A stretch of DNA of 64,000 nt from Tubulanus polymorphus (taxonomy: Eukaryota > Animalia > Nemertea). Positions 1 to 64,000 of the stretch are shown here, piece after piece. The notes beneath the pieces are model-generated. The model ran no database searches, was not told the DNA's origin, and saw only the letters and a program-made list of their open reading frames with translations. The translations under genes were made by a program, and so were the position numbers. How positions within the stretch are numbered: the first letter of the stretch is position 1; every line of letters begins with the position of its first letter. Location of the stretch: the NCBI RefSeq assembly GCF_964204645.1, contig NC_134031.1:3162001-3226000 (forward strand), read 5' to 3'.

Positions 1-818
1 TCGGAGTTTATGCGGCACTCGAGCCGGATGTCCCTTAAAATAATATATCTGCGAGTCATCGACTGCTGGATTGTTTAGGGATGTTACATTTCCCGATTTT
101 CCCTGCTTCTCAAACGTATAATTACGCATTATTTAGAAACCATATTTCGCATATTTAGTTCATTTAGGAAATAAATCTATAACTGACAATAATTCGATAA
201 AAATTCCGAAAATAAATTTCATTTCACCGTGTTCCCGTGTTATCGATGTTTTTCATGTTTTCCCACTCTCCCTCTCTCCCTCTCTCCCTCCCTCTCTCCC
301 CCCTCTCCCTCCGTTCCCTCCCTCTATCTCGCTCCCTTTTCCTCTTTCTTCAAAATCAGATATTATCCAGGGGCCAGTTTCATGGCTTAAATTTAAAACG
401 ATTTTGTGGCCACCAGTTCTAAAGCCGATAAAACAACTTACGACATGCCTCAAGACTTAAGATAATTCCTGAACTTGAGTGTGCTTCAAACATTCACTCA
501 ATGAGACGCGACAAGCACCTACCCGTTATCAATTAACACTCAATTGATAATGAGGATGTAGAAACTATTGCATATTCATTTGACGGACAATAGGACGTCA
601 TCTTTACACTACATAGTGGCAAGATGTTTACGCGTATGTTATTGTTTAGCAATAAGACATAGACGAGAGTGCTTCACTTATATGATAAGTATTCCGTGAT
701 AAGACAGCAACCCGCGAGTAATATCTGTTTTGGTCTGAAATCCACGTGAAAAGCACGAAAAATAGACAATGAAACGACGACGCTTACTCATTCCACATTC
801 ATCTATAAATATAAGGCG
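1..818 (+). repeat. Copy A of a diverged, triplicated local segment
   Basis: Colinear blocks shared with 3810..4672, e.g. ctcaaacgtataat, ccgaaaataaatttcatttcacc, ccaccagttctaaagccga, aaaagcacgaaaaatagacaatgaaa. Confidence 0.85.
260..350 (+). repeat. (CT/CCCT)-rich polypyrimidine tract
   Basis: About 90 nt of almost pure C/T; absent from paralogous copy C. Confidence 0.9.
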
Positions 819-1824
819 AACTATCCTGAAAATCCGGGCATAATAAAATTTGATTTGGTCTAAATGTTAAATTCAACGCGGCATCAAATTCAAATTGATC
901 AACCAAATCGTATCAAATCACCTCCGGAGGTGATTTAGAGATGGCGGACTCACAATTTCTTTTTCAAAAGAGAGTTTCTGCCTTTCAATGAGCACGCTCT
1001 TAGCTGTTTTTGAAAACTCAATGCATGTCGTGTGCCATCGACTAATCGTTTTAGAATCCATGATCAGTGTTATCAAATGGAAAACCCTATCAAAGCTGCC
1101 CCGAATTTCATCTTCTAGGAACTAGGAAATCGGCACAAACTAAACTCACCGTCGGTTCGACGGCAAATCTTTTATTTCACATATAATGATAAACGTACAC
1201 AGTCATATACATATGATATAAATATATATAAATAATCGATTAAAATTAATTTCGTCATCGAATGAATTGAGCGTATTGAAATTCAAACTCGTAGCACTAT
1301 AAAACTTCACTAGTGTAAAGTGGGTTCGAAATGCTATCGTTTGACAAATTGAAAACCTGTCGCATGGAGTAAGTTAACCCTATACTCTCGAATTCAATTA
1401 TATCAGTCTGGTCATTAGAATTTCTCTCACTTTCACTGAGAGCACTGTGTTTGGGCCTCTGGAAAAGCTTTCTGTGCAACTGTTCGCAAGAATCAGCCAT
1501 CTTGATTCTGATCGGGCCAGTTTTTGGGCTGCGGATGTGTCTAAAGTGTAGATACATGCATAACCGAGGTACCAAGACGATCCATTGAAGCCTCTTTCAA
1601 TCTCCCCAAAAAATAGGATTTCAGTCTACGGACGAATGGACGGACGAAAAGTGAACTCGTTTTAAATGGCGCGCGTCGTCACCGTTCCAACACGCGAAGA
1701 GAGGATACACAGTCGGATAGCTCGCGCCGAGAGCGTCGAAATTTCTCTTGCTAGGCAACATCAAATGACGGGCGAGGAAGCTAGGCTTCAGCTGTTTTTT
1801 GTTGTTGCGAAGCCAATCTAACAC

Positions 1825-2342
1825 TTCAGTAGAATTTTTTAAGATTTGAGACAAATGAACTTGTCGAGAGTGCATCAAACATTCAGTCAAGCGAGCAAAA
1901 CGACGAGCACCCCACCCGTAATCATTGCCAGAATGACAACGAGGATGTTGAAACTATGAATCGCTTATTCATTAGACGGCCAATATGACGTCAACGTTAC
2001 ACTACATAACTAGATAGTTGCAAGATGTTTAGGCGTAAGCCCCGAACATACTATGCGATTTTATTCGCACAACGTCTGCGATTAGAGATTTCGCAGCGAA
2101 ATTCGCACAGTGTGTTCGCGGCCGTAGCGATAAAAACAATAAGGCAATAATGCTTCATTTAGTATTTCATAATAACACATCGAACCGCGAGTAATATCTG
2201 TTTTGGTCAGAAGTCCACCTGAAAAGCAAGAAAAAAAATAGACAATAAAACGACGTTTATTCCACATTCATTGATGTATATAATGTATACACAATACAAT
2301 CATTATTTCATATAAAGACGGACCTCGTATTTCCCATTCTAC
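1825..2342 (+). repeat. Copy B (5'-truncated) of the triplicated segment
   Basis: gagagtgcatcaaacattcagtcaag, gacggccaatatga and tataaagac..ctcgtat..ccattcta are shared with copy C; ccgcgagtaatatctgttttggtc is shared with copy A. Confidence 0.85.
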
Positions 2343-3697
2343 AGGAATTTTATTTACGTTAGGAAATAAAATGTTTTATGAGAGCCAGCGTAGTTCATCT
2401 ATCACGAGATCAAACACGTGTCTTATCACTTGTTGAACTCCGCCCACTGAGTAACCTCGTGGCGATTCAGTCCGTCTGAGTTTCCTAGACGCATACGTGC
2501 TATTAAAACCCACCCTTATGTCCCATCCCCTGTTGGAAATCGATGTGTAAACTGCTTTCCCAGATTATCTCGGAGGATTCTATTAACATTTATTGTGACT
2601 TTGTATTAGGCACTTTTTGGGCCAACCTTTTTGCAAAATTCTGTTTTAATCAGGAATATTTGCATTTCCGTCATTTCTGTAAATAAATGACCTTTCATCA
2701 ATCAATCACACAATCTTCTTAATTTTGCTACACATCTAGTTCGGTGTTTTATTCTCACGGAGCAAGGGGTATCATAAAAACCATTATTTTGGTACGTGAA
2801 AACGAGACAAATATACTTCCATTATCGTGGACACTTCCCGCCCACGAGACCGAGCTGCTACACGTCTCGAAGCATTTGCGTCATAAAAATCTTATATAAA
2901 ACCTCAATGTTCTACTTTCGGTTGAAAAATAAGTATATTCACTTGCCTATTCCATCCATCGTCATAGCTTACACTGTCTGGCTGTTGAACTATATCGATT
3001 CAAGCTGGACTAACAAGAAATCGCGCGATAGCTCTCTATGAAACCCCTCGAGTACACATCATTCTGAACATGTTTGTAATTCTATAATCGAAAGTGGATT
3101 CAAATTCGCGAATGGCTAAACTTTTAAGATCGGAATATTTGCAATGTAATATCAAGTTGCCCATCTGTTTTCAAATCGCTCGAGCGACCGGGCTTCATAT
3201 AAGGAGTTCTCCCAAACACGTAAGCATTATCTCTATCACTCGGCGTATTTAGTTTGTAGTTTTGGTGTGCGCATAAGTTGACCACTTACTCCTTCTAACA
3301 TCGGCGTCTTGAATTGCGTAGGTTGTATAAGTTCCAGTACATAATCTACAATGATAGGTAAGTTATTTAATAATGTTTCTTTCAACGCAAATAGTATTTA
3401 TCTTCTAAACTGTGTTCAATCAACAGTTCATGTATACTTTTATCTACTTTACCTCGCGCCGCAATAGACGCCCGTTATACAAAACACGTAGTCAGTTAAA
3501 TACCCGAATATATCAGAGACATATTATATCAACCCACGTATTCTGGTGATCTTAGCATTTTGTGCAGGCTGATTTGATAATTCGCCTTTCAAATTATCCC
3601 TAGATGAATTTTCATTTTTGCATTGAATTATGAACCGAATACGATATGTGGAACGTTCAAACGGACTAAATTCTTAATAGGAACAATTATTTTTCAG

Positions 3698-3798
3698 GCA
3701 AAATTTCTGAATTTATTGTTCCGCTTTGTGGAATTTTCGTGTCCATCTGGGCAATGGCTGATGCAGCCGATGACGAAAAAGAAAAAGAGACCGATTTG
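3698..3798 (+). CDS. Candidate first coding exon of an unidentified plus-strand gene (ATG at 3754; MADAADDEKEKETDL)
   Basis: ttatttttcag acceptor ending at 3697, gcaATGG start context, acidic N-terminus, TTG|GTGAGG donor at 3799. An upstream TAG|GTAAGT donor at 3358 would close a 5'UTR exon. No downstream exon was identified with confidence. Confidence 0.35.
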
Positions 3799-3809
3799 GT
3801 GAGGTTATA

Positions 3810-4672
3810 TCGGGTTATATGCGGCAATCCAACCCCATGCAACACAGCTGGCTACAGATTACCAAGCTAATGAAAATCATCATTTTCGCGAGTCGTCGGG
3901 CGCTGGGTTAAAGGAATACTATTACGAAGTTTTCGCGTCCCGATATTTCCTACCTCTCAAACGTATAATCTAACATCCTTTACAAACTATATTTCGTCTA
4001 TTTAGTGAATTTTAGTGGATTTGAGAAAACCAATCTATGGCTATCAATTATTCGATTAAAAGCCGAAAATAAATTTCATTTCACCTTATTCCCGTGATCT
4101 CAGTATTTTTCATGTATTCTCGTGACTATTCGTTCATATGATCCATGATGGGCCAGATTCATAGGCATGGCTTTAATACAAGACGAGTTTATGACCACCA
4201 GTTCTAAAGCCGACCAAACAATTGAAGACAAATCTTAAGCTTTGAGACAATTTATGGAATTGAGAGTGCATCAAACATTCAGTCAAGGAGACGAAGCGAC
4301 GAGCACCAACCCGTAATCAATTAACATTCAACTGACAATGAGGATGTAGAAACTATCGTATAAATCGCTTCTTCATTTGACGGCCAATATGATGTCATCG
4401 TTAGATTACATACTACACGGTTGCAAGATATTTAGGTGTTCCTTTTAGTTTAGCAATAAGACATGGGCGAGAATGCTTCACTTGGTATTTCATGATAAGA
4501 CAGCGAACCGCGCCAGTAATATCTTTTTCAGTCCGAAATCACGTAAAAAGCACGAAAAATAGACAATGAAATGACGACGCTTTATTTATTTCACATTCAT
4601 TTATAAATGTAATGCAATGTTCACATATAATTATGATTTGATATAAAGACAGCCCTCGTATATTCCATTCTA
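3810..4672 (+). repeat. Copy C of the triplicated segment
   Basis: Begins tcgggttatatgcggcaatc versus tcggagtttatgcggcactc at position 1; colinear with copies A and B. Confidence 0.85.
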
Positions 4673-6582
4673 TGTTATAGTGTAGTTTGGCGAACTCGCA
4701 GACAAAATGTCAATTCACTAGCCGTAGACATATCATTAAACATACGGAATTATGTTGCGTCTTACGCCACGGAATCGAAACTTTCATTCTGAATTCCCGT
4801 ACTATTATAAGTGCTTACTTTATAGAACGAATCAGATTTTACGAAGAACGTTCGTGGCAAAGATGCATAGTTTGGTAAAATGCATGCTTTAAAACATCGT
4901 ATTATACAAACACTGATGGAAAATATTATAATATGTAAAATTTCCAGAAAAAACGACATAGTCTCATTCGCGTGGCTCGTAGAAAGTATCCGCCAGTTAA
5001 ACCTTTCAGAATAGTAGCAAAATAGTCATATGTCCGTTATTCTTTAAATGATTTTTAAGATTCAGTCGAAATATTTCAGCATCTGTGAATTTTCTGAAAA
5101 AGATTCCTACAAATTTGCTCGAGGCCTTTATGATAATATTGTGGAATTGACAAAATGCGGAGCTTCATTTCACGCCGAGGCAGACACACAATATATGTAT
5201 TCTTTAGTAAACGTCATATTTTTCCATATTCCAAAGTAACCAAACCCATAGAGCGCAATAACATTTCTATCTATCTTCCACACGATATTATCATAAAATT
5301 GCCATATAGACATACATGTACATATAATATGTATATTTTAACACGAGGACGCGTACAAAATATATAATGTATTAATTAATATCGTAATATCATAATATAA
5401 TATAAAGTGGTCATTTTAAATATAATCAAACAAGAAATATTCGTTTTATAGAATATATATATATATATGTATATATGAGTACATCGCTATAACTAATAGT
5501 ACTTTACCATTTTTCTCAATTTCAATTAAAATAGCTTTGTATATATGTATATGATTTACAGAGAAAAACGTTCTTAACATTGCTGCCGCGAGAAGAACAC
5601 GCTAAACGCCACGCCGTCTTAGATACGATGATAGAAATATCGTTGTATCGTCCACGACAAAAAATCTATACGACTGATTTTTTTTTTCGAAAAGCATTGT
5701 TTTTTTTCCTAGTTTATCTAAAATCCGATCGATAAAAAATACCCCTAAACGGCACACACCTCGAGGTGGACTGCGAATAAAAATTGAAGCTTACTTATGA
5801 TAAATGAGACACGCTGAATATCCTATGACATATAATGAATAAAATTCGCTTATATTTGCGCATATTTGCAATTCCACGGTCATGATGGCACTGTTGGCCC
5901 TACACAGCCGACCAGTCCAATCTCAGTGTACTTGAGTCTGCACCGAGGAATCGCTTTTGTAAATCGTCCGAAAAATTTCTATCATATAAGTACACATATC
6001 TATTGAGTGCTATGGTAAAGCTAGACGCTAACTAATATTCATATTGACAAGAAACCGATTATTTATTTCAAAACTTTAATCGAATGCGTCGTAGTCGCGA
6101 ATCGGCAGATAAACGTTCATCTAAATACGAGTAAATTTTGTAACACACCTAGAAAAGTGAAATACGACAGATTACATAATCCTGAGGGTTTTCATCAAGC
6201 AGAATTTAGAAGCTATAGACTTTGAGGCTATTTAACTCTTTATGCTATCCGGCTCCAGTTGCTAAGTCGCGATCCGAGTCCCAGAGTCTAAACTCTTAAA
6301 CCAAATGGGAATCAAATGCGTTACATCGATTCTTCAAAACACATTGAATTCCAAAGTCAAAACTTTAACCGATGAATATATGGAACATCCCCCTGTATTG
6401 TCCGCGTATAATTTCAGACAAGGCTCGTAAAATTAGTCAATACACATTTTCTTGTACGATTGCGGATCTTAGTTTATTGAATTCCTTCATTGTGACCATT
6501 TCACGTTATAATCTGCCTATTCTTCATTGTTGTTACGACGAAATTCCTTTTACATCTCCCAGTTCTTCTGTTCTCATTTGCT

Positions 6583-6651
6583 TTACGCTTGAGCCTCTTC
6601 GTCGGTTTTCAGTTTCATTTCTTCAGCTTCTCCGGCATCGTTTTCATCGGC
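6583..6651 (-). CDS. iGluR-like exon 7, acidic C-tail ADENDAGEAEEMKLKTDEEAQA*
   Basis: catttcattaag acceptor (AAG, less common), phase 0, purine-rich coding-like composition, TAA stop; AATAAA on the minus strand at 6473..6478. Confidence 0.65.
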   Translation of the reverse strand, partial: ADENDAGEAEEMKLKTDEEAQA

Positions 6652-9600
6652 CTTAATGAAATGTAAAGTTGATCAAAAGGTAGAATATGTACAAATTTTA
6701 TCGGCAAAGTAAGGGTTTATTACACTACTAAAAGAGCGTTGTTGTATGGCACAGAATGGTCCTGAAAGTATTCGTTGTTAGATTGGTTATTACAAATGAT
6801 ATTCTGCTCTAAATGCGTTTAGACAGTATAGACCTGACTGTGCAACTCGTCTATGTTTTAAACCCCAAAGCTAAGTTGCACTGTCTTGTTGACTACGCAA
6901 TTCCGTCGTAAGACTGGTCTGGCAACACTAGCCCAGGTTAATTTCGGATTCTTGACTTACTAAACGGAATAAGTCACTGGTCGTACTAGTTCTTACCTTT
7001 CCTTTATTCGAGTTTTTCTTCTTATGAATGCAAATCTCGATTATGAAGGCGATCAACGAGATGATGATACCGATGATGAGTACGAGCAAGGCGCCGCCGA
7101 ACTCGTCCAAACCGACCGACGTGTCGCCGTACATCTTACCACCACTAGCCGGTATATACTGCTCGTCGTTGACGCGGAATCGCTTGCAACTTTCACCGGA
7201 AACGAACCACTTGCGGTTGAGCGCGTGCAGCTTGCCTTCACCTTGCATTCTCAGCAAGGCGATGTCCAGACGACTTCTCAGTTGCGAGTTCTTCGCCACG
7301 GCGAACCCGTAACCTCTGCTGTTCACCGGGCGTCCGACGATAACCAAATCGCATTCGGGATTTCGACGAGTTGTATATTCGATCATTGGTTCTTCGCCGA
7401 TGAAGGCATACGACTCGTTGAGCGCTCGGTTCATGCCTCCGGTTACCGTCTTGGCTACTTGCAGATTCTTGAACATCTTCTTGTAGGTTTCGGTGGTGGA
7501 GTTTCGGAAGAACGAGTACGTCGAGCCTTTATCAACGGTACCGAAGTTGATGCCGGAACTCGCCAGTTCTTCGACGCTGCTCACGCGTGGTTTAGTGTTG
7601 AGGGTCGCGGCGCTTCGCACCATGCCGGAAATGTAGGTGACGAGGAAGACAAGACTGAAAAACCACCAGAAGGCGACCAGAATTCTGACTGAAATTGCTG
7701 CTGGACGGATTGTACTACCTGCCATAGAGAAAATAACATACGTTTATTTCCTTGAAAGTTATATGATTGCGTGAAGGAAAAACAGAAAGATTTAAAGTTA
7801 AACATAAAACGATAGCAAGTAACACATATTTCCTTAAAATGGAAATATACAAAATTACCATAATTACATGACTACATGACAAAGTTTTGCTCTAAAGAAG
7901 TGAAAAACGAGAAGTTGGAAATTTAGCTGGAAATTTGCGTTCATTTGAAGCATTATAAATCTTGTGAGTGTTGGTGTTGCCATGAAAATCTCGGGATGCC
8001 CAATGGAACAAGCCTGTAGTGAGTAAATTAACCAATTATTGAACACGCAACGCTAGAAATGTGGAATTGAAGTCCAAACATAGCTGCAGGCATAGGAACT
8101 CGGGACTTTGCGGGTAATGCATACAAGGTATCATAGATTTAAATGGCTAATGATCGTATATATCTTTTCTAACTTGCACCTTGTAAGAAAAGACTGCTCA
8201 ACATCAGCCACAAGCTTTTATTGATGGCGAATCTATCGTATTTCGTCGCTTCTTGCTTCGTTTCGTACGGGTTGAAATGCATGTACAATGCCAGAATAAC
8301 GCCGACCTGAATTGAGAGGGAAAAATGGGGAACTTTTATTAACATCATTCGAGCGTTCTGAATATTGCTACATCGCGCGCGCGTACAAAGCATTATAGGT
8401 CTTCTATCAACCCGTTAGAAAAATAATGGATTGTAACATGTTTGAAGATGAAGGAAATACCGAACATAAAAACATGAAAGGCATTTAGTCATCTTAGATG
8501 CTTTCACTGGAGATTAGAGATGTATCAGCCGTGTATGATGTGAGCCGTGACATCAATGTAATAATGATATCTCCGCATAAAAATCACGCGCTTAAGAAGC
8601 GATGTCATTTGTCACTTGATGGCGACGGCGTCTTCCCGAACTAGAGATGCACGAGCACCATTGGTAAATCGATAGCAGTTTTATAGACAAGTCTTCGCCT
8701 GAACATAAGTGCTAGTTCAACTATCGTTCGAGGGCTGGTATATTTCTCCTAAGAATTTTGGCAGTACGTTGCAGTGGTTTTACTGGTAAATTTTCCATCG
8801 GACGACCTTCTCAATTGGAACTCAAAATGCGACCTTATTCCCCCCTTCCTCACTCGCTCCCCCTACCTTCCACCCTCCCTCCCTCACTCTCGCCTTTCTT
8901 TGTCCGCAACTTGTTTTTGATATACGTACCACAACAAAGGCGATTATAACGGCAATCCATACACCGTACTTCAACGGCGACAGGAAGAAAGCCATCGTAG
9001 CCTTAGAGCCAGTCTCCGAACCGAAGTTCGTCTTTTTGCTCATGCCGACGACGATTCCTGTTTGCATGTAAGGTGTCGTGAAGTCGATGACTTTTTCGCG
9101 TTCGTGCGTGATTGTCAGCGCTGCAGCGGCAATGTTCGCTTCCTGAAAAATCGAATCAATCTGTGTCTATTAAAACGACGACATCCACTTAGGCCTCTAG
9201 CTTCTATACCCATGTCAATTCCGTATGGCATGGGGATTATGACATTAATGATTCTCCGTTTTGAAAGCCCTAACCCATAAGTCGATTCGGAAAACTGATC
9301 GCAACGCGTCACACTAGAAGGATATGGTCCCCAGGCTCTGCCGAAATTTAGCTCATTCCAAGCACCGTTTTGATCATCCCGCATATAAAAATTGTACCCA
9401 TTACTGCCTATCACTAAATGAAACATGGAATGAGAACTTTAGCCAACAAGGAGATTGTTCTAATGTGCGGATCTCCTCCCCTGGATCTAGTTCTAAAACT
9501 ATTTGTATGTATAGAGGCGATAAAATAAATAGAATTTGGATTTCTTTAGCATTTTTTAGACTCGCGCAGAGGATAGATATCTGTTTCGAACTTACGTCAC

Positions 9601-12600
9601 GAGTAATTTCGCCGACCATTCCGACCCATTGACCGTTTTCTTGAGAGCCGTATTTTCCATCCTTAACCAATATTATCTCGTAAGTTATCGTCATATCCTT
9701 GGCAATAGCGTCCAGTAGGTCTTTGATATAACCGAAGTATCGGTCATTACCTTTGGCGCCTGCATTTGTACTCTCAACCAAGTACGGCTTTTCCTGAAAA
9801 AAAGTTTTAGAATATTTACAGTTTTCCTCAGAACTTCGCACGAATATTTTCTGGTTTAGTTTCTATATTCAATTGGCTTTATTTACATGTATTTTTTATT
9901 TTTTAAGGATTCGAATCTTGGGCGAAACTTTGCAAACTTAAGTGCAACCGAATGTGACATAAGGAATAATGCTAAATTTTTATTTTTGTTTTGAAAGGAA
10001 ATAGATACATTTCAAATTTGTGAATTCTCGCGTCAGGGAATGTGACTAGTTGTTGTAAACCCTTACTTCTCTGGCCTTTGTCCCCATAAGGGGAAAAAGA
10101 AACCTCGAACCAACTGAAAATACCCCCAGTGACTAGGGTTGAATTATCTAGAATAATCGGTTATCCACAACGAGAAAGTTGACGCAGATTAGGGAATGCA
10201 CCGAAATGACAATACCCCGCACCATTTAAAAACTTTTCTTTTCCCAATCTCTTTCGCTAAGAAATGCGCCATATGTTTATCTAAGTGCACGGGAAAAATG
10301 CTTTGTTTAATCTGTCACGCGAATGCGACTGGATTTTATGTATATGCTAGTCGGCTATTCATTTTTTAAGGATCAGTCGACCCAATTTTCGATATAACGA
10401 AGCCCGCATCATCAAATAAAAGAACGCTCCTCGCAAATCGTCGCCGCCGACGCTGAAGAGGTATTCATACGCGCTCGTGTGTAATAACCCCGCATATTAT
10501 ACGTATCATAGCGCCAGACAAATGAGTGCCGTGTGTTCGCTTATTTGCGGCGATTACCAACACGTATTTTATCGCTTTCACGAGAAGGGTGTCGAACGTG
10601 TCTTGAAGTTGGAAAATATTCCAGACATCGATCGTAGATTTTAAGCCAAATTAGATTGTAAAGCTGTGGTCTTGCTTGTTAACATCTTCGAACGATTAGA
10701 TAATAACAAAAATCTATAAGAATTATGTATTCTTGATAATGATAGTAGACCTCCGATAAACTCGTCGGTTATCATAGCACAAGCGACCGTCTAAAATTTG
10801 ATTGAAGAACGAAACCACGAAAGTAACACTCTTAAAGAGGATTTTGACGTTTCAAATGCTATGAGCCATTTTGGGTTTATAGGATTTGAGTAGAAAAGTC
10901 GAAATTATCTTATGGCTTTTCTTTAAATTAGGGGTTCTATTCATCCCCATCGCCTGGGCCTTTCTGGGCTGTGGTGAACTGACATTAATCCCCAGTCGCC
11001 TCCCTCTAGCTTGATCAAGCTCGCCTCGAAAATCCTATTCGGCGCGAATTTCAAGATTGTTCCCTGGGAAATCGTATCAACTTCTTTGATGCGCACAGTT
11101 CAGGGTGATACCGTCCAATCTTTTAAAACAGACTCAGCTTCCCGCAGCGATTGAAATGCGATCACGAATGAAAGGGTTAACCGACGTGCGATGGTTCTAT
11201 CGCTGCCGGTTTTACATTAGCGCTCGTTGAGTAAGATTCATCCTATTTTTACACGCTAACGACCGCGCGATTACACGTCGAAATTAGCATCTATAACGCA
11301 CAGATTTACGGCGTAAATTCGAGCCGAAAATTGTGTTAATAACCATACGTCGAGATATAATACACGATGTGAATTCTGATGTCATAAATAAACGCGGCGA
11401 GAACTGTGCCGTGCGGTGTCACAGTCAAAGAAAAGGCTCTGGATGCAATTAATACTAGATATAATGATAGAGAACTATGTAGGCGCGTGGTAGGTTCGCC
11501 TACTATGTAGGCGCGTGGTAGGTTCACCTACATACTATCAAAATGTGGTGCTTAGTGCCTACCCGCACGACGCAGCGAAACATGTAACACACGGTAACAC
11601 AGAAACACGGAAACAAACACGACTCAATATTGTCCCCAAAACGCTCGGAAACATGACTGTATCCTGATTCCGTGTTTCCATGCGTCATGTGCGCTGGGCT
11701 TAAGCTATGTAGATAGTACAGGACTTTTGAAATCATAATCGTCCGTTCAAATTCTTCATTCCATTTAAGTAATTGATTCGCAAACGCTGTAGATTCGTGT
11801 CACTAAACGCCTTAAATTCAATGTAAATCACGTCTTCAACCTTATCAAGATTGTTCTCTTTTTCTATTTTCTCATTTTGATGACATTGTTGACACTGTCT
11901 GAATTCAGTTGATTATGTTTCCTTTGTGTAAATGTTCCGCCGCTATCTACAAAGCTTTCGAGACCATCCACGGGTAATGGCGGTTCGTTTTTATCGGCCT
12001 ATTCTCACGATTTACTCATATATTTGTTCTGCTTTTATGGATGTTTTACTGCAGCGAGCAATTTCTTCTGTTTATATTGAAATAGTGCACTATCGGTAGT
12101 ACATCGAAAATACTCGAGACACCGAGAAAAAAATCATTCGGAAGAACGTATCGGTACATTTTATGGAAAAACTCTAGGCTTTAAGTGCTTCAGTGAATAC
12201 GACAACTGCTAATGATATACTTACCAAAATAGTGGTTACGACCGCGTGGGGTTTACCATCTATCACAGGAAGACCATACTTCGTCTGGCCTAAAATGGGA
12301 GAATCATTTAGAATATATTAGGATTCTGTGGTGATAGTGCGAGTTTCGATCGTGCAAAGTTTGCCGTAAAATCATTAAACAAATTTTATATCGTTCAATA
12401 TGATATTGGCTAAAGTTTCAAGTTCGAGGTCGATGCTTATACTGCTCGTTATAAATGTTATTTTTGGATTCGCTGTATTTCGCCACCTTTCATTGTTTTT
12501 TTTTCATGTCGTTGTTTATGGTCGGTATCATGATATAGTGACTTTCATCGTCGGCTTTATCTTTAACCACATACACTGGTCGAAGGTTGAGATTGACTAC

Positions 12601-15600
12601 GTGTAAAAACCCATCAACGATATCACATTCTTAAGAGATCTTAGAAATTCTTGTTTAAAGATTATTTTAAGATATGCATAACATGTATGTATTGAAGTTA
12701 ATATCGGATTTCGATAAACTTTATTTGACAGCTAATATACCAAACGACACCGCAAACCCTTTTTAAAACTAAACTGAAAGTGCACATACGACCTAGCGAA
12801 AAATTAGGGTTGATGTCCATGATGCCAGAATACGAACGCATATCCCCGAATTTGTTAGGGGATCGGATATATCAATCAAAGCCCGATGGCCAATGGGCTC
12901 CCAAACACGACTTCATGCTTCCTTCGTATAGTCAATTCGTCAGAAACATTATCTTGTATTGTGTGACAAATGGCAATTTCAGGAAGATCGCCATTGATAT
13001 CTTTACGTAACACCTGTCTCCACAAACGACGATCAACATGTGGAAAATAAATTCATTATGCCTACATAGATATAAAGGCTTGAAACGAAGCCGTCTCCTC
13101 CAAGAGTTAAAAAGGCTAAGACTAAAAACCTTAGACTGAAAACTCATAAATCAGCTTCATGCTTTTCAATAAGTCAGAACTATTTTTGCGAAGTGGCTAT
13201 GCTATCGTGTTTCGGTCATTGCGGTGATGGCGACCAGTTTATTGGCTTCGGTCTGTCATGTCCCATCGCTTGAAAACAACATCATATATTAAGTACCATA
13301 TATCGGAGAAATGTCTGTCAGGTTCACATCGATGTGAATAGTGTTTGTAGCATATCGACAAGTGGTACGCGTCACCCCACGTCGCTGGTGCGGGATTATA
13401 TATCGGAGGGAGTGGGGGTGGTAGCGGTAATGGTGCGGCTCTATGAGTCATTGCTGTCAACCCATGTAACGTGGGAACTGAATAGAAACCAGCACTGCGC
13501 GCGCGCGCAATGTGATTTTGCGATATTGACGAGGAAGTAAAATGAGCAATATGACTGGGTTTCATACCGAGTTACGCAGCTACTGCTAATTTTGCAGGTA
13601 GTTAGGTTGAAAATGCTGATGCGACGATATCGTCGAAATGTTACATTATTTGTGAAACAACGAGGTAGCCCGTCATGTAGGTCTGAACGGCCTTCGTTAT
13701 CGGTTGCGTCGACGTAACGATACGATTTTCCCTTATACCGCTAATAAAAGAACCATTTCAACCCATCCACAAAGTTAGGATCGAAATTGCTCCTCCATCG
13801 TTCATACAGTTTAAAATTGCTTACATAGAGATGTAGTGAAAATAAGCATGATCATGATGATTTGATTACGAAACGTACGCCGAGATGGCAATTTTTGATT
13901 TCAGTATTTTCTCAAGGTCTCTCTATCGTATCACACACGTTAATATGTTTTGATATTTGAAAACAATTCGTTCGCTTTATTTGAAATACTACGAGCACTT
14001 CTCGCTGGGTATTGAACATCTGTATACATTGAATATTGAGCGTGTTTTATATCGATTGACACGCGGACGTTTATTTGAGAGACTCGTGCGCGTTTCTCCA
14101 GACCACGACAGCTGTATATGATATGTGTATGGCGAATCGCGTGTTATTTTGTTTTTGTAAAATGGCTTAATCGAGGCCTTCAAATGATGGCGGCTTGCGG
14201 AAACGAGCCGCGAGTCCAACTAAAGCGAAATCTTCGTACGGTGTAACCAAAATAAATGCAAGCATCCGGCAAAACTGGGGATATTGTCGAATGTCAAAAT
14301 AGCTCGAGGAAACCTTTCGGATCTTTGCTTTTTGTTTCGTAGGTTTTTACCGTATCAGGCATCCAGCATTACCGGATGGCACAAAACAAAATCAGTTAGT
14401 ATCGATGATTGACGACGTGTCCTCGGCGCGAGGTTTTTATTAATCCGCGAGATGATGATCCCTGGCGAGTGAGTCATTCGATGAAAGAGAAACATCGTTG
14501 GCGCATTTTCTCAAGGTCGCGTTATGATGCGCGTCGTTATACGCTGTGTTTACGACCATGCTGCAATCTTGTATCATCGAGCGTCCATGTTCGATGTTAC
14601 TCGACGTTGACACGGAATAAGGTCACACTCGTACCGGTCGATATCTGCGGACACAACTTATTATTCGAGTTCGTCTTTAGATTGGTTATTAGAGAAAGCG
14701 TGGATTACAGTAGAGGAAGTCCTTGGTCCCTGATGCTTGTCCATATTTTGGAATAAGACCCAGGTGCATACAGATTCATACAGTTCTAAGGGCGAACAGC
14801 TTTTGTAAAGTTCCTTTAATTTATACTAAATATTTATCGTTTCTATCCATGCCCGCCTATATGAACCATGGTTAATTGATTTACATATTGTATAAGTATT
14901 TGTGCATCTCTTTTTTCTTTAAGCTGTATATGGAAATCTGTAAATGCATGAACGCGTGTATGTATGAACCTGTTTTTGTGCTCCACGCAAATGTATTTTT
15001 TCTGGAGCAATCAACTAATTGTCACTCCAATGCACATGAATTCCAATTTAGAATTTAGGAGTGAAATAATATCACGATTCAGCGCGTCGCGACGATGAAT
15101 CTGGGAGAGTGCTTCCAATATTCGACAACGAACATAAATAAAGGAATTCTGAAACTCGATGAAAATCGGCTTTTCAAAGTTCTCCCTCAGTATATCGGGG
15201 CGGGTTTGATAGACTGGTAACCGCTTTAAACCGGGGGTTAACTCAATTGAAAATGATTTGAGTTAGCCCCCGAGTTATACATTATTCTATAAAACATTCT
15301 ATAAAACCGGTCCCGATAACATTTCCGAAAAAAAGGAATTCGTTCGATTTGACATTCCACAATATCCCCAGTTTTGCCGGATGCTTGCATTTTGTTACAC
15401 ACCGTACGAAGATTTCGCTTTAGTTGAACTCGCGGCTCGTTTCCGCAAGTCGCCATCATTTGAAGGCATCGATTAAAGCATTTTACAAAAACAAAATAAC
15501 ACGCGATTCGCCATACCGCCGCCAACCTGCCGCTGAGGTTTTCTCGCTGTAAAACAAACTCTCTTTCTAGTCATCGATTAGAAATCTGTTAGGTACCGCG

Positions 15601-16346
15601 AGATTTCGCACCCGACAATCGTCGTATTATTAACATTTGAAAATAAAAACTATGTAGATCAACGACGATGCTTGACGAACTGAAACCCTCGACGCGCGGC
15701 TAGCGTGCTCTTATAAACATCGCAGCTGGCGTCACTGGCTTCTTATCCAGGGTCGGACATCTTGGATAATCGACCGACGAAGATATCGATCCATGAATAA
15801 AATTAGACTTCCATTTTTTTTCTATTCAAAAACGCTCGTACAGGTAGCTTTGAATTTATCGTGTTCTTTAGCTTTACGATTACGTAAATACAGAATACAT
15901 GAATATGACTAGACGAACAATTCATTCTTGTTTACTCCGGTTTGAAATCCGGTTTGCATTGGCTTTTTGAACGTCGAAACGGGTATTACGACATTCGTCT
16001 TTCGTTAAAAAATCCAGCTTAGGTAATAGTCTAGCAATGCGTTTTCTCGAGAATTTTCAACGACGCCTTTTGTTAACGAAATGAAATTTGAATCATAGGC
16101 AAGCTCGGAGGGTGGTACAGGATACCGCCGAATCATCGGTTCTTCCTTCTCCGGATGCATAGAAATGGTGAAATATCAGAATACATTTTGTAGGGCCTGC
16201 AACTCCAACACCGGACCAAAAAAGAAATGAACAACGCCCCCCGTATTTTCAAGTTATTTCCCAGTTTTCGTTTTGCACTTACCTACTGCAAGTCCGATAA
16301 GCGACAATGCAACGACCAAAACGACTGAATACGCCTTTCTAACCAT
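6583..16346 (-). CDS. Ionotropic glutamate receptor-family protein (AMPA/kainate-like LBD) lacking the amino-terminal domain; 7 coding exons complement(join(6583..6651,6997..7718,8180..8306,8930..9142,9596..9793,12225..12289,16283..16346)), 1458 nt, 485 aa
   Basis: All six introns are GT..AG and the phases join without a stop (64+65+198+213+127+722+69 nt). Signal peptide MVRKAYSVVLVVALSLIGLAVG; S1 VVTTIL-EKPYL...GYIKDLL...DGKYG...WVGMVGE...ALTITHEREKVIDFTTPYM; M1 FLSPLKYGVWIAVIIAF; M2 SLWLMLSSLFLQG; M3 RILVAFWWFFSLVFLVTY; S2 FGTVDKGSTYSFF...YAFIGEEPMIEY...CDL...GYGFA...KWF...C; M4 FGGALLVLIIGIIISLIAFIIE. Confidence 0.9.
6997..7718 (-). CDS. iGluR-like exon 6 (M3, S2, M4)
   Basis: Core of ORF 6928..7725; tctctatggcag acceptor, AAG|GTAAGA donor; WWFF, GST, GYG, S2 cysteines and M4 helix. 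Confidence 0.95.
8180..8306 (-). CDS. iGluR-like exon 5 (end of M1, M2 pore loop)
   Basis: ctctcaattcag acceptor; VGVILALYMHFNPYE...NKSLWLMLSSLFLQG. The AAG|GTGCAA donor is weak but gives a gap-free alignment to QQGCDISPR. Confidence 0.88.
8930..9142 (-). CDS. iGluR-like exon 4 (S1 with ligand-binding Arg, pre-M1, start of M1)
   Basis: ttttcag acceptor, GTG|GTACGT donor; EANIAAAALTITHEREKVIDFTTPYMQTG...FLSPLKYGVWIAVIIAFVV. Confidence 0.92.
9596..9793 (-). CDS. iGluR-like exon 3 (S1: EKPYL...DGKYG...WVGMVGEITRD)
   Basis: ttttcag acceptor, GAC|GTAAGT donor, 66 codons with classic S1 motifs; lies within ORF 9401..9841. Confidence 0.93.
11474..11531. repeat. 28-bp tandem duplication (actatgtaggcgcgtggtaggttcRcct x2)
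   Basis: Two adjacent units differing at one base. Confidence 0.9.
11561..11700. mobile_element. PIF/Harbinger-like MITE, family D, degenerate copy in iGluR intron 2
   Basis: Shares gcacgacgcag, aacgctcggaaac and tgcgtcRtgtgcg with 18410..18565 and 26947..27011; ends gggct|taa. Confidence 0.6.
12225..12289 (-). CDS. iGluR-like exon 2 (GQTKYGLPVIDGKPHAVVTTIL)
   Basis: cccattttag acceptor and TTG|GTAAGT donor; ends with VVTTIL, the first S1 strand of AMPA/kainate receptors. Confidence 0.88.
14127..15516. repeat. Inverted repeat with ~170-bp arms (14127..14298 and 15348..15516) and ~1.05-kb spacer, in iGluR intron 1
   Basis: gtatggcgaatcgcgtgttattttgtttttgtaaaatg...gcaagcatccggcaaaactggggatattgt matches the reverse complement of the second arm with few mismatches. 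No TSD seen. Confidence 0.9.
15197..15314. mobile_element. Short palindromic MITE (GGGCCCGGTTTCATAGAC-type termini)
   Basis: Imperfect TIRs and internal cgggggtt/gcccccg inverted motifs; homologous to 22146..22255. Confidence 0.6.
16283..16346 (-). CDS. iGluR-like exon 1, signal peptide (MVRKAYSVVLVVALSLIGLAV-G)
   Basis: ATG in gagATGG context, basic N-region plus hydrophobic core, ends at TAG|GTAAGT in phase 1, matching the phase of exon 2. Confidence 0.8.
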
Positions 16347-17365
16347 CTCGTTTCGATTCTAAATCCGAAAATATTTCAGATCGCTCCTTTTGAAAATTGA
16401 TTCTCGTGCCGCCTCTACTTCTACAACAGCTATCTGCGCTCTTCGTTCTTTCCCGCTGCGTCTGCGCCGTGCAATGCAAAACAACCACGCCACAACACGA
16501 ACTCTCAACAGCTCGTAACACAACAGACGGCGGGGCCGCGCTGCGTGTTGATGTCGCTAATGCAATTATGCCGCGCATAATAGTAGTCGCAGCTATGATA
16601 TGCAAACAAAAAGAATTGTTCGAAAAAAGCAGCGATGTAGTTCAGACGGTTACGTACACGAATTTGCTTGATTTTCAGGGTAGGGTGTTGTTGATCGAAG
16701 GCGGTAAAACCCATTTTATCATTTATGAAATAATGCCGTGAGGTGATCTAAAATGATGATCGTTTTTTAAGATTTGTTTTCTCCGCGTCCGCCGTCGGGT
16801 TTTGATATCCAGGTCGCGATTTTCATGAAAATGGTGTAAATACACAAGGCTATGTATACTTTGCTGACGGTGGAGAGAGGACAATGGCTTTACAGCGACT
16901 CGTGAGTGTTTGTGGAGTTCGGCAGGGTCGAACGTGCGTCCCGAGAAGATATCGAGAATTGGGGTTAAAAGCAAAATGATCGGCAATTTATTCTGAAAGA
17001 ATTACACCTCAAATAATATGTGACGCTCAAGCCTACTTTCGTTTATACCGTGCTGGGGGATGTGAATAGTGAAGATATTACATAACGACCTGTTTGATAT
17101 TATTTATTATCATACAAATGTCAAACGGAGAAAGCCAACAAAAAGTCATTATTAGGTCATATATACATGTATAATTGCGATCGTGTCGTGAATGAAAAAA
17201 GTACGTGCTGGATATAATATGTGACACACGATGATTTCTGCGCAAATATGATTAATCATAATTAATCGTTTTTTAAGAGGCTTTATTGATATAGTGCAGT
17301 TTATTATATGGCCGTATAATGCATGGGCGTAGATACAGATACAGAAATAGAAACAGGGTTGGCTA

Positions 17366-17603
17366 CCTGGGCGAACGTCGGTTATCGGAATTAGTCGACT
17401 ATAGCAAACTAAGTGAAACCGAATGTCAGTTAGTCGGAACTATATGGCCCGAAAATGAGCACGGTCGGTTCGGACCCAAGATGGACCTATGTTCAAGATG
17501 GCCGCCACTGTGAAATACGCCGTTACGACCGAACTATAAGTGCGTTCGGTTATTAGTTCCGACCACTAGTCGACAACTACGAAAAAACCGAAGTTCGCCC
17601 AGG
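17366..17603 (+). mobile_element. MITE family B, full-length (~238 bp)
   Basis: TIRs cctgggcgaacgtcggtt / aaccgaagttcgcccagg; internal CAAGATGGCCGCC; three further copies in the window. Confidence 0.8.
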
Positions 17604-18409
17604 CTCAGGCCAGATACCTATTCTCGGGAACTTTACCCGCAAGATTCATTTCTTCGAGAATGTAACTCTACACTCAAAATATAACCCTAACTGTAGAACT
17701 GGGTCCTGGCAGACGCGGGTTAAGTTGAAATGTAAGTCAATGTGTGCTGAGTACACTGATGTTCGATCCCCCTCTCTCACAACTGAGGAAACCACAGCCA
17801 CATTGGGTCCCAGGTGCTTTCCATTTCATCGTTGAATCCTATTTTCAATCCCGACATCGATAACGCCCTTTGTTCATGCCCGGGACGACATGTGCCGTGT
17901 GGTCTCAATCAAAGCCCAATGCATACGTATTTGTTTTATTTCAATTCGTTCATATTCAAAACCGTGGAATTGAGCTCAGGTATAGATTGAACGTATGTAC
18001 AGAACTGTTTAGACTGTGCGTTAGAAAAACAGCAGTTTTCAGCGAAAAGACTAAATGAAATTGCTGTACAGCCCTAATACTGCGATACAGCGTGACGTGA
18101 TAACGATCCCTGGGGGTTTTGCGCATGTCCTACTCGTCATTAACCGCTTTTTGAATCTGTTTATCTCTGGTAAATCATTTCTAACGGCTTTTCATGTTTT
18201 ATGGAGGTGGATGACACATCATTCTCTTTTCATTAACGCGCCGTACTTTAGTTGTCGTGGCAACAGTTTGCTGGTTGCGCGTTCACTCGGAACACAGCTC
18301 CACGCGCGGTCGCTTTAGCCGTGCAAAAATACTTCGGCTAGTTTAGGAAGAGAAGGACCGAGTGACGGAATATGGGAGGCAACGAAGTCAGTTCGCAATA
18401 TCTAAAGCA

Positions 18410-18565
18410 GAGAAACAGGAAACAGCCTGCACAGAAACACGAAAACAAACATGTTTTATCTCGGACACTATATTTCATGTTTCTGGTATCTCGTTAACGC
18501 ACGCGACACAGGGAAACGCTCGGAAACATGTTTCCATGTTTCCCTGCGTCGTATGTGTTGGGCTT
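18410..18565. mobile_element. MITE family D copy
   Basis: gacacagggaaacgctcggaaac...tgtttccctgcgtcgt is near-identical to part of 26947..27011. Confidence 0.65.
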
Positions 18566-19169
18566 GTACTCTCAGTTCAATATGGTTGAAAATCAGCTGA
18601 AAAAGTCACGTGGGTGCGAAAACTCCGGTACACAGATTCAAAATCGTTTCATAACCGATTACTTGACCCAAAATTCAAATCGTAACTCGCCAATAGCACA
18701 ATCGAATCTTCAGAATTCTACGATGACAAAGAAATTGCATAGAATCCAAGCCTTGTTCGTGCATTGCGAGTTTGTATGAGATGAACTAGATATAAAAGCC
18801 ATTCCCTTATAGTGAACCAGATTCAATTTTTTAATAAATGTTTGTTGAAGGTCTATAGCTATTGAGTGGTTGTAGTAAAATGTGTCAACCATGCGTCATG
18901 CTGGTTAACACTGACTTTATATTCCGATGACACATTTACTGGTAAATAGGTAAATACCCTTTGGCTTTGATTATGAAATTCGACAATATTTATCTAGCGT
19001 TTTATTGTTAGCTTTCGGTTCAGTTTCATGTCCTGTTAGAGCTCTCATATTGATAAATGACCTACATGCATAAACACACTTCTTTTTGATATTGATAATG
19101 ATGAACGCCTTAATTTTCATCTAGAATGAATACATCGTACACTAGATACAGATGAGTGGCATTTTGATT

Positions 19170-19565
19170 TTTTGACGCCGTAAAAAACCGTTGCAATGAT
19201 GTTTATATACATTGATACCCAAAACGCGTTATTTGAGGGGTTCTGTGTAAGTCGATGTGCGCTACGTCATCAATATTGGCGTTTTAAAATGACAATAACA
19301 ATTGTAAATTTTGGCCCTTATTTTGTAATCAAATATATTTCACTCTTATTCCATTCTTAATAATCTTTAACCATAATGTTTGAGAGGATGTGCGTAATCA
19401 ATATATCGGGTCTAGACTGGTTGCCGGTGAATTCAAATGAATTATCAATGCATTAAAATCCAAAATAACTTTATTGATCTTTAATATCATACTTTATTGT
19501 CGACAGTGTCAAGCGATATATGTGTTATTTTTCAAGGCGTCATTAAACTGTCAAGTTAGTTTTCT
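19170..19565 (+). repeat. Dispersed repeat F, copy 1 (~400 bp)
   Basis: tttgacgccgt...atgtttatatacattgatacc...ggggttctgtgt...ctacgtcatcaata...ctagactggttgccgg, colinear with 21004..21430. Confidence 0.85.
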
Positions 19566-21003
19566 TGTATATGTAAGGGAAGAATGGCATCGCTAGTCAT
19601 ACGAAAGTGTAACAGTCGTTTCTTTGCGAGCCTAATCTACGAAACGTTTTATCGCAACAGGATTGCAATAATACATGGTTCGCCGATACGTGTCGATACT
19701 TTCTGGTTTATAGTATTCTATTCAACGAACAGTCTTCAATTCTCGTTTCTTTTCTTCCTAGTTTTCTTTTTGTTTCACGTCTATCCTACTGCTTGCTTGC
19801 GACAGCAGCCTAAGGCTTCCCTTGGCCCACACACAGGAAAGCTTCTTTTCGTTATCTCTATCTTGTACACGTGTAACTGTGCTTGTCGAAAACGATTTGT
19901 AAATTCAATTGTTTATCGTTCGTTTCTGTCGTTGTGAATCTATTTTGTTTTCCCGGTGAAATAAACTTACAGTTAAACATGAAATTTACACACAAGTATG
20001 TGACAACGTTTGTTTACCGTCGGCCATTTTACTTGGATTCCTAGTAAGTAGAGAATTCGATCAAGGTCCACGCGTTTTCCCTAATGAGAATTGTAATTGA
20101 CAACGTTTTACTGATTCTACAGGAAATAATTGGCCATCTTTAGCTGGTCTGAACTGCTTCTATTCAGTATAGGCGCTCTCTCAATTTGTCAGAAAACCCG
20201 TCAGTATCCAATTGCTAATTCATACGTCGGTTTACATAGCAACAGGGGTTTTATCTATCGAATCCTTGGTGCAGAAAGGCCGTAACGATTTCGATTACAA
20301 AGTATCCGTTTCTTTTTCATAATCGGTGCCATCCAAGCTAGATGAATAGAAATTTGTTTGAAATGACCGAATGATTGCAAACTAACGAAATCCCGATCTA
20401 ATCTGTAAAACAGTTTTCGCTTTTAAAAGAAAATTGAGCGTGAACCAAATGCGTCGTGTTTATTGCTATATTGAATTTTATAAACCAAAAAGAATAAGAC
20501 TATTTTGTCGATCATATATACCCACTGCAGGTGTTAGTCGTATTGTCTGCAGATCAAAGGAACTTAAGCTGTCGATGCATTAAAAAATCAAATCAAATCG
20601 AGTAATAGCTTTAATTGCTTTGCGTCGCTGGATAATTTATTCAACCGGATGCTTGATAATTTCGTAAAACGCCGATGCCTGGTGGCGATGACATTTTAAC
20701 GTGTAATCGTTGGAATTCTATCCCGGTGACATTTACCGAAACACAATCGACGCTTCACACAATGATTTCTTTCTCTGTGTTCTGTAATTTCATTAACAAA
20801 AACTTTGTCAGACTCGAAGAATTTCAGCGACATTTTGCTCACAGAGCCACGGAAAATATGTGCAATACAGCAATGATTCTAGATGGCTGGCTTAAGTCTT
20901 TCAGTGGCCGGCCCCAGTCTTGCCATTTCGCATGATTTCCAATCCGGCCGTTGGTTGAGCATGTAACTTTTCTCCGTTAACTGTTTTGATCACGTTTTTA
21001 AAA

Positions 21004-21430
21004 TTTGACGCCGTTATAACCGTGACAATAATGTTTATATACATTGATACCTAGTACGCGCAAGGGGTTCTGTGTGAGTCAATGTGCACTACGTCATCAA
21101 TACTGGCATTTCAAAATGACAGTTGTAATTGTGAATTTTGGCGTTTATTCTGTAGGCTGATTAGATATATTTCATAGTTCTTATCTTATTATTTTCAGAG
21201 GATGTGCACTGCATCGTCAATACATCGGAGCTAGACTGGTTGCCGGCCAATTTAATTCAATCATCGATATATGCAGAAAAATAACTATAAATAACTATAA
21301 AATAACTTATATGCAAAAAATAACTTAATTGATCCTTAATATTGAATAATTTATACTTATTGTAGACGATATTGAGCAGTAGATGTTTTCTTCAATAAAC
21401 GTGTCAATAAACTTTCAAGTAATTTTCCTT
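21004..21430 (+). repeat. Dispersed repeat F, copy 2
   Basis: Direct homolog of 19170..19565, about 1.83 kb downstream. Confidence 0.85.
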
Positions 21431-22145
21431 GTTAACATTGGCCTTTTAAGAGTCGTGATTAAAAAAAGTTGTAATCGGTACTTTCTGTGGCGTATCTTTT
21501 TCATACGACGCGATCTTTGAAAATCAATTCATCCTTTTAACGGTCTTAATTTCATTAGAGGATTTATCGACATAAAATACGCTATCTTCTGATTTCAGAC
21601 ATCGCTCGGTCGATCTTTTTCAATAACCGTTATATTATACGGGTTTGAAATCTATCACTTTAATCGGCTAAATCTATCCGATTTCCAAAGCGATTTTTTC
21701 ATAGACGTATCTAATTAAATGGCCCCTTTCTGTCGGTCGGCAGCTCAAAATCTACGACGAACGCCGTCGTAAATTATCTCAAATTCGATTTGCGTTCGCC
21801 GCCTTACAAATTGAAAATGAAAGCAATTACGGTTATTAAAAAAAGAATTCAAAAGACGTAATTCATTTCAGTCGTTAGTAAACACGCCTCGTCCAATCAT
21901 GCGATAATTACGTAGAAAACCAGGTTCGAGTCCTTGATTTAACTGCAGTTTATGTTTCGTGTTTTTAGATCGGTACATACGAATAAAGGATACTTTTTAC
22001 GCTCATTCAAATCTCGATATCTCGTTAGCAATAGATCTTGGAGAATCTTAAGTATACGACGGCTTTTTCGGAGAAGAGATTAGAAAATATAACTGGGTTC
22101 TTTTTTACCTTTCCTTAAAACAACTCATTTGGTCTGTACCCTGCA

Positions 22146-22255
22146 TAGCCCAGTTTTATAAACGGGTATTGACTGAGTAACTCGGGGGTTTTACAAATTA
22201 AAAATGAATTCAGTTAATAGCCCCCGGGTTAATACAAGTCTATGAAACCGGGCCC
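22146..22255. mobile_element. Short palindromic MITE (same family as 15197..15314)
   Basis: gcccagttttataaac / gtctatgaaaccgggccc termini; taactcggggg / gcccccgggtta internal stem. Confidence 0.65.
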
Positions 22256-25200
22256 TGGAGATTACGACGCAGGTTTTATGATATCATATGATCTTATTTT
22301 CATTCAAAACTTTAACAAAATGTACGTAAAATAAATTGATTAGATAATATTCCGAGTGTAGACATGGATGATGTATCAATACTAAAACATTATCATCCCG
22401 ATGGGTAATGAGACACATGTACTTCATATACAATTAGCCAGACTGCAAAAAGTCTCATTTATTATTCTCTGGGTGGATTAAATTACTATTTGTGAAATAG
22501 AAAAAAGAAGTTTATTTCGAAGTTGGATTTAGCGACAAATAAGGCGATTGAATGGCACGCGCCACTTCAACCTTGATCGCACGAAATGCAAAAGAAAAGC
22601 CCAATTCAGGCATCGGCCGACAACATATCATCTACGAAAATGACATTTATCCGAAATTGAATTGAAAGAGTCCTACTTTGTGATGCTCCAACTAATCAAC
22701 TTGCCATTTCTAATTTTGGTTATTCGCGGAAAAGCTCACCGAGTGAAATGTCAATTAGTCGAGCACGTCGAAAAACAGTTTCACTCACGTTTGTCGTAAC
22801 AACGAAGAGGCAAAAATGCAAACTCGGTCTTGACTGAAAGGGTTTGTTTTTAATGAATGACGCGTTTCTTTCTTCGGAATCGTGTTAATGTCTAGCGTTC
22901 TAAATGTGAAATATGAAAAATGAAACGTTTTCCTGAATATCCAGAAAAAAAATTGATCAGTCGAATATACGTATCGTTTCGTGCAAATTAATTTCCATCC
23001 TTTTTCAACAATTAGAAAATGTATTAAAATTAGCAGGTAATTCGATCACTGTGTACGTGTTGTTATGTAATTAAAACTGCTGCTCAGCTCCAATTATATG
23101 ATTTTATCGTGTATTTGAAGAGCTTCGAATAATCATTGAAAACTAAAAGGTTACATGAGCACATCACATTTACGTTTCGTGACATTTAGTCTCTTAGTTA
23201 ATTATATATGCTTGAAATATCTGAGTTTTGAGAATTTCTTGTAGAAATAGAAGTTTATTTAATCATGTATCGTTTATGATCTGTGACATTTAGTATATTC
23301 CAATCCTGTCGATGTAATACACGTATTTCTTTAAATTCTAATTGTATTTCTTACATCAACATCGACGAATGCATCTATAATTTGCAAATGTTTGGCTTAG
23401 GCAATCTGTCAGGTAAGCTGATGGCAGAAATGTCTAGTATCATATATGCTCAACTGTTTGTGAAATATGGAGCAATAGACCTTTTAACTTTTAACTTTGC
23501 CTATGAATATGATTCGGAATCTGGAATTCTTTTTAACATCAACCGTTTCTGCAATCGTTCGTAATTTTTTTTTTCAATAAGGAAAGGCTTGAAATCGGTG
23601 TTCATTTCTGAATTTTTCCTGTTCTACTCAATCATTTTGAGAATCAAACCGACATACGTTAGGAACCGACATACGTTGAACGAACATTACGCATTTATTT
23701 CAACGTGAAAAAAGTAGATATGGCATGATGCGCTGCGTCGTCGGTGGTTGAGCTGATTGTCAGCAATTACGCGGGACAAACACACAACAACATCTGTAAA
23801 TCGAAAGTTGAAAAATCACCCTCATTTTTATCCGTTCGTAAATTTGTCACGTTCGCAGTTTTATGATCGATCGTACCCGGCTACACGTTGTTCAATAGGA
23901 AAACGTTTTCTGGTCACGACCGCACACATTATCCAATTTAGAAACTTTTCCGAAGAGTAAATATTTCATGTTTCAGATCATCGCCGAAAACTTCTTCTTT
24001 CTAGAATATTCCAAACTGCGTTCTGAAGAAATTAGAAATCTTCTCAAGCGTTGTGTATTTATGTTTTCTTGTTTGTTTGACGGAAAAGGCAAGCCCTCTT
24101 TTCTTATAAGTAAACATCACGCTATCATTGTACTAGTTGTGCTGAAAAGGCAAAACTGTTAAGATAATTAAATTCATAGTGTCATTCATGAATATATCTA
24201 TATGGCAATGTAAAATTGATCATTGTCCGACTTACTCATATCCATGCATCTACTACGGAAGCTAACCATTATGTACTAAAGAGATATGATTATTTCTCTA
24301 TTTTTTGCCGATTGAAAAGTCATAAAATTAAACTAAAATTCTACTTTGTATCTAATTCTGTGTTTTTTTTCCAATTTAATTCCGACTTTTCCACGGAATT
24401 AGATCATTTTCTGTTTAATTTTTTAACGGGAAGACAAACCATGTCCCCAGGACGCTTCCGTAATTTTGTACAATATATTATACATTATTTCTGTGCTCTA
24501 AGCAATTGTCTTTTTGAGAAATAAAATAAACTAAACTGTTGATGTGTCATTGTTACAAATTTATTATAGTCTTTTGGTGAAGTACAAAACAAGTTAAGTA
24601 TACCTTTTTTACCGCGATGAACGATCCCACGATTGTTAAAATTTCAAGTTTCTGACAGTTTCGAGATGTAACTAATTCTTGTCTTCAGAAAAACAGTAAT
24701 TCTACACTGGGAATAGATTAGCTTATCCGAGGCCCTTAACCCGTCTTCGCGAACGAAATGTTTACCTTCAAGATTCCGCGCTCGCGAGTTAGATTAAGCT
24801 TATACGACATACGAATAGCAGCTCTAGAAACGACACTGGGTCCCGGGAGTGATTGATTTAGCTGGAATTGATCAGTTCGGAGAAGAGAGCGCGAAGTCGT
24901 TTTTATTCGGGGGGGGGGGGGACAATCGAACGCGACTATCGCGCTCAATTCGACCGGTTTTATCAAGATGTTGCGATACTCCGCCGCAATCTTGCACGAA
25001 TAACCGAGACTTTTTTCTCGATCGGAGTAGAACCCGAAATGTGATTTAGATAACGGAATATTCTATGATAAATAAATCCCGCGGCGAAGAAGACTCGATC
25101 TCCGCTTTTGTAATACTGGTATTCAACAAAGATGACTGATCTATCGGCGATTAACTATAGAGAGGCGCCGTTCTCAGACGGAGGAAAGATGGAAATTGTG

Positions 25201-26946
25201 TTTATTTCGGGGCTTTGGTCTATTCTACTTTTACTACTCGTTAATCAACTGTTTAAGCGGTGAAATGTACATCAGTTTGTTGTTTTTCTCGACCTTCTTC
25301 TTTACAATAAACCAAGATTAACTCGAATTAACTTCGAAATGACCAATTTACGGTATTTCATAGAATATTCAGAACATATTTTGGGTTAAAAAAAGATTAG
25401 GATTTGCTTTCCTAAGCTATATACGAGGGTATCATACATTCTATTCTTTTTTTTCTTTTCTTCATGAAGGACACGAGTCAGATTATTGGTATTTACACTC
25501 AATTCCAATTTTACAGTGGTATAGGTGTCAGCTTATTAGACGGTGTTGACATTTACTCGTTCTTGTATTAACACTCAAATCCGACGGAACAATTAGTTAC
25601 TAATGGGAACTGAAAACGTCGACATTCTTCGAGAAATTGCTTTTGTTTTGAAAACTTTTTCGGACTGAACAAACCGATATATCGCAGAGAATGATCAGGT
25701 TAGAAATTCAACACGCTAGCGATCGTTTAAACATGTCCAAACAAGTTAAGAATCGAATGGAAAATGTCCCATATGAACAACAAGATGGCGGCTTCCAATC
25801 CGATGTATTCAACATTAATGGTTCTACTAATCGTACGCCGTTATCATCATGTAATCGCTTGAGTTAGTAGAGCAGTGGGTGGCGAGGCCTCTCCCGGGCT
25901 CGGTTCTCAAACTGTTATCCCTTTTTCCCGTGAAGCAGGATTTGATACCGAGGCCATTGAAAGTCAGGTAAACTTGATTCAGGATAGATATCGATCTGTA
26001 AACTTGCCGTCTAGCCTCATTGAGCATGATAAGTGGTCATCCGGGATGTCTTAATAATGATAACGTTATTTAGGCCAAAATATTGGAATCATTGAAATAG
26101 AACGTACGTATTTTCGTCGATTTTTATCGTTTATTTTTAAGTCGTTCGCATCGAGAATTCTACATGTCGTACAATATCAAGTCAGTTTACAGTCTGTGTT
26201 TGAAGTGCGCTACGGGGGGGGGGGGGTAAGTTTCAATAGTTAGAAGGGGGAATACTTGATTCGGTGAGTGACGTATGATATACCAGCATTTCGAGTGATC
26301 CATTGCAGATAGCTGGCGGAATAAATTCCGAGCACTAAAACAAGCACTTAAAACGCACTATTGCGTGCACTTTCCGCCGGGAATGTTCAATAGCGACGGA
26401 ATCTGGTAAATTGAATGTTTTTTGTGTTTTATTCCGACTAGATTTGGTTTGATCGAAATACCCCGGGGAATGTGTGATAAACTTTCATCGAATCATCGAT
26501 GCATGTTTGCGTCGTTGATTGACGGTGTTCAAAACGTTGTTAAGTAAGTAACCGTTGTAAGTGGATCTTAAGTAACGATTGAGTAACCCGGTAAATCATT
26601 TTGGAAATTATGCCGTTACGTATATTCGTGTAAAAAGCTTTTACATGCATACACATAATGATAGAGGCGTGCGTTGTGATACAGACATGTCCGCTATAAC
26701 CGATAATTAGAAAAAACTCAGTGTGAAATGAATCAATTCATTTTCCCCGAGATGTTCGATTTCTTCGTTACGATATCTAAGGCGGGTTTCCATTGATCTC
26801 TACCGATTCAGGGAAAACTCTTCTGGCAATTCATTTCAACAAGAATACGCTCTACCTAATTCCGGAATAGCGTTATCTGTAAACCTGACAGAAGCCGCCG
26901 GTAGAGAGTTTTTAATCCGGAATTACTATTCCCAATCGAAACCTAA

Positions 26947-27011
26947 AGCCCAGCGCACGTGACACAGGGAAACGCTCGGAAACGTGTTTCCCTGCGTCGT
27001 GTGCGTTAGGT
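26947..27011. mobile_element. 65-bp minimal PIF/Harbinger-like MITE (family D) with TAA TSD
   Basis: taa|agcccagcgcacgtgacacagggaaac ... gtttccctgcgtcgtgtgcgttaggt|taa; the element is one hairpin. Confidence 0.7.
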
Positions 27012-29162
27012 TAAAATGTTTAAGATTTTCTGCTCATATAATTCGAACATTCCGAAGCGAAGTTTGGGAAACTATTCATCTCTGGTTGCATCACCAACTC
27101 GGCTTAAGTACACCCTAGCGCCGCTGTATTTGAGTAGTCTGATCGATGCATTAAGAAAAAGTTCCTTGCGTAACAGACGACCAAGATGCATTTAGTAACT
27201 GCAACACGTATCCGTTTCATCGCTGGAAGGGGCCTATATCAACGGCGAGCAGGGATTCCTTCTTCAATAACCCAATTTCCGATTTTCTTATTTTCTCAAA
27301 TGGCTGACGGTCGAAATGAATTAGAATTCTTTTTCGCAGTTTCGCGGACTGGCTCATTTTCAATTCTGTCACGTTCATCAGATCGTTAAGGAAACGATCA
27401 GTCATTTTCGATCGCGAGTATATCGAGTCCCAGGCGGCTCGCTCGAAATCGTTTTCGCCCGAAATGATTATAATTACTAAGTTAACCTTCAAATAGAAAA
27501 CGTGTCTTGTTGTCTAGAAACACCGTTATACCGCCCACTACATGTAGGTTTCTCTAGCCTATGGCAGGCGAGAAGAAATTGGCGTAATTAAGAAACGTGG
27601 TGAAAACCGAAAGACTGTGAAGCACATCCCGAGGACTCTTGCGGTATTCATCGACATGGTCAGGAAAATTTTCTCGTTAATTGCACTTGTCTTAAGCGTG
27701 TTTGAAAAACAACGGTTCCGCAGTTCTTCTCAGGACCCGAGGGTAGACGCGGAACAATCCTCACCGGTGATTGATCGTGTAGAGCTATTTGTCAGCGAGG
27801 ATAGCCAACCGTCCGACCACCGTTATAACCGTACACGCTTAATCGGCCAATGAGTGATAACACACGAACGCTTTATCTCCTGGCATTACACTTCGCTGAC
27901 CACTTATCCAATTTTATGACAGGACGGCGACGCAACCGGGAAAGCCATAAATCATCAAAGGCGTAAAATCTGCGTCGAGAAAAGCGCTTAGACGTGGATT
28001 TATAATGGCCAACTTTTTTCCAGTCGGGTGTATTTTTTGTCAATGGATGAGTAAGTCTTCGAAACACGTTTTTGACGCTTGTTTTGGTGTTGGAATAATG
28101 ACGAAATGACGCTAAACTGCGAAACAGTCCCCATGACCCGCCAAGGACGATTATACATGGAAGGGTTTTTCTACCCGTTCGGCAGAAAACCCTATTGTTG
28201 ATTCTCTCGGTTATTAGTCCCCTTGTCCTGCGAATGACAAGAATTGATAAATAATCGAAAGTCTTCGCTTTGAATGGGAGCAACGGCACGAGTAACTAAC
28301 GGTCTCGCCCCGCATGGCATAAATGGTTCGTATCCTGTTTGAAGAAGAGTTTCTTGTTCAAGGGTTCTTTTCTGTTCATAGAAATACCTCATATCCGCAG
28401 TGATTTAAAGGAGTGAAAAGAAATTACACTTGGCGAAAAAAAACGTTAAGAGAATACGCTTAGCAACAGTGTTAATCGTAAGACATAGATAATTTATTCA
28501 TTTCATCATTATCTATTTCTGTTTTATACGTATTTCCTGAGAAAAGTAAAACAAATGAACTTCGATGATTTCGTAAGAATCTCCGTGTGTAACTCTATAT
28601 TGAAATGTCTATATTCGGCTTATACACGTTGACTCGCAGTTAGATTTCTTCACGTGATGACCATTCCGTTTCGTTTGCTGTCTTTTTCGTCTGTCGCGGT
28701 TGATTTTCTTTTTCATCTTTTTAACCGGTGCTGAAATAAGAAAATTCGTATATCTACGACACTTCTACTAATAAAGGAAGGCACCCACCGCTGACTTTGC
28801 TCCTATCGGAGCCAGCCTATCTATTGACTAACGGGTGGAAATCCCGCAATGAATGATCTTAACGCGGTGACATTTTCTCGCGCTTACTGGGCTTAGAAAT
28901 GTATCTTCGATCATGAACATTTCCCGAGATATTATAGAGTATCCGGGTAAGAAGTTATTTCCATATCAGATTTCCATTTTAAACATTATTTGCATTGCTA
29001 ATGTTTTATGCAGGGTTCTGATAGGAGTCTCGAGTGCAGTACTGAGCACCGCAGCATCGGTAGTTCAAAATAAATGACATTTCGAGGCTTTATGGCTTTT
29101 AGTAACATTACACGCTAGGGTTGTGGTTTTCGATTGAGTCTACAAGTACACGTCTTGATAAT

Positions 29163-29440
29163 AGCCGCGATCACACGGAGACGATTTGGCCCGGGCCAAC
29201 TTGGCACCGATCAGGCATGGGCCAAATTTGGCCCGTGCCTAATTAGAGAGCGCAGTCACACTCAAACTATTCACTCGATACTAAACAATGCTCAAACAAA
29301 GCGAAGTGGATCATTTCCGGTGCTAGTTGCAATTCAAACGCGATCATTTGTCTGGTGCTAAAATTAGGCTCGGGCCTGGTCCGACGTTTTTGGTCGGGCC
29401 AAATTTGGCCCGGGCCAAAAATGCACGTGTGATCGCGGCT
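29163..29440. mobile_element. MITE family C (~280 bp) with long TIRs
   Basis: agccgcgatcacacg / cgtgtgatcgcggct TIRs with subterminal tttggcccgggccaa palindromes; TSD is TA or AAT depending on the boundary chosen; partial copy at 58293..58360. Confidence 0.85.
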
Positions 29441-29929
29441 AATAATACTGCGTCGACCGCATATTCGCGTGTTGGTGACGCACGTCACCATTCTCAGTAT
29501 CATGATGCTCGATGTTCGGTTTTTGTTCCGCAGAGATTTAATATGGCGGTCTAAAAAAAACCTTATCTCCGATTGTCGCGCTTGAAGTGCAAATGTGTTT
29601 TGACGCTTGTGGCCAGAAAACGGAAATTAGTTATCTTATAAAGACTGTGCACGTGACGAGACATTATTGATACATTCTAGCAGTTTCTAAATCCCTGCGG
29701 TTTGTCATCCACCGGCCAAAGCAAACGATTGCACCACGCGCTATACGATACAGCACAATTCAATAAACTTTATTCGCATAGGAAATATTATGTACAATAC
29801 AATGTACCTACCACAAATCTTAATGCTTTACTGATATTCAGTTCGTACAGCCGTGTACTTTTTTCACGTGAGGACGCCATATTGGCGGTCATATACAATA
29901 ATCGATTCATAGGCAATGTTTGGATTTCA

Positions 29930-30125
29930 TAACTAGTCGACTAGTCAGTACTCTAGTACGGTCTTACGTACGCATTTAACATCTTGGCGGCCATCTTGGA
30001 ACTAGGTCCGAACTAGAGCGACCGTGCTCAGTTGCGTGGTTCGCCGGCTATTTCCGGACTATAGTTCGGACTAGCTGACATTCGGTTACCTTTAGTTCGC
30101 GAATAGTCGACCAGCCCCGATATCC
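29930..30125 (-). mobile_element. MITE family B copy
   Basis: ggcggccatcttg...ctgacattcggtt...ttagttcgcgaatagtcgac is the reverse-complement homolog of 17366..17603. Confidence 0.75.
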
Positions 30126-33100
30126 TACACTGACTGATCCCCGATGAAATGTGCTGTTGAAGATGTATCTTCTGGTGTTGTGAATGGCAAGTGACGGGTA
30201 AACTAACCATGACGTCATGTGCACAGCCTCTATAAGCTCTGGTTTAGGTAATTTTATTCGTGAAAAACTTCTATTAGGAAGAACTGACCGAGGGGAAAGA
30301 GCTTTGAGCTCTTTTACGAGCAGTTCTGGTGACCTCGAGAATTTCATCTCGTACTTTTAGTAAGCGACAGCAACTAAATCGACAAGCAAGCGGTTTGTTG
30401 TATACGAACATAACGAATTTATTTGCGGATTAGTTTTCGATCAAGATCGTGACAGAAAAAAAATGTCCATGCCATTCGAAACAAGGTGCAGAAACGACCA
30501 CAATTTGATCAGATTTATTCATGAGCAGAGAAAGAGATTGGAGAAAATAGGAACTTCTTTCAAAACAAGATTCAAACCGAACTCGTCGACAAAACAATCA
30601 TTTTTTTTTAAAGTTTTCATATCACGATTACCATCAATTGAGTTATCTCTTGAAGAATTATACCAATTCTGAAACAATCTAAAGAATAGAAGACTAGAAA
30701 GTATAGGTCAGAATAGTAATAGTTACCACCACCGTATGATTCACAAAATCATAATGTTTGATCCATATATAGTCTCACTGCAGTCGTATGTAACTCGCAT
30801 GACGTAAGTGTCGAATTCATTCAAAATAAAGCACTATGAGTTAACTCATGACAACTGTAGAACTGATCTGTGTGTAGTTGATGATCAATGATACTTCTGA
30901 TATATACTGTTCTACAATGCATATCCATAAACGGAAACAACGATATAACGACTTAATTCTGACAACGTTCTAACGTCGTGCTCTTTGTTTGATACTTAAT
31001 TTATCTTGCGAACTATAATTCTGCGTTCGCATCCATTATTGAAAAACTACTAAGTTAATTAGCTATACACCGACGTGGTTCCCGATCCGATCGTCAAGAG
31101 TAGTTTCTTAATCTTTAGAAGATGTTGCGCCGACAAATTCGAGAAAGCCGGCGCTGGCGGAGATACGCAATGATGATTGCACAATCGGGAATAGCGTATA
31201 CGCAAAAAGGAGATACAGACGAAGCGAGCGCTATTTACGCATAGTTTCCAGAGAATTATCCTAATGTGGCGGTTTTTGTTCCTCATGCCGACCACGCGGG
31301 ACCCGACGGCCATACTAATGCGACGAGACCTATTATATCATCCGTTGACCACCGACGGCGCACTTTATGAAGGACGGAGATGCGGTTTATTGTCGGAACC
31401 CAGAGGAAATTACCCATTAAAGCGATGTTTCGCATTTCCCCCGACGGAAATTGGATAAAGAATTAATAACGCTAGTTAACTTTTTCCACGCTTATAGTAA
31501 GATGCAAGATAACCTTTATAACCTTTATACAATATAAAACGACTATCAATTGACTATTACGATGCGACAACCGTGTGTTATTCGTACACCGAAGATGACC
31601 GTCAGATAACGATAGGGGATAAAATAATCGATCGTAATAATAATGGAAAATATATGTTCTCTCGTCAGAATTCTGCCAGCCCTGAACGTAACGTCGCACA
31701 GTAATCTGCCATCGTTTGATCTCTATTCGTCAATATGATTGACGCGTAAACGGACAACGCGGGGTTTACGTCAAAAATCCAATATCGCGTCGACGATTCG
31801 TGGCCGAGTTTTTGGGGACAACGAAAACATTTTAGCGTCGCGAATGTCGTGCCCGTGGTATACTGTACGACTAGCAGTATTCAATTCAGGTTCGGGAAAC
31901 GATAGATCTTCGCGACGGATTTGCGTCCAAATGGAAAACTGGATTACATTCGAAGTATGATTTAGGTTTAAAATAGAACCGTATCGTTTCGTAGGCGTCA
32001 TTTATATTTCATCAATTTCAAATTTGTCACAATCTATGTCTGATGTACTGAGACAATGATAGTCTAGAGAAGAACGATTTCAATTTCGTATCAAATAAAA
32101 CGGCGAATAATTCACTAAAAAGCCTTCATAAATTTGCTTTAATACGATACGCAAAATCTTATTATCGTTCGAAGATTTTCCGAACGGCGAATAAAGCAAT
32201 AAAGCATGAACTTTGTGTCAATATGGCGTCGTCACGTTGCAGAAAATACAGCTACACGTCCTTTCTAATCGTTAGAATTTGCTGGCGTGGTTTATTTGAG
32301 GACACTATCGACCTAAAAGCGCTTATCGTTATAAATCAGAAACTCACGATACCGAACAAACTCGCTAAGCCTTCTATTTCTATTTCGATCGTAGTCATTC
32401 GGTTCCCTTCCACTTACCTACTCGATTGGTTTCTAAAACCCTTCGTTTCATTAATTAAGTGGCTTAAGTGGCATTTTTCGAATAGAGGAGCCATTAGTTT
32501 CGCAACCTCTCAAGCTCCGATAAGCCTTTACAGATGCTCGAATACACCCTATATTCTCATAGTTTGTTTGATTGAATTATTCCGACGCGTTCGTTTTTAA
32601 ACGGGAAAAACCGTTACAAATACAAGCAGGCGATCAACAAGTTTACGCATTCTAAAGGGAACGTCTATAAACAGTCGACAACAAGAAAAAGAGACGGGAA
32701 ATCAAGAAAGTATTAAGCTTGTACAATGCATGATCGAGATATTTTTGTATGAAAGGCTGAAGCAAGTGATCAGTATAGGAATGAATGTGACAATATTGAA
32801 GTACTGAACAGCATGCTACGAGCAATCTTCGATTCAGTTTCACCATCACTATGCATACTAGGTAGCATTTGGTATAGACCAATTCGCGTGACGTCACAAC
32901 GTGTCGAAATATCCATCAAGCGCAAGCTATCTGGTGTAAAACGGTTGACGTCTGTTTGACGGCCAATGTGACGCACGCGAAACGCCTATAGGGCAAGAAG
33001 GTGGGCTCCCCGAGTATGGTTAAGGTGTTTTAGATTTAGGGTGTTTAAGGTAAGGTAATCTGGAACCAGTTTCAGTCTGTGAGTATGTTCTAACTTCACA

Positions 33101-33169
33101 GTCAAAATCAACTCATTTCTAACGATGTGACACGACTCGCAGCTGGGACGGACTCTTATTTATACATTC

Positions 33170-33430
33170 TTAGACACGGGACTGCTGAAAAATATGGAGA
33201 ATGTTAAAACCCGCTGAAGAGACCCACGGATCCCGAAGGAATACACATTAATCTGTTGATGCATGAGTCCCCTGAGTACGCTAAGTCGGCAGTGTATAAA
33301 TTTATGAATTTGTCTCTTGAATTGAAAAAATGAAGTCAGTGCATTAACCGAATGTTGAATATTTAAGTTCGTAAAAACAAGCCATGCCTTATTGATAAAC
33401 GAGGCATTCAAATGACGAAGTTTTACAATG
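33170..33430 (-). mobile_element. Possible degenerate 3' end of a LINE (CR1/L2-like) ORF2
   Basis: Translation ASFINKAWLVFTNL...LTSFFQFKRQIHKF resembles the SF....WNxL....S...FK..L tail of CR1/L2 ORF2; weak resemblance only. Confidence 0.3.
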
Positions 33431-33581
33431 ATAAATTAAGCACGATAGAACGTGATTTGAACGCCGATTAAGTTTACATTCAACAGTAAACGTTTACATA
33501 TACACGTACGTACAATACATACAGAGTGTATCATATCGCATGCAATGAAATATGCTTCAACTAAGATGCCGAACGAGAGAA

Positions 33582-34667
33582 TCAGCCGTTTTTAATAAGC
33601 GACACTTCTGTCATTTCGCCGCCGTAATTGCTACTACTACTATTGCTATTCAACACTCGACGACGCTGGCGACTCCTACCATAGCATAGATCTTTCAGCT
33701 GACTGCGGAATTTCTTCCCTACTAGGCAGTACAAGAAAAAGTTAACGCAATTGTTGATGGCCGACAAGTCGTACAATATGGGCAGCCACGTGATCAGTAA
33801 TCCTTTCTTCTTGTAGAACATCGTGACAATATGGAATAGAATAGACGGTCCTTCGAGGACGAAGAAGGCGAGGGCGACTAGAACGGCCCTCTTGGTCACT
33901 ATAGTTTCGATGTCCTGTTGCGAGTTTGTATTGCCGCAAGTGCGCATACCCGCCGAGCGCCGCACCGCGCGTACTATCATATAGTTCATGATGATTATCG
34001 ACAGCATCGGCACTAGAAAATAGACCAGGAAATAGCCCGTTATCACGTACAAATTCAGATAGATCGGGTGGAAGAAAGTCGTCGACAAGTTCGATTTCGG
34101 GCGGAGCCTATTCGTGCATTTGTCGAAAACGTACTTGACCTCGTAGGTCCACAGTTTCGGCAGACTGAACACGATGCTGAATATGAGAATAAGCACGGTG
34201 GCGATAGCGGCGTTCTTCCTCGTGCACCACGAGCGCGCGTGCAACGGCCGACAGCACGCTAACCACCTGTCGGTCGTCATCAAAATCACTAGATAAATCG
34301 AGAACACTTTGGACGTGGCGAACGAGAACCAAATCGCGTTCGAGGCGAGCATCGAGAATTCGAAGTAGCTCCCCAGTCGTCCGGTGAATTGAAATATTTC
34401 CGGCAACGCGTATTTCACTAAGTTCATCAACAACACGAAACTATCGGTGATCGATATGATACGCAGGATGAAGACGGGACTCGTCTTTTTCGTGCGGCCT
34501 TCTTTACCGAGTATGACGAACGCCAGGGCGTTAGTGATCAGTCCGGCAAAAACGATGACGACGAGCACGGGCACGTGTAAGACGAAATGAGCCATGTGCA
34601 CGTGAATATCCTTCATTTTACTATCGTAAATACACTCCGTGTCGTTATTTTGCGTCGAGTTATTCAT
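33582..34667 (-). CDS. Rhodopsin-class (class A) 7TM GPCR, FMRFamide-receptor-like/Srw-like orphan, single-exon CDS, 361 aa
   Basis: N-terminal sequons NNS/NST/NDT; TM1 GLITN; TM2 ISITD; TM3 DRW followed by ACCRPL; TM4 FSLP; TM5 FLVP..N; TM6 FFVLEGP; TM7 NNCVNFFLYC; helix 8 KKFR. Confidence 0.93.
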   Translation of the reverse strand: MNNSTQNNDTECIYDSKMKDIHVHMAHFVLHVPVLVVIVFAGLITNALAFVILGKEGRTKKTSPVFILRIISITDSFVLLMNLVKYALPEIFQFTGRLGSYFEFSMLASNAIWFSFATSKVFSIYLVILMTTDRWLACCRPLHARSWCTRKNAAIATVLILIFSIVFSLPKLWTYEVKYVFDKCTNRLRPKSNLSTTFFHPIYLNLYVITGYFLVYFLVPMLSIIIMNYMIVRAVRRSAGMRTCGNTNSQQDIETIVTKRAVLVALAFFVLEGPSILFHIVTMFYKKKGLLITWLPILYDLSAINNCVNFFLYCLVGKKFRSQLKDLCYGRSRQRRRVLNSNSSSSNYGGEMTEVSLIKNG

Positions 34668-37600
34668 GGTCTGTTCGTTCAGCGCTACGTCGTCGGAATA
34701 TGAAAGCTCCAGCTCCTATAGCGCGTGTATGCGTTTAAGTCGTACGTTACCGACACAAAATAACGGCGATATATCTCAATACGTATATAACATGATACTG
34801 GGTCATCATTCTTGTAATTGGTATATTGTTCAACAGTAAATCAGGCTAATCGCGACGATGGATCGTTTTTTCGTTTTTTGTTTTGTATTTTTCGAATTTG
34901 CGAACAAATTATTCCATATTGAAGCGCGTATAACTTTTTGTTGCATTGATCTTGTTATTTCATTGTCCGCCGTATTTCCAGCCGCGCCAAATGAGGCTTA
35001 TTTCCGATGCCTGAAAAGATAAAGCGAAGCTCGAAAGATTAATAAATATATCGACAATGTTCCTGCGGCACTGACCAGAAGTTTTTACAGTAGTCTATGC
35101 CTTATTGGTAACTGGTCAAACCAGCAAACCGCTCTAACCGGCAAATTTTGATTAGATTTACATGTAAATATCCCCTCCCTGATTCTCATTTGGTCTCCGG
35201 CCAAACCCAAGATGGAATCTACTGCAGTTTACCTTTCAGAAAACCTTCAAATGATATTCCTCAAAAATAGCAAGTAAGAACTGATAAAATTTGTGATCAT
35301 ATTGGTGATGGTGACGATTCGGACCAAATCAAAAGAAAACATGACTCGATCTCCACCAATTGTTTTCTAAATACCGGTACTACGAAGCACCGCGTTTAAA
35401 CCCAGTTCTTCTTTTTCAGGTGACAATTTCGTGTCAAGTTAAAAAAAGAATTGGTTGATAACGCGTGTATTATTGCATCTTTTCTTTGAATCAACCATTA
35501 TATCAGACCGGGAAACAAAATCGATGTAAAATCCTAGCTAAACAACGGCAACTTTTTAAACAGACGGTTATATTCTCAAACAGACGCCAATAATATAATC
35601 GTTACATTCTGGGTTTGTCCGCACAAAACTCGTCCATTATTTCCATGTTTTGAACTGAGATACGGATATTTCACATCGAAAACAGTTATGAAGAAGTTTA
35701 TAGATATTCCTTTGTTATTATCGGTAAAGTCCTATGCCGGTTCAGACTGGTTGGAATATTGTTTGAATGAGCTGGAACCGAAATTTTCAATTATGCACTT
35801 CGATTTAAAAAAAAAATTCTGAAAAACATTCGACCGCCAATCAAACAACTATCGATGTATTTCGATTTCCGATTTCAGAATTAAACCCCCGTTTCGCTCT
35901 CGACAGGTGGGGAGGGTTTGTAAGGACACCAAATCATAAGAATCAAACGTTATTTCACCGATCGATGATTAACAGGGTCAATACCTATTTTAAGATGAAA
36001 AAAACGGGGTATCGGGGCCGAATTCCGCCGGAAATTGCCGAGTGTCGACGGAGAGTACCGAATGCAACGTAAACGCGCATTACCGCATTACGTAATTAGC
36101 CTTGCCGGTTGGTGGCAGCGTTCCCGGAATCTTGTGAGTGATCGCCTGAAATACTCCAACATGAAATCAAAAACAGCTGACTGCCGAACATACAAAATTC
36201 TCTCTCTGGTAAAAGTATGGACTCTTAAAGACGAATTGCGTTAGTGCCCCGAGCCCAGAAGCTCAAACAAACTATGACGGCGCACGTGCGCGATCTTCGT
36301 TCTTTTTCACAGGACGCATATCCCGTACGGAGGACAGTCTTCATATTAGATTGGTTGCCGGCGACCAGTCTATTTTCATATGAACATGTACGTCTCCCTG
36401 TGCGCGTGGTGGTTCGAACCCCGGTAAAAAACCACACTAATTAATCAATCCGGGCATTAATCGCGCTAGTGCTTTCCTGGTTTTATCGCAACGTTCAGAC
36501 ATAACTAACGCTAAAACTAAAACGGCTAAAACACCGATACGAGATTGGCAACAACTACCACTGACTACCGTTAAAGCTGTGTCACATCTTGATCGTAACC
36601 AAATTATTGAATGTATTATCCGATATGTATCTAGTGTCACAGCTGACACTTCACTGATTCGATCTAGTCTAGTCTTGATTGACCCATCTCGGCCTCAGCG
36701 AACCGAAACAAGATTGATAGTCACCAAGCTTGCATGTTCTCTTGGTTATTTGGTTTCCGCAACCTTCGAAGTTAAGTGAGTTTTATACGTAGTTTCTGAA
36801 ACCAGCATCTTTTCAAATTCTCTCTGAAATCGGGCGTTTTTTTAGAATCCTTGTAGGCATCGGTTCCAAGCAAATATGCATAACGTGTTCGAAATTCGAG
36901 CGACGTAACTCCCCGATGAGCTCTCTCCAATGCCAAGAAAATATGTTTGCTTCTCAGATTGCGTTGACAAACAATGACGAAAAATCAATCGGAACTATTT
37001 TTTGTTCGAACTTTCTGTTGACGTCTCATCTTTTCCCTCACAACCAACATAGACTTTTTGTAGAAGTACTCACGAGACCGATCGGTCCCTGAGAGCAATA
37101 ATAATCATTCTCGTGTTTATCCGCATTAACGATTCCCCTCGTTCATCCTTTCAGAACTAGGCCAAGCATGCATAAATTTACCCAACTAATGAAAACTAGA
37201 GGGAAATGGCTTCAACAACTTACCCGGCATCAAAACCGCTTTCAAATTTTCGATGTGTGTAATGTGAATCTATATCCAGAATATTTGTTAATTGTCTGTG
37301 AATTAATGTGAACAGCATCAATTATTGTAACTTCTGTAATCTTTGTTTTCGTTTTTGTGCTCTGAACAAATCTACTTTCGTCGAGCTTCAAAACATTTTC
37401 ATATTCATCCCGTACGATGATAATGCTTTTTCTCGCGATAACCATTGCGATCATCAAATATTACACTCGAGAAATGTTTGAACAAATTTGTAGTAAACAA
37501 ACGAATGTTAAACGTAAGCCTTTCCGATGTAAGTAGGTCTTGTGTAGAGAGTTCAAATAGTTGAAAATCCATAGTAGCAACAACAGTTCAAATCGCATTT

Positions 37601-38267
37601 TCTAATGAGTATATAAATCTATTCTAGCAGGTATTCAAAACAAAAGCTAATTACAAACATTATCGATTACTAATTACTACTTATTATTTAACATAGATAC
37701 CAGTATGATATGAAAGTTTAATCACTTGCGCTATGCCTGAAGAGGGGAAAATGTAACTCCCGAAAATGTTTGCTAGAATGAGTTTATATACTTATTAGAA
37801 AATTAGATTTGTACTGTTTAGTTGTTGCTTCTATGGATTTTTCAACATCAGTTGGACATTCAGGTCAACGCATTTGTCGGCTCAGATATTCCATAATGAG
37901 TCGGGGTTCATTCGGTTACATTACACGGTCTTAATTAGAACTTAAAATCGTAATTAGATATCGGTACGAATACCGAGTTGGGGTCAGGTTTAGCAGACAG
38001 CGCGCACCGTAGAAGTTGGCAGGTGTAATTAAAGGTGATAACTCTCCCGCAGCATACGTATATACATAGTCCACACAGCGGGTTACTTTCACAGTTCCTC
38101 TGACCAGTGCAAACAGTTTGAGAAGGCCCGTCAGTTGCGCAAGAAGTCTTCGCTGTCACCTAACAGTTTTGAACATTCAATGCACATCTGCATGATAGGA
38201 TTAAGAAGTTGAGGAAAAGTGCTTGATTCAAGGAGTGAAATACTGATCGGAAAGTTGAAGTGTAAAC

Positions 38268-39353
38268 ATGGTTATCACCGAAAATGCCGTTTTCAGCGTT
38301 GCTAGATATTACATGGCTTACGTCAATCCGTTTATCATATTCTCGGGAGTTGTCGGAAACGTGTTGACGCTCGTCGTCCTACCGACAATTCGTAACAAAG
38401 TGCACAGCGCGACGGTAACGTATTTACTCTGTCTGGCGGTCAGCGACTTGCTCGTTCTATTTTCGTCGAGTATTCCGGAGTGGTACGGAATTCACTTACC
38501 GGCCGTCATCGATCACGACAGCGACTCGTCGTCGACTTTTCCCAGGTTGAACATCCTCACAATCAGCGACGCGGCATGCAAGAACCTTTTCTACATCTAC
38601 GACGCTTCCTCGACGATTTCCGCGTGGATTCTGGTCATATTTGCCGTGGAACGATGCATAGCCATTTGGTTTCCGCTCAACGTTTCTACCCTGGTCACCA
38701 AACGGCGTAGGTACGTGGCGGTATTTTTTGTCATCTGTCTTGCGTGTCTCACTCGCTTCCCGTCGTTTCTCTACGCCGCTGTTCATTCGCCTGTCGGCAT
38801 TAACGTAACGATATGTTCGATCAAACCTTCCAATCTGGCACCGGGCATGTTTCAGTTGTATTCCATTCTCCAGTACATGCTGCATACGACAATTCCGTGG
38901 GCGGCTATTTGTACTAACTCGGCCCTAGTCCTGGCTCGGATACGCTCGCCTTACGGGCACCTCAGATCGGCTTCCGCTGTAAACATCAAACGCGATCGTA
39001 AATGCTTGCTGAATCTGATGGCCGTCAACGGCGCGTTTATCATCTTACTCGGCCCGCAGACTATCATCGGAACCTTGTACACGTGCTCGCGAAGTCAGAG
39101 TAGCGATTTGAGTTTCATACCGGCCGGGTTCACGTCTCATTTGACGCATCTGTTCGAATTGAGCGTCCTGGCGAAGAACATCGCCGCGGTGAATCATTCG
39201 ATAAACAACGTAATTTACACGTACAACATCAAACAGTATCGCGAAGGTTTGAAGCGAATTTTCTGCTGTCGACGAAACGACGATTCATCGGCGAGATACC
39301 TGAATCGGCGTAGCGCTATCAGTGCACGTCGGTCATCGGAAACGGATTTATAG
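38268..39353 (+). CDS. Rhodopsin-class (class A) 7TM GPCR, peptide-receptor-like orphan, single-exon CDS, 361 aa
   Basis: TM1 GVVGN; TM2 LAVSD; Cys3.25 in DAACK; TM3 ERC followed by IAIWFPL; ECL2 Cys in VTICS; TM5 TIPW..N; TM6 FIILLGP; TM7 NHSINNVIY; helix 8 QYREGL. Confidence 0.92.
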   Translation: MVITENAVFSVARYYMAYVNPFIIFSGVVGNVLTLVVLPTIRNKVHSATVTYLLCLAVSDLLVLFSSSIPEWYGIHLPAVIDHDSDSSSTFPRLNILTISDAACKNLFYIYDASSTISAWILVIFAVERCIAIWFPLNVSTLVTKRRRYVAVFFVICLACLTRFPSFLYAAVHSPVGINVTICSIKPSNLAPGMFQLYSILQYMLHTTIPWAAICTNSALVLARIRSPYGHLRSASAVNIKRDRKCLLNLMAVNGAFIILLGPQTIIGTLYTCSRSQSSDLSFIPAGFTSHLTHLFELSVLAKNIAAVNHSINNVIYTYNIKQYREGLKRIFCCRRNDDSSARYLNRRSAISARRSSETDL

Positions 39354-42300
39354 ACACATCTTCGATCAGGACAAAAATGTTCTCAGGCAGACTTTTTCAA
39401 ATGGATTTACTCATCAATTTGTTTGTCTATCACGCTGGATGATAAGAATGGCGTTCCAGCACACACATGATGCGCTACAACAAAGTTATAATCCGTACTG
39501 AAAATTAGATCATTCTCAATGAACTTTGTACAGGACTTAAAGTCTCCCAAATGAAAATGTGGTCAAACAAGTCATCAAATAGGTAGATTGACGTTCCATG
39601 GTTTCGTTTTAATGGAAATTGATTTACTGATGCGAAAAAAAGATTCGAATCTTATTGAAATGTAGAAGAAATTGAAGCGTGGTAACCGAGTAACCACTAG
39701 CCAACCTGGCGGATCCTCACCTGCCAAACGTGGAATCCTCGATTGCCACAGTAGCGGCGCCGGTACCCCATTGAATTCGAACCATTGTGAAAAGTACAAA
39801 TGATTATGTGTTTCACAGATTTCTCCGTGGTTACGTAAAATATGTCGTTTGTTTATGATACCGTACAATATATATATACTCATATAAATGATATTCAATT
39901 GATCGTTACTTCTATCGATACAGATACTCCATAACTCAACGTTTATTTCGTGTTACTGCTTTTAGAATTGAAACTTCCCTATTGTAAAACAATAACTGAC
40001 ATCAATGTCACAGTCGCTCTTCAATTTCTGAGTGAACAGCGATCTTTTAAAAATCGAGGTAACTGACCGAACTCTTTTATACAAGATTTTGAATAAGTCA
40101 ATGAAAGTTCTGTGAATGTTCGGCAATTTTGACTGATATTTTTCGCACAACTACAACTTCACTGATAACTGATTTTTAGGTAAAACGTATTTTCGAATCT
40201 GTATTCCACGGGTGCGTCCGGAGGACACATTTGTACAAAAGAATTCCAAAGGACTCAACAAAGGATTAAACCTCGAAATTTTTACAAAATATGACCCCAG
40301 GACGCTCCCGTAATTATTCGTCTTTTGTGCTTTAATCTATTTAATTTATACATGTATTCATTGTGGAAAATATATCTTGTCATGAATCTACATGTTCCTT
40401 AGATGAATAAGTGACGGGGAGAAGTGACGTCTGAGCACCAGTACTCAGTACCCAGGTAACAAAAACCGGTTACTCCCAGTTAGCTGCGAGCACTCCAACA
40501 GTTGGAGTGTGTTTTCCCACAAGAATTTACGGTACCGCCCGCCGTCACTGACTGCCGGACTCGGACACCCTAACACCACCGTACAGTTTCTATAGTAAAT
40601 CTAACACTTTCAGACCTGTCAGACGATTATAGACTATTTCAAGATTCAAGTCGAGACAACGTCAGTCTACAAACAATCAACGGATAATTTTCACCTGTGA
40701 CCGATCAACATCTTAATTACGCCGATAGTCTTACTTTTTCTTTTTCACATCTTTCGGAATTTCCACTGCAGCTTTATATTTGAGAAACCCATAGAGTAAA
40801 AGCTTATCCACAATGCTATATACTAAATAGAACAAATTCATTCACTCTTCGCTCAATTCCTACGGTCTAGCCAGGATTATACTCGCTCCGCTACCTCAGA
40901 TTAGACAATAAAAGGTTTAACCACTCGTAATTAGCCAACCACCTGTCAAATGTATTTCCATACTAATCCCATCATGGCATCAAACCATTAGCGCAACAGT
41001 TATCATCTAGTTGAATATGACTTCAACATAGCTATGCTTCATTCTATGAAGCTGGACAGGCTTAGGTCATCTAAAATCTAAGTTTTCTTGAATCTACATA
41101 AGCTGTTCGCTTTCTACTCATTAACCTTCTAGATGAAATAGGACAAGACCTAGCGATGTTTGTTGGGTGGATGCAAAGCTTTATCAAAGTCGTACGGTAA
41201 CAGACGAACGCGTTGCGTAATGACTACGTCATTAATAATCCATTCCGCAGACGGCTGAATTACTCAGCGAGTCTGTCCCATACATCCTTTCCCCCTAAAC
41301 TCATTTCCTGTAAAACTTCAACCATTTTACACGACGGCGCGGTTCCAATTTCGCAAAATACAATTAAGCTCAGCTGCTTCACTGATCACAAGGAGAAAAT
41401 CTAATCCTGATAAACTTTTTGAAATTGTACCCCGGTTTTGAGATGTGCGCGTTTAGAAAACACTAAGCTGCTTATATAACACAGAAGGACAGTGACGCCA
41501 CCAAAAAGGTGATCAAAAGGTAGAGGCCTACGCGACTGAGATCCGACGCCTTAAGGGGAAAAAGTTTTGTAGTTATATATAGCGATAGATGACATATTGT
41601 CTTGGCTAAGCTTCTGAGAACCTTAGTGTCGGTGGTGACCCCTGGTGGTTTAGGAGACGTCTCAGTACACAGAGTATACGGAGTATCCGGTCACCCTCAG
41701 GAGTAGTTGAAGGTCAAGCTAGCTCGTTGAATATAAACGTCGCGATATCTAAACGAATTAAACATATCAAGTGATTCGTTAACATGTTACGTCCTTTGCC
41801 AGACAATCAGCGATTACAATTTCGTAGAGACAATCTCGTAACCCTTCTCGTTTGGAAAAAATCAATTTCTCTTCTGGCCGTCGCCGTTAATACTCGATCG
41901 TTAATTTCTGTCGTCGCGTTTTCGCAATCACTTTGTCCTTGGGTTAATTACTGGCGTAATTAATTGAAATGGAAAGTGCGCAACAGTTAATTAGCTGGTA
42001 GTTCTGTCCGCAGGGGAGGTACGTATCAGGCGTGAATCCGTCATCTGCTTAGACGGAACTGTTTTAGCACCCGCGATAACCTGGCAAAAGCCCTTCACTT
42101 TTTATTTGTCAAATTACGGCTAAAAAGGTATACAACATCCAGTCTACTTTATATGGTTATTCTATGTTATAATGAATAGCGTTAAAAGGGTTAATATCTT
42201 CAATATCTAATAATTCTACCATGGATTCAAATCTTTATGGAACTGGTTTTTGCACCGTTTTATGAACTAGCTTAATCTTTAACCTCGGGTTTCATTCAAA

Positions 42301-43226
42301 TGTCTTGAGTCGAGTTATTCCCACTGTTCCTTGGTTATTGAAAAACGTGACATGACGTGACGTAACTGGCATTATCGATCCACGCTGATTACGAACGAGT
42401 TTCAACCACCGACAACTCGAGCGAAGCGGCCAACGATTTTTTCAACCATGAAAATTAATCAACGAAAGAATAATCACGTTGTGTTATCGATAGAATCACT
42501 CCTCGATCGGCATTTCGCTAAAACATTTTTATTTGGCTTCGGCCAATGTTTAATTACTTTTTCGAGTCAATTGCACGGCGAGGAATGGACGGGCTTTTCT
42601 CCTGAGAAATGCGGCCGGCTTTGTTGTGCGGGAACGTCGACATTTGGCTAAATGATTATCGACAAATACGTTATTAGGACGAGAAAAACAACGGCGCCAG
42701 ATCGCAATGAATTAACCGAGGCCAACGACACCGTGTGACATCAATAACATCGCATATTTACCAATGTTTTAAGCGGAAACAATTACGAGCCAAAAATGCC
42801 GTGTTAGACAACACGATTGCCATACGTGGTAAATATCGTGTTTACGTGATTCTGATTATATGTGCTCAATATGGCATTGTTACATGTTATTTCATAATAT
42901 AAATGCAAAGTAATTACAAAGAATTGAAATTCTATAGTGCTAAGTTTTAAAACACTTATCTCGTACGCGATTAAGACCAAACAATAAGTTAATCACTGAC
43001 TAAAAAGTGTATTTAGAATACTCATGAGCTTGGCTTCCTGTCCTTGATCAGTAACAGCTTGGAATACTCCATTGCTTTAGGCATCCGCCAATGTTTTAAG
43101 CATTCGAACCTGCCTGATGGTATCGAGACTTCCAAAGGTGTCTCACGACGCCATCAGGTCCGAATGTGACAGGATGAGCTTCAGGGTACCTATGATCGTC
43201 GGTACTGGTAGGTGGACCGGCGAGCT

Positions 43227-43413
43227 CAGGGTAGGATCTAGGGTCTGATTCAGGGAGGGGTGCACCCCCAAAATTTTTGGAAATATAGAGAAAAGCTGTG
43301 AGAGAATTTAAACTTACACATGTTTACATTTTTCCGTAAAATTTCTGGACAACTTCATATTTCAAAAGGGGACGCGCACCTCCAGCACCGGCCTCCTCTT
43401 GGATTCGCCTCTG
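43227..43413. mobile_element. Non-autonomous DNA transposon (MITE) with CAG..CTG termini and 5-bp TSD
   Basis: gagct|cagggtaggatcta ... tggattcgcctctg|gagct; imperfect TIRs and an exact GAGCT flanking duplication. Confidence 0.65.
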
Positions 43414-46400
43414 GAGCTACGTGGCACCATACTGAGAGGAATATTGAGACTTCAGTTGCAGATTCGGTCAATCGCTAAAGCGATCAAATTGCGCAATTCC
43501 CACATTCAGTAAACCCGATTGAAAGATAACTGACCAATACGAATTTCGTATTTCACGTGCTTCGATTCAGATATTACTTGAAAACGAACTTACTTGGACT
43601 CAAAAGAGAAACGTTACTGGTTGGGTCTTGGCGTTTAGCGGCGACCGGAACTCAGAAGATAGCAAAAGATTTATTTCTCGACTTGGTTTCACCGTCCGTT
43701 TACCATCAAACACCGAATAAGGTTGATCAAACCTTAAGCCGGGACGAACTCAACTCATCCCTGTTTAACTATCCACACCCGTTTGAGGTGATCATTTCCG
43801 AATTCCGCCGACGTTTTTTGAAACGTGTTAAAACGTCACAACCCGATGGAACGTACCCAATTTTGTATTCTTTCCGCAAGGTCCAGACAGCCTGTAATCC
43901 TGTTAAACTCGCTGTTTAAACAATTGTAATCTGAATAATTAAGGCTCACCGGTCACAAGAGACTCCTAATGTACGTAACAGCTCGTGAACCAAGCTGCTA
44001 CGATACGATATGTGACAATATGAGTTTCCATTCCGAAACGCGGATTTCGGCACAAGCTGGTCACTGGATGCGTGGTTAGAGAGTAACGAGTCTACGAGCT
44101 TGGCTAGCAGCAAAAATTGAGTTAATCAGTCGTACACCGACGGTAAAGGAGTAAGCTACGTCCCTCGTCACAGGCGAATCTAATGAAGCCACAGAGCTGC
44201 GTGACTCTTCTTTTTATAACTGGTTGTGTTTTCGTGCTCTGCGGTGGCGAATACCTGGTTTGAAGGCCCCGAGAGCCCCCTCTCAGTCTGCTTAGATTCT
44301 CATGTCGTCCCGAGCCGAAAGTCAGTAATCTGACTCTGCTGGAACGATTTAGCCCACAGGCTGGATAGAATTTCTTCGTCGAGCAAAATGTTCCATACTC
44401 CGCACATGCTGCAGAGATTTGAGATGTAAACCGTGTGTTGATTGACGGTCCAGATCTTAATTTTTAGTTATATATAATACTTATATATACATCGTAAGTT
44501 TGATTCTTGGAGCCGACATTAATTTCTCGGTGTTGAAAGCTCAGAATTTCTCAGCTGTGTGCGTGCTCAGTTAGAATAAGATTACGATTATTTTGAATGG
44601 AAATAAAGTTATCATTAGTCGAAATATGACTTTTTATTGCAAACCGCAGGAAATGCTGGCATTATTGGGATTCGAACACGAGAGTCTTTACGTGCTCAGT
44701 TTATTGCGATGACGCGTGCTCAGTGTGCCTTTTACGACATCCGGCCTTTTGTTGTCGGTAGATTACGTAAGAGTCGTTGGCGCAGAGCTCTAAAGAATGA
44801 CGAGTTTGAATTACTAATGCTCTTAGAATAAATCGTGATTGAGAGATGGCAAATCTACGATCAGAGGCGAGAGAGCGGAAGAGATGGGAGGCGGTTATAT
44901 CATTCCTCATCATTTACACGACTTGCTGTCCACCCTGAAAATCCATCAGGCCCTAAACGATTAGTTCCACTCATTTTTGATTCAGAGGAAAATATTGAGC
45001 AGAAACGTTGTACTTCGTTATATCAACTGAACAAAGACCGCTCTGAAAGGCCATCATATCACATCCTCGCTTGCCAGGGGTCCGGTATCACTCCCGAACT
45101 CGCTTCCATCAGCCCCCTGGCCTCACGAAGCGTGATTTCATTACTGGCGCTGTTGCGCATGACGTCATATATCGATTTGCAAAATACTTCCTTGTTCAGT
45201 AAAACGTTCGCTGATTGATCCATTAAAGGGGAAAACCAATAGAAGCCTAAAGTCGTTTGTTACAAGCGCTGTGATTGGTACGACCGGATTCTGGTCGGTT
45301 AGTAACGACTACAACGACTCGTGAGGTCAAGGGGTTCGGCGAACAGCTTTAGCGTAGTGGGTTCGAATCCCTTGACGGGTGAAGATGCCATATCAGAGCT
45401 TCACTTTAAAACTCAGATCCCTGTTCAGTTCCAACTAAATCGAACACGTATCCATGCACCCGCATGTTCGCTGCATGTTCGCTGGAACGAAAAAAATCTG
45501 TATAATATTCGATTGAACTTGCAAAGTTTGACCGACCGCGGTTTCGAGGAAGCACGCAACCTTGATGAGGAAGTGTAAACCGCAGATAAGGATGGTTTTC
45601 GCGATCAATGCCACATAAAACAACTGTGAGCGCGCTTTAGGTGACGAAATGGATCGTAAATCGTGGGATCAAGAGTAGCTTGTTTACCTTAAAGGCTTGT
45701 CATGTACTCGCTGATCCCTCGGCCTCGCGTATATCGTATTATCAACGAAAAAACTTCCGTCCTAATGGGGTTTATATTGTGCGTTAATATTTTATAGTTG
45801 TTCATAGAAAGTGCGGATGATCATGATCGAGTGCGATACAAATTGGCGACATCCAGAGCTGGTCGGGGATAACGCGTCAGTGACGAATAATAAGATAGTC
45901 TAATTTGCCGTGACGTATGGCGCGTCTAGCGATTTATCGGCGACGTTAATATCGTTGAACACACGTACTGAAGGGTAAATCCCATGAGTTGAAAACATCG
46001 AAAGTATATTATAAATATAGAGTACCGTATATATATATAATGATTGTCCCATGTTTGTATTCGCAGAGGAGTTGATAGTCAGTCAGAGCATAGACGTCTT
46101 AAGTAAAACTAGTTTATACGTCCATGGTTGCAGTTTGTGAAATGCCAAACGAGCAACAGATTGCGATTGTCAAGTGAACCTGCACTTGATGATTTTTAAT
46201 GGATTTATTCCTCTAACGTTTCGAGGTTGTAACTAAACATCATCGTCAGAAAAACGAGAAAAAATATATTTGATATTAAATCCGTTTACCAGTCATGTTA
46301 TTGTCAACTTTGCTCGACTCTATTCGACAAACTCTTGGTCTTATAGACGGACCGATAGACGACCGACAACTTAAGCCGCCTGACCACTGGTCAGTTTTTA

Positions 46401-46799
46401 TTGTATTTGAGATAAATCCCGAAATCATCAGGTGGATTTACGCCCGATGTTAGCACACTCCGCCTCAATCGTGACCTAAAATGTACTTTCAAGTCTTCAA
46501 TAGAAAATTTATCTTGGTTATATTTTCTACGGTTTTGCGTGCGACGTATCGCCGTTGATGGATTCTCACGATAACGCGCCATCCATCACCATTCTATCCG
46601 TTGTTACTCGCCATTTCACACAATTTGCGTTGCAATTCGTTATTCGATATTTCGGCTGATTGCGACGATTTTAAAATGCGATCATCGCCGTTTAGCGTCG
46701 ATATCTGGAATTTAAACGCAGCGACCGCATGCGATACCGCAGCTAAATGTCATGTTTCACTGCTTCGACTCGTTATTCGGGCGCACTTACTTTTAAACG

Positions 46800-47035
46800 G
46801 CATTTTCTGACGCCGTAAAAAAAAACAGGTGCAATTTTTCTCTTTCAAATTGATAATCAAAGGTAAGTGAGTGAATCATCAATAACAAATGAAGATTGGC
46901 GTTTTCTGTGATTAATTAAATTTCATGATTCGCATTTTCTATTCAATGAATTTTCATGCAATTTGGATGATGAATTAGAATATTGCGTGTTCTACGTCAT
47001 CAATATTGGGGATAGACTGGTTGCCGGTCAATATT
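46800..47035 (+). repeat. Dispersed repeat F, internally deleted copy 3
   Basis: tgacgccgtaaaaaa, ctacgtcatcaatattgg and tagactggttgccggt occur in the same order as in copy 1. Confidence 0.65.
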
Positions 47036-48697
47036 ACCATATAATCATATACGTCGTGTTTGTACTAAAACTGCACAATCTGCGTCTGGAATTAATTCAT
47101 TAAGTTTGAGTCGTCGAAAAAAATCCTCGGACGGCTCGGCGATAAATCCATTAATGAAATTGCCTTTGCATAAACTGACCATTTGTCAAAATAATTGCTT
47201 CATGTGAAAAGACGAAGGAAAGGACTGTACTAAGATAGAGCGTCTCGCAATACATCAATTTAATCTCAATAGTGTATTGATATTGAAAGCGTCTCACGAC
47301 ACCGTTGAAGATATTCGGCGTAAAGAAAGAAGGAATTTAACAATAAGCTCCAATGATTTATGCGTTATCGAATTATGGTAAACATCGGGGCTCGTTTCAA
47401 ATTCCTCATCGTTTTAAGATCCATTCTTTACTAGGTTTTCAAACGGGTTAAAGGTATCCATGAATAATCTACATTTTTGTCTTTTTTCAACCAGCGGGTT
47501 TACACAATTGAGTAGTTGTTAGTCAATTATCGATCTATCAAACCAGCCCATGAGGTTAACTCATGATTTTTAAGCTTGAATAGGTCTCTAAAACCGGCTC
47601 CCGAAAACGTCTGCCACGGAACCGCTCGAGGCCGTGCTCTATACACGACCCGGGATTAGATTTCATTAAAGTTCATTTCGTGTCGGTAGATTTTAATCAA
47701 ATAGTCGTCTGCAGGCGATATTGACTTTCCGTGCGCAGTCTGATGTAATCACGGTTTTCTGCAGATGATTTACACAGCGGGACGCGCTTGATCAACACCG
47801 CGAATCTGCCGAAAAACCGACCATTATTTCGATCGGTTCGAAAAATCGCCACAATTAAACCAACAAAAAGTAACCGAACCCCATTAACAATGTGAGACTA
47901 GAATAAACAATAGAATAGATGAACGATGGAGAAGTTGAACCAGGGATGGGAGAGAGAATCTTCTGAGAGGTGTAAATAAGAGTAGCCTTTATCTGTTAGA
48001 TCGCCAGAAGTGCTTAACAGGAGACGGATATCATTTCCTGTAAATTCGCCCTGTTGCGTACATACGCGCGCTCGTAAAACTTTATTACAGAATAAGACCG
48101 AATTATCTAAAACCTTTTTAACTGTCGAACTCCACAGGAAAAACTCGCATGAACTTAGAACCATATATAAGAAACGGTTTGGAATTCTTTAAGATATCTT
48201 ACTGTAATTGTCATCTTTGCTGACATAACGCCTAAGTTCTGGATCTGATACGGACGTGTTTGCTTAGATTTTATTGGCTGGCTGACTTGTAGGCTGGGGT
48301 GGCGCCACCGGCTGGAGCTATACCACCCGCTGGCAGAATAATGTCATTCTCTGTCGCAGCAAAGATGCTGATGGACATACGCACATCTTTCGTTTTCGAG
48401 CAAAAAATCTGAATCTGGATCTGAATCTGGTCATAGACCTTTGCACTGATTTCGGTATTTTTCCCCAAAGACTCGACCGGCGCTTCAGATTACTTAATCA
48501 GTCTCACCTGGGCGGTTTCATATTTCCGTTTCGGCTCCACTGAAATCATTTTTGAATCGTCGCATCGCGCGATTCAGATTTCCACCGATAATGTGAATGT
48601 AGATAATCCGTAAGGCAACTACTTTCGATGTACATTCCGTCTCAAGAACTAAGATGTCTATTGATAATGGGTAATGTGATCGCACGTGTGGCTTGTT

Positions 48698-48945
<248 letters not shown>

Positions 48946-51900
48946 GACCCGGAAACCCAGTGGCACAGTCAATGTTTTTTAAGACCATCATAGTTCTATT
49001 ACCAATCTGACTTACCAGTAAACACATCTGGACTTCAAACATGAATGCGCAAGCTCTGTGATCATGAGAAACATTGCCGCCAAATTAAGGCATATAAAGT
49101 TCGTTTCGTTTAAGAAAAGTATACTTGCTTATTGAAATTTGATGCACCTTTTGGTGTTGAAGCATGCAGGGCGCACTGCTAGGTCTAAATCATATACTTT
49201 TGGCTAAAGTCATGTTCGTAACTCCACATCTAATAACGTCAGGTTTGAATAGATGAAATAAACTACGAATTAATTCAATTTAATGAATCCAAATTCCTTT
49301 TCTATAACTTTTCTATGATGACGGGCACCTGTTCGAGTTTCTTAGAGCTTCCCCGATCAATCGACCGGATCAAGTTAAACCAGATATTGCTGTCGACTGC
49401 TTCAGAAGAATCAGATCTGTCGCACGTATCGCTCAACGCAACGGAAAGAAATCGAGTAAGAAATTGAAAAAAAAACTGAACAAAACAACTAGAAAATCAG
49501 GCGCCGCTTCGTCTAATACTTTGAATGAACTAATTTGCATACTTGAATCGTGCACGTTGAGTAACGATAACGAATCGTTTTAAGATTATTGACATTCGAC
49601 GCAAATCCCAGGGATTATTTCGTGTATCCATTCTGCGCTGCTGTTATGGTTCCGAACGGTTTTCTAAGACGTGCTCATATCCGGCTCGCTAAGACGTCCG
49701 CGATAAATCATTGCTGTCGTCGGACAATTATCAATCGGAACAACGTTTTTCGAAACCTTTTACCAGAATTATCGGATTCCGCGTGTGTCGCTAAGGTTTA
49801 AATTATGGGGGTTAATGTATCGGTCAACCAGGACAGCCGTGCCGGCGTCATACATCCGTGCCATAATACATACACGTATAATCACTTCCTATATCGGTGA
49901 CGAGATTGATCGAATATCATTTAGAACGAAGAAGGGGTTAGTTCAGCCCTCGCTTCGGCGAAGTGGACAGTCGCATGAAGTACGGACTGTCACGTCCTTG
50001 TTTGGCAATCCGTCGACGTCATAACGAGCGAAATTAACCGCCAAAGCATGCACGGACTAAGACGACGATTATACATCTTCCAAATTGGAAGTTTGAGGAA
50101 TTAAAGCTACGTATCTCGATGTAAAGGCCCGGCCTCGCAACCCTCTGATATCCGTACATACATTACAGTAGGCCTCGCATCGCTTCAGCTAAAATTTTCT
50201 TGAAGTCTTAAGATTACAAGGATTTTCATGTATATCTTCGTGTTGACTTGCTCTTTTTTCTTTTCCAACTGTATGCGTCACTTGCCATTAGTTACATGTA
50301 CTTATTTACAAGATGAATAGAAAAGTACCAAAATAGAATTCATCGAGAACTTCTTCATTCATCTACCGTCGACACGAATTATAGCGTCTAATTCCACTTA
50401 ATGTACGCATGAACCTTTTAGTTTTTTTTTGTCACTTAACATTTTCTTGTATAACTTTCAAGGAAATGAATACAACGCGAGTCAGGTACGTAGCAGCCTC
50501 GTGTTCTGCACCGATCTGGAGAAAGAGATTGAAAATATCAGACTGATTTCAAACTGGATTGCGTTGTTGTTTTTGCTCGCCGACGTGACGGAAGGGATGC
50601 ATGTTACACCGCGACAATTCGTTTGTCAGGCGGATGTGATTTTCCAAACGACAGGAAGTTCCATCGCGTAATGTAAACTCCAATCATCGAATTCCGCGTC
50701 AAGCCAACGAAATAAAAGAAAGAAAAGGAGAGGAAAATGATACGTTGGTTTCCAGAATAATGTTTAACATTTGCGCTTCAGAACTTCCGAAAGAAACGTT
50801 CCTCTTATTTCAATTATATAAAGAATCAAATCTACTTGTGACTTAGGTCCGGTAGCATGACCGAGCTCAAATGGTCAAATATGACCCGACAACTTCTGGA
50901 ACTTGAGATGCGCCGATGGGGTGTTTTAAGTTCGAAAGACCGATCTCATTACTTACGGGGCTAAATTTCTCGGCTAAATATAATCACTTCATGTGACACC
51001 GAACGAATGACGCAAGTGGAAATACGAAGCCGATGAAACTTTATTGCGAAACAATCACATAAATGTCAAGGTAAAGGCCTCACTAACTGTACCTAGTTAG
51101 TTCATCAGGCTCGTATAACGTTAATCTCCGTTACTGTTGTTAGAAATAAGAAGCTTTATACAACGGATTAGCGGGGATTACATTTACAACGTAATAGCAG
51201 CTTTTCTTAGAATGTAATTTGTGTTGATGGCATCTTAACGTATTTTTACTACGGCCTTTGACAGGGCGACACAGACATATTGTCATTTCTTCGTCCCGTT
51301 ACGTAGTATCAAGCCTATACTTATCCCATACTTGGGATGTCAGGAATTATACGTACTTCGACTAATGTACGCTCAAGTTCCCAGCCTCAGCCCTCTACTG
51401 TGGCTAAATCGAAATTCGAAATATTCTAAGGTGAAGGTCACGTATAGCTATCGCCTGCGAATGAAATCGATTTAGCGTCGACGAATTTGTTGTTCTTGTT
51501 TACTCGGAGCATTTAATATCGCGTTTTTCGTCGGGTCGCGAGACTTCACGAGAGCAAACGAGGTCGCGTCGCATTAATCAGCGGGACGCGTCAACGCCCA
51601 TTAATTAGCACACCCGCCATAGACGAACAAACTGCCGACTGTAAGAAATTTATCAGCCTTCGATAATTCGAATCGAAAAAAATTATATCTCTCAGATTCA
51701 TTTGCGGTTGCGTTGACGCAGTTTAGCATTTATAACGAAAGGCAGTTTTGAATATTCGATTTTTTGCCGACGAATCTCAACCGAAAAGAAGTATCGATGA
51801 AGCCAAATTATAGGGGTTTACTCGTAGCTGTAATTTCATCTACTGAAGTTATCGTCGCAGAAAGAGCTAGTTACCCGATCTCTAATTACGGGATATTTTT

Positions 51901-53649
51901 TGTCTCTATTTTCGAGGAAACAATTTTTAAGCAAAGAGAAGGAAAAGGATCCGTTCGATAACGAGAAAAATTGCAAAGCATACGCGATAGGTCATTGTTT
52001 GCTTTAGGGTTGTTCGTTGAGATTATGAAAAATGCCGATTCGATTTAAACGGTATACAGAAATAATGTGCCAGCCAAAAATGAATCTCCAAGGAGTACTA
52101 AGTCCCGGGACGAAAATATCCCAATTTTCTAAGTAGGAAAATTTCCCGACCTTTTTCTCAAAACATATCAAAATTTGGATATTTCTCCCTGGAGCATATT
52201 TTCCCAGGTGATTATCTTCTGCGAATTTTTCATGGCATATTATTTACATTCTATCTAAACATTTTATATTTAAATATTCTTAACATTCGTACATTTTGAG
52301 ACGCCCACGGTTTGTTGATGTATCAGCCAGGTCAGACTAAAACGTCTTGAGACGACGACATATGCGATATCTCAGTACGGAGAAATTTAATTGGAAAATC
52401 CAATTGATTCGACCCTAGTGACTAGTGATATCAAAATAGTTGAAAGGTCGCTATGTATAGCTTGTTGAATTTATCATTATCGAAACGCGGGAGCTATTCG
52501 ACTCTGACGATCAGAGAAATGCGGAAATCAGCATTCTGAATCAAAGAACAGATTTTGAACGGCGGACCAAAAATTCTGATCATTTTAGAGGAATTGGAAG
52601 AATTAGAGGTGGATCCAGCCTAGGTTTCTGAGTACTGCTCAACGAACATACCTATATCATAGCACGGAATCTGAAATTTGGAATGAACTTTGGCTTTGAG
52701 ATGCAATCTAAGCACATTTTGAGGCATCGAATCGATCCTTATCCAAAAAAATATACGATTTTGACTTTGGGTTTGGTTTTAGTTGGAAGTTGAAGCTTTA
52801 GATATTTTATTTTTCTTGACAAGTCAAAGGAAACGACACGAGTAAAATGTGATAACTCGCAGCCTCGTAAAACCGATATGGCATTCGTTTCATAATTGAT
52901 CAAACGTTTTTCCCCGTTCGTTCACCGGCCGTAAATTTCCAGCGAACGGAATTTCCAATACTTAGGGAGAACGGGTTCAGACGCGCCGCATACCCGAGGG
53001 ACGGGGAGAGAAACGATTAAATTATAGAAACAAATCATTTGTTTTTTGCTTGCCGTGTCTGCGTGCCGTGTAACCGTGGTGGAAATAGAGCATCGCGTCT
53101 CGAGGAGGCGGCACGAAACATAAAAATATCCGAGCGAAATAATCAACTACCTTAAGAAGGTCTAAATTGAATCAACTACCTTGAGAAGGTCAATCATTTC
53201 TCTGAGACGTCGCCGATATTGTTGGACAGCATATCGTCAACACAAAAATCAGTCATTTTTAGATAAACTTATCCATAAATCTATTGAACGCCAAACTCAG
53301 TTAGAGCATTACTAATTAACAAGTTAACGGCTTCTTTTCCCTCATTGAGGAAAGCGTTTCGACTCTACCGCCACCGGGGCTTTACCGACGACCACTCCTC
53401 TTGTGTCTCTATCCAGGGATTGAAAGTTACTTAGCTGACATAATTGGGACAAGGGGTAAATACCGCTTAGGGAATGTCTTGCAACACTTGCTGAGATTCT
53501 GCTCTTCATGAATTTATCATATTCTTATGACTTGTATATTATATTACTCAAAGGTGGATAAAGATATATTGAATTGAATTATGAATTCATATTGCGTTAT
53601 GATTTTGTCATTGGTTGCTACTACTTGTGGTCAGGACTAATGATAGAAG

Positions 53650-53828
53650 GCACTATAGTTCGGTCTTGACGCATTCCAGTTTTCGGCCATCTTGAAACTT
53701 GGTCCGAACTACAGCGACCGCGCTTAATCCCGTGTTCGACCGTTTCCGGAATACAATTCCGACTAACTGACACTCGGTTTCGCTTAGTTCGCGAATAGTC
53801 GACTAACTGGATATCCGAAGTTCGCCCT
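53650..53828 (-). mobile_element. MITE family B copy
   Basis: ggccatcttg...gactaactgacactcggtttcgcttagttcgcgaatagtcgactaa...ccgaagttcgccc. Confidence 0.75.
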
Positions 53829-56800
53829 CGATGATCAGTTCCATCCGATTGCGGAGGAAATTATTTAGATTACGTACAGTTAACGAGGTCCTCCAAAGGA
53901 ATTGTATAAAGCTCTGGTAAAATCTAGCTATATATATATGGGTTACGGGTTTAGGTAATTGTATCGACTGCCCTGTAATAGCCGTCCGGCTATGTCAAAC
54001 GCCATCTCAATCAAACGGTCATCTAAAGCAATAATAATGATCGCCCGTTGTATCGCAGCCGATCAAAACCCGAATCGCTATCATTATTCAAAGATTACTC
54101 GAAGCGACCACAACAATTCCGAGCACCGCAATCCGATGAATGATGATGGATGTTGGGTTGATATCGATAGCGAGTGATTGATTCTGGTGCGCTTCAAAAT
54201 CACTGGATGAATACGCACCGCGTGTGAGTGATCGGAGGAGAGTGAACGCGTTATGAATTCATGTAGATTTCGATTGGACACAAAGAAATCCTCGGTAGGG
54301 CATAATTATAGTGAATTCGTGGGTGAAGTTGCTTTTCCCCGATTGAAACCCATCGGCAACTGTGTAAAATAAATACAAGAGCATCCATCGCCAAACCCTT
54401 AACAGAAACGTCGCATGCTCACGTTTTCATTTTCAATTTTTTTCACATCTAACCCTATTGGATACAAGAGTGGATGTATATTATAAAGCTAGTGAATTCA
54501 GCCAGATTTTGATATCAAGAATGATATTCGTAAACTTGAATTACAACCATGCTGATGAAACACTGTCCGTGTTGTGAAGGAAAATCCCACACTTATCATG
54601 AAAAAAAGGTCGGCGAAAAGGTCTCATTGAGCTAATGGTTTATACAACGTTTCGTCTTATATCCTTATATACATCTTTAGGAATATTGTATTCATTATCA
54701 ACTACCGGTACATCCTAACAGTCAACTTCAAGAATACCGTATTCCATGGGCAAGGCAAAAGTTTACGCAACGTTTCTCCTCTAAATTTCTTATAGCCATC
54801 TCTAAGAAATCTGAAGGTATTGTAACCTTCGTATTTCTGTTTTCAGGATTCGGTATTGTAAAGTGTTGGAGTTGCTGTATTACCACAGCTTCAGACCATA
54901 TATCGTTGGGACGGCGCTTGTCGAATGTCCGCTTTTGATTGATCAATCGTGTACGGAAAGAAATCCCGGTAAATGCAAGCCACCAGTCAGCAAAACAAAA
55001 TGACGGAAATAAAACAAACTGTTGAATTGCACGGTATTGCTAAGTGCATGCTTTTGGTTCTTTTATCCAACTGCAATCAAATCAGACCATATTTTTGTAG
55101 AAAACTAAAGCAGAATAACAAAAAAATCCGCCTGGTGTTTACATGTACACTCGTAATGAAAACAATCGAAATAAAATCATATATCTATGATTGATTTGCT
55201 AGCTAACTAAACATCGTTTTTTCTATGCAATAGGAATTATTGGCGCGACGTAATCAGTTTTCATTTGTTACGCTATGAAATTAGACTAGACGGGTTTAGG
55301 CCTCATCACTAGCGGAAAATGCGTTCGTGTTAGAACTTAACCACTGTATATATAACGCGTAGAAACCACTGCTGTTTTTGGCCCGGATCCTCAGACTTTT
55401 CGATTTATTGGCCATGGAATCTAGTCGGACCATTTAGAAATTATGTGGTAAATGCCGATACCCGCGGAGACTGTACCCGCGGATAATACCAGGAACTATT
55501 GAATACAGGGCCATTGTAATGGCGTGTATAGCGCATATTGAAATTCCGCTCTCTGATTGGCTGAGATTTTTGGTGCTACCGTTTGGCCGATTTTCCATCC
55601 GCAGCGACAGTAGCTGGTACACAGTTTCGTATTAATCTTGTTCATATGTTGTGTACCGATATTCAACTACATTCATCTTTGTACTACATGACAATATCAT
55701 TATTCTATGTATATGCTGTAACACTCGAATTGTCTTTCGTAAATGAGTCCGACCAAGAGTTTGTCGAATAAAGTTAAATAAAGAAAGAACTCAGCTAATT
55801 AGTTTCAGGTAAGTTTCACGGCTCATTCTACAAGGGGAAGGTTTGTCTTTTCAATTAGGCTTCTGATCTACGAGATCCGAAATTCGATGTAAAAAGGAAA
55901 GAACTCGCTTGTAAGTTCTATTTCCGATTGAAATTAATTTCACCGGGATGGCAGACGCGCACACATTAGCTGTGTTGTTTACAACATGCGTTCAACCGAA
56001 CGATTCGAAATTCAAAACACCTGAATGCGATAAGTTAGAAAAAATGGCCTCGGTACTTACTTGAATAACGAGCTACAGCTAGATTCGATAGTTTGGAAAC
56101 TCCACGCGCGTCTGCTAGTTCGGAACTAATGAGATAGCTGATCCGCTAAGATGAGTCTATTGATAGACCGGGTCTAATCCTTCGCGTGTGATGTTCCTTC
56201 GCCAACTTACGCAACAATCCTCGCCATTCGCACGGAGATATTTTCTCTTAAGAAAAATAATGTTTTTACCAAATTCGAAAAGCTCCTTCCGTACCAAGCA
56301 GCTTTACTTTTAGTCAGAAAGTAAATTTCTCGCTGAAGATTAGCTACTTGAAATGAACTGAACTACTTCAGACGGTGAGCGGGTGTATCAAAGTATTCGC
56401 AGTACTTGTAACGATAAGTTTTCGGCTTGTACAAAATCACTTTTTGGCCAAACGATGACCTGTCCAAACTAGCTTCTGTCCTCGCGGTAACCTTGTCTTT
56501 ACTAATTATTCGCGCGGTTCGAATTAACTATGTTAATCATGCCAGTCGTTAACCGTAGAGTTTGACTAATTTCTGTCCGTCCCTCGCCCACGGAGCGCAT
56601 AAGGAGTCGGTCGGCTCTTCAGTCTCTGTGTTCGTTACCGCGTTCGTTCCGAGCTCTTTTATCCGCGGCGATGTAAAATTCAATCGGATCTCATCATCAT
56701 CCGCCGAGCAACAACTCGCGCGCGGTGCGACCGTGAACTAAAAACAACGAACTGCCAGGATTTACTTCCATCCGGTCCCGCGAGCCAAACGAGCAATCAA

Positions 56801-58292
56801 GCGATCAAGTCAATATTTCGGGAAAAAAATATTTCTCAGATTTCCATGCGTCGTCACGCTTTTCTGCCTACGTGAGTTTATTTTCAATTCGTCAATATCG
56901 CCCGTGACTGACTATGGGAAAGATGCTGATTTGATTTGATCAATTCCATTTCTATCTCAAATTTGCCTCCCATTCACACGGTAATGTTGACTTTTATGAA
57001 TGAATCATACGGCATGATACCATTGATTGAATACCATTTGTATTCCAACTGTTGTACAGAAAGTCTAAATTCACGAAGACTCGTTTTTTGCGACCGATCT
57101 CTTAGGATATTTACACATTTCGGTTTGGACTTTAAAGGTTATTCTGTGAATATATCTAATAAATTCGGGTTTCTTGTTGGGACATTCCGGTGTATGCACC
57201 ACACCCAGTAAAACGTGAGAATTCGAATTGCATCGGTTATTCTGATAGGTGTTTAACAAGTGATAATCGTGCAGTAAACACCACGCCCAGGAATCCGTTC
57301 CAAACGACAGTGACAAGCAGTAATAGCCTCATTCGATCTTCATTTAAGATGCACTCGCGTCACTGGGTGCAAAACCGTCACCAGATGGCACCAGTTTTGA
57401 ATGCAATCTAATCCAGTAAATATTTATCGTTGAGATGAAAGTGTTGTACAACAGTAGCGAGAAGAAATGACAACCAAAAATACTCTATATAATAACGACT
57501 GATCAATAAGAATTCTGATTTTGAAAAAAAGAACCCATATTGAGTTATATATGTTTGTATTTGTATATCCTTATAGAAAAATAAGTCAGGATGAATAAGA
57601 TTATCTTATCTTACCTTAGTCGACAGAAACTTTCTGATGAAAAAATTTGAAAATGTCTCGTTCTAAACGAGAGGATCTTTGACTTATTGGTCAAGAAATA
57701 GATGGTCCACGTGACCTTTATATTTGCAGACGGTACACGCGTTAGCCTTGAGTTTCTTACGGTCCCGCACCCGACAGACGTCTGTGCCTCGGGGGTATCG
57801 ACATAGTTTTGTCACAAATGAATACCATCTTGTCGAATGGCTTGTAGCGCAGTCAACGACAAATAGATCGATTTAGTCGAATTTGCCTTAAACACCATCC
57901 ATATGAGTAAATAGTATGTGACAAATATCCTTTGGCCGATCATGAATTCGATATTGCGGAATAGTTCAAAAACTGGAAAAGTTTCTCTGAATGCTAACTT
58001 ACTCGTTCGACCAAAGCCGCACCGTCCTCTGAGATTTCGACGGTCGCTTCTTCTGAGCTGCCGTTCATTTATGTTTCGACGACGATGCCGCTGTTACAAG
58101 AAACAAAACGCGGGCTCAAATAATTGAAAAACAAAAAGTGAGACGATTGCTTGGATATCGTGTTTGGACTAGGAAGAAAAAAGTTCAGATTGCCTTGTCA
58201 ACGCATGAAGCCGACGCGTCGACGAGAAGAACAACGGAAAGACGATTGCGATGTGATTTGTAAGCTACAATGCGTACGTACTCGAAATGTCA

Positions 58293-58360
58293 TAATAGCC
58301 GCGATCATTTTGGCCCGAATTAAACCAAACTCCGGTCAACAAATTTGGCCCGTGGCTTAC
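58293..58360 (+). mobile_element. Truncated MITE family C end
   Basis: taatagccgcgatca and caaatttggcccgtg are shared with the left end of the 29163..29440 element. Confidence 0.55.
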
Positions 58361-59162
58361 TAAAATCTGCTTCTATACGTCACACTGTCGCGACATATCA
58401 TCTATGACGGCACGAAAGAATGGTGGCTACTTGATCGGCCAGCTCTTAAAGGATGCCAAAGAGTGGACCATGTGGCTGGTATAACATCAAATCACTCACT
58501 ATAATGTTTATTATGTCACGTTCTACGGTCGGGTCCTACAGTCCGTGTTGTAGTAAATCCTACAGTTCGTAGTTCATCGTTCAATCAAATAAACGCATAA
58601 ATACAGATCATCATTTGTCTAAAACATGGGTTCGTCTGCGGGAATCGAAATCTGTGACAGAAACGGAAATGGTTGCTGCCTGATTTTTTCGCCCCGATGT
58701 TTCATTATCTGAACAGAAACAGAGCGTTTGTTACCGATAATGAACGTGTTTGTAGCGTATGCGAATTATCGGTCTAGTAACGACCCACTCATCCGAAAAC
58801 GACGGAGCGCAACGAATCGGAGTAATACGCTTATAGCATCCTTTCACTTGTAACGCGTAACATTTTTTCGAGTGATTCTGAAACGCATATCGGGTATCAT
58901 ACCTGATATAACGGACTGGCAGATGTGGCGAAGGTTTTCCTAACGTTAAAAAAAACTTTGAGTTCTCTTCGTTTTTCGATTATATGTTGCACCTCTGCCT
59001 GATTAGTGCGCAGGTTAGTCGCTCCAATCAGATTGCCTGTTGTATAATCACGAGGCAAATTCGCGGACAGAGATTAAATAACCGGGGCTAAAATACAACG
59101 TGATTTCTGATTGGCTAATAACGATAATCCCTATTTCAAGATAAAAAGATAACGATTTTCGC

Positions 59163-59278
59163 ATTTCACAATGGCGGCCATCTTGGAAAATGTCCGAACA
59201 ACAGCAACTGTGCTGAATCAATCGGTGTCATTTAGTTCGTAAATAGTCGACTAACTCCGATAACCGAAGTTCTCCCAG
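59163..59278 (-). mobile_element. MITE family B half copy
   Basis: tttcacaatggcggccatcttg...atagtcgactaactccgataaccgaagttctcccag. Confidence 0.7.
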
Positions 59279-59280
59279 AG

Positions 59281-59350
59281 GGTCGTTCCGTGGCAGAGTC
59301 TGGTGATGTCATTCGGTTCGAATCCCCGCTGAGGGAGGATTAAGATATCT
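59281..59350 (+). mobile_element. Possible tRNA-derived SINE head remnant
   Basis: A-box-like TGGCAGAGTCTGG (59291) and B-box GGTTCGAATCC (59315), too closely spaced for a tRNA; a similar B-box lies at 45360. Confidence 0.3.
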
Positions 59351-60915
59351 GTTTTTTTTCTAATATTTGATAGTACTAGTTGAACGAGCGGGGTTTTTTA
59401 GTATTTTCATATTTAATTCAAGACAAACGCTGTACGCACAAACGCAGTTCATCGAAAAAGTTTGTTGAATGGTTTGAGTACCACTTGTTACCGATTCCGC
59501 TCGCTATCTCCTCAACGCACAGGTGGGATTCATATTTTTATATGAAGAAATAAACCGCTCTTTATATATGTTGAGTTCTAAAACTTATATCTGTTTTTCT
59601 GTTTAGCGGGGATATAACAATTTACGACCGACGGGTTTCTTATCTTCACTGTTGATAAAATACTGTTTACGCACAAAATGATTTATTTCCCTCCCCCCAT
59701 CCACCCCACGCCCTCCCCCTAAACACGGTGCATTTCGTTGGCAGCGTCTCGGTTGATGGTAAGATTTAAGAAAGCTGCGCCTGTATGCGCTGCCGTTACT
59801 TAGGCCTTTCTCATCAAATCCCGATGGTCTATCTAAACTCTAAACAGGTCGATCAGTCTTTCACTTTTCTTTTTGGAATACAGATTGCCACTAAATTGCT
59901 ACTAGATTGCCGCTGAATAAATAGGTAGGGTTTCAGCTATACTGACGGATGGAAAATCTCCGAATCTACGACGGGTTTTTTGAGACGCGAAAAGTAACCA
60001 GCAGCAGCCGTCATTTTTTTACCACGATTGCGTCATCAGTAATGGGAGTCTCGTTGCGCCGCTCAGACAGAATGATGATTCTCCGAAGTCCTTCCAATTA
60101 TCGGACAAATTATCGCCCGTTGGCGCGTCTTCGAATTCTATTAGCGGGTCTTCAAACTGCCCGTGACCAGGGAGATGAAGCGAGGTGGCACCTCCGTGCT
60201 CTCTCACACGATGCCGCCAATCCAAGTTGAGAATAACGAGGCGTTCGAAAAAATCTCACGGATAGGGCTGGGTTCGGAAAGGTTAATCACCGCGGTATAG
60301 ACCTTTCTCGCTGCTGATTAGAATTACCGTACCGAATCTGTGCCGCTAGCGAGAATAGGAAGATCGTGGGGTTTCGCCGTTGTTGAAATGAGTAGTAAAC
60401 CCGCGCTCATCAGGCTGTCGGTGAGCGAGAAGCGGGCTATTTTTTTCGATATGATAAAAAAACAATCGGAAGAATCTCGAATAGCTTTCGTGAGATAACC
60501 GATAAAAATACGGCGTAAAACCTCGGTAAATAGCTACAGCGCAGCGATTTACCGGCAACCTGATTTATAAAGTGTTCATTCTATTTTCGAGATGGTTCAG
60601 ACTTTCGAAGATGCATGGATTTCAGTTGTAAGAACGACTCGTGAACGAAAATGAAACTTCGTTAAAACTAATGTGTATACTGAGTTCCGCCGTGCGTCGA
60701 TGACTATACGATGGATCGGAAGAAGCCTCTGAAAGAAGCGTTCCCATCAAACGGAAATTACCCCTATCTTCACGTAATACATTCGAATGATTAATTCACT
60801 GGGCGATATTGCACGAAGAAATTGGATTCACTATTTTTCAATAAGTTCGTTATAAATCTGTAACGAACCAGGTTAAAGTAATATCACTGCTTATAGCCAG
60901 GAACAGAGCGTCCTG

Positions 60916-61054
60916 GGGCCAGTTGCACAGTCGTGACTTAAGTCCAAAAGTGGTCGTAAATCTTTAGAGTGGTCTTAAGTTGTTAGATTGTCTATAGAAC
61001 TAATTTGGTCTTAGACTTAGTCTTAAGTCTCAGCCATGACTATGCAACCGGCAC
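60916..61054. mobile_element. Palindromic MITE with CTG TSD (Harbinger-like)
   Basis: ctg|gggccagttgcacagtcgtgactta ... cagccatgactatgcaaccggcac|ctg; internal ggtctta repeats. Confidence 0.75.
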
Positions 61055-64000
61055 CTGGTGACATATCTATAAAAAGGATCTTTTAGGTTAATTCCGAGTT
61101 CGTAACTCAGAATTAACTAGTTATTTTTAGTTAAAGGTGATTGCAGGCCTAGTTTCGGAAAAAAAATTACTATTTTTATAGGGAAAAGTAATTTTATGGA
61201 GGTGTATGCCGAAATTGTAACTTGGAATATACTAGTTTTCTTAATGGAAAGTGATTTGAAAAATTGAAAAATCACTTGTAACCGAGAAAACAAGTAATTC
61301 CGAGTTGCGAACTTGTTACGGCATGTACCGAAAAAAATGCGTAACTAAAAATCCACATTTCAGCAGATTTGTGGGGGATAAAGATTCCTTTGCGACCTTA
61401 CGCACACGACGCAGGGAGGGAAACGCGGAACCCGGAGATGAATTCGCGTCCCGACTGCTCCCATTGTTGTTTCATTGTTATTAACTTCTCAGATCTCAAG
61501 GTTCGACCTATTTTTCTAGATTTTTTCCCGTTCGAATTTTTACACGGCACTCGGGGGGAAAAACGGGAAAACGCTCGTTGTTTTATTGGCCGAACAACTT
61601 CTTTCACGGTAACAACACTCTACAAGAGTGTTAGTTGGTTTATGTAATACACGGCCGGGGGGATTTCCTATACGGCTTTGAAGTTGTTCGTACGCCCGCA
61701 CCGCGTTCAAACAGCTGGTGTTTGAAATATAATTGCATATCGATATAAACTTTCAGCGAGTTGCTTTCATCTCGAATTCATAATCAGCGCCGCATACCTT
61801 ACGATAAACCGCTAGCGTTTAGAGTATACTGACCTTATACACGAAGACGAGAAGCGCGTTATTTTCTTAGTGGTACAGCGCGGTTGAAAGTCGCCACCTG
61901 TCCAATCCCACGGACTCAATCACTTCGTTTCAGCTAATAGGTCCCCATATTCGCATTTCGCTTCGGTCGCTTTTGTTGCTATATGTATTCTCAATGGAAC
62001 TGAAACCCAACTGTCAACCGGATGATTCATTTTTGTTCGTCCCCTCGACGAGGAACATTAATTCTTGTTTTCTCACATGTCAGAATTCATGGAAAATCTA
62101 TCGGAGACGATTCTCGGCGTCCTACGTAATAACGTTCACCTTTCGTGAAAAACGCATATACAAAAACCTCGTTTATAGCAATAGCTTGAAATTTCAGCAA
62201 CTAAGAAACGTGTTACAAGACTAATTAGAATTGATACCTTGGATCGGCGGGGGTTCCACTGCTGCCTGCAGCTTAGCCATTGCGGGTGTAATTCGTCTGG
62301 AATACTTCGTAAAAGCTTTTTAAAACACGTTGGACAAAAATAAGCAAATCGTTGCTTCACCGCGAATAGCACTTCGTAGTTCAATAACAGACAACGCTGC
62401 CTTCTTTAGATTTCAGTAAATACCATGAACGGGTCAGAAAGCTAGTATCCCTCTCGCTATTACTTCCCTATTTTACGGCCTTATCGCGCTTTCTCGCTCA
62501 CGATGGGATTAACGAGTTCATCTTAAAAACACCGGTCGTCTGGGAATTGAAATCTGTGACCCTAACACCGTCTTAACCAAATCATATTACGCCGAAGTAG
62601 ACCCTACGGAGCGATAATAGTCTATAGCACGTTACGAGACCGTCGCATCGGACAAGCTAAGCCTTAAATCAATGGTGTAAACTAGCAACCAAGCCAGCTA
62701 TTTATCGCCGCGTGTAAAGCGGAGGTGTTAGACTAATAGATAATATTTTGTAGATGCAGAAGGCTGTTTTCTAAGCTGTCATAATGGTTTCCGCGCAATT
62801 GCATTTCATTTTGCACGATAGTAGGCTGCTGGGCTTCTGAAATTGGCAGATAGATTCTTTCCGATTATGAACATTAGGGAAAAAATGATACGCGAATAAC
62901 TGCATAGTCACTGCACGCACACAAAAACTCTGCCTAATGGGTATGCGTCTCGTAAATTAATGGCTTATTTCACGGAAAATATACCTGATTTTTACCGGAT
63001 TGTTTACTGCGCTGCGGCTCTGATAGTGACGTCAGCAAATGACGTAGGTGCCTCGCATCGCCCTCTGGAGGTGAATCGATAAACTAAAGATGATATTATG
63101 TTTTTTGGTAAACGAGACGGTTTTTAACACTAGATTTCGCGATTTTTCTTTGATGACCGGACGCCGCCGCCTTTTCTCATCTCCTTTTTGATGGTCGGTT
63201 GTATTTTGTTTAAAGCAAACCTCTTGTTCCGGAATCTGGAAGTGATAGAATACCCCGGATGTTATGTCGGCCTGGTTGTTGTCGCACAAGTCACGCCCCG
63301 ACGCATAGCCTTCGTTAACGAATAACAATTTTTTTTCTTTATTTCTTTCATTTAGTAACAAGCATAACAAACAGCAACGAAATAACACCCGTGTGGAACA
63401 GTATAGTAAAAAGTGCTTTTAACCAATACGCCTATCATTATCGATTATTAAAGCATTTGCATTCTATTCGAAATTTCGAAACTTTAAACGTCATAATCAG
63501 TTTTAGAATACCAAAGAACAAGTGACTCGATACCAAAATCGTGAAAATCGGACATCAATATATTTTTCAATATTTTCCCACAAGGGCTGCGGTTATCTCG
63601 GATTTTGGGGTTTTGATGAAAACGCCCAAGTGTGCCAGTTTGGTGCTCATCAGATTTGGATCCAGCACCCCAAAATCTATTAGAAACAGCAAAAAACTGA
63701 CTAGATTTTTAAAAAACGAGGTTCAGCCAAAAAAACGAGGTTTTATCTCTTGAACTAAAACATCTTTTCTGAATCCCTGCGTCGTTCTGCGATTGCACGT
63801 CCGAATCTGCAAGAGATGAGATCTACACGCCGTGACCAGTCTGCAAAAAACGAATTCCTTATACGGATTGAATAATCTCTAACACAATCTAGGACCGTCT
63901 GACTTCCCCGTCTAATTGCATTCGGTGTCTTCCATTCCATCTCCCCGTGTAAATATATATAAAACAGCTAAGCTGTCACACACGAATTTCATGTCATTTC

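Follow-up and report, generated by a model that had tools for sequence, protein, structure and literature searches.

The stretch of Tubulanus polymorphus DNA analysed here, 64 kb in length and called the window in what follows, holds on its minus strand (16346..6583) an ionotropic glutamate receptor (iGluR) gene of seven exons. Its 485-aa product, P0001, has the same sequence as the RefSeq protein XP_074654230.1 from this species, and the translation of every exon agrees with P0001 residue for residue. Exon lengths add up to 1458 nt, that is, 485 codons and a stop, and all six introns are of the GT..AG type. The features of the locus, in window positions, are as follows.

Out to at least 16437, minus strand: 5'UTR, in the transcript contig of run X4
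16361-16359, minus strand: in-frame TAG, five codons upstream of the ATG and within the run X4 contig
16346-16283, minus strand: exon 1, with the ATG, the signal peptide MVRKAYSVVLVVALSLIGLAV and the first base of G22; phase 1
12290..16282, minus strand: intron 1, 3993 nt, GT..AG, spliced out in run X4's RNA-type contig
14127..15516, no strand assigned: transposon-like insert inside intron 1
12289-12225, minus strand: exon 2, residues 22-43, GQTKYGLPVIDGKPHAVVTTIL; short linker and first S1 strand
9793-9596, minus strand: exon 3, residues 44-109; bulk of S1 (PF10613), with Y91
9142-8930, minus strand: exon 4, residues 110-180; end of S1 with T119 and R124 (ALTITHEREK), pre-M1 and start of M1
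8306-8180, minus strand: exon 5, residues 181-222 and one base; remainder of M1, M1-M2 loop and M2 pore loop SLWLMLSSLFLQ
7718-6997, minus strand: exon 6, residues 223-463; M3, S2 (GST 287-289, E331, Cys345/Cys400) and M4
7612..7638, minus strand: gate motif of M3 (residues 250-258), TYISGMVRS replacing SYTANLAAF
6651-6583, minus strand: exon 7, residues 464-485 (ADENDAGEAEEMKLKTDEEAQA) and stop codon

The encoded protein consists of the signal peptide, a 14-residue linker and S1-M1-M2-M3-S2-M4. Exon 1 ends at the donor AG/GTAAGT and exon 2 begins right after TTTTAG, giving a mature N-terminus QTKYGLPVIDGKPH that is followed by AVVTTILEKPY, the start of S1. A preliminary description of this DNA had proposed a 485-aa iGluR with its signal peptide spliced directly onto the ligand-binding domain (LBD), a phase-1 exon 1 leading into an exon 2 that soon reaches S1; the seven exons and the N-terminus bear out this layout. 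It had also named the 16283/12289 junction as a point to check for RNA support, and a 1826-nt contig of run X4, with a word depth of 1307, splices exactly there. The contig aligns in blocks at 12224-12288 and 16282-16437 and lacks the 3993 nt between them, a gap bounded by CT..AC, which on the minus strand reads GT..AG; the exon 1-exon 2 joint was not found in the DNA run X1. The record type of run X4 is given as '?', and the run is taken as RNA because its contig lacks the intron. A loose end of the same contig maps to 9763-9792 in exon 3, so exon 2 is also joined to exon 3. Transcript support consists of this one contig, and contigs drop rare variants such as alternative 5' exons. The gene is intact, spliced and expressed.

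The architecture of P0001 is that of the iGluR superfamily: a PF10613 clamshell interrupted by M1-pore loop-M3 (PF00060) and followed by M4. In alignments with GluK2 and across the family, all glutamate-contacting residues are kept (Y91, T119, R124, S288, T289 and E331), R124 being invariant in the family alignment, and the S2 disulfide Cys345/Cys400 is also present. The AMPA/kainate-like character of the LBD claimed in the preliminary description is confirmed by the best solved relatives, GluK2 at 255 bits and GluA1-4 at about 233-240 bits. In an AF2 model (pLDDT 81.6), some 440 columns align with the LBD-TMD parts of GluK2 and GluA structures (33% identity, E about 1e-35) and no part is left over; the ESM Atlas model agrees with the AF2 fold. 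P0001 is an AKDF (non-NMDA) iGluR subunit composed only of signal peptide, LBD clamshell and channel domain. The AMPA and kainate subunits (GluA1-4, GluK1-5) are its best sequence and structure matches over S1-M4 (E about 1e-75, 33% identity) and share its ligand-contact residues, but P0001 has no ATD, carries Leu at the Q/R site, has lost the SYTANLAAF motif and is placed outside the AMPA and kainate classes in every tree.

The pore loop is SLWLMLSSLFLQGSTIRP, with Leu221 (8186-8184, minus strand) at the Q/R site and without the K+-filter TxVGYG, as already noted in the preliminary description. Bacterial GluR0 and rotifer AvGluR1 likewise lack an ATD, but their pore is of an unrelated type: P0001 has no TxVGYG and does have M4. 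SYTANLAAF, the most conserved motif of the family, is altered at 8 of its 9 positions, and Arg257 occupies the Lurcher position, where seven of the nine nemertean rows carry Lys or Arg.

Trees were built with rows from an exhaustive representative search and a KBP-query search (KBP, kainate-binding protein). They place P0001 in a nemertean ATD-less clade of nine rows, supported by 99/97 under LG+G4 (73 rows) and 96/82 under LG+C20 (55 rows). Its members are P0001, P0085, P0004, P0045 and P0086 from Tubulanus and P0075, P0007 and both units of P0002 from Lineus, so that at least five Tubulanus paralogs form a lineage-specific expansion. A wider clade with mollusc, annelid and hemichordate proteins (98/97, LG+C20) is mostly ATD-less and has a degenerate SYTANLAAF and a hydrophobic residue at the Q/R site. 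The short build recurs in the sister groups of the nemertean rows (chiton, abalone, bivalve, annelid, two hemichordates), and two hemichordate genes within the wider clade still bear an ATD. NCBI names relatives 'probable glutamate receptor' or 'glutamate receptor U1-like', the latter also being the automatic name used in a scallop and a chaetognath study. The wider clade falls outside the AMPA clade (100/100; anchor P0143, 720 bits to GluA3), the kainate clade (anchors P0105, 589 bits to GluK2, and marsupial GluK1) and a separate Delta/Phi-like group (93/96), AMPA and kainate grouping together with 89/96. The independently miniaturised lineage that the preliminary description proposed is not supported as a property of this gene: the nine nemertean rows and the sister groups share the ATD-less build, and P0001 is no lone miniaturisation. 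As a single gene, P0001 is an ordinary, already annotated member of its ATD-less family.

Delta and Phi resemble the clade of P0001 in being non-AMPA, non-kainate bilaterian AKDF lineages of patchy distribution. For the Phi class, a table in PMC6307864 includes a 472-aa Ptychodera protein and gives its ATD a length of only 50 residues. In the portion of the alignment of Ramos-Vicente et al. (2018, PMC6307864) considered here, amphioxus GluF1/2_Bbe (Phi) shows 'LVGQGG' and an intact SYTANLAAF, unlike P0001, the comparison being one of motifs only. The best word-index match, the ATD-less crinoid protein P0151 (527 aa), groups with ATD-bearing echinoderm proteins within the kainate clade and is probably a truncated model. 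A parsimony count of ATD changes, which gave three, was set aside as uninformative because the method allows the ATD to be regained.

A canonical metazoan iGluR subunit of the AMPA, kainate, delta or NMDA type carries an ATD of ~400 aa (PF01094) ahead of S1, and P0001 differs from this build in having none. Pfam finds PF10613 (2e-35) and PF00060 (1.2e-26) in the protein and no PF01094, the profile outcome expected from the preliminary description. Its statement that intron 1 has no ATD-like exons also stands: when the whole genome was scanned in six frames for PF01094 (E<=1), nothing matched within the window, the closest matches on the same chromosome lying about 0.4 and 0.64 Mb off, and tblastn with 66 ATDs of related proteins against the 64 kb returned noise alone (best E 0.07), in intron 1 (12290..16282) as elsewhere. 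The intron is instead spliced as a plain one, apparently enlarged to its 4 kb by the transposon-like insert, the inverted repeats of which (14127-14298 and 15348-15516) are 96-98% complementary. In the DNA run the depth rises to about 2665 over segment 15080-15273 of the insert, which marks this segment as a high-copy repeat. An ATD could still have been missed if it were encoded by alternative upstream exons, the 485-aa form then being a minor isoform or an annotation artefact, and the single transcript contig, from which rare variants may have dropped out, leaves some room for this. Against it stand, besides the negative scans, the in-frame stop before the ATG inside the transcript, the two separate intronless GPCR ORFs that adjoin the gene upstream, the lack of an ATD in all nine nemertean rows, and the paralog P0045, whose seven exons likewise begin with a signal-peptide exon, a short exon 2 and an S1 exon, and whose intron 1 measures only about 650 bp. 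We regard a missed ATD as very improbable and close to refuted.

Vertebrate KBPs are the closest known analogue of P0001 and the main known example of iGluR subunits that combine an intact glutamate pocket with the lack of an ATD. The ATD-less forms enumerated in the preliminary description do not include these kainate-like proteins. In the KBPs (chick and frog KBP, 'GLRK' and Xenopus 'glutamate receptor U1') the signal peptide runs straight into S1 without PF01094, the rows used here have 457-487 aa as against 485 aa for P0001, and the kainate/AMPA-like LBD has canonical contact residues, as in P0001. Three signatures are common to both: a hydrophobic Q/R site (xLQG, with TLQG in KBPs and FLQG in P0001), 'FIGES' in S2, and 'Y[I/V/L]' replacing 'YT' in M3, where KBPs read 'AYI..' and not 'SYT..'. 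Among ESM Atlas clusters the nearest by features, with a score of 0.97, are 'glutamate receptor U1' and 'probable glutamate receptor'. The nemertean gate is, however, more degenerate than that of KBPs, which lack the basic Lurcher residue. KBPs form their own 100/100 clade, restricted to non-mammalian vertebrates and including chick, frog and fish proteins; the ML tree puts them sister to the invertebrate clade with 47/63, the backbone of the LG+C20 tree has 70/65, and forcing the two together gives a delta lnL of 0.16 and a p-AU of 0.50, so that the data decide neither for nor against their sisterhood. Convergent relaxation of a gate no longer used could account for the shared signatures. KBPs reportedly give no homomeric current, according to work from about 1989 to 1997, and to our knowledge their function has never been settled. 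Our literature search found no paper focused on KBPs, on IRs of nemerteans or on invertebrate iGluRs that lack an ATD.

We think it fairly probable that P0001, an expressed ATD-less AKDF subunit of inherited short build, behaves as a KBP-like binder of amino acids without a normal homomeric current. Two other roles have to be weighed against it. An IR-type chemosensory receptor, that is, an ATD-less tuning subunit that senses external amino acids and needs an ATD-bearing IR25a-like co-receptor, is suggested by a protostome gene without an ATD in a lineage-specific expansion, by a genome in which about half of roughly 45 LBD loci have no nearby ATD match, and by an arthropod 'Ionotropic receptor IR5' cluster scoring 0.96 in the ESM Atlas. 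Protostome IRs are likewise derived from iGluRs and found in such expansions, and tuning IRs and IR76b lack ATDs (PMC2924276; bioRxiv 10.64898/2026.09.30.755715). We nevertheless consider this role unlikely. In IR LBDs at least one of R, T and D/E, the residues that contact glutamate, is missing, and tuning IRs retain N-terminal regions of about 200 aa (PMC2924276), whereas P0001 has a canonical LBD with every contact residue and a linker of 14 aa. Its identity to canonical iGluRs is 33-37%, against 22% to one IR-like crab protein; the trees contain one very long crab branch as their sole IR-like row, and no bona fide IR25a, IR8a or tuning IR. IRs have been described as specific to protostomes, and the hemichordate (deuterostome) genes in the enclosing clade therefore argue against membership of the IR clade. 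A word depth of 1307 in one run is also high for a receptor restricted to a few sensory cells, which is a weak argument.

P0001 might, on the other hand, be an ordinary glutamate-gated cation channel for which an ATD is dispensable, as it is in engineered AMPA and NMDA subunits from which the ATD has been deleted. LBD, three membrane helices, pore loop and S2 disulfide are complete, the AF2 model aligns with solved LBD-TMD structures of ATD-deleted AMPA constructs, and NTD-less GluN2 subunits still assemble into receptors, according to work cited in PMC5225553. The gate speaks against such a channel, with its almost wholly replaced SYTANLAAF and its Arg at the Lurcher position, as does the Leu at the Q/R site, a kind of change that also marks KBPs; we find this role distinctly improbable.

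The most likely reading of the sequence is that P0001 binds amino acids as a KBP-like subunit and has a non-canonical gate (TYISGMVRS, with Arg257 at the Lurcher position). The ATD was not lost in this gene; its short build came down from an ancestor no younger than that of the nemertean gene cluster, and may reach back to a spiralian one, the clade concerned including hemichordate genes as well. Its ligand, channel activity, partners and tissue are what we infer here. Because the contact residues and the S2 disulfide are kept, L-glutamate or a close analogue is the most likely ligand. Three features set it apart from canonical subunits: the Leu pore tip in place of Gln/Arg, the altered gate and the lack of an ATD directing assembly. 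An abundant, high-affinity amino-acid binder would be expected, which as a homomer would gate no normal cation current and might serve as a binding or modulatory subunit, or as an obligate partner of other subunits.

More tentatively, and with some doubt, the wider clade might be a bilaterian AKDF class unnamed in the AMPA/kainate/Delta/Phi/IR schemes and the invertebrate counterpart of vertebrate KBPs. If so, the 35-year-old question of KBP function would become testable in invertebrates, and the ATD would have been lost repeatedly inside one class. Short iGluR subunits are, in any case, expressed and conserved in a ribbon worm and group with genes of molluscs, an annelid and acorn worms in a well-supported clade. 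This matters for classification: iGluR models without an ATD but with the glutamate-binding residues were counted as 'not full length' in a Biomphalaria survey (PMC4890853), and the other surveys consulted did not single such receptors out. In our opinion, the family would offer a comparative handle on KBP function if the link to KBPs holds, and it provides gating studies with natural M3-gate variants that carry a basic Lurcher residue.

The 485-residue iGluR protein P0001 is XP_074654230.1, which comes from Tubulanus polymorphus, a palaeonemertean, and is named "glutamate receptor ionotropic, kainate 2-like"; the 485-aa model is therefore already in RefSeq. The window corresponds to C7:3162001-3226000, on a chromosome-scale contig of a 268-Mb assembly. 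Exons were found by means of ORF lists and three-frame translations, and their boundaries were fixed by matching the translation of each exon to P0001. The exons were searched singly by reference, and the whole-protein analyses used P0001, which came from the exhaustive protein search and is exactly encoded by the window.

Exons of the iGluR gene (window numbering; each translation equals P0001)
16346-16283, minus strand, exon 1
12289-12225, minus strand, exon 2
9793-9596, minus strand, exon 3
9142-8930, minus strand, exon 4
8306-8180, minus strand, exon 5
7718-6997, minus strand, exon 6
6651-6583, minus strand, exon 7

These seven exons total 1458 nt (485 codons plus stop) and the six introns all have GT..AG ends; the gene is intact and spliced, with good representation in one RNA-type data set. 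The product of exon 1, MVRKAYSVVLVVALSLIGLAV, is basic at its start; a hydrophobic core of 17 residues follows, then small residues ahead of a likely signal-peptide cleavage site after G22. Its donor is AG|GTAAGT in phase 1, and the acceptor TTTTAG precedes exon 2, which encodes GQTKYGLPVIDGKPHAVVTTIL.

As the preliminary description had proposed, the ATD is really absent, which is backed by five independent lines: domains, genome scan, tblastn, transcript and paralog. The Pfam search of P0001 gave PF10613, PF00060 and PF00497 and no PF01094. When all six frames of the genome were scanned for PF01094 at E<=1, 124 matches were obtained, many of them beside other iGluR loci, and 0 within the window. 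Only chance matches (best E 0.07) came from a tblastn comparison of the window with the regions preceding S1 in 66 relatives that have an ATD. The predicted 16283/12289 junction is present in a 1826-nt contig of sequencing run X4 (word depth 1307.5), in which 12224-12288 is joined directly to 16282-16437; the skipped 3993 nt have CT..AC ends, and the following 30 letters map to 9763-9792, so that exon 2 is also spliced to exon 3. The joint between exons 1 and 2 was not found in the DNA run X1. Run X4, whose record leaves the library type blank, behaves as RNA because its contig is intron-less. The 5' part of this contig contains an in-frame TAG five codons 5' of the ATG, and therefore a longer N-terminus cannot be read through exon 1. 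Given this stop in the transcript contig and the lack of any PF01094 match in the window, it is very improbable that an ATD is present and was overlooked. The fifth line is the paralog P0045 (C7:568537-573305, loci L001-L004), located on the same chromosome at a distance of 2.6 Mb, which has a seven-exon layout like that of the window gene: a signal-peptide exon is followed by an exon 2 of ~22 codons, whose product ends in VTTI, and by the S1 exon, with an intron 1 of only about 650 bp.

The 4-kb intron 1 of the window gene is long in part because of what looks like a high-copy transposon-like insert, within which the DNA run reaches a depth of ~2665 over the segment 15080-15273, compared with ~30 elsewhere. 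Upstream of the iGluR gene, both strands considered, the closest coding sequences are two GPCR ORFs, at 33.6 and 38.3 kb. They belong to the rhodopsin family (PF00001 E-values 6e-18 and 1e-18), lie in divergent orientation and are weakly similar to nematode serpentine chemoreceptor families.

Other features of the window
14127-15516, transposon-like insert in intron 1: inverted repeats of ~170 nt, 96-98% complementary, flanking ~1.05 kb
33582-34667, minus strand, intronless GPCR ORF, 361 aa, PF00001
38268-39353, plus strand, intronless GPCR ORF, 361 aa, PF00001

In runs X2 and X3, contigs break off with identical foreign stretches of 8-12 letters (GATGGACGAACC or its complement) at window positions 12637, 12861, 14323, 15660, 15795 and 16383, the last of which sits at a GATC; these letters look like a library linker rather than biology.

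Among all PDB sequences, the best matches to P0001 are GluK2 (8e-75, 255 bits), GluK3, GluA4 and GluA1-3 (about 233-240 bits), with alignments covering residue 36 to about 465, which in those chains corresponds to the stretch from S1 to M4. An AlphaFold2 model, for which an alignment of 20 sequences was used (mean pLDDT 81.6), shows a predicted fold of LBD plus channel domain, which aligns with the GluK2 and GluA1-4 LBD-TMD structures over ~440 columns at 33% identity and with no domain left over. The residues that hold the alpha-amino acid in GluA2 and GluK2 are all kept, namely Y91, T119, R124 (ALTITHEREK), S288 and T289 (KGST) and E331 (FIGEE), and we take them, from our reading of the alignment and established knowledge of GluA2, to be equivalent to those of GluA2. 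The S2 cysteine pair is kept too. The AMPA/kainate-like character assigned earlier to the LBD thus holds, as does the lack of the K+ filter: no TxVGYG motif was found in P0001. Judged by its residues, the amino-acid pocket is canonical, and the gate and the pore tip are not. The pore loop ends in ...SSLFLQGSTIRP, with Leu221 replacing the Q/R-site glutamine of AMPA/kainate subunits, and the gate reads TYISGMVRS in place of SYTANLAAF (window 7612-7638), with Arg257 at the Lurcher position. In the tree-row alignment, Lys or Arg occupies this position in seven of the nine nemertean ATD-less rows, from Tubulanus and Lineus; this recurrence means that the odd gate is seemingly maintained, not decaying, and suggests selection on the unusual M3 gate of the nemertean clade.

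An exhaustive search with exon 6 gave 2409 proteins, the best of which after P0001 is only 31% identical. Many are complete proteins of ~450-530 aa in which S1 begins 25-50 residues after the signal peptide. Three trees were calculated: a quick one of 106 rows (LG+G4), a careful one of 73 rows (LG+G4) and a careful one of 55 rows (LG+C20+F+G4), for which the long branches P0200, P0102, P0003 and P0114 were left out and the kainate rows thinned. P0001 consistently falls in an inner six-row clade (100/91 and 99/89) with the Tubulanus proteins P0085, P0004, P0045 and P0086 and Lineus P0075. Together with Lineus P0007 and both units of P0002, these make up a nemertean clade of nine rows (99/97 and 96/82), in which every row lacks the ATD. 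In the RefSeq model P0002 (Lineus longissimus XP_064648822.1, 989 aa), two complete ATD-less iGluR units follow one another (34-465 and 529-979); it is either two adjacent genes merged by annotation or a true two-unit protein.

Under the site-heterogeneous model, the nemertean clade belongs to a wider 19-row clade (98/97) together with three other groups: ATD-less proteins of chiton, abalone, bivalve and the annelid Owenia with Tubulanus P0061 (100/98); a hemichordate group (99/94) with two ATD-less members (Glandiceps, Ptychodera) and two carrying PF01094 (Glandiceps P0108, Saccoglossus P0148); and a single unnamed metagenomic protein. This wider clade is separate from the AMPA clade (anchor P0143, 720 bits to GluA3), from the kainate clade (anchors P0105, 589 bits to GluK2, and marsupial GluK1) and from a Delta/Phi-like group (93/96) of starfish, Saccoglossus, amphioxus and Owenia proteins, in which Asterias P0015 scores equally against GluD2 and GluK3. 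The short build is older than the Tubulanus/Lineus split and therefore old; it may date back to early spiralians. Since two hemichordate members keep the ATD, more than one loss of it within the wider clade is probable. The preliminary reading of an independently miniaturised lineage stands only in part: P0001 is a real ATD-less AMPA/kainate-like iGluR, but as a RefSeq-annotated member of a multi-phylum family it is no lone lineage, and the build is common to the nemertean clade, the mollusc/annelid clade and two hemichordate proteins.

The closest known analogue of this family is the vertebrate kainate-binding protein (KBP), missing from the ATD-less forms listed in the preliminary description. 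The frog protein P0154, found with P0001, gave over a thousand relatives when used as query. Those listed have about 430-580 aa and no PF01094, come from teleosts, bowfin, paddlefish, coelacanth, lungfish, amphibians, reptiles and birds, and bear names such as "Kainate binding protein" (Gallus), "GLRK protein", "probable glutamate receptor" and "glutamate receptor U1". The last two names are also those of the ESM Atlas clusters nearest by learned features (0.97), and members from Lineus, chiton and abalone were named by the NCBI pipeline from these same SwissProt entries. In the tree-row alignment, three signature positions are common to KBPs and the invertebrate clade and to no other group. 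The Q/R site is hydrophobic: KBPs have TLQG, nemerteans and hemichordates F/T/M-LQG, and the mollusc/annelid clade xWQG; S2 has FIGES where AMPA/kainate subunits have FL[L/M]ES; and the gate has Y[I/V/L] instead of YT. KBPs are sister to the invertebrate clade in the LG+G4 tree with a support of only 47/63, the backbone support in the C20 tree is 70/65, and a joint KBP plus invertebrate clade is neither favoured nor rejected by the AU test (delta lnL 0.16, p 0.50). According to work from 1989 to 1997, KBPs are abundant and bind kainate tightly, and they are not known to give homomeric currents.

Binding of glutamate or a close analogue would be expected of the P0001 subunit, and its subunits would form tetramers with no ATD guiding assembly. 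Substitutions at the Lurcher position in GluD2 and AMPA subunits show that the alanine there controls gate closure. A ring of arginines at this position should either impede the passage of cations or make the closed state less stable, and P0001 alone would not gate a standard cation current. We think that a KBP-like binding or modulatory subunit is the somewhat favoured reading, for which the identity of the gene is near-certain and the mechanism itself stands a little short of even chances. That P0001 forms a normal homomeric channel is unlikely, given the non-canonical Arg257 gate and Leu221 at the Q/R site. Slightly less unlikely, though still doubtful, is an IR-like chemosensory role, against which stand the deuterostome genes in the clade of P0001. 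Moreover, IRs are recognised by an LBD missing one or more of the glutamate-contacting residues R, T and D/E, whereas P0001 keeps them, and its linker has 14 residues, as compared to N-terminal regions of ~200 aa, without ATD homology, in tuning IRs (PMC2924276). IRs were represented in our trees by one IR-like crab protein, whose branch was too long for use. In a preprint of 2026, IRs come out as the sister group of Delta receptors (bioRxiv 10.64898/2026.09.30.755715), and the Delta/Phi-like group in the present trees is a different clade from that of P0001.

Ramos-Vicente et al. (PMC6307864) report the Phi class from amphioxus, hemichordates and echinoderms only, and their table includes a Phi protein of Ptychodera, 472 aa long, that is almost devoid of an ATD. 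Those amphioxus Phi rows of that study that were compared by motifs have LVGQGG and an intact SYTANLAAF (PMC6307864), unlike the clade of P0001. In Owenia fusiformis and a relative, the proteins P0033 and P0069 have the pore loops SLVGIGP and SLVGFGP, with SYTANLAAF intact; these loops resemble the CLVGQGG of amphioxus Phi in the rows compared (Ramos-Vicente et al., PMC6307864). The Phi class, reported lost in protostomes, may on these motifs be present in annelids.

There are ~45 iGluR LBD loci in the T. polymorphus genome, about half of which, in a rough hand comparison, have no PF01094 on the same strand within the preceding ~10 kb; short iGluR builds are therefore common in this genome. 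ORFs of ~260-315 aa on C10, C3, C4 and other contigs match PF00060 and not PF10613, as expected of divergent IR-like genes. In our opinion, the more interesting lead is the multi-phylum family to which the window gene belongs and its possible link to the KBPs.

Follow-up and report, generated by a model that had tools for sequence, protein, structure and literature searches.

The M3 motif SYTANLAAF is regarded as a signature of ionotropic glutamate receptor (iGluR) gating, and its Lurcher alanine is retained even in very distant receptors. A gene of the nemertean Tubulanus polymorphus, encoded on the minus strand of the window analysed here (a stretch of 64,000 nucleotides of contig NC_134031.1), reads TYISGMVRS in its place, raising the question of what a receptor with such a gate can be doing. 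Here an animal lineage keeps an expressed receptor that combines a glutamate-type pocket with a thoroughly rewritten gate, a natural case in which to ask how much of the motif is required for gating and how much of it partner subunits can take over. New structures of ionotropic receptors (IRs) raise that same question (bioRxiv 10.64898/2026.09.30.755715). The gene most likely encodes a partner subunit with a specialised role rather than a channel that is broken or leaky.

Gene structure and bases of the gate motif

The gene encodes 485 amino acids in 7 exons, which sum to exactly 485 codons plus the stop, and its exon-by-exon translation is identical to residues 1-485 of the public protein P0001, named by NCBI 'glutamate receptor ionotropic, kainate 2-like [Tubulanus polymorphus]'. 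Its features, in window positions, are as follows.

6583..16346, minus strand: whole coding span (exon translation equal to P0001; exons joined by the spliced contig)
16283..16346, minus strand: exon 1, start codon and signal peptide, residues 1-22, last codon split (exon translation; X3 contig)
12225..12289, minus strand: exon 2, first mature residues, leading straight into S1 (exon translation; spliced contig; AF2)
9596..9793, minus strand: exon 3, first part of ligand-binding-domain S1 (Pfam Lig_chan-Glu_bd, E 4e-18; splice joint 9792|12224)
8930..9142, minus strand: exon 4, end of S1 (ALTITHERE), pre-M1 and start of M1 (Pfam; GluK2 alignment)
8180..8306, minus strand: exon 5, completes M1 and carries the M2 pore loop (Pfam Lig_chan; GluK2 alignment)
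6997..7718, minus strand: exon 6, remainder of the pore loop, then M3, ligand-binding-domain S2 and M4 (Pfam Lig_chan, E 3e-11)
7612..7638, minus strand: variant gate motif TYISGMVRS, residues 250-258 (translation; GluK2 alignment)
7615..7617, minus strand: Arg257 (CGA), motif position 8 (translation; GluK2 alignment)
7519..7527, minus strand: Gly287-Ser288-Thr289, the S2 'GST' contacts for the distal carboxylate of the ligand (GluK2 alignment; GluA2-type 'GST' motif)
7393..7395, minus strand: Glu331, aligned with GluK2 E738 / GluA2 E705, the alpha-amino contact (GluK2 alignment)
6583..6651, minus strand: exon 7, acidic C-terminal tail and stop TAA at 6585-6583 (exon translation)

The 3' UTR extends below 6500. 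The protein has the layout of the superfamily, with a bipartite S1S2 ligand-binding domain (LBD) into which M1-M2-M3 are inserted, followed by M4 (Pfam, GluK2 alignment, AF2). The amino-terminal domain of about 400 amino acids that precedes S1 in canonical AMPA, kainate and delta receptors is absent from the 485-residue product. None is encoded between exons 1 and 3, as the spliced transcript passes from the signal-peptide exon to exon 2 and on to S1, the loose end of the X3 contig past 12292 reading signal-peptide codons. The AF2 model likewise runs from a signal helix (residues 2-20) directly to the first LBD strand (34-41).

The motif is encoded by codons 7638-7612, where AMPA and kainate receptors read SYTANLAAF, and the minus-strand frame 7743..6931 contains, letter for letter, the M3 stretch quoted in the sequence-only reading that drew attention to this locus ([25 protein letters not shown]). 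The whole protein aligned to GluK2 (5kuf, HMMER) with an E-value of 8e-75 across residues 36-465, without gaps from the pore loop through M3, so that TYISGMVRS pairs residue by residue with SYTANLAAF. The latter, a superfamily feature of M3, is not kept in the Tubulanus protein, which shares the Tyr alone (1/9). The motif replacement and all eight substitutions claimed by the sequence-only reading (S>T, T>I, A>S, N>G, L>M, A>V, A>R, F>S) are therefore borne out by translation and alignment. So is its placing of an Arg at the Lurcher position, Arg257 (CGA at 7617..7615) falling at motif position 8, which is A8 in the numbering of PMC6445585.

The interval containing the motif, 7600-7718, opens exon 6 (7718..6997), of which it makes up the initial 119 bases, and the splice acceptor lies at 7720-7719. 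A DNA-type run (X1) yielded one contig over 6500-9386 and a second sample (X3) a spliced transcript contig over the interval, neither differing by a letter within 7600-7718, and the DNA and RNA-derived runs are thus concordant.

The departure of the motif is beyond chance. In an alignment of 121 relatives, made up of 96 canonical rows and 25 mostly short rows, the canonical rows retained positions 2-9 as Y in 96/96, T in 92, A in 95, N in 93, L in 92, A in 84, A in 89 and F in 84, and Arg or Lys occupied position 8 in 0/96.

Expression, constraint and structure

A public run yielded a spliced transcript contig of 1826 nt, with five GT..AG joints over the stretch covered and zero mismatches, and the absence of a mismatch in any exon indicates that the bases are right and that the gene is expressed; the word depth of this contig was 1307 in one run. 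At the identity of the nearest relatives (about 29-38%) synonymous sites are saturated, preventing dN/dS against orthologs, and a crude exon-versus-intron census of variants was used in its place. Across four runs this gave 19 intronic variants and 1 exonic variant, a synonymous one (Poisson P about 0.013), and no nonsynonymous variants, consistent with purifying selection. Among seven nemertean proteins with a basic residue at position 8, the motif window falls in the top 14-16% of 9-residue windows by conservation, and the last part of the pore loop and the first part of M3 belong to the best conserved segments. The earlier view that the ORF, splice sites and LBD are intact, and that the gene does not look like general decay, agrees with these results: the frame is open over 7 exons, the transcript is exactly spliced, the pocket residues are present and the motif is conserved above average in nemertean relatives.

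All of the glutamate-contact residues are retained, namely a Tyr, Thr119 and Arg124 (the alpha-carboxylate contacts, within ALTITHERE of exon 4), Gly-Ser-Thr 287-289 and Glu331, together with the Cys pair, and R124 is invariant across the 121 sequences. GluK2 and GluA2, the best matches in both sequence and fold, have these pocket residues, the Cys pair and the topology in common with the Tubulanus protein, which differs from them in having no amino-terminal domain and in 8/9 gate residues, with Arg at A8. It also differs in the pore loop, where the Q/R site is Leu221 (8186-8184) instead of Gln or Arg, Gln222 aligning with the next Gln in GluK2, and where the +4 position is Thr instead of the Asp or Glu of canonical receptors. 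Positions 3, 7 and 11 of the motif are pore-facing in GluA2, and these positions are hydrophobic or small throughout the nemertean clade. A search of pre-M1 and the top of M4 found no clade-specific acidic partner for Arg257, the Asp-Glu before M4 in the Tubulanus protein not being common to the other basic-at-8 proteins.

The AF2 monomer (pLDDT 90.2) places the M3 helix at residues 231-260, ending near +11, and M3 carries Ser-Gly at the usual hinge. The best Foldseek matches were AMPA receptor LBD-TMD structures (E 1e-34), with the B/D chains closer to the model (TMq 0.60-0.66) than the A/C chains (0.48-0.52), a preference that AF2 monomer models may show in general. Kainate receptor LBD-TMD structures matched the model as well.

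A family of short receptors and its likeness to known systems

Judged from alignment and trees, the rewritten gate characterises a whole family of short receptors. Its earlier treatment as a peculiarity of one gene does not hold, as gates are degenerate in nearly all of the 25 related, mostly short rows, which were split from the canonical AMPA/kainate/delta-like rows with SH-aLRT 95-96 in quick trees. The Tubulanus protein does not fall inside the canonical AMPA, kainate and delta receptors, lying across the branch that separates 22 canonical anchor rows (SH-aLRT 96 in a quick tree, 83/87 in a careful tree). The careful tree, with the motif columns left out, recovered a nemertean-specific clade of 6, within the set of 25, to which the Tubulanus gene belongs (UFBoot 99 / SH-aLRT 96). 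Arg or Lys is present at position 8 in 8/25 of the short-receptor rows, including Tubulanus P0001, P0004 and P0036, Lineus P0074, a Lineus trio and one Owenia protein; the Lurcher site is thus basic also in another nemertean order and in an annelid. The gene itself is a singleton with no close ortholog among public proteins, and a protein search using residues 226-300 recovered no ortholog carrying this motif. When the whole protein or the clade alignment served as query, canonical iGluRs dominated the results and only named anchors were gained.

Apart from GluK2 and GluA2, three groups of known receptors resemble this protein. The tuning subunits of the protostome variant IRs, such as the IR75b of IR8a/IR75b, are likewise iGluR-derived proteins of a protostome host, without a full amino-terminal domain, in which the gate motif ([9 protein letters not shown]-equivalent) has largely degenerated, the co-receptors that partner the IRs keeping theirs. 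The arginine and the acidic residue that hold the ligand backbone are retained, as in IR75b. IR75b, which has a degenerate motif, occupies the distal positions of its complex, and its co-receptor IR8a keeps TFTANLAAF (bioRxiv 10.64898/2026.09.30.755715). The Tubulanus protein combines the lack of a full amino-terminal domain with a degenerate M3 gate motif, as tuning IRs do. Unlike them, it keeps all of the glutamate side-chain contacts (GST), a comparison by description, since the trees carry no IR anchors. The loss of at least one glutamate-contact residue that marks tuning IRs was not seen, Arg124, Thr119, GST 287-289 and Glu331 all being present. A further difference is that its nearest non-nemertean rows include deuterostome proteins, whereas Croset et al. 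found no IRs in deuterostomes.

The second group consists of the vertebrate kainate-binding proteins, or 'glutamate receptor U1', of frog and fish (NCBI 'probable glutamate receptor'), which have about 440-520 amino acids, no amino-terminal domain, an AMPA/kainate-like pocket, a degenerate gate (for example AYIGSFASY or CYFANLISW) and, at the pore-loop tip, a hydrophobic residue with Gln after it. The Tubulanus protein falls within the corresponding size range (about 40-55 kDa) and shares the missing amino-terminal domain and the type of pocket, the difference being that position 8 is not basic in any of the vertebrate rows. These rows lay on the same side of the split as the nemertean clade in the quick trees; in the careful tree, which had no outgroup, they were placed with supports of 54/34 and 29/0 only. 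Several of the molluscan relatives are named 'U1-like' by NCBI.

The third group is the Phi class, which, with the Lambda subfamily, shows lower SYTANLAAF conservation and includes no subunit with a Gln at the Q/R site (Ramos-Vicente et al. 2018). The Tubulanus protein, compared by description, is similar to Phi (AKDF subfamily) in having no Q/R Gln (Leu221) and a reduced SYTANLAAF, but it is a protostome gene and Phi has been reported from deuterostomes only (Ramos-Vicente et al. 2018). That study discarded iGluRs with fewer than 4 of the 9 SYTANLAAF residues, so that the Tubulanus protein, at 1/9, fails its rule and proteins of this kind were never placed there. At least one large phylogeny has thus excluded such sequences by rule, a blind spot which leaves the short degenerate-gate iGluRs of lophotrochozoans and hemichordates still outside the classification. 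The gain from the present gene is moderate, since degenerate gates in short iGluR-like subunits were already known.

Possible roles of the rewritten gate

The sequence-only reading had offered a leak channel, a non-conducting or metabotropic receptor and an obligate heteromer subunit without ranking them. The obligate heteromer is the best supported of the three, by analogy with IR75b/IR8a and by 19 loci encoding an exact YTANLAAF in the genome (0 in the control), which indicate that candidate partners exist. The leak channel is disfavoured, both by GluK2 A8C treated with MTSEA and by the recurrence of Arg or Lys among relatives.

The leading reading, put forward tentatively, is that the gene encodes an amino-acid-binding, ligand-sensing subunit of a heteromeric channel. 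The idea of heteromeric assembly draws on analogy with insect IRs and vertebrate kainate-binding proteins, the IRs being described as obligate heteromers (bioRxiv 10.64898/2026.09.30.755715). In such a channel the intact amino-acid pocket would close on its ligand, probably glutamate, and pull on a flexible M3, with Ser-Gly at the usual hinge and a helix that ends near +11 in the monomer model. The standard gate and selectivity filter would come from partners with a canonical SYTANLAAF hinge and a Q/R-site Gln. The position-8 Arg, present twice per tetramer, could then be an adaptation within a remodelled upper gate rather than a Lurcher-type lesion.

The closer match of the AF2 model to B/D than to A/C AMPA chains was counted in favour of the heteromeric reading, as was the finding that a lysine-like charge at GluK2 A8 neither opens nor kills the channel. 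Counted against it were the fully glutamate-like pocket, unlike that of typical tuning IRs, and the Q/R Leu with Thr at +4, which would equally fit a poorly conducting or non-conducting pore.

A homomeric cation channel gated by glutamate or another amino acid, with its gate built differently, is a possible but less probable alternative. Ile252, Val256 and Ala260, on the M3 turn that faces the pore, would make up a hydrophobic gate of reduced length, with Arg257 placed either at the mouth or where membrane meets water and tuning conductance or gating. The complete and conserved LBD, pore loop, M3 and M4 agree with this, as do the hydrophobic or small residues kept at positions 3, 7 and 11 across the clade, but four Arg near the axis together with four Q/R Leu would make an unusual cation path. 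To our knowledge, the only functional precedents are the vertebrate kainate-binding proteins, which in the literature of the 1990s pass no current as homomers, and the tuning IRs, which are currentless as homomers too. The tolerance of GluK2 for a positive charge at A8 was counted for the homomer; counted against it was that A8C side chains of separate subunits come near enough to share one Cd ion (PMC6445585).

Somewhat more doubtful is a non-conducting protein of the kainate-binding kind, which would bind an amino acid at the cell surface and act in signalling or as a scaffold while passing no ions. This accords with the resemblance to the vertebrate kainate-binding-protein-like rows, since both are short, lack an amino-terminal domain, keep the pocket intact and have a degenerate gate together with a hydrophobic Q/R residue. 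The vertebrate rows have no supported join to the nemertean clade in the careful tree (54/34 and 29/0), however, and conservation of the pore-loop end and the start of M3 suggests a pore in use.

It is improbable that the nemertean clade forms a functional iGluR class of its own, whose conserved basic Lurcher residue, Gly-containing hinge and hydrophobic Q/R residue would together make a new kind of gate or filter. Members of such a class may, for example, be glutamate-gated with an altered, even anion-leaning, selectivity, or have an open-state bias that is checked by a partner or ligand. If this were true, the major iGluR phylogenies would have missed these proteins through degenerate-SYTANLAAF filtering.

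A constitutively open leak channel, caused by replacement of the Lurcher alanine with a bulky charged residue, is very unlikely. Replacing A8 in delta, AMPA, kainate and NMDA subunits does slow deactivation and cause some constitutive opening (PMC6445585). In GluK2 A8C, however, MTSEA, which adds a lysine-sized positive charge, had little effect on the holding current or the kainate current (PMC6445585). Furthermore, the whole motif is remodelled here, so that single-site logic does not transfer, an open cation leak expressed as abundantly as this transcript (word depth 1307 in one run) would be costly, and a basic position 8 recurs among relatives.

The least credible reading is that the gene is a duplicate in decay or neutral drift, or that the assembly is wrong: the gene is a singleton whose next relative is about 31-38% identical, but the open frame over 7 exons, the exact splicing and the deep transcript contig largely refute it, as do the agreement of DNA and RNA-derived runs on the bases, the conserved pocket residues and a variant census in which the one exonic change is synonymous.

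Gene structure, base accuracy and expression

The gate-motif region lies in a minus-strand open frame (7743..6931) whose translation agrees with the M3 sequence given by the sequence-only reading, and Pfam matches to Lig_chan and Lig_chan-Glu_bd fall in four adjoining minus-strand frames. Among 1.8 billion representative proteins searched, a 485-aa public entry was found to span the motif exon (P0001, named by NCBI 'glutamate receptor ionotropic, kainate 2-like'); exon sequences or this stored protein served as queries throughout, and exon-by-exon translation placed its residues 1-485 on seven exons, comprising 486 codons with the stop.

Exons and sites of the P0001 gene (window positions)
16346-16283, minus strand: exon 1, signal-peptide exon (translation and X3 contig end)
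12289-12225, minus strand: exon 2 (translation matches P0001)
9793-9596, minus strand: exon 3 (translation matches P0001)
9142-8930, minus strand: exon 4 (translation matches P0001)
8306-8180, minus strand: exon 5 (translation matches P0001)
7718-6997, minus strand: exon 6, gate-motif exon (translation matches P0001)
6651-6583, minus strand: exon 7 (translation matches P0001)
8184-8186, minus strand: Leu221, Q/R site (alignment to GluK2)
7711-7713, minus strand: Thr225, +4 polyamine/calcium site (alignment to GluK2)
7638-7612, minus strand: gate motif TYISGMVRS
7617-7615, minus strand: Arg257, motif position 8

The stretch is present in four public sequencing runs, all from Tubulanus polymorphus. 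Run X1 gave even, DNA-like coverage, and run X3, from a second sample, gave one 1826-nt contig (word depth 1307) that omits 6651-6995, 7717-8177, 8305-8927, 9142-9594 and 9793-12223, each GT..AG-bounded on the minus strand, and continues into the signal-peptide exon. From these splice joints we took run X3 as RNA and infer that the contig is the product of spliced RNA. It differs from the window by no letter in any exon, and no second, intron-less copy of the gene turned up when the genome was searched, confirming that the bases are correct and the gene expressed. The signal peptide joins S1 directly in the spliced contig, so amino-terminal-domain exons are absent from this gene. The four runs together showed 19 single-letter variants across some 4.4 kb of intron, against a single one in some 1.5 kb of exon (Poisson P ~0.013). 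Uneven contig coverage limits this comparison, which points, crudely, to purifying selection. The sole exonic variant (9122, GCA to GCT, found in the DNA-type run X1) is synonymous for Ala.

Two intron-less open reading frames, 33585-34715 (minus strand, 377 aa) and 38259-39350 (plus strand, 364 aa), lie upstream of the receptor gene, some 17-22 kb from its start codon and at higher window coordinates, and encode rhodopsin-family GPCRs (Pfam 7tm_1, E 5e-18 and 1e-18, respectively), the former also matching the nematode Srw chemoreceptor model (Pfam). A long dinucleotide-type microsatellite at about 48645-48990 translates as YIYIYI... in several frames.

The rewritten gate and its relatives

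P0001 aligned to GluK2 (5kuf) with an E value of 8e-75, gap-free from the pore loop through M3 (HMMER), and TYISGMVRS (residues 250-258) paired one to one with SYTANLAAF, Tyr being the only residue in common. In both proteins the WW pair stands 35 residues from the conserved acidic-acidic-Leu of S2, further support for reading the motif without a gap. Arg257 occupies motif position 8, which is the Lurcher site as Wilding and Huettner (PMC6445585) number the motif, and where AMPA/kainate/delta-like (canonical) relatives carry Ala in 89 of 96 aligned rows and Arg or Lys in none. Both the motif replacement and the Arg at the Lurcher position, as claimed from sequence alone, were therefore correct.

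The closest paralogs in the Tubulanus genome share 31-36% identity in exon 6, and their gates also lack SYTANLAAF (TYVGAMVKT, TYIVAMIKT, TYVILLFRG, SYILILILV, TYISNFAGQ and TYVASLSSI); exact YTANLAAF is encoded at 19 places in this genome, compared with none in a reversed control. A tree of 124 relatives set 25 rows apart from all canonical rows (SH-aLRT 95). Most of the 25 are 420-520 aa long and nearly all have degenerate gates; their sources are the nemerteans Tubulanus and Lineus, the annelid Owenia, molluscs (a chiton, Haliotis and a freshwater mussel), hemichordates, a tick, and frog and fish "probable glutamate receptor" entries of kainate-binding-protein type. A more careful tree of 47 rows, built with the motif columns removed, recovered a nemertean clade of six (five Tubulanus, one Lineus) with support of 99/96, and placed the vertebrate rows with only 54/34 and 29/0; both trees are without outgroup and without named IR, Phi, Epsilon or NMDA anchors. 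The degenerate gate is a trait of a receptor family. At least seven further Tubulanus loci encode short degenerate-gate iGluRs (contig C7 at 569 kb, 4.24 Mb and 6.53 Mb; C6 at 3.2 Mb; C1 at 8.9 Mb; C10 at 0.78 and 1.32 Mb), and the C6 gate, TYVILLFRG, has Arg at position 8. The loci matched to the nemertean-clade Tubulanus proteins (P0004, P0036, P0079 and P0094) are on the same 21.6-Mb chromosome as the gene under study.

With the motif read gap-free from the WW pair, four of the six nemertean-clade proteins, including that of Lineus, have Arg or Lys at position 8, so that both main nemertean lines are represented. Position 8 is also basic in all members of a tandem Lineus trio (FYIGGILRS, FYVSGIMRS and FYVGGIMKS) and in one Owenia protein, giving 8 of the 25 short-set rows against 0 of 96 canonical rows. 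Beyond these rows, another Tubulanus locus (L008) likewise has Arg at this position. At least five changes are needed on the tree, so the basic state either arose on several occasions or is old, with several losses. In the seven nemertean proteins basic at this position, the nine-residue motif window ranks in the top 14-16% of windows for conservation, and the pore-loop end and the first half of M3 belong to the best-conserved segments of all. The rewritten gate is constrained, not drifting, and the pore seems to be of importance. The trio comprises Lineus longissimus proteins P0002 and P0007 on one 16.3-Mb contig; the P0002 gene model (989 aa) runs together two neighbouring tandem short iGluRs, both of which have a signal peptide.

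Vertebrate kainate-binding proteins are likewise short iGluR-like subunits with degenerate gates. Tuning IRs resemble P0001 in combining the two (bioRxiv 10.64898/2026.09.30.755715), and degenerate gates also occur in the Lambda and Phi groups of a large phylogeny that by rule dropped iGluRs retaining fewer than four of the SYTANLAAF residues (Ramos-Vicente et al. 2018). According to a recent study, even divergent placozoan receptors show full conservation of the Lurcher alanine. Short iGluR-like subunits with degenerate gates were already known, and the literature searched contained no description of the nemertean clade, the wider invertebrate short-receptor set or the retained basic Lurcher residue, which would be new.

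Ligand pocket, pore and possible modes of gating

Every residue by which AMPA and kainate receptors hold an amino-acid ligand is kept (Tyr of FGYIKDL, Thr119 and Arg124 in ALTITHERE, Gly-Ser-Thr 287-289, Glu331 and the S2 cysteine pair), Arg124 being invariant among 121 aligned relatives, so the pocket looks glutamate-like. In the GluK2 alignment the pore loop is non-canonical, a feature absent from the sequence-only reading: Leu221 occupies the Q/R site, Gln222 pairs with the Gln after it, and Thr225 takes the +4 acidic site. In all 25 short-set rows, the vertebrate kainate-binding-protein-type rows included, the loop tip consists of a hydrophobic residue and then Gln.

The best-supported reading, held tentatively, is that P0001 is an amino-acid-binding subunit which would require partner subunits with canonical gates. 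Its Ser-Gly at motif positions 4-5 falls at the site of the B/D-subunit kink in AMPA receptor open-state structures, and positions 3, 7 and 11 (Ile, Val and Ala), whose GluA2 counterparts face the pore, are still hydrophobic or small. A confident AlphaFold2 model (121 sequences, pLDDT 90.2) has M3 as a single helix (231-260) stopping at motif position 11, and matches AMPA and kainate LBD-TMD structures with TMq of 0.60-0.66 to B/D chains compared with 0.48-0.52 to A/C chains (Foldseek). In closed receptors M3 extends to about +17 in A/C and +12 in B/D chains (PMC6445585), and the modelled helix end and chain fit are weak evidence agreeing with a B/D-like subunit. In insect IR cryo-EM structures the motif of tuning IR75b is largely degenerated and co-receptor IR8a retains TFTANLAAF, and it was proposed that the distal degenerate M3 helices need only flexibility while opening is the work of the co-receptor's conserved hinge (bioRxiv 10.64898/2026.09.30.755715).

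This heteromeric subunit was among three mechanisms offered by the sequence-only reading, and the other two fared worse. Assembly as a homomeric channel whose hydrophobic gate is shortened is possible but doubtful. A non-conducting binding protein, one of the original three, is unlikely, as the conserved pore-loop end and M3 start suggest that the pore matters. The leak channel, the third, is quite improbable: in GluK2 A8C, MTSEA adds a roughly lysine-sized positive group at position 8 with little effect on holding current (PMC6445585), so Arg at A8 need not mean leak. Least probable is decay or error, given the spliced X3 contig without exon mismatch and the constrained motif window among nemertean proteins, and the original judgement against general decay is upheld by expression, retained pocket residues and motif conservation.
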